Assembly (NCBI GenBank): GCA_017499595.2
Contig: CM038998.1
Coordinates: forward strand, 2,294,001 to 2,358,000
DNA length: 64,000 bases
From: Psilocybe cubensis
Taxonomy: Eukaryota
Direction: 5' to 3'
Within the stretch, counting starts at the first letter, position 1, and each line of letters starts with the position of its first letter. The position numbers and the translations under genes were made by a program. Shown in pieces: positions 1-64,000 of this stretch. A model generated the notes under the pieces. The model worked only from the letters and a program-made list of their open reading frames with translations. It searched no databases and was not told the origin of the DNA.

Positions 1-860
1 TGCTACCGCTAATTGGCATCCCACATTGAAGATAAGCCTGGAAATTGATATCAGTAAACGGCGACGATTGTCATCAATTTACACACTTAGAAAGATCTTT
101 GAATGCTGTTTCAAAATTTTCCACCCCCTTCTCATCTGGCTTAGGCCCTGACCAGTGTAATAGTAAGGTGAGACTCAAAAAACACATACAAGTTACTTAC
201 AGATATTCTTGCCGTAATATTCTGGGAAGAGTGCCCTCTCTTCAGGAGCTACGGTGGCATCTTCCACAATAGGGTTGGCATAGAAAGATCCTTTGAGGGT
301 ATCTGTTGATCGCATAAGCACGGACTTACAGTTAAAACAGAAAGTAATATAAGTACCTGGTAATCCGTTCATAATTTCCTAACACCTTGTTAGGACAATG
401 CGGCATTTAGATGGCAGTGTGGAAGTGATACCTTCCCATGAGACCAGCCGAAGCTGCATTTTCGTCAGTGATCAGCATCTGAGAATCCAGATCACGCACC
501 TATATTTGCTACTGGGGTCAGAGTAGCTTTCTCGGACAGCTTCATCGAGATGTCCGAATTGGTAAGCCAATTTCAACAGCCGCTCTCGATATTGCGGATA
601 ATCAGACAGTAGGTCGCGGACAACAATTAGCCCCAAAGACTCTGGGTCTGAGCCAAAGGCCCTTTCTGATGGCTGATGAGAATGCGATCACCTTGGGTCA
701 ATGGTGGACAGTACCGATTGCTGGCCCCAAAGATTGTGGGGAAGAGAGCAGAGTGGGATACGAAATAACGACGGCGCCGTCTTGAGTGTATTCGATAGTA
801 TCATGACCCTGTCTAAAAAGTGTGAATGCATTCGCCACGAATGAGTGATGCTCGTACCAT
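1..860 (-). CDS. 2OG-Fe(II) oxygenase family (clavaminate synthase-like) protein, 5' part; runs off the window start
   Basis: Missed by the ORF track. Manual splicing gives M|GHDTIEYTQDGAVVISYPTLLSSPQSLGPAI|ERAFGSDPESLGLIVVRD...SKYS|FGWSHGK|EIMNGLP|DTLKGSFYANP...GKNIW|PKPDEKGVENFETAFKDLSK|LIFNVGCQLAVA, with canonical GT-AG introns. FGWSHGKE..KGS(F/Y)YAN is characteristic of this fungal family. Confidence 0.8.
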
Positions 861-1019
861 CTTGACCGCTATATCTATCGCTCGGCGACATGGGGCCTGG
901 GGGGTGTACACGGAGGATGCCGGCTGGGAATGAAACTGGGATCGAAACGTGTGTTTACAGTTTTCGTGCGGTTTCTGTTTGTCTCTGAAAACACATTTCT
1001 GCTTTCCTGGTCTCTCGCG

Positions 1020-2848
1020 ATGGCTGCTCCAAACGCAGTAGACGATTCTTCAATACCACCCGAAAACTGGGGTCCTCAAGATGACCAGTCCACAGGGCCT
1101 GCGGGCAACAGCCAATCCGCTACTGGAACATCTCTTCCTGTTGACGACCGTAGTACTGGCCAGGATCCTGAAAATTCAGATTATCCTCGTGGCTCCAGTG
1201 TACCCGACAATGAAACATTCCGTGAAAAGCAGGTCAAGGTGCTTAGGTCATTTCTGTCTGTCATTTGCTCGCTCGTTAGGAGCTCTTTTCTGGGTTTAGC
1301 ATTCTAATGCTGGGCTGCGACGCTCTCGAGCTTCTTACATTCTTGATGCCTTGCGTTGTTCTTTTGGAGGCTATTCTACTGCGTGCTATGAATACTTCTT
1401 TTGATTCCGTGTTCTGGACTGGTGTTTACTTTCTGCTGCGCAGCCGAACAAAGTCTACATTGGTGGTCTCCCTGAAAATACTCGTCAAGAAGATTTGCAA
1501 GGGTGCTTTGGGAAAATTGGGAACATCGTCAATATTGAACTGAAGTATGTGCTTCTTATTTCATTCGATCGTTCATGCTTAATTCGATGACAGAGTTGGT
1601 TATGGCTTTGTGGTGCGTGCATTCAAGATAGATAGCTCAACTTGATACTAACTTTTGTAAAGGAGTTTGACAGTAGAGAAGCTGCCGAAGAAAGTGTCGC
1701 CAAGTATAACGATGGGTTTTTTATGGGCAACCGAGTCCGTGTTGAGTTGTCACATGGAGGTGGTCGAACTGCTAAGTTCGCTGGAGATCCAGGAGCCTGT
1801 TTTAAGTGTGGCAATATGGGACACTGGGCAAGGTGTGGGATTAGTTCAATTACTCATCACTTTAACTCGGTTTTTCATGTTTAATATTTCCCAGAGAATG
1901 TCCAAATAACTTGGGACCGTAAGTAGTAGCGACTTTGCAACTTGTTTACTACCAACACCCTATTCCCAGTGTACATCGGAGGGCCAACTATGAGCCACCT
2001 CTCATAGATCGCATCCAAAGAGATTACAACTCAAACCCTCGAAATATCCACCCTCGCGATGATTTCACACAGCAGCGAATGCCACCTCGAGATGGTCGAT
2101 TTGATTATCCACCCCCGCCCAATGCGATGAGAGACCACCGCAGGCCGCCATCTCCTCGAGAATATCGAGACTATGGTCCTCCTCTCCCCCCGAATCCTCG
2201 TCCGCGTGACTATGATGATTTTCGTAGGGGACCTCCTGTCGATGACAGGGATAGATTTCCACCGCCTCCAGACTTTCGTGGAAGATATCCATCTGCATCA
2301 GACCCACCATATCGCGGCTATGGCCCACCCGTTAATTCTTATGATCGTTACGATAGAAGGCCCAATGACAGGTATACACCTTACTCTCAGCAAATAGGCC
2401 AAAGACCTAGGACTCCACCAAGGGTCAGAGACGAGTACGATCGTTTAGCTCCGCGGTAAAAAACTACGCCTCTTCTAAATGTTGCATTTTCTGAACTCGT
2501 TAACAGTGATTATCCTGAATACCGTGGCCGTCCTGCCACCCCGCCACGTTATCCTCCTGATTATAATCGCTTGAATGGCAATTCGCCAACCGTGCGATAT
2601 GGGTTAGTTTTTTTTTTCAATAGCTGCAGACAACGCAAAGTTGATTTTCTCTACCCAGCTCTAGGCGACGTTCAGCAAGTCCTCCTCGAACTAGTGGCCC
2701 CCCTCCTTATGACGCTTACTCCGTCAATGGTTATATGCCAGGCCCTATTGCCCCTCCTGTTGCTCCCCCTCCTCGCGGTAATAGGGACTACCCTCCACGT
2801 AACGGTCGAGACATGATTGAACCTGTTGGCGCTTACAGACGGCCCTAA
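1020..2848 (+). CDS. SR-like RNA-binding protein (RRM + CCHC zinc knuckle + R/D/P/Y-rich tail; SRSF7/9G8-like architecture)
   Basis: Spliced RNP2 KVYIGGL and RNP1 K|VGYGFV|EF; RVRVELS; zinc knuckle CFKCGNMGHWARECP; low-complexity RDY/RPP tail; stop TAA at 2846-2848. Confidence 0.85.
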
Positions 2849-3130
2849 TTGATCCATCCCTATTATAATTTCTTTGCTGTCTTGAAAAATTTCATTATCC
2901 CTCTAAAAGCGGTCTTCGGACTTGATATCACCAAAATCTACGTGACGTCTGTGTATCTCAATTCTACTGTTAATTTCGTCCATGACTTTGGTGTTATACA
3001 ATGTGACTTATGAATGTCAATTGCTATTAATTACTATTAGGCCAAGATCCATTAACGTATCAGAGATTAACTGGGCTGTCCGGTATAGTACTAGTAACTA
3101 GATGAGCAAGCAGTACCATGATTGACCTGC

Positions 3131-6100
3131 TCAACTCCTTCCTCCTTTCTTCTTCTTGTTGACAACCTTGAATCCCCACTCGGGTTGTGTTGTTTTCGGT
3201 GTTGCCCTCACGACATCGGCAATGGATACAGGCTTACTTGAAGCCTTGCCCGAGTTAACAGTACCTTTGGCTTTAGCAAGGGCGTCAGCTTTACGCTTTG
3301 CGATGAACTCCGAAGCAAATCGTCGACCATCGAGTGTAGTACTATTTGAATAGATAGTGTCTGAGATGATTTCAGCGGTGGTGGAGTCAGGGTCAATCGG
3401 GAAGGATAACAACATGGACACAATTTCCTCGACTAAAATATTTGTCAGTAAAAATTGGAAGTCTGGAAGGTAACTAATGGTAAAACTCACCATTAACTGA
3501 AGAGTTAAGCCCTTTCAGTGAATCACCGAGCCACTTGAGAAAATCATGGGAGGGCGTCTCCGGGAAATCATCTTGCTTGACGAGTTTCTTGACAACGGAG
3601 CTGGTGGCGATCTTCGAAGTAGGAGTTGCTGAAGCCTTCGACACCGAAGCTGTTTGGGTTGCCGCCAACGAACCCGGTACGGAGGAGCGAGCAGGAGGAG
3701 CGGGGGACACGGTTGCCTTTCCACTTGGTCCAACGGTAGTCCAAGCGTTACCGTTGTTCGACGAAGCAGGAGGAAGGGCAGCAAGCTACAGATCATCAGT
3801 ATGTAATTACAATATTTAGTTAAAAGGAAAAAAAAAACCTTCGTGGTGGTTTCGGCATATGCCCGTTTCGGCAATGGAGCTGTTGCTGTAATTTCCTTCA
3901 GGGCAATCTTTTTCCTCGATTCTTCCTCTTCCTGGATTTCTTTCATTGTCTTTTTTGTGGTTGCTTGCTTAAGGGGAGTGGTCCACACAGGCGGTGCAGC
4001 AGGAGCAGGAGTAGTAGGAACAGTAACAAGATCTTTCAGAGGAGCTGATCCACGTGCACCAGCTTGCGAAGTGGGAAGACCCCACGAAGTAGTGAAAGGT
4101 TGCACATCCTCTTTGATATCAGCAGATGCTGATGCCCGAGCCAGTCGTTCTCTCTCTCGTTCGGCAGCTTTCTTTGACTCCAGTTTCTTTGCTTCCGCCT
4201 CCTGAATCTCGCGCAGACTGACAGAGGAACCGGTGCCGGTTTTCTTCTTTTCTTCTTCCTTCGCCCAAGCTACTTTCTGAACCACGGGGTTTGTTATAAC
4301 TGGTTCAACAGTTGCAATAGGCGCGCTGGAAGGTACCTGTATAGCTTGGGATGAATTTTTAGAGGCTTTCTTGCTTATCACGGGGGCGGACGTAGGAAGC
4401 GGCAACGCAACAACGATTTCTGGAGTCGGGGTGCGATTAGATGATTCCGGTGTGTGGGCTTTCTTCTGCTCAGATGCCCGAGAAGGCAAAGTTTGATGCT
4501 GCTGAATCAAATCCTTTTCTGTCTTGTCAACTTTCCAAGAATCAACTTTGTCGGCGGCAGCCACAGGGGAGCCCGAATCATAGACCTGTGGAAGTAGAGT
4601 AGGACCTGATTCAACATGTTTCCACGGGGAGTTAGTCAAGTTGTTAGAAGAGCCAATGTGACCATTGGTCTCCACAACAGTAGCGGGCTGCTCTTCCGGT
4701 AAAGAACTCCATGGTACGCTCGGGATTGTCGACGACGAATTGGAATTTGTAGGTTGCAACGTCTGAGGGATAGCGGTCTCTGAGTCATGACAGCGATATG
4801 CACACAACTCTTCGGAACCATGATTCTCCGAAAACTCGGACGCAGGTGTCACATATTGTTGGTGTTGTTCCTGCGCATTCTGGAAGGCTGACTGCGCAGG
4901 ATACTGGTAATGCGCATAACCCAAAGACCCCACAGCAGGACCAGGTTGTTTCATGTCAAAACTAGTGGAATCTTCGTTGGCGTAATGGGTCTCCTGCACG
5001 AAACTCCTTTGCAAATGTTCGTCATGAGAACCCTCAGGACGGCGAAGAGCCGCATCTGATGGGGCAGACAGAGGAAAAAATTTGTCGTTTCCCTGATCTC
5101 GAGGCATCATAAATCCAGCCGAAGAGTGATTCGAGGACATTCCCCATGCATCATGGATTACGGGAATGTTGTTATATCCATAAGCACTGAAACCAACATC
5201 TCGTTCCGATACAAAGTTCCCAAAAGATGGGCTTTGCATGATGGGATTCGCTTGAAACTCATGACCAACAGTTCTGCGGTCCGAAAAGAGAGAAGGTTGA
5301 TTCAGGGCTCCAAGGCCTGGCAATCGTCCATTGGAATCACTTGCAAAGTAAGTTTTAACATCTCTGGGTCCAAAAACAGACGGATCAGGCGAAGGATTTC
5401 CGAAATGTGAAGCGCCCAGCGAAGAAGACGGTGAATCGGAGGCCAACGATCCAGTACTGAGATATGAATCAAGTGTGGAAGAGGCTAAAGTGCGAACAGG
5501 CGATGGTTGGAATGGTTCATTATAAAGTTGATCGGAAGACGAAAGGGCATGCAGCGGCGATGCATTTCCACGACCAGTGTGATTTGGAATGAATGTCGAC
5601 GACAAGAAAATATTTTCTCCTTGCGCTCGCTGGCTGAGTTCTTCAACAGTAGTCCATTGAGTGTCATACCGGACTCTTTTCATGGGAAGGTCTGAAGAAA
5701 AATATCCATCGTTGTACCATTTCTGCATCAGATCGGCACGAAATGGACCTATCGGTCGAAATTGAAACGTCATTGAAATTCAATGATGCAAGGAAAGGTT
5801 CATACCTTGAATCTGGCCAGTTGGATCTTTGTAAGACCACTCAACTGCAGCTAAATCTACCAACCCTGGAGGAGGGCCAATATCGGCGCGATCGACGGGG
5901 AACGATTCAGAATTATTGACCCCGTTGACTGAGAATGAACTTTGTGAAGATGTTTGAAGTGGAGCAGCGTTAGAATTGGTATTGGTAAACACGCGAGGAT
6001 CTTCGGAATGGACACGAGGTGAGGATGTAACAAAAGCATTCGAATCATCGGAAGGTGGGTGTTGAATAGTTTGACGGGAGTCTTCCTCTTTTTCTTCGCG

Positions 6101-6991
6101 TATACCAGAGCCCATGATACCGAGTTGGGGTTCATTTCCTTCACGAGACGAACCAGTCCCGATCTTCATCGATGTTTCGGAAGAGCGCCGTCGAGCGACC
6201 CAAGAATCCCCGTTGTTGAGAACACCATCAAAACCAGGCGTATAACCCACACGGGAACGCGGGGGTTCGCGTGGTGATAGTGTCGGCGTTTGCAGAGCAG
6301 AAAGAGATGGTTTTCGTGGTAATGCAGGCATCAATGTATCTTCAGAAGTGTTTGATGTCAGCCTTGCTTGCATTCGTAAAAATTGAGTAAAATTTACCTG
6401 ATACACTAGCTGCACTGTCTCTACGCTTCAGGGCCCCGAACCGCTCGCGCAAAGGACTGTTATTATTCGAGGAGGTTGAAGAATTATGGGAGAGCCTTGG
6501 GCGATCCAAGCCGGAAGTATTGAGCGGCGAAAGGAATTCCATAGATTGACTAGGACGACGACGAAGTTCGGAATTAAGTGGCCCTGCAAAAAGCTGAGAC
6601 TTAATCAATACAACGAACAATCACAACATTCCAGATAAATTTTGAGACGGACTTTCTTTTCTGCTTCGGTCATCTCGCGCAAAGTAGCTGGCTCTGTCCC
6701 ACCCTCCCGTACAACACCCTCCCAACGTTCAACTTCTAATCCCAATCCCCCTCTGCCGCCGCCTTCTTGATATATTTTGAGCAACTCCTCCTTGGAATAA
6801 CGAAATGGATGGACCACATCTCCGCTTTCGGAGGAAGCAGAAGGCATTGCGGAAACCAAAGCCGAATAAGTAGAGCCAGAGTTTTGGATGGCGGTTGAAG
6901 GAGGAGGAGAAGGAGGAGGCTGGGATCGAGAAAGAGGCTGGTGCTTGGTTCTCATCCATTCAGGGCCGAAATGCATAGTAGTGGTAGACAT
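3131..6991 (-). CDS. GYF-domain protein, GIGYF/Smy2-like
   Basis: N-terminal MHFGPEWMR and FRYSKEELL; GYF domain WSYKDPTGQIQ|GPFRADLMQKWYNDGYF; SLREIQEAE and MKEIQEEEE repeats; C-terminal FASEFIAKRK and GFKVVNKKKK. Confidence 0.88.
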
Positions 6992-7252
6992 TTTTGAATT
7001 CAAAGGACACGGGCGATGTGCTAAGTTGAATATGCTGTAAGAATGATATTTTCTTTGAAAAATCTGGAATAGTGGCAGAGGGACCCAATGTCACACGTGG
7101 ATTAATAGAGCGTGGTAATATTCTCTTTAGGGCGGGCCCTCTGAAAAGATTCATGATCGGCGCTCTCATTTAGGCCCATCCCCAATAACCCACCATTACA
7201 GCTACTACTACGGATATGATATATTGTAGAGTCTAACCCAAGCCCATCTTCC

Positions 7253-9677
7253 TTACTGCATCTTTACTCGCCACACTGAAATAGGGAGTTCTGCATTGTG
7301 TAATATAATGAGTACTAAATTAGCATCACGGTGTGTGTGTGAGTGACGAAACGACTGACTTTGCAGTTTGCGGGCAGTTGGTATAATGAATGCGACCAAA
7401 AATATGACGCCGAACAACAAGCAAATCGCAGAAACCATGTAATATCCATCAGTCTCTTCAACACAAGTTCCACCAATGCCTTTGCAAGCGGCTTTTCCAT
7501 GATCCGACACACATTCGGTAGCTAGAGGGGAGGTAAGCATGAGAATACCTACAATACAGAACTGTTTTCTTCACCTTTGACGTCAATTTCTACTTGAGGT
7601 ACCTTGCACGTAGCAACACTGAAGATATCGATGCCTGACTAACACAGTAAGCTTGGAAATGCTCATGAAGTGGACAAATCTGACCTTTCAGAACAAACCA
7701 TTTGGGCCAGGTACCTCCCATATTGGTGAATGTGTTTAGTAACTGCAAGAGTTAACAATTGTACATTCCTTTTAACAGGAAAAGCTTACCGTCATATACG
7801 TTCCTCCTATTAATGGATCCGACACACGAGTGTGGAAAGCAGAGATTCCAACAAATTGTACAGTTCTAGAGAAATTAATAATGAGGATAAAACTGCACAC
7901 AATTTGAAAAAAATACTTACGAAGCAAAAGACGATAGAATCGTATGCAGAACAAGCAGCACAAAGAAGCTCATGGATATCGGAGGATTCGGGAACCACAA
8001 AACAATTAAAGTTGCCACGAGAGCGAAGAAGAGACGGGGCCAAAAGGCATAGATCCAAGGACGAAGAGGTTTGTCCCCTCTAGACCACTTTGCGGCAAGC
8101 CAACCACCCATGATCTGGAAGGGAAAGTCGATTAGGACTACAAGAGCAAGATCCTCTCGTCTGAACCCCTTTTCTACTAATTTCAGGCCAGTCGCGGCAT
8201 CATTTGCTGCAAAGCCTATTTTAGCAAACAGGTGTACTACGATGAGAAGTTGAATATCTGTTGAAGGATCTTAAGTAAAAATGAAGAAACAATAAAAAAG
8301 ATACACATACGCTTTAATTGGCAAATTTGCCATATAGTTTTGTAAACTGCTTTGATGCTCATATCACTGTCAGTGGCAGGTTCTTTATCCTATATCATAT
8401 GAATATCATTCAAGCAGTGCTCTTTACATTTCCGTACCTCTTTTTTGAAGAAGATGAGCCAGAGCGTAACAATGAAGCATATAACACTCCAGAATCGTAG
8501 ATAACCGCTCAGTGTCAAATGAGGCACACCCCATTTGAGTCTGATAAAGAGGAAAATTAGATGGACATCAAGGATGACAGGCAATAGACGCATTCTTACG
8601 AGAATGCCTCACTGTTAAAAGCCAAAAAAACAGTGAATGAGGCGAAAAATCCTGTGTTCAGCCCAATCGTCTGACAAGTCGAAGCATATGACAAGCAATC
8701 CTGAGACAGCAAAGTCAGTGCCCAACCTGTTGAAAATTAGTCACGGCAGATGCGCTTATAATGAGGACAATATTACCATCCACAGCGATGTCTATAGATT
8801 TTGTTTAGTGGTATATATTGCTATAACTTGAAAGAAAATAAATAGCTTGCCTTGGGTGGCGGAGAACGATACAAGCATTGTAAAAATTGTGGTTAATTCA
8901 GCAACATTGTTCGCCGGCTATAACAGGTGGGTTCAGTTGTTGAGACATATAATATCAATTGAAGATTTTACATCGTCCATTAATCTTTGAACATTGAGAG
9001 AGATGTATAACATCAGCGATCCTACAATTAACTGCATAGGCACTATCCACGATTTACGGCGACCAAAAGACTTGAAGAAAACGGAGTCAACAATGGGCGA
9101 CCATAATAACTTGAGGGAGTAGGGGTAACTCGACAGTGCGAAGGTCGCTAATTGGGAATATGACAAATGCTCCTTCAGAAGAAACGGTACTGAGCCTAGA
9201 AATATTGCGTTAGCCAGGAAATACCCAACATATAAAATGAATGTGGATGATACCTAAAGCTAGTCCTAGCTAAAACAGTGTCAGCAATATCGTCAGAGCC
9301 TTTGAAGTGCGCGGCAATATTATAACGTACTGGTATTCCTTGAAGAAGATCTAATCAATCACGATTTTAGAATGAGAAATAATGAAATTTAGGTGTTGTT
9401 ACATACACAGAACGCATAACAAAACCATTCCGCGCTTGTCCTTCGCGGATATGGGGCGCTTCGAAAGATCTCCATCTACCTCATCCGTTGAATGTCCATC
9501 ATGAAATGTACGAGCTGATTGAATCCGTTCTTCCTCGTTAAGAAGGGACATTTCCGTCTCCTCATCCTCGTCTTCTCCCATTGTGGCCCGTGGCGTTCTG
9601 GGTGTGCGAGGGGAGATGTGAATACTATTCAGAGAAGAAGTAACGGCCCTCGGTTCCCTGGGAGTACCGGTTCTCAT
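7253..9677 (-). CDS. Acetyl-CoA transporter 1 (AT-1/SLC33A1, MFS)
   Basis: LLCVLYLLQGIPLGLALGSVPFLLK, YPYSLKLLWSPIVDS, GRRKSWIVPMQ, ATQDIAVDG, DPLIGGTYMT, DGYY motifs across many exons. Confidence 0.92.
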
Positions 9678-10672
9678 AGCCTCGTTCTTTCGTAAACTTT
9701 CCTGAGCCGTGATGTTTGGGGTGGGGTAGTTTGCAAACTCTATGGGAGCATAAATAGAATTCTTCAGTTTTGGTTTGAAAGAGAACGTATGTGGAAATGT
9801 GGAAAGTGTTTACCAGTGGATCCTTTAACGCATGTGTGCGACACGTCGAGAGTTCCACGTGAGTTTATTCCGGAATCCAGCATAGCCACTTTTTTAGATT
9901 TCAGATACTGATAAACCTCAAGAACGACTTGTTGTCAGTTGAAATCCCTCGTAAGCTGAAGGATATTGCCAGCTAGTTATGTTTCCATCATTCCTACCAT
10001 ATACCATGGCTCCACACTTAATCAAGATCTTTTGCACTGCATTTTGCACTTTTGTTCAAAACTGTGAGGAGTCAGTCAAACGTTCAAGGTACACGCATTG
10101 TGTTCTGTTGGTTTGCACTCATTATCATTATCCTTGGGAATGTGATGGCTGATTCATCACTTTTCCCTTTAAATAGTCTTCATCTTCATCTGCTTTACGG
10201 GTCGTATTTTGAAAATTGTACTGTTGTTCGTTGATTCTCAAGCTGAATAATCGTCTACATAGATCACACAGTGCCAAGCTGCACCAATTCTATTTATCTT
10301 CAATCTTCTTGTGTTTGATGACCTCTGACGTCTGGGATTTTCTTCATTCTGGGACGGATGACCTTTGTTCCGACGATTCCTACATCCTAGCTATACGGGA
10401 TATCAATTCAAGAATGGACAAACCTTTCAAATGACTTCAACGTCGCACCACCTGATGTGCATTCTCAATGTACTTCTGTCGATACTAGGATGCATAACAG
10501 TTCACGGCCGCCTGGAAGTTTATTTTTGCATTATCACGGCTTCCAGCGGAGAAATGCTCATTCATTAGGTGCGCATTTTCGGATATCGGTCTTGTATCGA
10601 AGAAACCTTGGAAGGAGACTGTCTGTCGACATAAAATCCAACACTTGAATCGCTTCATCGTCTGGTACCACA

Positions 10673-12819
10673 ATGTTTTCTCTCGTGAAGACGGTGTCAT
10701 CAGTGCTTTTATCTATTTTCCTTGCCCGCGCTTCGGTCATTGTCCCTGGAGCTACATGGTTGGACACAAGCGGTAACAGCATCCAAGCACATGGGGGAGG
10801 CTTTCTTAAGGTGGATATGTATCTATGTCACCTTTCAGTATATATAATAATACTATTACAAGGTTGGATCAACTTACTACTGGTTTGGTGAAGATAAATC
10901 GCACAACAGCGCTTTATTCAAAGCGGTATCTTGTTACACGGTGATCGACCCTGTTGCCTGTTCTGGTTGGAAATCTTACAAATTATCCTCTCAGTCTTCC
11001 GACTTGGTGACTTGGAGTCGACAGAACGATGCGCTCACACCAGTGAGCGGCACAATGATATCCACCTCTAATATTGTCGAACGTCCTAAAGGTACTTTCA
11101 ACTTCATTTCTGTAAAAGGCGGGCATAAACTCTTCTCAAAGTGTTATTCAACAAGGCAGTAAGAAGTCTTGTCTTCAGATTTTGGAAATCACTTGCGTGA
11201 CGGTGTTTTTTTAGAATTCCGAATATGTTATGTGGTTCCATTCAGACACATCGAAGTGTGTAATCTCTTTCTCCCAAGATCTGTGAATTGAATGAGCCAC
11301 TAGCTATGGCGCAGCTGAAGTTGGGGTGGCGACGGCGAAGTCCCCATGTGGGCCATATTCTTACAAGTCGAGTTTCAAACCTTTGGGGGCCGATTCAAGA
11401 GATATGAGTCTCTACCAAGATGGTGAGGTTATACTCTATCGATTTATTGCCTACAAAATCGCTCAATAAATATCGTATATTTATTTTATTAGATGATGGT
11501 ATAGATTAATACGACGTTATGGATAACATATTAGCTGATTCCCATGATATAGCCTCTCAGACTGCATATCTTCTATATGCTTCTGACAACAACCAAAACT
11601 TCAAGATTTCGAAATTAGACTCAAATTACTACAATGTAGTATCGCAAACGAGCGTTCTTTCAGGTCATGAACACCCAACTATGCTCTGACTTACAGGCAG
11701 CGGCTAACTTCGACTTACGACCCACAGGATCTACTCTAGAGGCACCCGGAATAGTTAAGCGCAATGGGGCAAGTTTAAATTATATTTCAGTGTCACAAAT
11801 CAGGTGTAGCAGCCTAAGATAACCGCTACGCTTTTAGGTGTACTATCTCTTTGCTTCACATACGAGCGGTTGGGATCCCAATCCAAACAAGTTCTTCACT
11901 GCATCGGTGAATTGACTCCTAGAACATTCTTGTTATTATGACCTATGCTGATTTGTCTCCTGCTATGAAACATAGTCTTTATCCGGTCCTTGGTCATCTC
12001 AGGCTGACATAGCCCCTGAGTCCGTTAGAACATATTTTTCACAAAATGCCTTTGATATGCCAATTCAATCCAACTTTGCCATCTTCATGGGAGACCGTTG
12101 GCGCCCTTCCCTCCTCGGAAGTAGTACCTATATCTGGTACCCATTGTCTTGGAATACAGGCGTGCCCCAGATCGTTGCTGCCGATGTTTGGAGCGTCAAC
12201 CTGGCAGCAGGCACTTATGCTGCATCATCTGGAACTGTATACGAGGCTGAGAATGGAGTTATCTCCGGATCTGCTACTATTCCCTCGAGCTCATCTTTTT
12301 CGGGTGGAAAAGCAGTAGGGTATCTTGGTAATATGCGGCAAAGCTGGTCTCATCACATGTGAACTAATTAGCGACTGTACAGGCAAGGGCGGTTCCGTCA
12401 CTATCAACGTTCAAGGCATTGGCGCCTCACAATGGGTATCTTTGTATTATGCTAACGGTAATCCAACCGATTTCAAGTTTCTTGACTCAAATGCTCAGCT
12501 TCGGTCGACAGGGGACTCAACGTGGAGAAATACAACTGTCAGGTAACGACAATGCTACCGATCATCAATCTAGTCACGACCATACTCTTTTAGTGTCAAT
12601 GGAGGAACAAGCATCCTAGTCGACCAGCCAAACACAGGAGGTGGAAATGTTGTGCTGTCTGTGCCTGTCAAACTTAACCTTCGAAGTGGTGCAAATTCTA
12701 TTACATTTGCGGCCAACCAGAATAGTAAGCACATTTTACCATAACATAAGGAGCGTGGCTGACGCCCTACAGCATATGCCGCGGACCTCGACAAGATAGT
12801 CGTATACACTGCAAGTTGA
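10673..12819 (+). CDS. Secreted GH43 (subfamily 24-like exo-beta-1,3-galactanase) with C-terminal CBM35
   Basis: Signal peptide; WLDTSGNSIQAHGGG; IVERPKV; YVMWFH; SPCGPY; DSRDM; LEAPG; FMGDRW; CBM35 YEAENG...SGGKAVGYLG...DLDKIVVY. Confidence 0.9.
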
Positions 12820-13000
12820 TTGCTTTGTACAATGGTACAAAGAACCACGCACAGGGTTGTTCTTTTCTATGATGATTATAAATAAATAAATATAGGTGAC
12901 AGTTGTGATATAGGCATGATCTGGATGTCGTGAACAAGTTGGTACTGTAGTGTAATCAAATTAGATGAGCGCAGAACCATATCGAACAGATAAAATATGA

Positions 13001-14482
13001 TTATGAAGAGTGAAATGTGTTCCTCCATAGAGCTTTGAGTTGCTTGATTCCGTGACGATTAGTTTATAAAAGCTGATAGAGGAACCTTCACCACCTACCT
13101 CATAAAATACAAACATAAATACTGTATTTGGCCCTAATCGAATAAAAGATGGCGTCCAGCCTTTGAAGAAGAAACGAAATCCTTCTTGATGAATAGAGTT
13201 ACGGATAACTTGAGAGAATGTAGTATTGCATGACTACAGAACCACATCACTAAGCACAAGTGACCATGCAGGAGGAAGACGACGCACCACAGCCATAAGT
13301 CGGGATCTAATTACATCGGCAGGCGAGCAAACCGCTATTTTCCATGAGCCAGATTTTACACAAGTAACTGGTCTAACTCACTTGTCGCAAACATACCGGC
13401 CATACAACTTGAAATCAAATGAAGAAGAAGGTTGTCGTGTAGTTGGTGGTTAATGACAGGTAAAGGGTTGTTCAGCAAAGTAGCCTTGAAAAATTCATAG
13501 CTAATTTAAAATCCAGGATTCGTCAAAAAGGTTGAGTTCAGGTAAACAAATGACTCACGATCCCACTTGAGACGCCTACCACAAATAGAGTCAACTAAGT
13601 AGGACCACTGATTTATTGTCTGCAACCTACATTCATTATGATCGCACGAAACTAGTCCAACAATACCGTCAGAATGAAATTGCAGAAATTTTTTAAAACA
13701 TCTTTACAGTATTAGTCCCAAGACCCCGAGACAGTCCTTTGACCCCCTCTTCTCTTATCAAGCTGAGAAGACCACTGAAGGCATTAGAGTAATTGTACCG
13801 TTTTTCCGCGGGCCTGACCAGGTCGCTGGTCATCCGAACCAAGATGATGTCTATAATTTGAACATTATCATAGCTTTTTTACTGGCAATCCAAATAACAT
13901 ACCTGCAGGATTCCCAGCTACCCCACCTAATCCTCCAGCTAGGCATGCTGCCATCAAAAGTCGAAACGTTGAGCTGTGACCTTCCTCAGATAGACGCGTC
14001 TTCAGCTTCTCATATACTCCCAAGCGCACTAGAGAATAGGACATCTGTCTCATGAGCGACGCACTCAAGCCTACGTAGAGACTTTGGAATCCGGATTGCG
14101 ATATTGATGATCGTATGACGGCCGCGGTTGATGGACGTTTCAAATTCGAGCCCGAATGCAACGTTTGCATACGGCTATAGGATGGATCAGTATTCATTTT
14201 TGTTAACAATATCAACATAAGACGGACACTTTCGTAACATCCAATGGGTGCGTACAGGATGCCGCCACTGTAAACGAAATGTAGTGCTTTCAAAACCCGA
14301 ATAAAGTGTTTGACATACTGGATGCAGCGAGCCCTACGAAAAGTCATATTCATTAGCTAGTCATCTATTTGCCCTGGAATATAACCATACCTCCAAGCCT
14401 GTATGGTCCATCTTCGTTAAGTATTCGCATAGACAAGAATGCCTCTAAAACGAACTTACCAGAATGGATAGTCAGTCGACAT
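13001..14482 (-). CDS. DIC1: Mitochondrial carrier, dicarboxylate carrier-like
   Basis: MSTDYPFWLGGLAASMAASCTHPLDVTKVRMQ, GLSASLMRQMSYSLVRLGVYE, GNPADIILVRM, FKGWTPSFIRLGPNT (PxDxxKxR carrier signature). Confidence 0.85.
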
Positions 14483-15317
14483 CGAATGCTTGGAAGAGCA
14501 AACGTTCGCGACCAAGCTTTATATAGAAAGAAGACGCCAGGTTACCACCTGTGGAGGAGTTGGTTTGTTGAGAATAATGAGATCCTGCACTTCTGACCTG
14601 CTTTCCTGTCGCCAAAAAAAGTCTGCATAAGCCATCAAATTAAAAAGCCACATTGATCGTGATCGCTTCGGCAGTATACGGACCCTGTTACATCTTTAAT
14701 AGTAACACTACGTACATGGACTGACGCCGACTCGGACTATGCAAACCTCCAGGTATAAGTAACTGGTCTCCAGATCCAAATTATGAATTACAGGGCTGTT
14801 GAACATAATGAGAAAAATGTTATACACGGACGTTGCTACTCGCACAATCGATGGAAGAGCTTGATTTCATTAACACGTTACGATCGCTTTCGTGGCGATT
14901 ACAACTGGCTGAAGTCATGTCATTTATTACCTTTCGAGAGGAATAGCTCAACGCAGTGCCGTAGGGGTGCGTGTAACAGGTCTGGCCAGTTGAAGATCAG
15001 TGGAACAGGTGCTGCGTCAGGTCCTCCGGTGCACTTCTGGACTGAATACTAATCGGAAAGAGTAGGATGCTTGAACAAGATGCATTGAAGAGATATATCG
15101 AGTTATTAGTAATAGTATTCTGTAGTAGTACACAAAGTTGGTCACACATGAAGACAAAGGTCCGTGCGAGTGTATTGATGGATTGATGGAACCTTTGTTT
15201 GGTTTAAGAGAACTATCCAAACAAACGAGTTGCCAACGCGGTACACTGGTTCATTCACCTTCATTCCCTCCATTCATCCACTAAAATCCCCACTCTAATA
15301 GCCCTAAATCCTAAAAC

Positions 15318-17316
15318 ATGAGCGCACACGATAATGAAGACCTTATTGACTACGAGGAAGATCATGATGTTCCAAATGTTGGAACAACAGGAGCTTCCAA
15401 CGGTGGAGTGGCGACGGGCACCAGTGAGGCTGAAGGAAAGGACAAGAAAAACTTTTCTGGCATTCATTCGACTGGTTTCCGGTCAGATTTTAACGCATAT
15501 ATGAGCCTGCTTAATCATTGATACCACCTCTTTGCCACGTAGAGATTTCCTTCTCAAACCTGAGTTGTTGCGCGCCATTAGCGACCTTGGCTTTGAGCAT
15601 CCTTCTGAAGGTATTCTCCACGTTGCCTATCCGAACGTAAATAATGTAACCTTTGAATTAGTGCAGCAAGAGTGTATTCCCCAAGCCGTTTTGGGCATGG
15701 ACGTGCTTTGCCAAGCAAAGTCTGGTCACGGCAAGACAGCTGTCTTTGTCCTGGCCACTTTGCAGCAACTAGAACCCGTAAATGGTGAAGTTTCCGTCAT
15801 GGTACTCTGCCATACCCGGGAGCTTGCATTCCAAATAAAAAACGAATACACGCGCTTCGCCAAGTACATGCCCGATGTGCGCGTCAGCACATTCTATGGC
15901 GGTACCCCTGTACAAAAGGATGCCGACATTCTGCGCGACAAGTCGAAATGCCCTCATATCGTCGTCGCTACTCCTGGTCGCCTGAACGCCCTAACTAGGG
16001 AGAAGTACCTCGACGCAAAAAACGTGAAACATTTTGTTTTGGATGAGTGCGATAAAATGCTCGAACAGCTTGGTTAGTCTTGCGAATTTGGCGCTCACAC
16101 CATCATTTCTATTCAATCCCTACCGCATATCCTTGTTTTGGGCGTCACTGGCGTCCAATAATGTGGTTTGTCGTATTTCCCTTCCGAAACACGCTCGGCA
16201 GGGCATGGCTGGAACATTTCGAAGTCCCGAGCATTGGATTGCCCTTCTCGATGCCCGATTACCAAATCCAAGGGTTACTATCCGGGTTACGTGCAAGCGA
16301 CTGTTCAATTTGCTTTTGTTCTTCGTGTCGCATCTTTACTTTTATGCCGCATATTTCATCCAACCTGCTTCTAATTTCCGACGTCGTCCATTAAATAGAC
16401 ATGCGCCGCGATGTTCAAGAAATTTTTCGAACGACGCCCCATCACAAGCAGGTCATGATGTTCAGCGCAACGTTGGCGAAGGATATAAGGGCGACATGCA
16501 AGAAATTTATGGCAAATGTAAGTCTGTGCCGATCTTTTCTGACAAACTCTCAAATTGTTTTCAGCCATTGGAGATATTTGTAGACGATGAAACCAAGTTG
16601 ACCCTTCACGGTCTCCAACAACATTATGTCAAACTTGAAGAAGTTGGAAAAAACAGGAAACTTAACGAACTCCTTGATTCCCTCGAATTCAATCAGGTGG
16701 ATTCCATCTCTAGGTTGTGATGTTTTTATTGACAAGTTCCAGGTCGTTATATTCGTTAAATCTGTCGCCCGTGCCATTGAACTCGACAAATTGCTGGTCT
16801 CTTGCAACTTTCCTAGTATTAGTATTCACTCTGGGCTTCAACAAGAAGAGCGGTTTGTTATTTCTACCTTTTGAAAACATTTAACATTGATAATTTTATT
16901 GGATAGTATTAACCGATATACTGCTTTTAAGGCCTTTGAAAAGCGCATTTTGGTTGCTACTGATATTTTTGGACGTGGTATTGATGTTGAGCGTGTCAAC
17001 ATTGTCATCAATTATGATTGTCCTCCTGATGCTGACAGTTACCTCCACCGTGTTGGGTATGGAATGCAGTTTCTACCGAAAATATTTCACTTACTTTCAT
17101 ACACAGGCGTGCTGGACGTTTTGGCACGAAAGGGCTTGCAATCACCTTTGTTTCTTCTGAAAGTGACCAGCAAGTTATGTCAGCGATTCAGTCGCGCTTC
17201 GAGGTCGCTGTCCCTGAGCTACCTGATCACATTGATCCCGCAAGCTACAGTACGTTCTTATGGCTACCTATAACCAATTCTCATATTGATTACACATTAA
17301 CCTAGTGACATCTTAA
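15318..17316 (+). CDS. SUB2: DECD-box ATP-dependent RNA helicase SUB2/UAP56
   Basis: [66 protein letters not shown]; 8 introns. Confidence 0.97.
16073..16398 (+). other. Unusually long (326 nt) intron of SUB2 between LEQL and DMRRD
   Basis: Donor G|GTTAGT at 16073, branch-like CTAAT at ~16371, acceptor AATAG at 16398. Removing it restores [13 protein letters not shown]. Confidence 0.9.
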
Positions 17317-17812
17317 ATATGCGACGCTTTGTATTTTTGCCTTTGCCGGTCTTCTTTACTCGCACCTGTGATTGTTCTGCCAAGAAGCCTACAACACAGT
17401 GTCCCGTTGTCGTGCTTTTCTAATTATGCAGAATACTTTTGAGCCCCTGTAGTTCATTTTGGCTTCAATATTCGAAATCGATTTATTTGTATAGTTTATC
17501 GCAGTCATCGGGCAAAGTTATGACACTGAGGGATTCAATATTCAAGTTTTGCTAACATGTATCTTGGTGACGTCAGAATTGACCATACATTTTTCTTTAA
17601 TGACATGCACGTGATGTATCTTATCCTCTTGGCTCATAAACCAAAGGTCATCCCGAGTTGGGATGAATAACACCATATCCTCTATTGTCCTTAAACTCTC
17701 ATCTATCATAGCTGTTGTTTGGTGGTAGCCATACATAGCTTCTGGTTAGAAACGTTTCCGTCATTGGAAGTTTCAAGACTTTTGCTTAGCGTTCTTCACA
17801 GATCGGCGACTA

Positions 17813-20800
17813 ATGAGGAAGAAACTCGTGCAACCTTCTTTCCCCACATTGTATTTCAGAGATGGCGTTCTTTCCATACCTGGGTATACATTTGAAAAGG
17901 TATTTGTTACCCAAAGCAAATAAATTACTTCTCATGAATTTCCAGGCGGTGTCATGGCAAGACACTGGAAGTATGACTATTTTGGCAGAGGGTAATAGCT
18001 TAAAGGATGGTTCAAATGTCCTGGCTAAGATAGCTCCCGCTCAATCCAACGGCTCAATGTGTTTGGAAAGAGAAGCTCACATGTATGTACACCATATGGT
18101 TTTGTTAATAACAACAAGTCACCTCGACATATTTTCTGCTTAGATTAGGACGGATGGCTTCGTCCTCGGAAGGTCACAGTACCTCCCTCCGTATGATTGA
18201 TTTTCTCAAGATACCTCGGGACAATGGAGATTGTGTTGTTCTTCTTCTTGTGCATCCTGGGCTTAACCTCCTTGGGCGATATTTACCGCCTTCCAAAGTC
18301 AACGACTTGTTACTTTCTGACGTATCGCGCCCAAAGTCCACGCCTAGCCACGGTGATGTCTATATGCTAGGTCTCGAGGAGCCTGATCTAGCTGAAGAAA
18401 TGGAGGCTTTTGATATCATGGATCTTGCTTCATTCTTGGAGTGAGTGGACTCGTTGTTTTTGAATTTCAGGTCCATAATGCAGGCAAATAGATTTGCTAT
18501 CCAAGCGACCCACTGTTTGGAAGTTTTACACAAGTGACATTCGGTGTCTTATTTTCAATTTTAATTGATCTGATGATGTTCTGTAGAGCAGGTTTAGTTC
18601 ATCGTGAAGGTAAGCAAAAATGTCGAAGACGCAATACACGCTGACACAAATCATCGATCAGTGCGAGCCAACGCGTTCCATTTGAACTCCCACTCTGGAT
18701 CTGTCCGTCTAGTTCATTTTGGAAATCGCGCTATCTCATTGGAAAACTTTGGGTCACCATCTTCTCTTGTCCTGAGGGCTTATGAAGAATCCGAAAAACT
18801 GAAGATCAAAGAAGCTCTTTGTTATCTTGCGCCTGAACAAACAGGTAGCATTGAAACGATGGCTCAAGACCACAGAACTGATCTTTACTCTCTTGGGATT
18901 CTTTTTTGGACATTGCTTGTTGGTCGAGGGCAAATGCCATTCGAAGGAGGTGCTCTTGAGCTTCTGCACTCCATTGTGCAGAAAAGACCTATGCCAGTGC
19001 ACGAAGTTAGGCGCGATGTTCCTCAAGTGCTCGCCAATGTTATAGATAAGGTATGCCCTTGTAATATTGTTTACAATATGAATCTCATGCCATATACAGC
19101 TTCTGGCAAAAAATCCCGACTTACGATACCAGAGTGCTTACGGTCTGAAGACTGATTTGATTCAATGCCAGGAACGTCTTCTGGCTACAGTTTCCTCATC
19201 CTCAGACGAATCTACAGAAGTAGTATCTCATTTCCAATGCTCGCTGATATTTTGCTTATGATGAATTAGCTTATTCCTACTTTTGAAATTGCCAAGGAAG
19301 ATCGTTTTATAGTTGGTCTATCTCAGCTCTACTTTTTCACTTGATACTTACTCCGAGTAAAAGGAATTTACAATGCCGCTTGCGCTGGTATATTACAACA
19401 ATTTTCGACTCACCTACGTATACTGATTGACACTTAGTTTGGCAGAGAAAAGGAACTGGAATTGATAAAAAACGTTAGTGAGTAGCATCCTTTCTCTAGA
19501 TGGGACACATATTTAAATATTTTCAGTCCGAAGCGTATCAACCAGTTTTTCAAAACATTTCTCTGCCAGTAAAGGATACTTTGCTCTAACAACAAGCACA
19601 AATCAGTCGTTAAATCATGATGATAATCAAGAATCAATATCTTCACGCAGCGATTCTCCATATAACTCCGTGTCGACTTCCAGTCCTAGAGCATTGGCAT
19701 TTACTGAATCATCTCTGTATGACCATTCGACGTCGTTGTCTTTGAGCCCATCAATACACTCTGGGGAAGCATTGCGCAAGGTTATGTTACGGAGCCGAAA
19801 CCGTGTCTCACGGACTCAGACTGTCGTCGTCGTTGGTCCCGCCGGGTATGTCTTTCTTATCTATCATTTTGATCATTTCTCGAATGATGATCAGGATTGG
19901 CAAGAGTTCCATAATCCTTGCAAACCAAGCAAAGTGGAGATGTAAGTTAATAAGTTAACAAACACAAAAGCACACGAAAATTTACTAGCTTTGTAGCTCA
20001 TGGCCTTTGGGGCCAGGCCAAATTCCAGAGCGCGGATTCTGCACCTTTTGCGGCCCTGGTAAGCCATTGTTATTGTCATTAGACCACTTTCTCAACATTT
20101 GTTTATCAGTTAGGATGTCTTTCATCTGTATTACGCCAATTGATGGTGTTTCATACTGACCTTCATCGGTTTGTCAATGCATTGCGTGAAAGACTCGGCC
20201 CACAACTTCAAAATGTTCCACTCCTTTACCAAGGCACACCTGAGCTCAAAGATGTTTTAGGTTTATTTGATATACACCTAGAGAACCCTCAAGAACCTTT
20301 AAATACCCGGGAACTCCGGGCAAGGTTCCAATCTTTAGTTGAAAACGTTTTTACCGTCATTGCAGAGACGCGTTTGTTTGCATTGTTTCTTGATGATCTG
20401 CACGAAGCAGATCAATCGTTGAGTCTTCAATATTTGGTTCATCTTGTCCCTGCTCATAGCTTCTTCATCACAGGACGCTAGACCTTGTATCTACTTTGGT
20501 TAATTCAAGATCTAGAATGGTAAAAGTTCTTATTCAGTGTAGTTACTCGGACTGAAAATTTTACATAATAGCTGGTATTTGCGACACTACGGTCAGACAA
20601 AGCGTAAGTTGACGACTGGAGCATTAAAATATCCATTGACAAAGAATCACAGTGAAATAGTCCAGCATGTCAGAGACATGCTCAGCAGTCGTTCGAGAAC
20701 TACTTGGATTGAAGTTGAACCCTTGACATTACCTGCCATTTCTCTACTGGTTTCGAAAACACTTCACCGCTCTATCGAAGAATGTCAACCTTTGTCACAG

Positions 20801-23800
20801 TTCGTGCTGGGAGCCTCATCAGGAAATGCATTTTCAGCACGCAGCATCTTGACTACGCTTCAGCGCCAGCATTTGGTTAGTTGGAACCTTTTGTATGTGT
20901 ACGTTGCACTAATTTTGAATAGATCACCTTCAATTGGGAGCGCAATCATTGGCTGTAGGATCCTTTGACCATGTTTTACATAATCCTGTTCTAACGCTTC
21001 TGAAAGTTATGACATGCCGGCTATAGAAAGAAGTCTTGACAGTCAAAAGACTGCTGATCCCACTGAACTCACGTTTTTAATAAAACATCTCCGTGAGCTT
21101 CCTGAAGAAGCCAGGAAATACCTTCTATGGGCCGCTTTTTTTGGGGAAACGTAAGCGACTGCAATGCTGTACATTACTTGCACTTTTCACTTATCGTATT
21201 TTCTAGTTTCAAAGTTACAGAAGTGGCGTTGATGATGGATTGGGAGGACTCTAACGGGCATAGTGGACCTGATGACGACGTCGACGTCGACATCATGTGG
21301 AGCCTTCACCGAGCCGTTACAAATCTCCGTGAAGCTGGAACAGGAAACAGTCACAGATCAATGCGTGGTCTTCAACTGGCCCTGACAGAAGGCTGGTTGA
21401 TAACCAGAGCTAGAGATATGTGTAGCTTTGCACATGATCGATATCGTCAAGCAGCACAAGCTGAAGTAGAGTCCCTCACGCAAGAGTCTATCGCGAAAAT
21501 GTCATTCAGAGTAAGTGATATGTCGCCAATTTTTCATAGTCTATGTCATTTCAATATTATCAGATTGTATTGATGATGCTACATGAAACGCCTGTGGATG
21601 TATATCGAATCGCGGAGCATGCAAAACGGTCAGTTTGAGGTTTCCATTCATTGTATATTAATATGTCTCATTTCATCTAGGTGCCTGAACCTTTTGCATG
21701 ACCATCCTAAACGTGATGAACTACTCAATGTCATGATCGATGCAGGAGAGTCTGCCTGGGCACGCGGCGCTCATGAAGTATTTCACATCTACATTACTTT
21801 TTATTATCCTGAACCTCAATGTTTTTTCAGTTAGCAATTCAATCATTTATCAGTGCGAGGAGTTTGCTCGAGAACAACGCCTGGGTAGAGAAACCGAATC
21901 GAACGTTCAAATTGTTATCTCGGCTTGGGGCGTAAGTTTTCATTGTTTTTTGAATCCCCCTGACTTTTGTGATAACGCAATCGATACAGTTTGTATACAT
22001 GGAAAGGCGAGTTTGATGCTCCCATTTTCGTAATAAATAACCCTGAAGATACCACAGGCGATTTGGCTGCATCGGATTCAATATTGAGCGACTGCTTCCA
22101 CCATAGCAAACAACCAGAAGACAAGGCTAATATACTTCGCTTACGTGCACGAAATAAATGGCTTAAAGGAAGTTATGCGGATGCGCTAAACGATACTTTG
22201 CTGGCTCTGAAAGTCCTTGGCATTGAAGTCAACCTATCACCTACCCGTAGGCAGGCTGATGTCATGTTTGAAGAAGTCAAAAATGAAATTCTGGCGGTCG
22301 GGTTTGACGAAATATTGATGATCCCAAGAACTACAGATCCTCGGACAGAGCTTGCTGTTGGTTTATTGAACGATGCTGGTGAGTTTCTCCACTCCATCGA
22401 CTAAAAATAGCTGGAGACTCGGAATGCAGGCATCAACGCGTATTGGAGCCCATCGCCATACTCTTTTGCAGACATGATTGGGTTGACGGTGGGATATTTC
22501 CGTACTTCTGTTACAACAACCTCTTAATATGCATGTAGACAATAAAACTTGCTCTTAGGTATGTCTTTTTCTTGGGGCAATCGAGTTCTTAAGAAGCATC
22601 AATTAGGTCTGGGATGTCACCTGGAACTGCCCTCGGATTTTTTTGGGCTTTGGGAGGTGTGTTGCTGTCGATTCATGTGTTCATATGATCCGCTGTCTGA
22701 TATATGATCAGCTTCAGCGGAACGTAGAGAAATGTATCGGTTCTCTTCCGATCTTGCCAAGTTGGCGTTACGGATTGCCGAACGTTATGGGAGCTCAGGG
22801 GAAAAGTGGTGAGATTTAAACAATTTACGGTGCAACCTATTGATCGCCCTAATGCGAGCCAACTAGCCGAGCTCAAGTTCTTTTTTGTTCAATGGTTTCG
22901 GGCTTTGACAATGTGCACATAAGAGCAAATATACCCCGTTTAGAGCAAGCTGTGAAATACGGAAACAGTGCAGGCGATAGGTAACGTTCATTGCCACCGA
23001 TGTAATGATACCTGACTAACTCCAATAAAGAATATATACCAGCTTCGCCAGCATTCATTCTATTATCACAAAATTTTATGTATCAGACCACCGTGTGTTT
23101 TCGTTTCTCCATTTTATTTGTTGCTGGAAATTAACTATGTTAATAGTTAGCGAGCTTGTGGTTAATGCGGAGGAGGTGTGCATGTTTCTTGTATCTTAAA
23201 GTGGATTTGAGCTAACTTGTCTTAGTGTGTCAGTGATATCAAAATATCCACACCAACCGGCGAGCACCTTGTACTTGCCACTGGTACGCGATTCCATTTC
23301 TTCAAGTCGTACATTGAATAACGCATTTAATCAGCTATCCTCAATTGCATTCGTGTCCTCGGTGGTTATACTCAGGCAGAGACTGTTGACACTATTTTTG
23401 ATACAGATAACTTTGTGGAAAGTAAATATCTTGAACGTATACACGAAACGTCAGGAAACATATCCATGTCTCTTAATTGGTAAGTCAACGCTTATATGCG
23501 GTAGTGGCGGTCTTTGCTTATCCCATTTTTTGTTTAGGTATGACTCGTTCAAGGTTAGTTAAAATTTTTGTTTTTGTAGTCAAACTCTAACCTTTACACC
23601 ATTTGAAGGTTGTTAGCTTCTTCTGTGTTGGGCATGTCAAAGAAGCGGCCAACCTGGGATTCAGCGTCTATAAAACGAGGGATTCCCATCCTAAGTCTGT
23701 TTTGTTGCTCATTATCGTGATCATGTGCACTGATTTTGATGTATGTGTAGTCATAGACATATCAGATACGCGTTGTTTTTCCACAGTCTGGCGTTAATTT

Positions 23801-26800
23801 CATGCATACGCCATGGCCTCGTTTCTGGAAGCGATAGGACCACGTATCTCAATCAAATCAACTTTAATCAGAATTATATACGAAAGCGAGTACCTCGTTG
23901 CTAGAAGGTGTTTTATTGAGATGAGCTAATCTGCTTTTCACAGGTGGTTATCCTCCAGCCCAGTGAATGTTAGCACATGGGTTGCACTTGTGGTTTGTTG
24001 GCCATTTGGTTTGACTTACAGTACCTTTTAACCATGAGTTAGGATGCCGAATTAGCTGCCCTTCTAGGATCGCCGGATGCATTCAGATTATATGATGTGG
24101 CTGTCAGGTTCTATATGTTCCTTGATTTTTTATCTGCACTCACTAACGCTGAACGATCAGACTCGCTGTCAATAATGACTGGCTGGCAGAGGAAGGATGG
24201 TGCCTGTTTCTAGTGGGCTCATTCTCGCTCAAGTCGAACAATATATTTCTCATTCTTTCTCTAGCAAGGTTCTCATTTTGTGCGATGTGGTATAGAAGGA
24301 CTTGGAACCGAACTGCAACGTCGTGGTATTTCGAGACATGCTCAATGGGGCGCTCAAGGGATTGTGTAGGTGCAGTGTCCTGACGCTGGAACAATATCTA
24401 ACTAAACAACAGGACACATCTCACGTCCATATCGGGTACCCGCTCCCAATTACCGTTCAAGAAGCCCATTTTTTCTGCGGATGTGGCTGTCCAAACAGAA
24501 GCGGTTGCACTGAACTATGATTCAACGATATACACTCTTGGAGGAAAAACTGACTCACACGATGATCAGGAATCGACGTTGAGCGCTGCTGACTTAGCAT
24601 CTATTCTGAAGTGGAGCAAGGATATTTCTCGTGATATCAATCTATCCTCAGGTTTGTACTTTACCAATTTTCCAAACCCCTTCTATCTAATGCGTGCAAC
24701 AGCTTTGCAAAGGCTTACTGAAATAGCATCTGGTACGCGTGTTTACTATCATCGTTGTGACATCTAATATCATGGTTCCGAAAGAAACATCTGGGTCACA
24801 AAATACTTGTGGTATGCTGTGAGTTAATGACTTCCCATCCAGAACTGATGCCTGGCCACAGTTGTAATAGCAAGAGAAGCGGGTGACTATACCGTTGCAA
24901 CCAGTATGGTCCCACCAGAGCAATGTCAAGTCCACGAGTGGGTTTAAAATCCCTTCATTATCTAAGATGTGTTAATTGGTATGGCATAGGAACCCAAAAT
25001 CTATTCGAACAATCAATGATCCACTCCAGAAGGCGATCATTCAGCACAGTCAGTTCACATTGCCAGCCTTTTAAGCTTTGTTTATTCAAATACAACCCTG
25101 TGGATTCTAGCCTTAAATTCAAAAGAGAGAGTATACTATGACGATGCTTCGTCAGATTCTCGATTTTCTTCTGAAGCTGGACAAACATCACATCGATCGG
25201 TTATATGTCTCCCTATCTTCAGCAATCGTGGACAAACCTTTGGTGCCGTCTATGTTGCCTCAAGATACGCATTTTCACAAAATACTGTCACTATCTTGAC
25301 TTTGTTATGTCAACAAGCCAGTATCAGCATCGCCAATGCCTTATTATTCAGATCTGTTCAGGCAGGCACCAAAGAGAATTTGAAAATGATTGCAGCACAG
25401 CGCGAGGCATTGGAGGCCGCAAGAAAAAGCAGAGAGGACGCGTTGAAGGCTACTAAAGTAGGTTCACTTATTGCTCTTGGAATGCGAATATCTAAATCAC
25501 ATCCATAGATTAAGAGCAATTTTTTGGCTTCGATGAGCCATGAATTGAGGACACCTTTTAGGTTAGTTGCAAGGACCGCTTTCTTTTTGACTTACGATAA
25601 CGACATTGTTCATCAGCTCTTTTTATGGATTACTTGATCTTCTCAGTGGTACTGAACTCAATCCTGGACAAAGCGAGATCGGTATAAATTCTCTTACCTT
25701 TTGCTTCTCCAATATTGATGATTTCTCAGTTCAAACCGCTAAACAGTCATGTGAACTTTTGTTGAAGGTTGGTTTTCAGTAAATACAGATTGGCTAGGGA
25801 TAATAATTACATTATGCTAGATCATCGATTCAATATTAGATTATAGCAAGCTAGAGGCTTCCGGTATGACGAAGCTTTTATTATGCTGTCATTGAAATTG
25901 ACCTCAGCAATAGCTGTGAAGCTAGAGCCCAGCGGATTCTTAGTGGAGGTAGGTATATCTTTTTGTCAAAATCTCACTTCTTGACATTTTTCGACAGAAT
26001 ATAATTGCGGTCCGTTCTACCCGTTCATAATGTCAAAAAATCTGTCTGATCAATAGTGTTTACCATACAGGATTGCATGGAACTTTTACTTCCAATGGCT
26101 GCCAAAAAACTTGATTTATCCTTCAATATTGAGTCCGATGTACCTTCATGTGTGTTACCACGCCGAGCAATAATTCTCATCTAATCCAATTTTTCTGTTA
26201 TTCTAGGGGTATTTGCTGATTACGCCCGAATCCGTCAAGGTATGTACTACCTTTTTGTTTGATCCTGACTAAATATTGACGACTTCCAACGTAGTGTTGA
26301 TGAATCTCATCGGAAATGCGGTCAAGTTCACGGCCAATGGTTCAGTTCGCGTCATATGCTATACCGTTGACAATACTACAATGAGTAGTGGAAGCGAAGT
26401 TAATTTGAAGTTCGAAATACAGTAAGCCTTCTATACCACATAGATAATGGATAACTTAATACAGAATCAGTGACACCGGAATTGGACTATCTGCCAGCGA
26501 TGTTGATCTATTGTTTGTGCCATTCCAACAGGCAGATGTTTGTGGTCTTGTTACCCCTGCCAGTTATTTCCTCTGCTCATTTTGCCACAGAATTCCTCTA
26601 CTCGTCGTTTTGGTGGAACAGGTTTGGGTCTGTCGATTTCCCGCCAGCTTGTAAAATTGATGGGAGGTGCGATTGGTGTCAAATCGGAGCCTGATCATGG
26701 CTCTATGTTCTGGTTCACTATTCCAGTGAAGGTATATCATGCCCCCGATTCAGTCAAGGTATATCACTACCATTATTTCAAATCTGTGTAACTAACAAGA

Positions 26801-28006
26801 TATCTTTCGCCATAGTATACTCAAGATATTACTAAAACACGCTCCATGCTCATCAACCCACGCCCACTCTCCGTCTTGGTTTGCTCGCGTTCCAGTGCAA
26901 CATTGTCTCTCTTGAATAACATGCTCGGTGGATTCTCGGTTAAATTGCTCTCTAGCATCCAAGAATCGACACGATACCTCGACACTTATTCGAACACTGA
27001 GTCACCACCCCTTGATTTTATCATCATAGACGACCAATCTGAAACCCATGCTGATGATTTGGCTAGATATCTGCATTCTTCGGACCTAAAATGTTTTGAG
27101 GAAACCAAAGTCATTCACCTATATACCCCTACCACTAGTCGCTCTGGACAGGCTATTTTCGGGAACAGCACAATACCCGGCGTTGTTAAAATGACGAAAC
27201 CTCCTAGGCTTGCTCGACTGTTACAAACTTTGGCCACTCTGAAAAATCTACCCCATCCATTAATATCTCCTCATGCTACTGAAATCTCCAAGGCAGTAGA
27301 GGATATAGCAACTGCTCAGCGGACATTATATGGGAATGTACTTATTGCCGAAGGTACTTTATCTCTCAACTTGATGGATTACTTTGCAATCTGACCGAGC
27401 CGGTGTATAAACAGACAACCCCATTGCTCAAAATCTTCTCATTAAACAGTTGCAGCGTCATCATCTTGAAGTTGTGGCAACCAGCAATGGCGAAGAGGCT
27501 ATTGCAGGTGCGCGACTTTGTCTTCATTGTCATGCTTTATCCAATGGGTTTTCCGTTTTTTGTAGAATGGGAAGCGCATGAACCGGGATTTTTTAGTGTC
27601 GCCCTTTTTGACCACCGTAAGCTAGCTCTGATCTTTTTCTGCATCCACGTCTTCAGATACATTTCCCCCCCTTCAGACATGCCAATTTGTGATGGAGTTG
27701 AAGCTACCAAACGGTTACGCCACTTGGAAAGGAAAAACAATGTGTCTGTTATTTTACCGAGTACGTGATATTGTTTCCAGTTTACTACTTCTTTAATCTA
27801 ATCTGATTCGACAAAAGTTGTTGCATTGAGCGCGGATTGCCAAGACGCGACTAAGCAACTCTGCCTCAGTGCAGGAATGAATGCTTTTTTCAGCAAGCCT
27901 CTCAAAAAGAGTATGATTTCTGTTCTATGTTGTGAAGTGGTTTATTGACAGCAATACAGGTGATCTTGCCTCATTGTTGTCAATGTTTGGCCAGTTATCA
28001 ACATAA
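17813..28006 (+). CDS. Hybrid histidine kinase with N-terminal Ser/Thr-kinase-like, AAA/P-loop and GAF domains (group X, Chk1/Mak2-Mak3-like)
   Basis: Kinase-like [14 protein letters not shown]; Walker A GPAGIGKS and Walker [15 protein letters not shown]-box [13 protein letters not shown]-box [25 protein letters not shown]; receiver [17 protein letters not shown]...FFSKPLKK. About 60 introns counted by hand. Start codon less certain. Confidence 0.92.
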
Positions 28007-28261
28007 TAATGTTTTGCTTTTTTTTCGCTATCTTTAACTTGGACACGATATAATTATGATCATTTGATAAAGTGTAGCATCATTGCATATCAGAATTGGA
28101 TTTGGGACAAAGGGTATTTACAAACAGATATTGATTACTTCTGGTGAAACCGTTCTATAACAAGGGTTGAAGAAAGGGAATATAATGAATACAATGTTAT
28201 ACCTAGTACCACCATAATAATTTAAGTGAAACAACAATAGACGGGATTAATGAAAGATCAG

Positions 28262-29811
<1,550 letters not shown>

Positions 29812-29988
29812 AATGAGGAAACGACGACGGGCGGGAGTGGAGAAAGTTGAAGGGTAATTTGCAGAGGTGTGCCCGTGTGACGACTGGAGTCAGGTTAACG
29901 GATCTGATAAGATTAGATGCGGGCCGTGAGACACGTGATGTTCAGAGTAATTTTGTTTGTGCTCTGATTTTATTGAAAACTATCTTAG

Positions 29989-32410
29989 ATGGCCTCCTCC
30001 AAAAAAACGTCGGCTGGGGCTGGGCGGTCCAAACCAGTCAAAGGACGACCCCCGTCCACTTCCACCCTCGCACATCTTTCCCAGTCCAATTCCCCCTCAA
30101 TTCTGTCTGCCTTTTCCCCAGATGCCACTCTTTTTGCCTTTGTTGTACTTGCCATTGACAGACACCGTCTGCGCGTTTATGACTCTGCCTCTGGACGCGC
30201 CGTATCCGAGTACACCGTTGATTCAGCTCGTGTTTCCTCACTTAAATGGGCCACTTTGACCTCCGACTCTCCTGGTCCGGAACAGAATTCCCCAAGCAAG
30301 AAACGGAAGAAGACATCCGTACCCACCGCTGCCGAAAAAGACTCGAGTTCACGGACTGAGGTCGTTGCCCTAGGGTTGTCAGATGGAATTGTCATATTTT
30401 TCTCTCCTTCGCATTCGCAAGTCCTGCGGACTTTGACTCATCCTAAAAGCACCTCAGCCGTCTTGTCCCTCGCATTCGACCCGTCAAATGGCTCTGCTCT
30501 TTGGACCTCAAGCGCCGATGGCTCCATATGTCTTTGGGATGTACAAAATAAGACAGTTTTACGGTCTTGGAAAAACGACGACCATATTCCATGCACTTCT
30601 TTGTCAGTTTGTCCAACTCTAGAGGGCCACAGTACAAGTCTTCTTGCCGCTCATCACAGCATTCGCCTTTTTAAAGATATTGCAAACGACAATTCGCTCA
30701 GTAAACCCATGCAAGTTGCTGGTTTTACAGGCCATGCAACTTCTATTCAGTTGTTGCTCTGGTTTAATGAGTCCGAAAAACCTACTAAATTCTTTTCGAT
30801 GGCCGAAGGTGATCGATTTGTCTATTGCTGGGATGTGGAGGGCGCGTCTTTGAGCGAGAAACCTGTGGCAGCTATATCTCTCGATGCCGACGTCCGTACC
30901 TTTGCTCTCGCCACACCAGTAAATTCACAACAGTGTCTCATCGCGCTCTCTACTTCCGGTAAATTGTCTTTTGTTCCCATCCCGTCTAAATTCCCTTCCT
31001 CAACCGACAAATCCAATACGATTGCTACAATTTTACCACGGTCTACGGTATCTTCAACATCCAAATTCCGAGCTCAGGATCCACAAGTGATTGATTTAGT
31101 TCCACTTCCGACATCTCCTGGCCTCGTGCGTGTAGTAAGACTTGTGAAAGGAATCCAGCCAACTTTCGACACAATCGTAAGTTTCTGTTAATTTGTTATA
31201 ATATTGTATTTACCTTTTTCAGAGTTATCTAGATGACAGCGCCAATTATATCCATAATCCAATTCTTCCCGAAATAAACCAAGAAGATATCAGCATAGAT
31301 CCTCAGGTATGCTTCGTTACACCGATTACTGTGACCGCCATTTACAACCTTTTCACCCTAGAGAGCATTGAACAACCGTTATGTTGAATCAAAACAACTG
31401 ACAGTTGGCTCTGGCCACGACGTCAACCAAGAAGATGTTGATGGGTCTTTGGTCGAGCAGGAGTTCGACGGTTTCCTTCAGGTTGATCTTGCAGAAATGT
31501 CTTTGGGTCAAAGGTTAACTGCAGTGACTGAGACGGAAGCCAACCATGTTTCAGAAAGTGAAGACGAATATGAGCAACATATAAAACGTTCAAAGGCTAC
31601 TAAAAAAGCTCGTAGTGAGGTTGCTGCCATCCCCACCAATTCCTTGACGCGTACCCTCATTCAAGCCCTTCATTCATCTGATTCACGGCTATTGGAAATG
31701 TGTTTGGGGCACTCTGACCCTGCATTGATTTTGAACACCGTTCGACGACTACCTCCTCAGCTGACCATCCCTTTGATAACTGCCTGCGTCGAGAGGCTAG
31801 GAAGAGGTCCTCGCTCGTCGAATATGAAAGGTGGCGGTGGCGGCACAAGCTCTCAACGTGGCTCGGGCCTCCTAACATGGTTAAGGACTGTGTTGACTGT
31901 GCACACTGGACACCTAATGACAGTGAGTGTAAGGTTTCCAAATGAATGCTCTTATCTTGACAACGTCATCCGCAGATACCTGATCTAGTTGCCCGTCTCT
32001 CAGGGCTCCATGCAACATTAACCGCTAGATCGAGTTTGCATGACAGTTTGCTCTCATTGAGCGGTCGTTTAGACATGGTACTCTCTCAAGTTGAATTGCG
32101 AGCATCAACTACCCCTGCATCATTAGCCCCATTGAAGGCAAACAAAAAGAGACCCGAAGCCACCGTGAGACGATATATCGAAGGTGACACAGAATCTAGC
32201 GACGAACCGGACGACAAGATGGATGTAGAAGTTGAGATGGGGAGTGAAGATGAAGGAAGCCTTGAAGATATTGAGCTAGGGGGTGATAGTGACGAGGACG
32301 AAGAGGAATATGAAGATTTGAGCGATGGCGATAGCGGGGGAAATTTTATTGATGACGAGGCAGAGGAAGAAGATTTTACTGGAGATGAAGATGAGGATGA
32401 AAGTGACTAG
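29989..32410 (+). CDS. UTP5: SSU processome t-UTP component Utp5/WDR43 (WD40 + Utp12 domain + acidic tail)
   Basis: WD repeats; SLTRTLIQALHSSDSRLLEMCL; WLRTVLTVHTGHLMT; LLSLSGRLDMV; acidic C-terminus. Confidence 0.85.
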
Positions 32411-32519
32411 ATCTGGATTCGCCCCTTTGCGTACAGCTGCAAACATATATCATATTTAGGGTTTTGAGAATTATGAATACAGCAACCTGTGCACAACTGG
32501 CCCCTAATTTCGTATTAAT

Positions 32520-35500
32520 TTATATTACAGATACGTTCATTCCGCCAATGTCAACGTGCTTCAAGGCATTCCTAAGTGCCTGACCAGTATCATCAATGGA
32601 GCGTAAGAACCGCAACAATTCTCGACATAATTGCCAATCTTTCCCCTTCACAGCACTCATAAGGAGTCGAATTGCCTCATTACTGTTTTCATCTAGCTGT
32701 TCAAGATTATGCAAAACGAGCAAATAGGAACCTGCAGTTTTGAGACGATTAGTAGCGAGGCATGTCTGTTATGTGGGTCGCGAGGAAGTAAGGAATAAGC
32801 CAAGGTACTGTAGGTGAACATACATACCTCGAATAGGCCTTTGGGATTACCGACGACATTGAACAGTTGTCTCCAACGTGTCGGCTCCGTTTTTCTTGCA
32901 CAGCCAACAACCACGTCAAGGGCTACGTCAAAATGGTCCAGAAACTCGATAACAGTGGGTAATAGTTCGTTAGGAGTTTCCTCGGTGTTCTGGTTACCGC
33001 TGCTCGCTCCGGCTAAATCGGATTCCACTACTGTATGTAGGAGTATTTCCAGCGCATGGGCGAAGAAGACCAGATTCTTGTAATGGGAAGCAAACGTGAC
33101 TGCTTCGGAAATTTGCTTATTCTCTAGATGGTAAAGAAGAATGTGCTGCAGGAACAAATATGACTGGTACAACTCTATTAGTATTCGAATGTTTTTCTGC
33201 CAGAAAAGATCACTACGCACGCTGGTTGCATGTCTGAACAACGCGAATGGAAGGTTGGTTCGAACAGCAGCTTCATGCTCAATGCCAATTATAATGCCTT
33301 TATCCATAAGAACGGCTATTGACCAAATTCTGTTCAGTAATCTCCGTGTACTGAGTCGTCGGGAATTTTACTTACAAAGAGGATAGAAGTCGAGAGGGAT
33401 TTTAACGCTTTCTTTTACATCTTTTACGTCCGGATCGTCAACTGGTGGGGATTCTATAGATAGAGCGTTTAACCAAACACGCATTCCCTGAGCATCGTAC
33501 GCCCATAGTGAATTCTCCAACGCGCCAACACCACGAAGATGTATCCAGCAGAATTCTATTCGTTCAGCCAATACCTGGATGTCATATTTGACCTCATCGC
33601 TAGCGGACTGGGATTGATAATTAGCAGGAAAGAACTGTGTTATGTGCACAGACTCGCGTACCTTCCTGGGGCGCAAAAGGATCAGCTGTCCTCCAACTAC
33701 CATCAGTACAGTGGCAACTGATAGGTCGTTAATAGGATCTCCAATTTCTAAGCATCGTATTGTAAGCTTTTGAAAGGCCCGGTGGTTGATAAATGGCACC
33801 GACGCTTTTGGATACTAGGTATCATCCAGCTCAACATCCTGACTGCACCTGGTGCAGAGACGATGCCGGTAAATGTTATACTGCCGCAAAGATGGAGCTT
33901 TATGGATTCTGCAGTTGGGACAATGAGATAGTGATAAAGAGTATTATCTGCCGTATACGCAAGAAGAGAGTTGTCGACAATAGACAGTATCACGACAGGT
34001 GCCGGAAGTATTTCCCGGTGTAGGATGTTTTGGCTGGTCAATTCCATATCGCGGGAATAGAGCCTTATCTAAGCTAGCATTAAGCCAAGGTTCTCTATGA
34101 GGATGAGGATTCTAACCTGAAAAGATTTCGAGACCTCTACGGCTGCCACCAACACATGGTGAAACCACAGTAGGCCACCTCTTACAGAGAAATTTTGTTC
34201 CTGATCTTCAACAGCAAATATCTTCCAACGGCCTGACGTGGAACTATAATGGATCAGCCCACGCCGACCAGCGACAGCGATCAGCCTTCCGTCATTGCTT
34301 AATGAGGAGTATCGGATGGGCCAATTTAATGCCAGGTATCTTTGGGGAATCTGAACATGATTCAATATTTATAGAATTTGATGCTAGGAAACCATCTACC
34401 TTAATATGTTGCCAGACGTCAGACTCAGGATTGATGACACTTAGGTCAGGTTGATCAGCGCCTCTATACACCAACGCACGATCATCCATCTGCAAGAAAG
34501 CATAACGTGTATTATCCTGAAAGAAGTAAGCGTTTATACCAAAATGCAACTCATGTACGAGCTTACTGGTGAATGCTGACCCGTGGTTGCACTTTTGGCA
34601 AAAGGGATGACAAATATCTGGCCATCGTTTCCTGAAAACATCTTTAATGTATATATATATCCAGGTGAAAAAAAAGTACTTTGAGGAACAGATTTTGCCA
34701 ACACAAAAAGGTCAAAATTTGCCGGCCCCCAAAACTCGAGCGGTATCATTACATATTTGGTCATGTAGAGCAAACAAGTCTCACCAGACTCCTGACTCCA
34801 TACATAAATATATCTTGGAACCTGTAATGCGTCAATTTTCAGAAGTGAATGTGCAAGTAAAGTGCCCACTTTTCTTCATTCACAGCGTCATTAACTTCGA
34901 TCGCAGAGGCGAGACATTTGCCCCCCACGCTAAAGATACCCCAGCCATGTTCCCAACCAACAGCGAGGACATACCCATCAGATGTCCATTCTAGAGCAGT
35001 TACCGATCCAGTCTTTCGGTTGAAAGGATTAGGAACGTCTATTTGCTGAGATTTAGGAGAAATACCCTCTTCAGAGGGGAAATTGGTGAATTGAATCTCT
35101 CCGCTGTGAAAATTTTCAATCTAAGAACGAAATAGGGAGCAATCTACAGCTCACCCCTCGGTTCCGATTGCTATTAAAGAAAACTTAGTGTTGACAGCCA
35201 TCTTCGTTGCCCGCCTCGGTTCTTCATATTTCAATGCAGGTTCATCATCCTCAGGCTCCACTTTACGCCGTTTCTGGACCCATTTCGGGGTCTTGAAATT
35301 GTGGATACAGGTGCCATGCCAGTGTTGCTGTATATTCGCCTGTCGCTCTTCTGTCTTCAAAAAGAGGTAAGTATACTTCCTGCCGCGGAGTGTCAATGCA
35401 TACATCGTTCTCGTGGTCGTCAGGCGAATCCTCCGCTACCCCATCCACTTCATGCAGACCGACAAAGTATGCTCGACCATCAGATGTTATCCACAGCTCT

Positions 35501-36376
35501 CCATCCATAACCTTTGCGTGTATAATTTCAGTCACATAAACTGACATGTCAAGAGTCGGTTTTTTGTACTAAAATGTTCAGTGTAGCATTACTCACCGTC
35601 AGGCTCCACCAGCCAAGAAAAATCTAGATCATTGAGTAGCCATGTATTATAATCCAGCGGAATATTTTGTTCGATAGAAGCGTCGTCATCTTCGTCGAGT
35701 TCGACTGTCGGCCATGGCATGCTTTGAATTGTTGGGGGGTCCCGAGTTGAGAACGACATGTGCTGTTTTCGAGGAGATACACTGCAACGACGTATATGAT
35801 AAGAAATAACATTCAAATTGCATATATTCACCTTTGTAACCCCCCTTCTACTCTGACAACACCTTCGAAGTGGAGGCTGATTGATGGAAAAGGAAGTGCT
35901 TCCCCAGGACCAGCAAGAAAGTTGCGTTGAGCATTAGATGGCAGAGGTGAGGAGGCATATGCTGCGTCGTTGTTAAAGTCTACGGATATTAAAACCAGGA
36001 AAGAATCTGAAGTCTATGAATGAGGCCATTTAGTATTGTTTTTCGCATAAGATATGAGCATACCTTGACTATAATTCTATTTCCATCAGGGGACCACCAT
36101 ACGTCAAGATTATCCCCGTGGTTCAGAATGGAGATTGGTGTGCGTGTTAATACAGACAAGAGAGCAGACGGCTGAGATGTGGTTTAGCGACAACATAGAT
36201 GGTTCAATAAAACTCAAATCTACCCTGACAGACCACACATTGATTGCTATTCGAGTTAGAGTGCAGAAAAGTGACTTGCGTGGGCTTGGGGCCAGTGCTA
36301 CAGTTTGCTCGGTTGGGATATTGGGTAGAGTAGGGTTATTTGCAAGCTGTCTGGCGGCGGTGGTAGGAAAGTACAT
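32520..36376 (-). CDS. RIC1: RIC1, Rab6/Ypt6 GEF subunit
   Basis: MYFPT start; VYRGADQPD..W.HIKIP.RYL..NWPIRY; AVAGRRGLIHYS..SGRWK; LDFYPL; FAHALEILLH; VVGCARKTE..RW..LF; KDWQLCRELLRFL. Confidence 0.92.
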
Positions 36377-36724
36377 CCCAAACTTCGAGGTGCGGTATGG
36401 GAGGAGTGAGAGCTTTGGACATGTCTTTCACGCTTGAATTGCCAGTCCCAAAATAGCCGTTGCTGTATTCTAATTTCTCGGCATTTTCAATGGACGCCTG
36501 GCGTCCGTTCATTTTATTTAAGTATATCATGAGAACACATACAGTCCATCCCAATTGACGGTACCGGTACATCCATTACTCGGGGTGGGACACAATGAAT
36601 GGGAAATAATATGCGTGGAAGCAAAGCAAAGCTCGTATACACGTATTAAACAAGAGTTGGGAGTTTGTAGTTCCTACTAGTAGTACAACTGGCTCGGATA
36701 TTATATTATAAACGTATATATGGG

Positions 36725-37551
36725 TTATGTAGGTGGGTGATAAAAGTAATTTCGAACCTTGGCCCATAGGGTCAAATTATCTGTCTTTTTGTTTGAAACA
36801 ATCTCCTGAGGTCTTTCAATAACGGGTGATGTGCCTTGGGAATCTTCAATGCCCATAGCCATGGGTTGCAGCCGTGACTGCCTGAGTAAAGACAAAATTA
36901 GGCTGACTCCTTCACGAGACTGTGATGGAGCAAATTAATTAAGTCAGACAATCTGAAGCCATATAGTAAGCTATCCATACCCGCTGCATATTAGCTTTGA
37001 ATTTGGATAGACCATGATTTTCGATCTTCTTGGTTAGGCCCCACCCAAATTTCGAAACCACCCTAGCTTCCGTGTGCTGCAAGGTTTTCCTGTCCAACAT
37101 CTATGAGAAACAGATAAATTATCAAACATGACTTGACTGTACCCATCCAAGGTCTGGGCAAATTGTACGGATTCCTCAACTTGCATAATTTTGACGTGGT
37201 CCAGGTTCTTGGTGACACATTTGACTATTTTGCCGTAGGGATCCACTTCACTTTCCTCAATGACCCATGACTCTGCTCTCGATATGATGCCTTTCGGAAA
37301 CCATCTAGGCATGGCTCCTTTCTTGAGGATTAGTCGAGTGGTTATTAAAGAACCTGACGGGGTTTGGTGGCGAGAGATAACATCACATGAAATAACGTGG
37401 GCAGCATAAGGGTTTGGATAACGAAGAAAAAATGCTAAGGTGACAATGGACCAGGAATCACTATATTGGTTGGGAGGCTAAATGAGCACGCAATAGGGCG
37501 AGGCCTGAATTTAACGCACTCGTATAGAAAAGACTGGGAAAAGAATCTCAT
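36725..37551 (-). CDS. UPS1: PRELI/MSF1 mitochondrial intermembrane lipid-transfer protein (Ups1-like)
   Basis: MRFFSQSFLY.DSWSIVTLAFFLRYPNPYAAHVISCDV, TTRLILKKGAMPRWFPK, SWVIEESEVDP, TKNLDHVKIMQVEE. Confidence 0.85.
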
Positions 37552-38069
37552 GGCCTTTGGGCGATGTTGAAAGACTGGCAGTCAATAGGCGTAAGAGCCC
37601 GTGCTCGGATAGCGCGCAAAGATGGTTGACCAAACAGGATGCGAGTGGACCAGAGAACCAATGTACGGTGGGAAGAAGGAAAGAGGCTGCGTGTGCGTCA
37701 AGTTAAGACCTAATCGAGAACTTTTGGAGCCGCGCCTGGGGCGTATAAATTGATTAGTCAGCAGACAACATTCGCTAAAATTAGCCTGCCGTATATATGC
37801 CAGGAATTCCTTACACAACATGTACTCTAACCCTGTCCAGATGTTTGCAATCCTTTTGTAATGCCATGAAACAGTCTTTCGTTTATTACACCACACATCT
37901 GCCTTATTTTGCTGCATAATTTCACCAATTTGTCTGCTTAGTTGTTTAGTAGTTGCCTGTGATGCAATAATCACATGGTAGACGTTATACTTATAGACTT
38001 ACACAAGTTTAATACCTCACCCCGGATCTACTCTCTCGATACGCTATCCCTTCCTTCGTCCCATATTGT

Positions 38070-40975
38070 ATGGCCACGTCGATGGGTACATTTTCCTTCA
38101 ATTCTCGACTCTCCCCGGAATCCAAGCAGAAGCTTTCTCATTTCATCAAGGTCTATGGAGCACATCGTCCTGCTGTGCAGCGTTTGCTCAACCTAACCTT
38201 TATCGGATACATACTTGGAGCAACCTATGTAGGGCTATCGGGAGGTATGGTCTCCTCGAAGAAGGAAGGCCGCCCCAAGAAAGGCAAAGGTGGCGGGGTC
38301 AGTGGGAAATCTGAGCGAGTAGCGGTATGTATTTCAGACATCCTGTTAACATCTCTCTAAATTGCTGTTGCAGGTGGATGCAATGTTTTTTCAGCGTCTA
38401 GCCAAGATAATCCGCATTGTTATTCCTGGTATACGTTCTAAGGAAGCTTTGCTTTTGTTGATGCATTCGAGCCTGCTTGTCTTCAGAACCGCGATTTCGC
38501 TTTACGTTGCAGCCCTCGATGGAAAGTGAGTTACTCCGTTGGAGAGACCAGCACATTCACACTGACTAGATTATCAGAATTGTAGCTAGCCTTGTTCGCG
38601 CCCAACCTCTCCAATTCTTTTATAACATTTTGCGTTGGCTTCTAGTGGCCATACCAGCAACTTGGACAAACAGCTGGCTTTCTTACATTCAGAACAAGCT
38701 TGCAATTGCATACCGTACTCGTCTGACACAAGAAGTAATGAAGCAATATCTGGGCCAGGAAGGGCAAGGTTCGGACGGAAAGGTTTACTATAAATTAGGT
38801 AAATACGCTCACTCGTTACATGATCTTATGTCTTAAATTTCCCCAGCAAATCTGGATGACAGAATCAAGAACCCTGATCAGTAAGTAATGAATTTTGGAA
38901 CAAAGGAGAATTTTTATTAACAATGATTTTCCGTGATTATTTTTCATGCAGAATGATCACTCATGATATACAACGGTTCTCCAGCCATCTGGCCTCTATG
39001 TATGCCAACTTGGCAAAACCTGTTCTCGATGTTATTCTGTATAATTATCAACTATCACAGAATGTTGGAGCAGAAGGAGTGATGGGTCTCACATTTTTTG
39101 TCCAGCTTTCGGCAATGCTTTGTACGTTTTTAACTGTCTGGTAGATGTAAGATGAACTTACGATATGGTATAGTGCGCTATATGACGCCGCCATTTGGAA
39201 TGTATACCGCTCTCTCTGCCCAAATGGCCGGATCCCTACGTCATACACACTCACGCCTTGTCGAATTCGCAGAAGAGATAGCATTTATGAGAGGAGAAAC
39301 AACAGAAAAGATGCTTATTGAACGAGAATACGCGGCTTTGATCGCTCACGAAAATCGAGTTCTACAACGACGATGGTGGTTTGGTTGCGTCGAAGAAGGC
39401 ATTATCAAATGGCTTTGGGGGAGTTTTGGGGTATGAACCTAAACGGTGTTTTTTCTATCCCATTCTCAAGATCTTTTCAGCTCGTTCTGTGCGCCATTCC
39501 CGTCTTTTTCAAACTGCCTGGTGCTGTCGACACTGTTGATCTTGGTGGTCGAACAGAAGGTCCTACATACATGACTTGATGATTCAACCTACTTAACAGC
39601 ATTCTAAACAGGATTTGTAACCAATCGCCGCTTACTATTATCCTCTTCAGGTAAAGCGATGCCACCTTTTCAATAATTACTTTCATAATCTATTTTGACG
39701 CAGATGCCTTCGGACGAGTGATGTATTCATATAAAGACCTTTCAGAATTGGCCGGCTATACGGCACGTGTATCTCTTCTTCTTGACACCATGCAAGATGT
39801 TCGCGATGGCAAGTTTGACAAGGCTCTTGTAAATAGTGCAACGAAGGACGACAATTCACTCAGTATGCATCTTACATTTGACCAAAAATTCTCCATAATT
39901 GACGATATGTACTTAGCTTTGCAAGGGCGCGGTGAAGTGATAGAATCCGAGGATATTCGTTTTGAAAATGTGCCTATCGTTACACCAAACGGAGATGTCC
40001 TTGTAAAGAGTCTTAGCTTCCATATCAAACCTGGGGTATGCGATATTCGGTGATTTATTACAGTCCACATTCTTATGCTTAACGGATAGCAAAACCTCTT
40101 GATTGTGGGTCCCAACGGTTTGTCAAAACTTTGCCACCCGTTTGTTTTATGTGCTGACAATATAACTGACCAGGTTGCGGCAAGTCGTCTTTATTCCGAA
40201 TCTTAGGCGGACTCTGGCCAGTTTACGGAGGCGTTGTCCACAAGCCATCAGCATCACAATTTATCCTCATTCCTCAACGTCCTTATCTCCCCCTGGGGAC
40301 GCTTAGGGATCAAATCATATATCCTCATTCTCAAGAGGAAATGTACAAGCGCGGCGTAACAGATGATGATCTCTCCAAAATTCTCAGTGTCGTTGAGATG
40401 AGTCACATTGTCGAACGCGAAGGAGGATGGAACGCAACCAAAGAGTGGCGTGAAGCACTCAGCGGCGGAGATCAGCAAAAGATAGCATGGGCAAGGCTGT
40501 TCTATCACCATCCGAAGGTATGGTTTACTTGGTGTTTTTGTATGTATGTAAGTTGTTTACGCTCCGCGGAATTTTAGTATGCTGTCTTGGATGAGGCAAC
40601 CTCTTTAGTGCCCACTGAAATGGAAGGCATGATGATGGAATACGCCGGGAAGTTGAACATTACGCTCCTCACGGTTTCTCATAGACCATCCCTTTGGAAG
40701 TATCATGCTGTGATTTTGCACTATGACGGACAAGGAGGCTATGTTTTGTGAGATACAATCACCTTCTTTTCGTTCTGGTGAGCTGATAAGGCACCGTTAG
40801 TACCAAACTAGACGCCGAGAAACGTCTGGCCCTTCAAGAAGAAAAACAAAGTCTAGAAACAAAGTTGCTAGAAGTGTGCGTAGTACTTTTTTGAAAGGTT
40901 GACATTCTTCTAATGCGGAAGCGTAGTCCCAAGATGAAAGCCAGATTAGCTGAGCTGAGGACTTTAACCGGCTAA
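38070..40975 (+). CDS. Peroxisomal ABCD half-transporter (Pxa2/PMP70-like)
   Basis: [46 protein letters not shown], Walker A GPNGCGKSS, signature [17 protein letters not shown], Walker B AVLDEATS. Confidence 0.93.
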
Positions 40976-41310
40976 GCTTACCACTGGAAGATGTTACACA
41001 GATCAAACACAGATCACTCTGACCTATCCAATCGTTCATAGTGGTCTGCAAATCTTTATATACTTCTGTCTAGATGTATAAATATTAATATGGAAATATG
41101 AGACCATATAATCCCGACATATCGTGTACGATTACCTGCCAAATGAATGTACAAAGCAGATTTGAAAATCAGTCAACTATTCACGGAGCACTAAAGTGTG
41201 CTCCACCAATGTCGACCAATCACATAACGCCAAATACCGGTAATTAAAAACTGTTGGGAATCAGTTTGAGTGATTCATAGGCATCAGCACTCAACACGAG
41301 TGTTGAAAAT

Positions 41311-42491
41311 ATGGCAATTCGACTGGTGAACTCTTTTAAATACGCCAGAGTTGCACAAGCACCACTTTGGTTCACAACAAGAGCACTTTCGACCAATTCA
41401 TCCAAATATACGCAAAAGTTGCGTGAAAGAGCGGAAGAGTAAGATACATATCCGTTCTTCTGTGTTTACGGTAAATCTGACTGGTTGCTTCCAACTATCA
41501 TCAACGACGTTTAACGGTTAAACAGGCAAGGCCTAACTATATCGCAGCTTCTTGAAAAGGTTAGAGCGGATGAAGGGAAGAGACGAAAGGAAGAGGCAGA
41601 AAAGTTGAAAGCGGCTACTGCTCTGCTGCGTCCTAAACCTGCTTTGCCTGCCTCAACCACATCTGGCACAGCAGATAAAGTTAAGACTCAACTGACCGAG
41701 AGAAAGGACGCAGCACCTTTTAAAGTGAGTATCATTCAATGACATGCAAACCAAAACTCAACTCGGTTCGATATCGGCGACAGCCTCTATCTAGTATTTT
41801 GAATGTCTCGCGTATACTTGCGACCCCTCATACACCCGAGCAAATAACTGCGCTATGGACAGCATACCATGCTACACGTTCAGGCGGTACGGGTCGGGGA
41901 TACGTCTGTGCATCTATCCCGCTGGATATGTTCTACACGATGATGAAGACAGGCCGCCAGTACCCGACGTTTATACTACCCTTGCCTCGCGAGCAGCCTG
42001 CCGATCCCACCGTGCCGCCGCCCGCCCCAGGTGAACACAATGTTGCGCATGAATTTTATTTCATGCAGTGGGATTTCCATGCGCCTCCGGAGGTCCCTTC
42101 GGCGTCGGAAGACCCGTTTACGAAACCGGGGCAAAGCTTTGCAGAAGTTTCGAATCCTGCCGCCGCGACTGTACTGTTCACGCCGCTACAGGAGTATAAA
42201 CTGCGCGGTGCATTTTCGACGCCGTATCTCGTGCTGACGATGTATACCGACTTGGCGGCGACGCACAGCGTTATTCTGATGCGCGGCGAAATTACCCCTT
42301 CAACTACTGGTGTTGACAGGTACATGTTGAATCAAGAGGATGCTCAGATTTTGGCTATGTCATTACAAAAGTTCTATCTTTGGAACAACGATGGCAAGGA
42401 CGATGGTGAACGGTTGCTACGCACATTCCATGAAAAGCCGGAGGAATTCAAGTGGCAAGAGCTACTTGATTTTTCAAAGTTGACTGTTTAA
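41311..42491 (+). CDS. ATP11: Mitochondrial F1-ATPase assembly chaperone Atp11
   Basis: Presequence-like N-terminus, KYTQKL, KPLSSILN, ITALWTAYH, YPTFILPLPR, FYFMQW, LFTPLQEYK, ILMRGEI. Confidence 0.9.
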
Positions 42492-42559
42492 CGTTGTATA
42501 ATGGATATTATAGGTATATATTAATGACAATAGATGGATGGCGTTTGGGAATGCAATTT

Positions 42560-43336
42560 TCATGAACGTGGTTCTTTTGCCCAACCTCCAGCACGTTCGG
42601 CCTCCTCCTCCACTTCTCTGATGGCCTTACCGATTTCGCCATGCTCGTCCAAGTCCATCTCAACCATATCGCGGTGGAACTGTTTTCCGAACTGATTAAC
42701 GAGACCTGGTATCTCTTCGCGCAGTGATAGCGTCTGCTCAAGTTTTGACTCTATAGAACCAGCCTTGACGTCATCGAGGCCGCAGGCGACGATTTTGTCA
42801 AACCACGCGAGGGGTTCCCGGGTAATGTTTAGGGCAAAGCCGTGGGATGTGAGGCGGTGGCGAACCTGGACGCCAATGCTGGCGATCTTTGTAGTGGGGT
42901 CGAGAAAGACACCAGTATGTTCTGACGGGCTATGTGGGATGGCATGGGATTGCTGAAGATGGTTCTCGAGCAGTTTCTGGATGCGACAAACGTAGTCACG
43001 AGCGCCGATGGTTGGAGTGTACCTGGAGAGATCGATCAAGGGGTAGCCCACAATCTGGCCTGGACCGTGATAGGTGAGCTGACCGCCACGGGTGGCTGGG
43101 ACGAAGTCAGCGCCAAGGCTCTGGAGACGGCGGCGTTCGAGGTCTATGGAGGGGTCTGTCTGCCTGCGGCCTGCTGTGTATGTTGGACGGTGCTCGAGAA
43201 GTAGGAGAATATCTGGATGTGCTGCGCGGGGGCGAAGAGCGAGCTGGAGGGAGTGTATGCGCTGCTGGAGAAGCCAGGTGGCATGGTACGGGAGTGGACG
43301 AGCAAAGGAGTGGTACAAAATGGGCGGCAGGGACAT
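42560..43336 (-). CDS. LIP2: Lipoyl(octanoyl) transferase LipB/Lip2 (intronless)
   Basis: LLLEHRPTYTAGRR, RGGQLTYHGPGQIVGYP, KIASIGV, SHGFALN, IVACGL. Confidence 0.95.
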   Translation of the reverse strand: MSLPPILYHSFARPLPYHATWLLQQRIHSLQLALRPRAAHPDILLLLEHRPTYTAGRRQTDPSIDLERRRLQSLGADFVPATRGGQLTYHGPGQIVGYPLIDLSRYTPTIGARDYVCRIQKLLENHLQQSHAIPHSPSEHTGVFLDPTTKIASIGVQVRHRLTSHGFALNITREPLAWFDKIVACGLDDVKAGSIESKLEQTLSLREEIPGLVNQFGKQFHRDMVEMDLDEHGEIGKAIREVEEEAERAGGWAKEPRS

Positions 43337-43404
43337 GGCCGCAATTAACAAACTGGATCAAACTATATTTGGATCGCGGAGCGGAGCGATTGCCACGCGC
43401 CACA

Positions 43405-43437
43405 GATAAGGTAATTTGATTTTCAATTCTTCTTATC
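43405..43437. promoter_or_regulatory. Pair of inverted GATAAG sites (AreA/Nit2-type) upstream of the ammonium transporter
   Basis: GATAAG at 43405-43410 and CTTATC at 43432-43437, about 85-115 nt before the MEP ATG. Confidence 0.5.
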
Positions 43438-43521
43438 GCCAACTCAATATTAAATAAATGCCCTTATTAATAAATCCAGCCTGCCCGCCTTCCTCTCTTC
43501 GCTCACCTCTACCAACTATAT

Positions 43522-45492
43522 ATGGAGCCCAGACATGCACTGACTTCCTTCTCTCGTCTCTCCAGTCGTATGTCTTTTCTTTTTTGCCAGCTTCACTTCC
43601 TTACCCTTTTGCAGGCCAGTTAGGCGACCCTGGACAGTATGTCTTCCCCTCTCTTCTTTTTCGTCCGTTAATTCACCCTCCCAGATTCGACCGCGGCGAT
43701 GTTAGCTTCATTATTGTTGCTGGTGCCATGGTCTCCTTCATGGTCCCAGGACTGGGTATGTCTTTCCGTTGCTCTTCCTCGTCTGCCAGCCATCTCATTT
43801 GCCTCTCCAGCTTTTCTGTACTCTGGGCTCTCTCGTCGAAAGAGTGCACGTATGTAACGACCATCGTGCCGCCACAATGATCTCTGACGCTCTCGCTTTC
43901 AGTGTCTTTGATATGGGCCGTTGCAGCCAGTAACGCAGTCGTCATCTTTCAGTGGTATTTCTGGGGTTACTCTCTCGCCTTTTCTTCTTCAGCCACCAAT
44001 GGTTTCATCGGTAACCTCAAGAGTTTCGGCCTAAAGGACGTCGAAGCAGACCCGTCACCTGCCACCCCGCTCATTCCAGAAATACTCTATAGCTTCTTCC
44101 AGATGGAGTTTGCATGTGTAACCGCAGGTATCTTGATGGGAGGTCTCGCGGAGCGCGGTCGCGTTCTCCCTGCCATGGTCTTCATTTTCTGCTGGATGAC
44201 TGTTGTATATTGCCCTCTTGCATGCTGGATTTGGGCCACCCATGGTTGGGCATTTAAATGGGGCGTCCTTGATTTTGCTGGTTCGTTTATTTATTTTCTT
44301 TTTTTCGCATTTTGAACCGCGTTCTTATCAATAATATATATTCAGGTGGCGGCCCGGTTGAGATTGGCAGTGGCGTAGCTGGCTTGGCTTATTCCTGGGT
44401 TATTGGTCGGAGAAATGAGCGTGAGTTGCTCAACTTCCGTCCTCATAATGTCTCTTTGGTCGGTCTGGGCAGTGAGTTCGCTTCAATAAAAAGAGGAATG
44501 CCTCCACCGTTGTCATATTGACCATATTTTACTCTGATTTCAATTTAGCATTCATGCTGTGGTTCGGGTGGATCGGCTTTAACGGCGGAAGCGCGTTCGG
44601 CGCGAACCTCCGCGCTATCTTTGCAGTTTGGAATACCATGTTGGCGGCTTCGTTTGCAGGAATGGTTTGGTGTCTTCTTGATTTCCGCATCGAGCGCCGA
44701 TGGAGTATGGTCGGTTTCTGCTCTGGAACTATCGCCGGCCTTGTTGCAGCCACACCATCGTCTGGGTTCTTGAGACCATGGTCTTCGGTCATTGTGGGTA
44801 TCCTGTCAGGAACATTGTGTAACTTTGCCACCAAAGGTACGTCAGAGCACCACTTTCACGGCAAGTGTTGACCTGCTGACGACTCCCAATCTAGTTAAAT
44901 TTCTCCTGAGAATCGACGATGCTCTCGATCTGTTTGCTGAGCACGCGGTCGGTGGTATCGTCGGTCTATTGCTGAACGCGTTTTTCGCGTCCAGCAGCAT
45001 CACGGGAGCTGACAACGTCAGCAGCATTCCCGGAGGATGGGTAGAGCATCATTGGAAACAGTTATACATCCAATTCGCCTATGTTGTCGCAACATGCGCA
45101 TATACCTTTGTCGTCACCGCACTTGTCGCAAAAGCAGTCGATAGTATCCCTGGTTTGAAGTTACGCAGCACTCCCGAAGGAGAGATGCTTGGTATGGATG
45201 AAACTGAGGTACGGTTCTTCTTATCTAGGGTTTGATTGATGTTGACCAACTCTGTGCCCAGATTGGGGAGTTTGCTACAGATTACATTGAATTACGCCGC
45301 GATGTTGCCGATTGCTCTACTTTCGGGTTTTCGCGAGGCCATGCCTACAAATCTGGGGACGCACAAAATGAGAGGCACGCACAAAATGTTGTTCCAGATA
45401 GGAACACCAACGATACACGAAGTGAAAGCCAAGATCTGGAGACCATTGCAGAAAAACCTGAAAATGGAAACGGCACAACAACTCCATCATGA
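43522..45492 (+). CDS. MEP: Ammonium transporter (Amt/Mep family)
   Basis: Spliced MEPRHALTSFSRLSSRQLGDPGQFDRGD..FMVPGLAFLYSGL; QWYFWGYSLAF; AERGR; LDFAGGGPVE; LWFGWIGFNGGS; DDALDLFAEHAVGG. Confidence 0.95.
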
Positions 45493-45622
45493 GTATGCTA
45501 AAAATTACTACTGTATTACCTTTTCGTTTCACTTCTTTTAATTTGGCGATGTAATTTGTGTCACTTTTTAGTGTCCATTATCATATATCATAACGATTTG
45601 CATTGATGTCTGAGGTATACAA

Positions 45623-47620
45623 TTAACAATCCCAACCAAAGACGAAATCCTTCTGTTCGAATTCTTGTGTCGTCGGAGGTGTTTGAACACCCTCTTGGTT
45701 ATCATTCTCAAAAGCTGATATCCTTCGGCCGCAGATACTGGCGTTAAATTCTTCGTTAAGCATCAAATCAACAACATTTCGTGAAGAGATTGTTTCAGTC
45801 TCCATAGTAGAGATAAATCTAAAGCAACTCCGTTAGTACCCATAAGATATCAATAAGTTCAACTTACGGTTCAAACGAGTTAACGTAGTAAAGACCTCGT
45901 TCGAGCTTGACTGGTGGGAATGTGGTTGTAGGAGGAAGTTTGGGGTAAGCATCCCACTATAATAGGTCTTTAGCAAAAAAAAAATACGGGGAGAACAAAA
46001 GAAAGCAAGCACTGACCACTTTACGAAGAACCCATCCAACTTTCCCCAGGAACATATTTGCCAACCATTCGTCAGATATTTCTTCCTCTGAAAATATCTT
46101 CACAGCCCATTCTCCGTTCCCAATTTCCCCATGGTATGATAATGAATTGAATTCTGGTTTCTTCCCTCCTGTTCTAGCACCTTGGTAGGTGGTCAACATC
46201 ATACGAGGGAGTTCAGAGTTGGGTGGTAGGCCAAAGTACGCTGGATTGGGAAATGGAGAGCTCGTGGTTAACAGGGTAACATGAAGATGGACATAGGGAA
46301 CTTCTGGGACTTGGTCAGCGACAGTCAGTGGGAATGTTATTCCGGTGGATTGGAAGGGAGCTGCAACGATGACAGCTTGGTAGTCGATAGTTCCCCTGGC
46401 ACTCTTCAAGGCCCATAGTTGGGAAGATGAGGAGGAGGGTAAAACACTCGACACCTTGAATATACAACAAATCACAAATTTGCATGGGCAGTCAGAGGGA
46501 TATGCTGGGTACTCACTGGCGTATTGAGGTAGACATTGGCACCAGACCGGTTCAGAAAATTTTCAAAAATTTGAAAGTTTCCACCAGCAACACCACTAGC
46601 GCCGGTGCCAGCCATCGCACAAGCGCCTTCCAACGCGTGGATGTAGTCAACGTTCTACATGACATAATTAGGCAAATGAAGTAGGCATCGCGTTCAAAGG
46701 TTAAGCACGCATTACCTGGCCGTAATTGACGCGTGTTGCAGCCTCAATGACTTCAGAGGTATATTTCTGGGATACTCCTTGGGCCATGACGTATTCAGCG
46801 GTGGTCCGGTTGGTAAGTTCGGTCCAACCCAAAGTATCAGCGAGGGTAGCAATGCTATCCCATTTTGGAGTATCGGAACTGTAGAACACAAGGAAACGGT
46901 TGATCATGTTACGGACGCTAAAACCAAGGGTGGCTCAGTCAAGCAAAAGCAAGAAGAATGTAAATTGAAACGTTACAAAGCTTCTGCTCGTCTTGGAGAT
47001 AAGATGCCATATCGCCATAGAAGTTTTGCAGTGTCCCACCAGCTGCCTGTGAACTAGGCCGAGACCAGGCTCAACACCAGGATAATCATACGCACTAAAA
47101 AGGTCGACTTACCGAAAGCAACAACTGCTGGCCGTCCCAAATTCCTGTCGCGTAATCTTGGTCCTCAAATTTGCGGCGCGTAAGATTGAATTCATCCGAG
47201 GCACGCCACAGATTTTTGTTTGCTTCAACAAAGATGGACGCGCCCAGCTCGAGCTCCGTCAATGACCTGTTGTTGTAGGGGTACACGGTTGTACTTCCTG
47301 TGGGATAGGTATATTTCGAACACTGGCGAAGCAAAAGGCTGAGACAGGTACTTACGACCTCCAATATACGAGTTGCTCTCATAGACATCGACCACGACAT
47401 CAAGCCCGAAACGGAGCTTGGCTTTCGAGATCCAAAAGGCTGCAGAGCTGCCGGCTGCTCCTGCGCCAATGATAGCTATCCTTGGGATGGGTGGGGTAGC
47501 GGGCTGGTCGAGATGTGGGGTAGAGACTATGCTGGGTGAGGAAAAGAACTTGGGGAGGTGGAAGGGGAGCTGGAAGGCATGGGCAGCGGGGATGAGAAGA
47601 AGCCAGGGAGGAAATTTCAT
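45623..47620 (-). CDS. Prenylcysteine oxidase/lyase (FAD)
   Basis: Signal peptide; RIAIIGAGAAGSSAAF; ELGASIFVEANKNL; AATRVNYGQ; YVHLHVTL; METETISSRNV. Confidence 0.9.
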
Positions 47621-47835
47621 TTTGGGACAGCGGAGGTGGAGGCGAGTTGAAATGGACGAAGACACAGCCACAGATATGCCGGGGATTAGTCATCGGTTAT
47701 GTCAACGCTGTTGGGGGAAGAAATCCCACTGTGTTCAGCTCGCCCACGATGTCTGAAGGGTCATCCGGTCTCGCGATTAGTAAGGCTTTTGCATAGTCTG
47801 CGCTCTCTTCAGCTTGCTCTCGTCCATCTTGGTCC

Positions 47836-49622
47836 ATGCTCCCTTGTCTCCCTCAGCCAACTATACTGCCCCCCGGCCATGTCTCCCATTTCCGTAGATC
47901 CATCTTCACAGTTCCTGTCGAGCTTGCCCAGCATATTCTTTCCTTTTGCCATCCATGGGATGTAGCAACTTTCTCACAGACTAGTCGCGCTGCCTATGCT
48001 CTCGTATACCACCCCACTGATCAGTATCTCTGGCGCCAGCTCTTCGCCGCCTATCCGTTCGATTCCCCGCATTCCATAGCAGATATTGCCTGCAAAAGGG
48101 AGAAAGTCGACTGGAAAGGGGAGCTGACTAGTCGCATGAAGGTGGAGCGGGTTCTTTTTGACGGGCCAATGACCTCGTCCGACAAGCAGCACGTCCTGCG
48201 CACTCTGGTCACAGTCATTGAGGACTCATCATGGGCCGCATCACAGTATCGCTCTGACTGCAATATAAAATGGCTGAAACGGCTCGTTCAGCATTCTAGT
48301 CTCCTTCATAATATTTATTCAGTGCCAGAAACCCAGGACGACGCACAGGATTATGCCCGACTGAGGGCATATCTTGCCCTCTCTGTCATCGATGATAGGC
48401 ATAATATGCCTGCACATATGAAGCTTCTTGACAGGCGCGATTACAGCCGGGCTTATGTCTATAACCTGCTTAATTATACTGCAGAAAATAACTGGGGTCC
48501 CATCCGACAGGATGGAAGTGTTGATTGGATTCATGCCGAACATTTAGTTAACGTAGTCGCTTTAAATATTCGCGAACTACCGGGCAATTGGGCTAAAACG
48601 CGACCACCGACATGCATGGAAGGCCCTCGCACCTCCTCGTTTTCATCAATTAGAGATTTCGATGACTGGGCAGGCGTTGAAGGTACGCGATAAGTCAGTC
48701 ACACAACCTCATGGTACTGATAGTTAACAGGTACTTGGAGAAGATACGTTTCTTTTATGGACTATCGGTGAGTTTATGAAGAAGGTTGTCTATGCGTAGC
48801 TGAAAGGATCCGCCAAAACGACAGTGATTTGTTTGGCAAGTTGGATTGCTTTTTTTGCTTCTTACATCCTCATTAATGACCTACTTATTCTTAGCTTTTA
48901 ATGTATGTCTGACCAGACGCAGTGATGTCAATACTGATTCTGCGGGTGAAATCATAGTTTACTGAACTCGCTGACGGCCCAAGACACCCAAAGTTCTTCA
49001 AAGATCCTCGTTTCAGAGAAGCAACGAGACTAATCGAAGTCAAACTCGCTATTATCCCCGCTCACAGTCTACGGTTCCACAAGCTCGTCGAAAATTCGTA
49101 TAATTATGATTCTTACAAACCTATTTGTTTTTCCGGTTCCTCAAAAGGTGTTAACGGCAATGAGGCAGCTATAGAAGGTTCGGTAACAATGGGGAAAGAT
49201 GGCACGGCTCGTTGGCAGCTTGTTGGTTTTTTATTCCATTACGGTGTTAAGATAATCAATGGTTGATTTTGCTTTCTCAGATATCAATATATGATGGCCA
49301 CCCGCAGTGGAGGTGTGTATACTACATCCTTCTTTCCGTATTGACCCTGACTACGCTTCTAGCTCTAATGGGGTCCAACTTGGGGGTCTTCGAAGCGCTA
49401 TGGGCATAGTTGGTGTTTGGACAACTACTAACCATGATCAAGGCATGTATCTACCTTTTCAGGTCCGTTAAAACTATAACCATTAATTTCCCCCAAACAG
49501 ATGACCCAGCTGGTATGCAACTCTCATGTGTGTTTTGATCTCCATGATAACGTCCAACAGGTCCTTTTTGGCTTTGGAAAGTTGATGAAAATTCTCCCAC
49601 CCATCTCATGGAGTTTACTTGA
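47836..49622 (+). CDS. F-box domain protein (basidiomycete family)
   Basis: F-box-like IFTVPVELAQHILSFC; WGP..DGSVDW; DWAGVEGTWRRYVSFMDYRDLFAFN; WSSNGVQLGG; DDPAGPFWLWK. Confidence 0.75.
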
Positions 49623-49876
49623 TTGCATTTGGACATTAAGACACTATGATTGTTATGACTGTAACTCTTATACCTGTACTGCAAAAATACCCTGCCTTGA
49701 ATTTATGGAAGGATGGGACATATGTGCAAGCATGGCATATTTTATTCGCAGGTAGGTGTCGCAGTTCGATCAAGAAAGCGGTTCATGGTCAGTACAAGTA
49801 CATACTCTATTGCCGTATAGTTAATAAATCATTCGATAAATCCCTTTTTACGCTATATAAAAAATATTTTGAATGG

Positions 49877-50836
49877 CTAATGACGGTGCCGCCGTGCAAG
49901 GATTGTGCTTGCGAATAGATAGAGGGCCACGACGACGTATTCCATGATGAGGCTCAGTACTAGGTAAAGTATCCACTTTCCTGTGACAGGATTTAAGTCA
50001 GCGAGGGTGGTATTTGACGATAGCTTGGTCCCAAGCAGGTCTGATGAAGAAAAGGCTGCAATGACTGCATAGGCCATGCGAACACCGAGGAATGGCAGTG
50101 CACACGTTAGTCCAAAAAGCAGCTAAAAGACCAAAGATAAAAATTAATATACCGAGCAATTTGAATGTAATGGTGTATAGATGCTTACGCTGCGGCGATA
50201 GCTTCGCAAATGCCAACGGTATGTCCAAGTCCCGATGAATACCGCAAATATGATAACATACATTCCCGCATAAATACATACACCAGCACGACGCAGCGCT
50301 ACTGCGAGGGATTGATTGGCAGTTGATTCTCCGTTGAGTATACCGCCTGCAATACAGAGCCCCATGCCCCCTAGGCCAAAGATTCCAATCAGTCGGAGGA
50401 TAGTTGTTATTCTGGGATTTTCACTGTATGTGTGCTGTCCTCTGATATATAATGATCGTAAAATGGAAGAGGTCATTTGGATGAAAATATATGACTTACG
50501 CCATACCAATGAATCCTAACGAGGAAAATAGTAGGAATGCTAGTGCAGAGTAATCCATGATATATGCAGCATTGAATAGTATAGGTTTGGGTGGTACGAT
50601 CATTTCCGCAGCGACTATGAGAGCACCCTGAGCAAGGCGGGCTGAGTATAAAAGTCAGAACCAACACAATGTCAGTATTCAGAGAGCATACCAATTGAGA
50701 ACAAAAACAGGAAGAACCATCCGGCATCTCTTCTGAGAGCATATTTAATTACAAGTATAAAAGTGATGATGGCGATTGGGGCATAAAACGCAATCTGAGC
50801 AGCAGCTATCTGCCCTCGGGTGTCAAGTTGGGGCAT
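49877..50836 (-). CDS. Fungal multi-pass membrane protein of unknown function
   Basis: MPQLDTRGQIAAAQIAFYAPIAII...GWFFLFLFS; several hydrophobic helices; PFLGVRMAY; LIMEYVVVALY. Confidence 0.7.
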
Positions 50837-51073
50837 TATTCAGACAGGGGGTCGTAAGAGGTATCTCGGGGTCGTAAATTAGTAGCGGACAAAGCTGAAG
50901 TCAGCGGCCTGTCTGTGCTCGAAGAAGTTGAACCATCGTGCTTACCCTAGAAAGGCAATTCGGAGACACATTATGTTTGCACAGCCACACAGATCAGTGA
51001 TCGGTCATTGGCTTCTGCCTTCGGATTAGATAAGACTCTTGTCGGAAGCTTTTTCTGGTCTTTCTGGTCAACG

Positions 51074-52784
51074 ATGAGGCTGCCTCGAAGAGTTCCCTGG
51101 TCGTCTCCTGCAGAATTGGAGCAACTCTGCGCGTCTATTTACGGAGATGAAAATGACATAGACTCCAAGATATTTGCAATAAATAGAGTGCGCCAGCCTT
51201 TCTGTCTTCATCCTTATTTCAATTTCAACTCGTGTACAGATTTCTGCATGGAAAGTAATAACATCGTTACCCCACGCTCTGGAGTCAACTCTTGCTATTC
51301 TCGTCGTCATTGTCCATGACAAGAGGCAGGAATCTTTCTCAAAACTTCTTTTGCGGCAGAGTTATGCAAATGCTATACTCAGACTTGTCAACGGGCTCGT
51401 TGACCCTCTGCAAGTGGGCACGTACGCTAGGTCAATTACCTCCATAGCCCAGCAGCTCGGGATTCCGAACTGGTTAGTAGAACTTCGACACGCCTCTACT
51501 CACGAGGATCTTCCGAGTCTTGATCTTCTACGAGAGGCTGCAAGGCAGGTGCGTTTTTTTTTCTTCTTTACCAGGTACTATATTCAATACTGTTTCGTCA
51601 ATAGTCAATGGCCTGGTTGCTACACAATTATTTCCTCCCCACTATCAACCCCTTAACGAATGCATTGCATTCGTCTAGCACTGTCAGGCCGCTATCTCCA
51701 ATGCTAAAGATGTACAGAAATACTATGAAAGTCGTTACAAGAGACGCGTCTCTCGTTTCGCAATACAAGTCTAAGCTTGTCAACTTGATGAGAGACATAG
51801 AACGATGGATAGCTGAGACTAAAGTCGTTGCAAATATTTCTTCTGCAGAATTTGGTTGGATAGGACATTCGTCGGTTGACAGCATTCCCTTGGATGAAGA
51901 TGTCAAAGAGGTATGGGCTTTGGAAAAATTCTGCGACGCTCTGGCAGAAAAGGGAATGCTCGTACCGTTGTCCAGAAAGTAAGCACATTCAGAAAGAATC
52001 ACATCACTTTAATTAACTAACAATAATACATCATCAAGGAAGCGCCAGTACTCCACTGATACGTTGACTCCTTCAAAGACTTCCATTGCTCTATGGGATC
52101 CACTCATAGAACACGTGCAAGCCATCCATCCCGACTTCTCTTATGTCTTCTGCCGACGATTTTGCTCGATACTCATAACATCTATCTCAAGAGATGACGT
52201 ACCTCAAACCACGGAAACCAAAAATGATCCATCTTATCAAGATTATATAGCTTGTTGGGTGGTATGGATGATTCAAATTTGGCGGGAAGATACACCTACA
52301 CATCTAGACCTCAAACGTTACGTCGTATCGGTGCTCATGAAAGGACTAGGTCATGAAGTGGCAGATTTGCCAAGCCGTTCAGCGTACTGTCATTGTTAAT
52401 GTTACTATTTGCTCTCCACTTACTTTGACTTTTGGATAGAATTGTTACATTACTCAAGAAAATTTCAGCTGGACAACGTGAACTTGAAATGATGACCCAA
52501 TTAATCATCAATCGACCAAAAGCATCGGTCATGGTAAGCATCTTCAACGTTTTCTGAATATATAATATTCATCTCAATTTCGTCAGGTCTGGAAGCCGGA
52601 CGATCTAGAAGTAATGAAGGAAAGGCACAATATACTCCAATCTTATGAATCTTTCCAAGCAACATCAAATAGCACAGAACCGGCTGCAACAACATCTCAA
52701 CAAATTTCGATTCCCGGCTGGCATGCTATGGATGAGAATGCCTGGCGGCCGTGCCCGATTGGAGTTTATAAAGAAAATAGATAG
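51074..52784 (+). CDS. LAS1: Las1 HEPN endonuclease (ITS2 pre-rRNA processing)
   Basis: MRLPRRVPW, PHALEST, RQSYANAILRLVNGLVD, WLVELRHASTHEDLPSL (RHxxxH), C-terminal W..WRPCPIG. Confidence 0.92.
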
Positions 52785-52879
52785 CAGTACAAGCATCATT
52801 ATCATAATATAGATCGTTGTAGCAAAGCAAAAAATTTGAACTCCATTATGAAGACAAAATTTGGAAACAAACACCAATA

Positions 52880-54904
52880 TCACGGTGTTTTAGGCACTTT
52901 GCGGACAGGGCCAACATATCGAGATTGCTGGAGCACAATGTTTTCGTTCCGTCCCGTTCCTGTTGTCCCACTTCCCTCACTCGGACTGTCATTGGCCATC
53001 CTTCTTTCACTGAAAGCTTCACTTCGTTCCGGGGAAATTGGAGGGTACCGTGGTGGCAGTTCTACAACTTGCGTTCCTTCTTGATGGTATATCGTCACAG
53101 GTGGTATTTGACTGTCATGGTGAAGCACATAGAGATTCTGAGCTGCAGGGGCACTAGGCCCAACAATAGATTCGTGAATTGAGCTTATGGCACCTCGATG
53201 ATTTGGGGTGAAATTTTGGGTAATTGCGCGGGAGCGACCTTGTTCATCTGACGTTGAAAATTCCGCATAATGCTCCTCTAAACCCTGTCCTCTGTTCACT
53301 CGAGAAGATGGATTGGAATTGGTGATGGAATTAGTGAAGTTCCCGAAAGAGGAAACAGTGGTAAGAGGCCTGGATTGAGCTGGCTCATGTGGTTCCTCGA
53401 ACATTTGAACCCGAGGTGTTCCCATTGGTGCTGGATGCGCTTCCACAAACCTTTGCGAATGAATCTTCTCATTTTGACGTCGCTGCAATACTGTGAATGC
53501 ACCTAGAATTCCGAAAACAAGGCCCACAGCAAGGGCACCAACACTGGCACCTATCGCAATGGGCAATTTTACCTCTGTGTCGGATCTAGACAACCAGATT
53601 TAAAGAAAAAGAACTAAACATTGTGCGGCAACCATAACTTGAACTTGTTTTACCTAAGCGTAGAATTTCCAGCAAGACACGCAATCGTTCCTCCACCTCC
53701 AGCATGAAGTGGTCCGTTGGCCCACATGTTTCCGTTTGCATCGACGAGGCTGATGAAGAAGGGTGACGCCCAAGATAGACTAACAGTCCAATTTATTGCC
53801 TCGTTATTTAGCGTTGTAATATTGTACGGAGGATGAAGGGCAGGCGCAACCTAAAAATAGTTCAACATAATCATAGCTAGAGCAAGAATGAGATCTCATT
53901 ACAGTGAGCGTGTACGGAGCTGTACCGTTGACGGGTGTGATTGAGATATCAGTGCACTTCAGGCGATGAATATGGATCGAAGAAAAGTTGAACACATGAT
54001 TGACTTACTTGATCAACCCACCCAAACTGCGACATAGGCCCATTTTCGACCACTGCTTCTACGCCCAGTGAAGAAGCAAACGTTATGTTGGCACAATTTG
54101 GAGTCGAGCTCGAAGGAATGACCGTGTATGTCGCCTGGCAGCCTCCCGTGTTGCCAAATTTGTCGAACTAACCTGGCATAAGGAACCCATATTCAGCAGT
54201 AGAGTCATATACAATAATACCATGCATATTTGGTACTGTATGTTTGTATGGTCAATAAACGGCTCGACGATAAAACTAATATGCCACTTACGAGTGTTCC
54301 CGGAGAAAACGGGACAGCCCAGTCCTAAAGAAGCCATAATTAGCCCGCGAAAGATGAGATGTATAATCATTGCGCACGTAGCTAAGAACATCCCCTACTG
54401 GGATGATGAAAGGAATCGTATACGCTCTGCATGATGATAACTTAGCAGTAGAAACAACAGGAATTCGGACAACTCTGGCTTACGAAGTGTAGACTTGAAG
54501 GTAATATGGTGCCGTCGGATTGGGCCTGCAAATAATCATTAAACCGAGAAGGATGAGTTCTGCCTTGGCTATACCCTATAGCGGTGCTCCTGGACCATGT
54601 AATATGGATAATTTCGCATTGCTCTATATTTTATGGCTGGAGAAGTACCTCCCAAGTACTTAGCAGAGTAATACATACCTGTAACAGGTATTGGAATCGG
54701 TTGGCCTGGTTTATCCCAGTCAAAGAAGAAAGACTGTCGTAAAATTTTGGCTGTAAAAAAGAGAACCATTGGGTTGCAGATAGAATGCACCTGAGTTAGA
54801 AATGGAGTGACATTGGCCACCGTGCAGTGAACATGGCAGAAGCAGGCCAGCGTGAAGAAAATCGAGCCACGAAGCCAGAACTTGGAGGGCTTGAACGGCG
54901 GCAT
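52880..54904 (-). CDS. Fungal single-pass (type I) membrane protein with extracellular beta-rich region and cytoplasmic PPxY
   Basis: Signal peptide; exons with APYYLQVY and GTAPYTLT; TM IAIGASVGALAVGLVFGILGAF followed by RR; tail YVLHHD..ELPPRY. Confidence 0.7.
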
Positions 54905-55462
54905 CACAACAGGTCTCACAGTTCCGTGAAGCATCAACAAGAACGAAGTGGGCAGCAAACTACTAGCGCTTTGTCTCCGACAGCTTTATAAAAGCTGTGT
55001 CGTGACAGGGGGAGAAGCGAGACTACATTGACGAGTGGTTTGCGGAAGCTAGAAATAGATGAAGTATGAAGTAGGGCTCATTCTCGAAGAACGGTTAACA
55101 GTCGAGGCAACACAACTTTTACAAGTAGAAGCGTGAACGATGATTGAACAACGAACGAGCCGGGGAAGGTACCTGAGCTATACAAGAGAATTAGATTGGT
55201 GAACACGGCAAATCATGGCTGGACATAGTCGGAGTTGAGCATTCCCTAAGTATTCCCTCGAGGCAGAGTTGAGTAAATGCCGACATAGATCAATTGTTAG
55301 TTCAAGACAAATTCAATTTAAATTACATACACAGATAAGATAAAAATAACTCATCGGAAAATACTAGAACACAATTACTCAAGCAATCTGGGTTTATGTC
55401 ATGTCCTCCGAGTCAATCTACTACTATCTATAGTCAGCCTAAGCCTTTTGTCCGTAGCTTCC

Positions 55463-57186
55463 ATGAAACTCACTAATCCGTTGCCGCAGCCTCTCCCAAA
55501 GGAATGCGAAAAAGCTGCAAAAATATGTGATACCCTACATCACTTCCTATAACACCACGTTCATTGACTCCATCCGTTTTTCTAGTCAAATCTTTCGTGA
55601 CTAGCGGCAATAATGGCCTTGATGGCGTCATACCACGAGAAATCCTGGAAAGAGCCAAAGGGTTTGCGATCTTCACCATAGTCAAAGCGGGTTTCGTCTT
55701 CTCTGCTAGAGCTGGAAGTGGCATCGTTATCGCCAGGTTGGACGACGGCAGTAAGCACTTTATGATGATATTCCATATATATTCTAACCCATGCATTAGC
55801 ATGGTCTGCTCCGAGTGCCATAGGCACTGCGGGGCTCGGGGTCGGAGGTCAAGCAGGTGCAGAGATGACTGATTTTTTGATTGTCCTCAATTCTCGAGCT
55901 GTGAGTAAGAGCAACGCGATATCACCGCTAACATATCTTATATTCTGCTTGTAGGCCATTGTAAGTTTTTGCGTACCATAATCTCAAATTTTAGCATTCT
56001 AAATCTTGTACTTAGAGATCCTTTATGGCTGCTGGCTCATTAACTCTAGGTGGAAATATGAGCCTTGCCCTTGGCCCACTAGGCCGCAACGGTGAGGCAT
56101 CTGGAAGCTTAAGTACAAATGGCAAGGTAGCCGCAATGTATGGTCCAAACTTCTTCACTATGTGACTGATTTCCGAAATAATACTTACAAACCATTGTAG
56201 GTATAGCTATTCGAAAACTCGTGGCCTCTTTGGAGGCGTCTCTGTTGAAGGTTCAGTCATTGTCGAACGTCAGGACGCCAATGCTCAGGCTTACAATTCG
56301 CCGGTGACTGCCAGGCTTCTGCTCGGAGGCACCGTGGATCGTCCTCAGTGGGCAATGCCTTTGATTAAAACCTTGGAGGCCTGCACCGGGATGCCTGGAA
56401 ATCGCGAATGGATAAATGACGATGCTGACCGGACACCGGGCGGTACATATGCTTTCGGAGGTGTTTCGAGCCCCGATTCAGTCTCCAGAACATCCTCTAG
56501 ATCCCCATCTTTTCTACGAAAGAAGAAAAAAGCCGAACCACCTAGCTTCCCACCTGCTTCATGGGGTACAGAAATAAATGGAGGCTCCTACTTCAGCGAT
56601 CCAGCGCCCCAGTCTCATTCGCGAAATATGACCTGGGATGGAGGCAACCGAACCAACGTCGATCCGTTTGGTTCACCAAATCCGATGGATCAATCTTACC
56701 AGTCTGCTATACCTGTAACATCAGCAATTTCCGCAGATTCCATGCATCGTCGGGCATCATCATTATCATATTCATCTTCAACAGAACCGGGGAATCCTTT
56801 CTTGCCGTCGACAACTACTCAACGCAATGCGCCAGTCCCATACATCAAACCTAGAATAGAATTGACCACTCCTTTACCCCGACATGAAGGTGTTGCTCGT
56901 GCAATTGCCATATATGATTTCCAAGCTGCGGAGGCAAGTGTCGTCTCTCCAGTAACATTCCTTTAGATATATTTGACATTGTTTTGTAGCCGGGTGATCT
57001 TTCATTCCGCAAGGGTGATGTCATTGTAATCACGAAGAAGAGTGACACTACAGACGATTGGTATGCACTAAGTATCTTTGATATCTATAACATCCCATTC
57101 TCTTATCAATATGGCTTCACAGGTGGACAGGGAAAAACAACGGCCAGGAGGGGATTTTTCCAGCCAATTTTGTGGATATAGTGTGA
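55463..57186 (+). CDS. YSC84: SYLF + SH3 domain protein Ysc84/Lsb3 (SH3YL1)
   Basis: NPLPQPLPKECEKAAKI, KAGFVFSARAGSGIV, WSAPSAIG, YSYSKTRGLFGGVSVEG; SH3 AIYDFQAAEPGDLSF...WWTG...GIFPANFV. Confidence 0.93.
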
Positions 57187-57447
57187 TACCTCTCTCTTGT
57201 GCACGCTTATTCACTCACAATTTCACCATTCTGCGGAGGAATACAATGGAACGTTTTATACAACCATCATGTAATCTCTAGTACTCGCTCATTGAAAGGG
57301 CGGGAATCATAAATCCCCAATGTAATGTGATCATCGCCGTGTATCGAGTATACAATATATGCGTACAACTGTAATAATTAATATAAATACAAATTTCAAG
57401 ATGGATGGTGGTGCATGTAAGAATTACATCGGGTAATGCATCACAGC

Positions 57448-59214
57448 TTATGTCTGCATTTGATAAAGTTTAACACTTTTCACTTCCCAATCTATTAAAT
57501 AAACATTAAGTAATATGCGGTTTAAACAAGGCGGAACACCCTTACAAGCGTTGGCCATTGCTCCTCCATTTGCACGCACGAATGCCTCACAAGTGGAGAC
57601 ACCCGTTCGCTGGGCGCAACTTTGCTCTTGTCCAGGAATTCCAGCAGTGTTCCACACAGCTCCTGCCCAGTCTCCGCTTTAGGCAGGATATTTTTAATTA
57701 GACCTCCAATTAATGGGAGATGAGAAGTTAACAAGGAAACGTACCAAAGTGTCGTATCAAAAATTGCGTTGTGATTGCTGAAGAACTTGAACGGATCACA
57801 GGATGCAGCAGGCCATCTTGCCAGAGCCGCGCCCCAGCTATCTGGTTGAGGAGCATCTGACGAAATATCGGCGGGCTCTGTACCGCGTGCAAAAAACCAC
57901 ACAGCTATACCGCTGGAATCCCATTTCACTAATAATCTATGATTAGACACACAGGGTTATAAAAGGAGATGTATTTTGACATACTGGCATAGATGCCGCC
58001 ACCGTTAGAATTGAATCCAGGACCAAAACTGTTGCTTGAACTAGCACGTATTCCACAACCTTGGTTGCCAGTTGTCAGGGCAGCGCAATCTGTTCCAGCG
58101 ATTACGCTTCCCGTAATAGCAAGGGTGCTTGAGCTTGTACTGGCTAAAGTACAGCCGCTGTTCGTGTGAATGGTGGCTTGATTGTTGGTATAGTCGTGTA
58201 CCCCTTCTACGATGTCGATTTCTCCTCCAGCAGGCCAATTTGGGCCTGACGTTACTCAGGGATGTACTTTGTACAAAGGAATTACTACTCACCATTGGTC
58301 CAAAATGCACTAATAGAAACAAAGTGTGAAAAGATATTTGCTGAGCAAAAATGAATTAAATACTTACGGCCAAATTCCACAGCCTGTAGGCATATGCACG
58401 GAATCCATAATAACCAATCCTCCAGTAAACTGTGCTTTCGTAGTGATACGAACGCTTTTTCGATTGCCTGATACAGTGCCGGTGGTTTCAACTCGCATCA
58501 CAGCGTTTCCTTGGCCGTTTATTTCCAGAAGTCCATTTGAGCGCTACACAATGATGTGGATTGGTATCAGAACATTGAAATAACAGGAAATATATGTACG
58601 CACTGCGGTATTTTCGTCAACATAGTCCACAGTCCCTAATAAAGACGAATGTAAGATCAATTCAGATTCTGCTATAGGAAGGCTGACCGTGCGTTGGATC
58701 GTCGCCAATAAAGAAGTCCCAACCATCGAAGAAATTATTTCCTTGCTGTTAATATAGTCAGAATGATCACATCTTTGCAAATAAAGAGAGATACATAGGA
58801 GTTGGTCAGTTTCCACAATGAAGGTGGCAAAGTGGCAGTGGCCGAAGGACTGGAACTGCTCGCGCTCGACAATGGTCTTCGGGATGTACTACTCCCAGAG
58901 CCAATAACCGTTGTCTGGCGACCACTCGTCCCAACAGCACTGCTGGTATTTCCATCCGCTCCACCAGAGTCGTCTCCGCCGCCATTGAAAGGGGCCTGCT
59001 TCCCGGATTTGCAATACACGATATGTTCATTGGTCTCTGTGCGCGGCAAGAGAATACCACGAAAAGCCAAACGAAGGTCGGACGCCAAGTTGTGTGTTCT
59101 TCGAATAGTACTATGATGAAGACCGCGGATGGCCGCAGGGACCAGTGTCCGGGACGCCAATGATAGGTTTATTAACAATGATGCATAGATGAGGAGTTTG
59201 GCGATCACAATCAT
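57448..59214 (-). CDS. Secreted GH16 endo-1,3(4)-beta-glucanase-like protein
   Basis: Signal peptide; S/G/T-rich linker; RKSVRITT; HMPTGCGIWPAFW; catalytic GEIDIVEG; IFDTTLCGDWAG. Confidence 0.92.
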
Positions 59215-59488
59215 TGAGAACGTCTAGAAATGTGCAAGGTTTGAAGAGGTAGCAAAGAGCGGAAAAGTCTAAAAGCAAATCAAGCAGACGTGGGCTCAGC
59301 CCAACTTGAAAGTGCAATAAGAAGTGGAAGAGAATAGATCGGCGAGAAGAGAAAGATTGGTGGCTTCAATTGCGAACTCCATGCTACTCCATGCAAGGTA
59401 CACGAGGCGGAGGCACGGCCTGACTAGCCCGGCCAGATTATATTGTATTTGTTTATAAACAAAAAGGTGTACTGCGTATCAAATAATT

Positions 59489-61329
59489 CTACCAAGGCTT
59501 TCCTTTCCAAACTGCACCTTCCTTCGCCAAAATACCTTCTACCACGTTTCGGGCGCTTACAACACAACCTTCTAGGAGTGGGATTCCAAGATGTGCGTAT
59601 GATCCGCAAATCCATATTCCGGGATTGTATCCCTTTAATACAGTTGAATTTCCCTGCAACTCTCCTAGACGCGTTCTACTCTCATAAGAACACTGCCACC
59701 ATTTCTTAGATTCTTGTACGCAAAGGGACTGTAGGGCAGCTTTGCTCCTTCTTGTGACGATTGCCCTGTCGAGCTTGGAGACGCTAAGAATGCTCTCTTC
59801 CTTGGGTGCAATTATTGGATTGGTCGTTTGATATACGCGCGGTGCAGTATGCGGATACTCCTTCGGTGTTGACAGGACGTGTGTTGCCATTGTATATGAA
59901 GGCGAAACACACAGAGTACCGAAAGCCTTAGAATTTTGCATCTCGTAAAATCGAGAACTGGAATGGAAGGGATGGCTGATAAGGTTAAGATCGCGGACGT
60001 CTGCGCTGTTGTCTGGCAAGAGAGTGTCGTCTGTGTGGTTGACAACGATTGATTTGCGGTAATCAAAGGCCTTTAAACAGTTTATTTGCCTTTCTACGTC
60101 GTCTCTGTGACTCGATTGGGCTGGCATGGATTGGAGGTAGTTGGATAAAATAGGAACTGCCCCCGAAGCTTGCGTGGCCAATATAACGTGATGGAAGCCA
60201 TTATATTCTGTCGTTTCCTCGTTGACTAGACAAGATATTGACACACAATGAGGATCATCTCTGTCGCTTTGAATTGACATTATTGGAGAGGATAAATGCA
60301 GATGCCTGATTCCAGCAGTTAGACGAGATACCACATCTCGAACGCCGCCAACGACAACATAGTGATGTGTCCCGAGAGTCAGCCATATATAATCTGGTTT
60401 CAAGATAATAAGTAATCTAGAAGATATTTTTCAGTTTAGGTCAAATACCTAAGAATTCCTCTACAGGATGGTTCAAAATGTCCTCTGCTGGGGCAGTGCA
60501 GACGGCGGAAAAAAGAGGAATTAACGTTGAATGCACATAGTCAATCCACATCAAGTCCAATCCAATCCTTTTGAAAATAAATCTGTGAGGGGTCGACCGT
60601 GAAGCCCAGTCGCGAAAGGTCATAGTCGAGATGTCGGATGACCTCCACAGTGGCAGAGAGTGGTATAATGTTATGGCATAACATATTATGAGCTGCAGGG
60701 TATAAAGCAGGAAGAGACCGGTTGCCCAGATATTGCGAAGTGGGTTTTGGAAAGAAGTGACTTGTTTATCCGCATCGACATTACCCAGTGAAGAGGGTTT
60801 ACTGACGCCTGCGCGACCTGATCCTCCATTGTATATCATGGTAGTAATAATGGTCCTGTCTTGTCCTGCCTTCTCTGAAAAGAGTAAAGAAGAAAATGAA
60901 TATGAAACATCGGCTTGTCGAAAACGAACGCCTAAGCGTTGGTATAGTGCAATTAAATTTTTATAGTACCCTGATCCCGGACAGATAAGAAGATTAGGGA
61001 GGTTTGGAATGTAACTATTAGATATAGTGGGATTACTCACCGCCTTGAAACGATCTCATAGGAACATCTACACGCCAGTCGTCTTCAGAGGCGGTATTGT
61101 TACCCGTCAGTGAAATGGAAGCCGAGTCCATGCCAATTGCGGACGACTGAAAGCAAACTGTAAAACTCGTGTACAAGACAGATGGTATCAAACCACTTGC
61201 CTTCTCGAACAAATGGACCTCGAAATCGACACCATCCCCTTGAGATTCCTTGGCCAATAAGTGGGCAGCTGTTAGCCCTGCGAGACCCGTTCCAATGACG
61301 GCGATTTTAACCGTTCGACCAGCTGGCAT
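59489..61329 (-). CDS. FAD-dependent oxidoreductase (amine oxidase-like)
   Basis: Rossmann KIAVIGTGLAGLTAAHLL; DVPMRSFQGGYY; HVILATQA; YQTTNP; WICGSYA..GIPLLEGCVVSA. Confidence 0.85.
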
Positions 61330-61964
61330 GAGGGTGAAGGAATTTGGTCTTGGTTACAGGAGCCTGGACCAGTAATCTGAATCGTCAGGATGTGTGAGTT
61401 CTGTGAGTTGAGCTGGTTGCTCTACAAGAAAAACACAACAGCAGATACTAGAAGACCAAGGAGTCGTATTATCCCGACCCAAGGTAACGTAAAAGCTTGC
61501 TGACAGCCGTACAGCGAGGCAATAGTCAAACACACTTCGGTTCAGCGTTCGGTCAACGGTTGTTGGGTATCCCCGATGTTACTAGCAATAATTGTGGGAG
61601 ACGCAACATATATTGATCCCGTTCCCATCCCGAAGTGAACGTCGATTAAATCAAAATTGGTATCAGTGTAAAATATAGAGAAGGCTAGGCAATGCTCCGG
61701 GATAACAACCTTCCGGACCTTGCCCTGAGAATTGTTTTTTCTATTTTTGGCCATTTTGGCTTAAGGACGTCGATCACGGCTATTTCTTATATTACGTGAC
61801 TGCGGTCAGAGTCGATCAGCTTGCCAACTTGCCTACTTTAAACCTTAATACATTGTGGCCATATACGGCGGCATACTGCCCAAGGTTCCAATCGCGAGGA
61901 TGCTGTATTACATTTACAAGTACAGAACGGTAACATAATAATATGGCAAGGAAGCTGGAAGGGC

Positions 61965-63730
61965 TCAGTCAAGACGTCTCCGCTTGTCTCTTGGATTGTC
62001 ATTGGATTCTGTTGTCCGCTCTCGCGAACGTCGCCGTGATGAACTAACATCATTTCTCGGTCCCCTTGGTGCCATCTTGTCGCCGTTCCTTGAATCCTCA
62101 AAACTCTCATCGCGTCCTCCCCATCTTTTATTCCTATCGTCTTTCCAATCAACCCCTTTCCCACTTTGTTTGTCCGGCCTTTTCCATGAAGAGCCGTCAC
62201 CACTATCATGCCGTTGATTTAAAGAATGCATTGCATTGGCACCGGTGGGACGGCCTGTTTCATTGTTTTGAGGGCAATCTAAATAAGCATATTAGTGTGG
62301 CACAAAGGTCGGAGAAAATTACACCATACCCTTTTTCAAATGAGGACCGCCGCATAAGAAGCAGCCTCCGCCTTCTAAGCCAGTTCCACCAGATTTTACA
62401 GGGGCGACACCTCCAAACCCACCCGTACTAACTGAAGTGTCTTGATCCAGCAAGTGGGTATATTTAGTCCGACTTCGCTTCCCAAAGTTCTTGACTTGCA
62501 TGACCTTTGGAAGTAAGGAAACGTCCACAGTCGATTCCGTGGCCTCAGTAAAATCGTGTCGCTTGAGAATTTCCTCGTCCTGAAACGGTTGCGTCAGGCT
62601 TTGTGTTAAGGATGTTGTTAATGTAACATACCTGATGAAATGCGCCTTTGTGCCAATATTTTTGCAAAAACTTTTGTTGGCCTTTGGGTTTCTCTTCCCT
62701 GAGCTTTTGAGCTCGTTCGAGATCCTCTTTCATTCTCTGTTCTTCCGGCATTGCTCTTCTTCGCTCAATTTCTTCGCGCTCTTTTTCCCTCTGCAATTCG
62801 TCCTCTTTTTCCTTCTTTATTCTTCCTAATTCACGTAGCCTCCAGGCTTCAAATTCCGCAGCGGGGTCAAGGCCATCAGTATCATCCACGTCAGGTATCT
62901 CTTCCTCTTTCTCCTCTAAGAAAAAACGTGGAGATAAATTAGCAAAGTGACACAGGAGAAATTTCAGCATGCTCACTTTCTGCGAGTTCGCGTCGTATAC
63001 TCTCTGCAACCATGTCATGGCTCTGCTTCCGACGTTCCTCTGCCTCCAATTCCTTTTTGCGTAAAGCCTCCTCCGTATCTTGTGCTATGCTCTCTTTTTC
63101 GACAATAGTCGCGCGCGCTCGCCTACCTAAATGAGCATCTGGAAGAACAGGGCATTTAGACCGACGTACTTTGGAACGAATACAGGTCTAAATTCAACTT
63201 CCTCCTCCTCTGATTCGGACTCATATTCGCTAGACTACCTTAAGTCAAACTCGGACCGCAATTGACAAAAGAGTGTCTGCAAACCTCGTCTTCGTCCACT
63301 CGTGGTTTAGTCTCTTCCTCTTCCTCTTCCTCTTCTTCTTCAGATTCTGTAGAGTATTGTAATTGATGTGATTATGCCAGAAAAACTGAGGAATATAATA
63401 CCCACCTTCCTCTTCCTCTTCAATGGTACGTCCAGACTCTTCCCGTCCAGCTACGATCACTTTCCCCTCTTTTGAGACGCTAACGTCCTTCAAAGCAATA
63501 TTCATCGCCCTTGGAGCTGCCACATCCTTTGCATTTCTTGTCTTCAAGTCACTAAATTCGTCATCGTCTATTTCCTGGTCACCTAGCGGCACGTCCCCTT
63601 CCTCAAGATGAGAGGGCACTTCCTCAGCTTCCGAGTCTGATTCAACTTGAGCGCCTTTCGGTGCTTTTCCCTTCCAGTAACGCACAGCAGGCCGCGCGAG
63701 TCTAGGTGCCTGTTTTCGACTGCTAGACAT
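61965..63730 (-). CDS. MFAP1: Spliceosomal B-complex protein MFAP1/Spp381 with C-terminal zinc knuckle
   Basis: [91 protein letters not shown]. Confidence 0.92.
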
Positions 63731-63871
63731 TGTGACAGGCAATGAATGAAATTAGGTTAGTGAAGGGAATGTAATGAGCAAATGAAAGTTATTGGCAAGC
63801 CATTTTGTATCTCAGCTTCTACAAATAAGAGATTCACGTTCCGTAATTGTAGATTATGTAAGAGGCTGAAC

Positions 63872-64000
63872 ATGGACGGCCAAATTCTCCCAGGATCAAC
63901 AATATCTGATATTCGAGCGTCTGGGGGTATAGCTGGTGAGAAAAAAAATTGCAACTTGCGAATGAAACTTGAGAAGCAATATAACATAGACGTAACAGGA
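63872..64000 (+). CDS. Possible 5' end of a gene divergent from MFAP1
   Basis: aacATGG start, MDGQILPGSTISDIRASGGIA, then a 54-nt GTGAGA...CATAG intron continuing in frame (DVTG) to the window end. Confidence 0.3.
   Translation, partial: MDGQILPGSTISDIRASGGIAGEKKNCNLRMKLEKQYNIDVTG

Follow-up and report, generated by a model that had tools for sequence, protein, structure and literature searches.

A conserved, selectively retained intron with a built-in stop codon in the SUB2/UAP56 gene of Psilocybe cubensis and its probable role in limiting helicase output

The third intron of the SUB2/UAP56 gene of Psilocybe cubensis is best explained as a selected, slow-splicing and stop-bearing retained intron that gates Sub2 output, a reading to which we assign a probability of roughly 0.55. 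By this reading the intron probably limits the amount of helicase made. Sub2/UAP56, an essential RNA helicase, couples splicing with mRNA export, and its dose must be tightly set in cells. Literature searches found no description of intron 3 or of the regulation of fungal SUB2 introns. All coordinates below refer to the window, which is the whole 64,000-nucleotide stretch of DNA that was analysed (contig CM038998.1, positions 2,294,001 to 2,358,000).

The gene occupies the following position.

15318 to 17318, forward strand: SUB2/UAP56 coding region (DDX39B-family DEAD-box helicase), 9 exons, 435 aa

Its product has DEAD and Helicase_C domains (Pfam). Among the PDB matches, exon 3 aligns to DDX39B, DDX39A and SUB2 chains with E-values of 1e-63 to 1e-61, as against about 1e-24 for the next-best DEAD-box proteins. 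In the gene model, introns 1 to 8 measure 61, 51, 326, 47, 46, 54, 50 and 56 nt, and all are of the GT..AG type. Each of the eight junctions (8/8) is present as a joint in X1 and/or X2, the contigs of two cDNA-like runs (the label RNA is a guess for these runs, and their cDNA nature rests on the joints). The sequence-only reading had singled out intron 3 as a length outlier; at 326 nt, compared with 46-61 nt for the other seven, it is indeed about six times the usual intron length. Its removal restores the frame, yielding the 435-aa DDX39B-family protein.

Intron 3 is an ordinary U2-type GT-AG spliceosomal intron (GTTAGT...ATAG). Its parts are as follows.

16073 to 16398, forward strand: SUB2 intron 3, phase 1, 326 nt, between LEQL and D; spliced and unspliced forms found
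16073 to 16079, forward strand: 5' splice site GTTAGTC, with an in-frame TAG at 16075-16077 on retention; conserved in orthologues
16080 to 16115, forward strand: block directly 3' of the 5' splice site, holding GCGAATTTGGCGCTC, with a pyrimidine-rich stretch next; from alignments
16138 to 16158, forward strand: 9-bp local hairpin flagged by the sequence-only reading, in a variable region; from the minimum-free-energy fold
16185 to 16197, forward strand: mid-intron block, weak candidate for the long-range helix partner of the 3' tail; from RNAalifold
16221 to 16256, forward strand: interior blocks at 16221-16232 and 16247-16256, both kept across the nearest clade
16315 to 16351, forward strand: T-rich stretch with a conserved TGCCGC-type block; from alignments
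16368 to 16375, forward strand: branch-site region CTTCTAAT, with CTAAT at 16371-16375; ATCTAAT conserved in orthologues
16376 to 16396, forward strand: U-poor, C-rich tail from branch site to 3' splice site, holding CCGACGTCGTCC; conserved in orthologues
16397 to 16398, forward strand: 3' splice site AG; joint in X1 and X2

The branch A is presumably 16374, going by the fungal CTRAY consensus. When the intron is retained, translation meets GGT TAG (16075-77) directly behind the DECD motif, as had been predicted. The long AG-free stretches reported earlier are real, with AG occurring only at 16076, 16200, 16223, 16230, 16271, 16296 and 16397, and use of the CAG at 16201 as a splice site would lead, as predicted, to a stop at TAA 16372. 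Joints that would mark an alternative 3' splice site or a poison exon are absent from the X1 and X2 contigs, which drop rare forms. Within the window, the tail motif is unique and the 5' block has no further copy beyond chance.

Both spliced and unspliced forms of intron 3 were recovered. A joint skipping the 326 nt is present in X1 (depth 91.1) and X2 (depth 206.5). Unspliced contigs cover 16043-16427 in X1 (depth 38, versus 91-140 for exon contigs) and 16043-16365 in X2 (depth 41.4, versus 192-206 for exon contigs). The unspliced form thus stands at about 20-40% of exon depth, where depth is a single figure per contig and a rough proxy for abundance. Among the eight SUB2 introns, only intron 3 has an unspliced contig, which extends into both flanking exons in X1 and X2; for the seven short introns, bin arithmetic found no cover in either run. 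Since the unspliced contig spans both exon junctions, it represents pre-mRNA and not an excised product. The same selectivity appears in two related loci. An environmental transcript-like contig (L010) keeps a 329-nt intron 3 and lacks four short introns that exist in its genomic relatives L011 and L004, and the sole intron in a full-length transcript-like contig (L076) is intron 3, at 355 nt. The selective retention proposed from the sequence is therefore observed in the X1 and X2 contigs and in both of these loci. Intron 3 shows retention well above that of its neighbours, a premature in-frame stop and conserved unusual features, three marks of the regulated, stop-bearing retained introns that serve unproductive splicing in genes for RNA-processing factors.

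The comparison set comprised 60 related metagenome loci at 85% identity or more; 3 of these are without exon 4 and 2 are fully spliced, which leaves 55. The related loci group into about 20 sequence clusters. Intron 3 is 289-445 nt long (median 338) in 52 of the 55 loci, and the other introns of the related loci (n=290) are 46-75 nt long (median 52). Because the same position is long in 52/55 loci, the outlying length in P. cubensis is not a chance occurrence. Shortened versions were found in three lineages (L029, 88 nt; L039, 207 nt; L019, 213 nt), so the full length is not indispensable. Different fungal lineages have just one long intron in SUB2, likewise with a U-poor tail, and its position varies between them (three positions in all); this may point to selection on the device and not on the site.

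The orthologous introns were aligned, a check that the sequence-only reading had put forward; in their length, 5' splice site and end sequences they are more conserved than expected under neutrality. The introns start with GTTAGT in 50 of 52 unique orthologous sequences (1.8-2.0 bits at +3 to +7), and in the other six introns any one start hexamer is common to at most 10 of 32-52. The in-frame stop is codon 2 in 50 of 51 orthologues; the introns of L002, L029 and L076 begin with GTCAGT and have no immediate stop. The 5' block, roughly 40 nt in length, is conserved in both alignments, A1 and A2, with 27-32 nt at 93-100% identity to L022, L003, L002 and L017. At the other end, ATCTAAT is kept at a fixed spacing from the 3' splice site. 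The tail reaches 1.3 bits per position, compared with at most 0.6 in the other introns, and its composition is T 0.25 and C 0.40 versus T 0.32-0.41 and C 0.20-0.29 in the other introns (figures uncorrected for shared ancestry). Intron 3 shares 0.68-0.72 identity with those of the six nearest loci, where shuffled sequences give 0.54-0.60. For the same loci, identity is 0.34-0.45 at 4-fold sites (synonymous sites are saturated) and 0.48-0.60 in short-intron cores, close to the 0.48-0.54 of their shuffles. The interior blocks at 16221-16232 and 16247-16256 have column identities of at least 75% (A2, 9 sequences), and interior identity drops to the shuffle baseline in distant clusters (e.g. L007, L023, L025 and L050).

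The interior of intron 3 is poor in triplets resembling a 3' splice site or branch site. In the orthologous introns, the strongest depletion of any triplets, to 0.61-0.69 of the expected counts, affects CAG, TGA and TAA, and CTRAY occurs 9 times in 6824 nt. An open frame (16034..16720) spans the whole intron in the window. Stop triplets are few in the 55 orthologues: a stop-free frame crosses the entire intron in 15 (1.7 expected from mononucleotide shuffles) and the intron core in 29 (7.2 expected from dinucleotide shuffles). A coding role for this frame was considered and rejected; the depletion of CAG, TGA and TAA as splice-signal look-alikes fits better, with AAG being enriched and the open frames not being the same from one orthologue to the next.

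Retention could merely follow from the length of the intron. By this account intron 3 is a passive by-product: a long intron splices poorly in fungi whose introns are short, its conserved ends and scarce internal signals are the needs of any long intron, and retention has no regulatory use. In Cryptococcus, splicing is less efficient for introns of 100-500 nt than for introns of 40-60 nt (PMC11913375, excerpt), the scarcity of CAG, TGA and TAA agrees with a simple avoidance of cryptic sites, and shortening to 88-213 nt has been tolerated in three lineages. A merely tolerated long intron should shrink, however, yet 289-445 nt are kept in 52/55 loci across about 20 clusters. The conserved signals, moreover, are not the strong ones that would aid splicing but weak ones (a U in position +3, and a tail whose low U content sets it apart from the six neighbouring introns), and a single long intron with a U-poor tail recurs at other positions of SUB2 in other fungal lineages. 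This explanation is judged unlikely.

A role at the DNA level (as an enhancer, through intron-mediated enhancement or as an internal promoter), with retention as an incidental feature, would account for the interior blocks of the nearest clade, which are conserved past synonymous saturation and are explained by no RNA structure. The conservation nevertheless peaks at signals of the sense-strand RNA (5' heptamer, branch site and tail), and the interior has been lost from L029 and L039. None of the tests made gave a sign of a promoter. Such an element is considered improbable.

The sequence-only reading had favoured a structured cis-regulatory RNA, recognised or unwound by Sub2 or another protein. 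The complementary segments that it listed are all present at the positions given and the 16138-16158 hairpin forms in the minimum-free-energy fold, but their pairing is no better than chance. Intron 3 folds at -71.8 kcal/mol, compared with -74.4 +/- 4.7 kcal/mol in 100 dinucleotide shuffles (z +0.55), and 71 of the 100 shuffles fold at least as stably. Its complementarity is thus at chance level, as shuffled sequences fold equally well. No excess of structure was found among orthologues (mean z +0.40, sd 1.05, over 23 representatives), and RNAalifold gave no consensus pairs in 19 introns, with the named hairpins lying in variable sequence. For the 16138-16158 hairpin region in particular, there is no conservation in A1 and there are no consensus pairs, and no pairing around the 5' splice site is conserved in 29 sequences.

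Two further structures were evaluated. An 11-bp helix between the mid-intron block and the tail was predicted by RNAalifold in 9 introns (-1.2 kcal/mol), and 8 of its 11 pairs form in the window. Over 19 introns, 78.3% of cells pair, compared with 75.0% in shuffled alignments (5/500 reach the observed value) and 21-53% when the segments are slid, and 5 pairs have changed on both sides versus 3.0 +/- 0.9 in shuffles (29/500). This excess of pairing is within the range attainable by unconstrained related sequences, and L039 has no mid block. For duplexes of the tail with upstream sequence, the mean z of the energy is -0.62, with p <= 0.05 in 9 of 55 introns. A hairpin that would pair the tail (GACRTCG) with exon 4 (CGAYGT) was rejected, as it has A.C mismatches in L017, L022, L012, L013 and L008. 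The slight excess of the mid block/tail helix over its controls and the mean duplex energy of the tail speak for a structured element; the positive fold z-scores, the lack of consensus pairs, the mismatched tail/exon 4 hairpin and the missing mid block in L039 speak against it and make it very unlikely.

The possibility that a small non-coding RNA, either a snoRNA or another RNA derived from the intron, resides in intron 3 draws on human DDX39B, and the statement that the human gene hosts an orphan snoRNA is borne out as regards the host, which carries the two orphan C/D snoRNAs SNORD84 and SNORD117 (PMC4696412, table). Intron 3 is long enough for such a role and its interior is partly conserved. 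C and D boxes are absent from the intron 3 of the window, in agreement with the sequence-only reading, and of 55 introns at this position 2 contain a C box and 1 contains a C box followed in order by a D box; a crude H..ACA pattern, found in 28 of 55, is uninformative. An Rfam search gave no match to the window region at E <= 10, nor, for 12 orthologous loci, any match within the introns at E <= 1. With no such match, boxes nearly absent, no consensus hairpin and an unspliced contig that represents pre-mRNA, a hosted small RNA can be set aside as highly improbable.

The proposed model for a retained intron that gates Sub2 output is as follows. Selection would keep intron 3 long and weakly signalled (with its U in position +3 and a tail low in U and rich in C), and as a result its splicing would be slow but accurate. 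The retained form would be unproductive, whether it is subject to nonsense-mediated decay (NMD), stays in the nucleus or yields a translated fragment of about 215 aa, and the ratio of spliced to retained form would therefore set Sub2 output. What determines this ratio may be Sub2 itself or the general capacity of the cell for splicing and export. Sub2/UAP56 has its role at the branch-site and U2AF step (review PMC11585973, excerpt). If Sub2 does feed back on its own intron, the effect might be positive, which is the proposal for the human gene, or it might be negative, with unspliced RNA being exported as in the case of YRA1. The earlier suggestion of self-regulation has gained a published human precedent in DDX39A and DDX39B (PMC11317157, excerpt); in the fungus, Sub2 may feed back on intron 3 by analogy with that case. 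Such an intron, conserved, slow to splice and equipped with a stop codon, would reveal the way in which the dose of Sub2 is fixed in fungi, and it would carry over to another kingdom a mechanism only lately described for human DDX39A and DDX39B. The natural variants (introns of 88 nt and 207-213 nt, GTCAGT starts and relocated long introns) are ready mutants with which dependence on the helicase could be assessed.

Several known systems resemble intron 3 in part. The YRA1 intron of Saccharomyces cerevisiae is of notable length and has a non-consensus branch point. Like YRA1, whose product is a TREX partner of Sub2, SUB2 would have a slow intron that gates its output; binding of the protein to its own intron and a decay that depends on Edc3 are particular to YRA1. 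Splicing of the YRA1 pre-mRNA is inhibited by the Yra1 protein, and transcripts left unspliced are exported and degraded (review PMC11585973, excerpt). In fungal srp2, the orthologue of SRSF5, one long retained intron has in-frame stops, has resisted shortening and makes the transcript a target of NMD (PMC4379411, excerpt). SUB2 is likewise a fungal RNA-processing gene with one notably long, retained and stop-bearing intron. Sensitivity to NMD is described for Neurospora srp2, and unlike the Aspergillus srp2 intron, which is reported not to be notably conserved (both from the same excerpt of PMC4379411), SUB2 intron 3 has a conserved heptamer, 5' block and tail.

The closest parallels are the human genes of the same helicase family. 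DDX39B and DDX39A each have a retained intron in their own transcript, intron 6, whose retention rises on depletion of the gene's own protein and is rescued by overexpression, and the human introns that depend on DDX39B, its own intron 6 included, have U-poor, C-rich pyrimidine tracts (PMC11317157, excerpt). The tail of the fungal intron 3 is similarly U-poor and C-rich. Human DDX39B intron 6 is also, with SF3B1 intron 4, a retained intron of the decoy-exon type, in which the sites of an internal cryptic exon are recognised and sometimes used. In this respect the fungal intron differs from human DDX39B intron 6, which reportedly acts by way of a decoy exon with internal splice sites (PMC6097662, excerpt): intron 3 has no internal joints in X1 or X2, and internal CAG, TGA, TAA and CTRAY are depleted. 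It differs also from human DDX39B in its capacity as host of SNORD84 and SNORD117, a likeness that extends to the host gene family only, as the fungal intron is without boxes, Rfam match or conserved hairpin. By alignment, the LEQL|D junction corresponds to human residues 205/206. Tentatively, the use of a single weak, retained intron by UAP56/Sub2 to control itself may date far back and have been selected for recurrently; the fungal intron would then be a functional, and perhaps (at LEQL|D) a positional, counterpart of human DDX39A/B intron 6. If the position is that of the human intron, the SUB2 intron would stand beside SRSF5/srp2 among the rare examples in which unproductive splicing has been preserved across kingdoms.

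SUB2/UAP56 encodes a DEAD-box RNA helicase of the DDX39B family and is divided into nine exons specifying a 435-aa protein.

15318-17318, + strand: SUB2 coding region

The protein has the Pfam domains DEAD and Helicase_C. Exon 3 is most similar to solved chains of DDX39B, DDX39A and SUB2 (E-values: 1e-63 to 1e-61), with the next DEAD-box proteins matched only at about 1e-24. All eight introns are GT..AG, with lengths of 61, 51, 326, 47, 46, 54, 50 and 56 nt. The third, between LEQL and D, extends exactly from 16073 to 16398, as predicted in the sequence-only reading, and its retention gives GGT TAG. That reading also placed correctly the two AG-free stretches (16078-16199 and 16298-16396), the complementary segments, the GGGTTAC repeat and the TAA at 16372.

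Intron 3 is real, spliced and selectively retained. In contigs from two small P. cubensis runs, X1 and X2, all eight predicted exon-exon junctions are present, indicating that these runs derive from cDNA; in runs X3 and X4 the SUB2 locus is unspliced, as in DNA. Both X1 and X2 also contain a separate contig running from exon 3 into intron 3 (X1: 16043-16427, reaching exon 4, depth 38 versus 91-140 for exon contigs; X2: 16043-16365, depth 41.4 versus 192-206). Across the seven short introns, depth bins in both runs have the value produced by exon overlap alone, which rules out genomic DNA contamination, and show no comparable retention of any other SUB2 intron. The unspliced fraction of intron 3, gauged from these rough contig depths, is about one to two fifths. 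No internal joints within intron 3 are found in the X1 and X2 contigs, which may miss rare forms, and so there is no sign in them of an alternative 3' splice site or a poison exon.

Relatives were collected by searching metagenome contigs with the exon-3 peptide (80 loci, 74-96% identity) and mapping the window's exon peptides onto them to locate introns. At least 85% identity is shared by 60 loci, of which three lack exon 4 and two (L021 and L047) are fully spliced transcript-like contigs. The conservation across orthologues that had been put forward as a check is found in both length and splice site. In 52 of the remaining 55 loci, intron 3 lies at the same phase-1 position and measures 289-445 nt (median 338); the exceptions are shortened (L029, 88 nt; L039, 207 nt; L019, 213 nt). 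The other introns of these loci measure 46-75 nt (n = 290, median 52). The long introns group into about 20 sequence clusters and thus represent many lineages. In L024 and L029, genomic loci with introns elsewhere, there is no intron 7 between the exon-7 and exon-8 matches, pointing to loss of this intron in particular lineages.

Two further contigs are evidence of intron 3 retention in other organisms. Four short introns that L011 and L004, the genomic relatives of L010, possess (including one in the upstream gene) are missing from L010, which nevertheless retains a 329-nt intron 3. L076, a transcript-like contig of full length, comes from a fungus that is more distantly related and has intron 3 (355 nt) as its sole intron. 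On L010, SUB2 with intron 3 retained follows another reading frame on the same strand, reflecting either read-through of neighbouring genes or an assembly join.

L010:13-1665: uninterrupted 551-aa ORF
L010:1849-3083, same strand: SUB2 with intron 3 retained

The ends of intron 3 are unusually constant. At the 5' splice site, 50 of 52 unique orthologous introns start GTTAGT and two start GTCAGT, with 1.8-2.0 bits at positions +3 to +7; in six other introns of the same loci, the commonest hexamer occurs in at most 10 of 32-52. Because intron 3 is in phase 1 and starts GTTAGT, TAG is the second codon after the exon (50/51 orthologues). The block of about 40 nt after the splice site, which includes GCGAATTTGGCGCTC, is 93-100% identical between clusters too diverged for their interiors to be aligned. 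At the 3' end, two elements are conserved with constant spacing to the AG: an extended branch-site region, ATCTAAT, and a CCGACRTCGTCC-type tail (up to 1.3 bits per position versus at most 0.6 in other introns). Against the six nearest loci, intron 3 has 0.68-0.72 identity (baseline 0.54-0.60), exon 3 4-fold sites 0.34-0.45 and short-intron cores 0.48-0.60, near their shuffle baseline of 0.48-0.54. Identity of the interior drops to baseline in more distant clusters.

Conserved blocks of intron 3 (window coordinates, + strand)
16073-16115: conserved block
16221-16232: conserved block
16247-16256: conserved block
16315-16331: conserved block
16338-16351: conserved block
16373-16395: conserved block

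Strain differences in the aligned contigs that lie within intron 3 (16119, 16264, 16293 and 16366) all fall outside these blocks; with 16366 T>A, a CAG arises a short way upstream of the branch site. Three others lie outside intron 3 (16556, 16928 and 16976), one of them in intron 4 and the remaining two in exon 7. A conserved TCATCCTTTAT motif is found about 30-45 nt into intron 3 of L004, L010, L011, L014, L030 and L046, and window 16101-16115 is a diverged version of it. This motif resembles the U12-type 5' splice-site consensus. As Basidiomycetes are not known to have a minor spliceosome, the likeness is probably coincidental and the motif a pyrimidine-rich element.

In intron 3, the final YAG is preceded by 17 nt that are U-poor and C-rich (T 0.25, C 0.40, versus T 0.32-0.41, C 0.20-0.29 in six other introns; Mann-Whitney p about 1e-13, ignoring shared ancestry). 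A tract low in U suits U2AF/Mud2 poorly, and U at +3 is a mismatch to U1 snRNA. Orthologous interiors contain 322 TAA/TAG/TGA triplets versus 522 expected from dinucleotide shuffles, and 29 of 55 cores have a stop-free frame (7.2 expected). Depletion is strongest for CAG (0.61), TGA (0.68) and TAA (0.69), AAG is enriched (1.41), and CTRAY occurs only nine times in 6824 nt. This pattern is read as the interior steering clear of cryptic 3' splice and branch sites, in preference to a coding explanation of the low stop density. Intron 3 would then be a long spacer without signals, flanked by deliberately weak yet conserved ends. An open frame also spans the entire intron.

16034-16720, + strand: open frame

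Of the proposed RNA elements, a long-range helix is a weak candidate. A mid-intron block (window 16185-16197) could pair with the tail (16379-16390) in the nine closest introns. Across 19 sequences, 78.3% of cells pair versus 75.0% in shuffles (5/500 reach it) and 21-53% when slid, and five pairs are changed on both sides versus 3.0 +/- 0.9 expected; these values fall within the range possible for related, unconstrained sequences. L039 lacks the mid-intron block, and tail-upstream duplex energies have a mean z of -0.62 (p <= 0.05 in 9/55). The description of the intron as structured does not hold: its MFE is -71.8 kcal/mol versus -74.4 +/- 4.7 for dinucleotide shuffles (z = +0.55), and the mean z of 23 representative orthologues is +0.40 (sd 1.05), so that the intron is not globally structured. 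RNAalifold predicts no pairs in 19 introns and no pairing involving the intron around the 5' splice site (29 sequences). A tail-exon 4 hairpin is broken by A.C mismatches in five loci. The human snoRNA host named in the sequence-only reading is confirmed for the gene, DDX39B hosting SNORD84 and SNORD117 (table, PMC4696412); a C/D snoRNA or known RNA family in intron 3 is not supported, as ordered C then D boxes occur in 1/55 introns, the window's intron has neither box, and Rfam gives no match for it (E <= 10) or for introns of 12 orthologous loci (E <= 1).

In more distant SUB2 loci, the intron between LEQL and D is short or absent and one long intron lies elsewhere.

Relocated long introns
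L062, L063: 417 nt, intron-2 position (L062:2081-2498)
L069: 373 nt, intron-2 position (L069:1289-1662); starts GTTAGT after a G, TAG in frame
L068, L070, L072, L073, L075, L078: 237-418 nt (estimate), first intron, between AITDCG and FEHPSE; in the stretch separating the exon-2 and exon-3 matches

Their tails are also U-poor in this small sample (T 0.19, C 0.36, A 0.34), versus T 0.39 for short introns in these loci (n = 17). First introns generally tend toward greater length. The relocated introns fit a selective advantage of having a single long, weak intron in SUB2. By extrapolated boundaries, the LEQL-D intron of L067, L070, L072 and L073 and the long intron of L062/L063 start GCATGA, GCATGT or GCAAGT; if these boundaries are right, they are putative GC-AG introns.

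Intron 3 is under purifying selection for length, weak splice signals and an immediate stop codon. Its most likely function is to control Sub2 output post-transcriptionally, by being retained unproductively. Literature searches found no description of SUB2 intron 3 in fungi, and related systems are reported. The fungal srp2 gene has a notably long retained intron targeted by nonsense-mediated decay (PMC4379411), YRA1, whose product is a Sub2 partner, is autoregulated by being spliced inefficiently and exported as unspliced RNA (review, PMC11585973), and longer introns are spliced more poorly in Cryptococcus (PMC11913375). Human DDX39B intron 6 is highly retained and contains a decoy exon (PMC6097662), a feature that fungal intron 3 does not show. 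Depletion of DDX39B or DDX39A increases retention of intron 6 of the respective gene, and overexpression of the matching protein rescues its splicing; the authors suggest positive feedback (PMC11317157). DDX39B-dependent introns, including its own, have U-poor, C-rich pyrimidine tracts (PMC11317157), as does the tail of fungal intron 3. Of the candidate autoregulatory retained intron put forward in the sequence-only reading, the selective retention is borne out; by analogy with the human paralogues, and given that the helicase acts at the branch-site step, intron 3 may also be sensitive to Sub2 itself.
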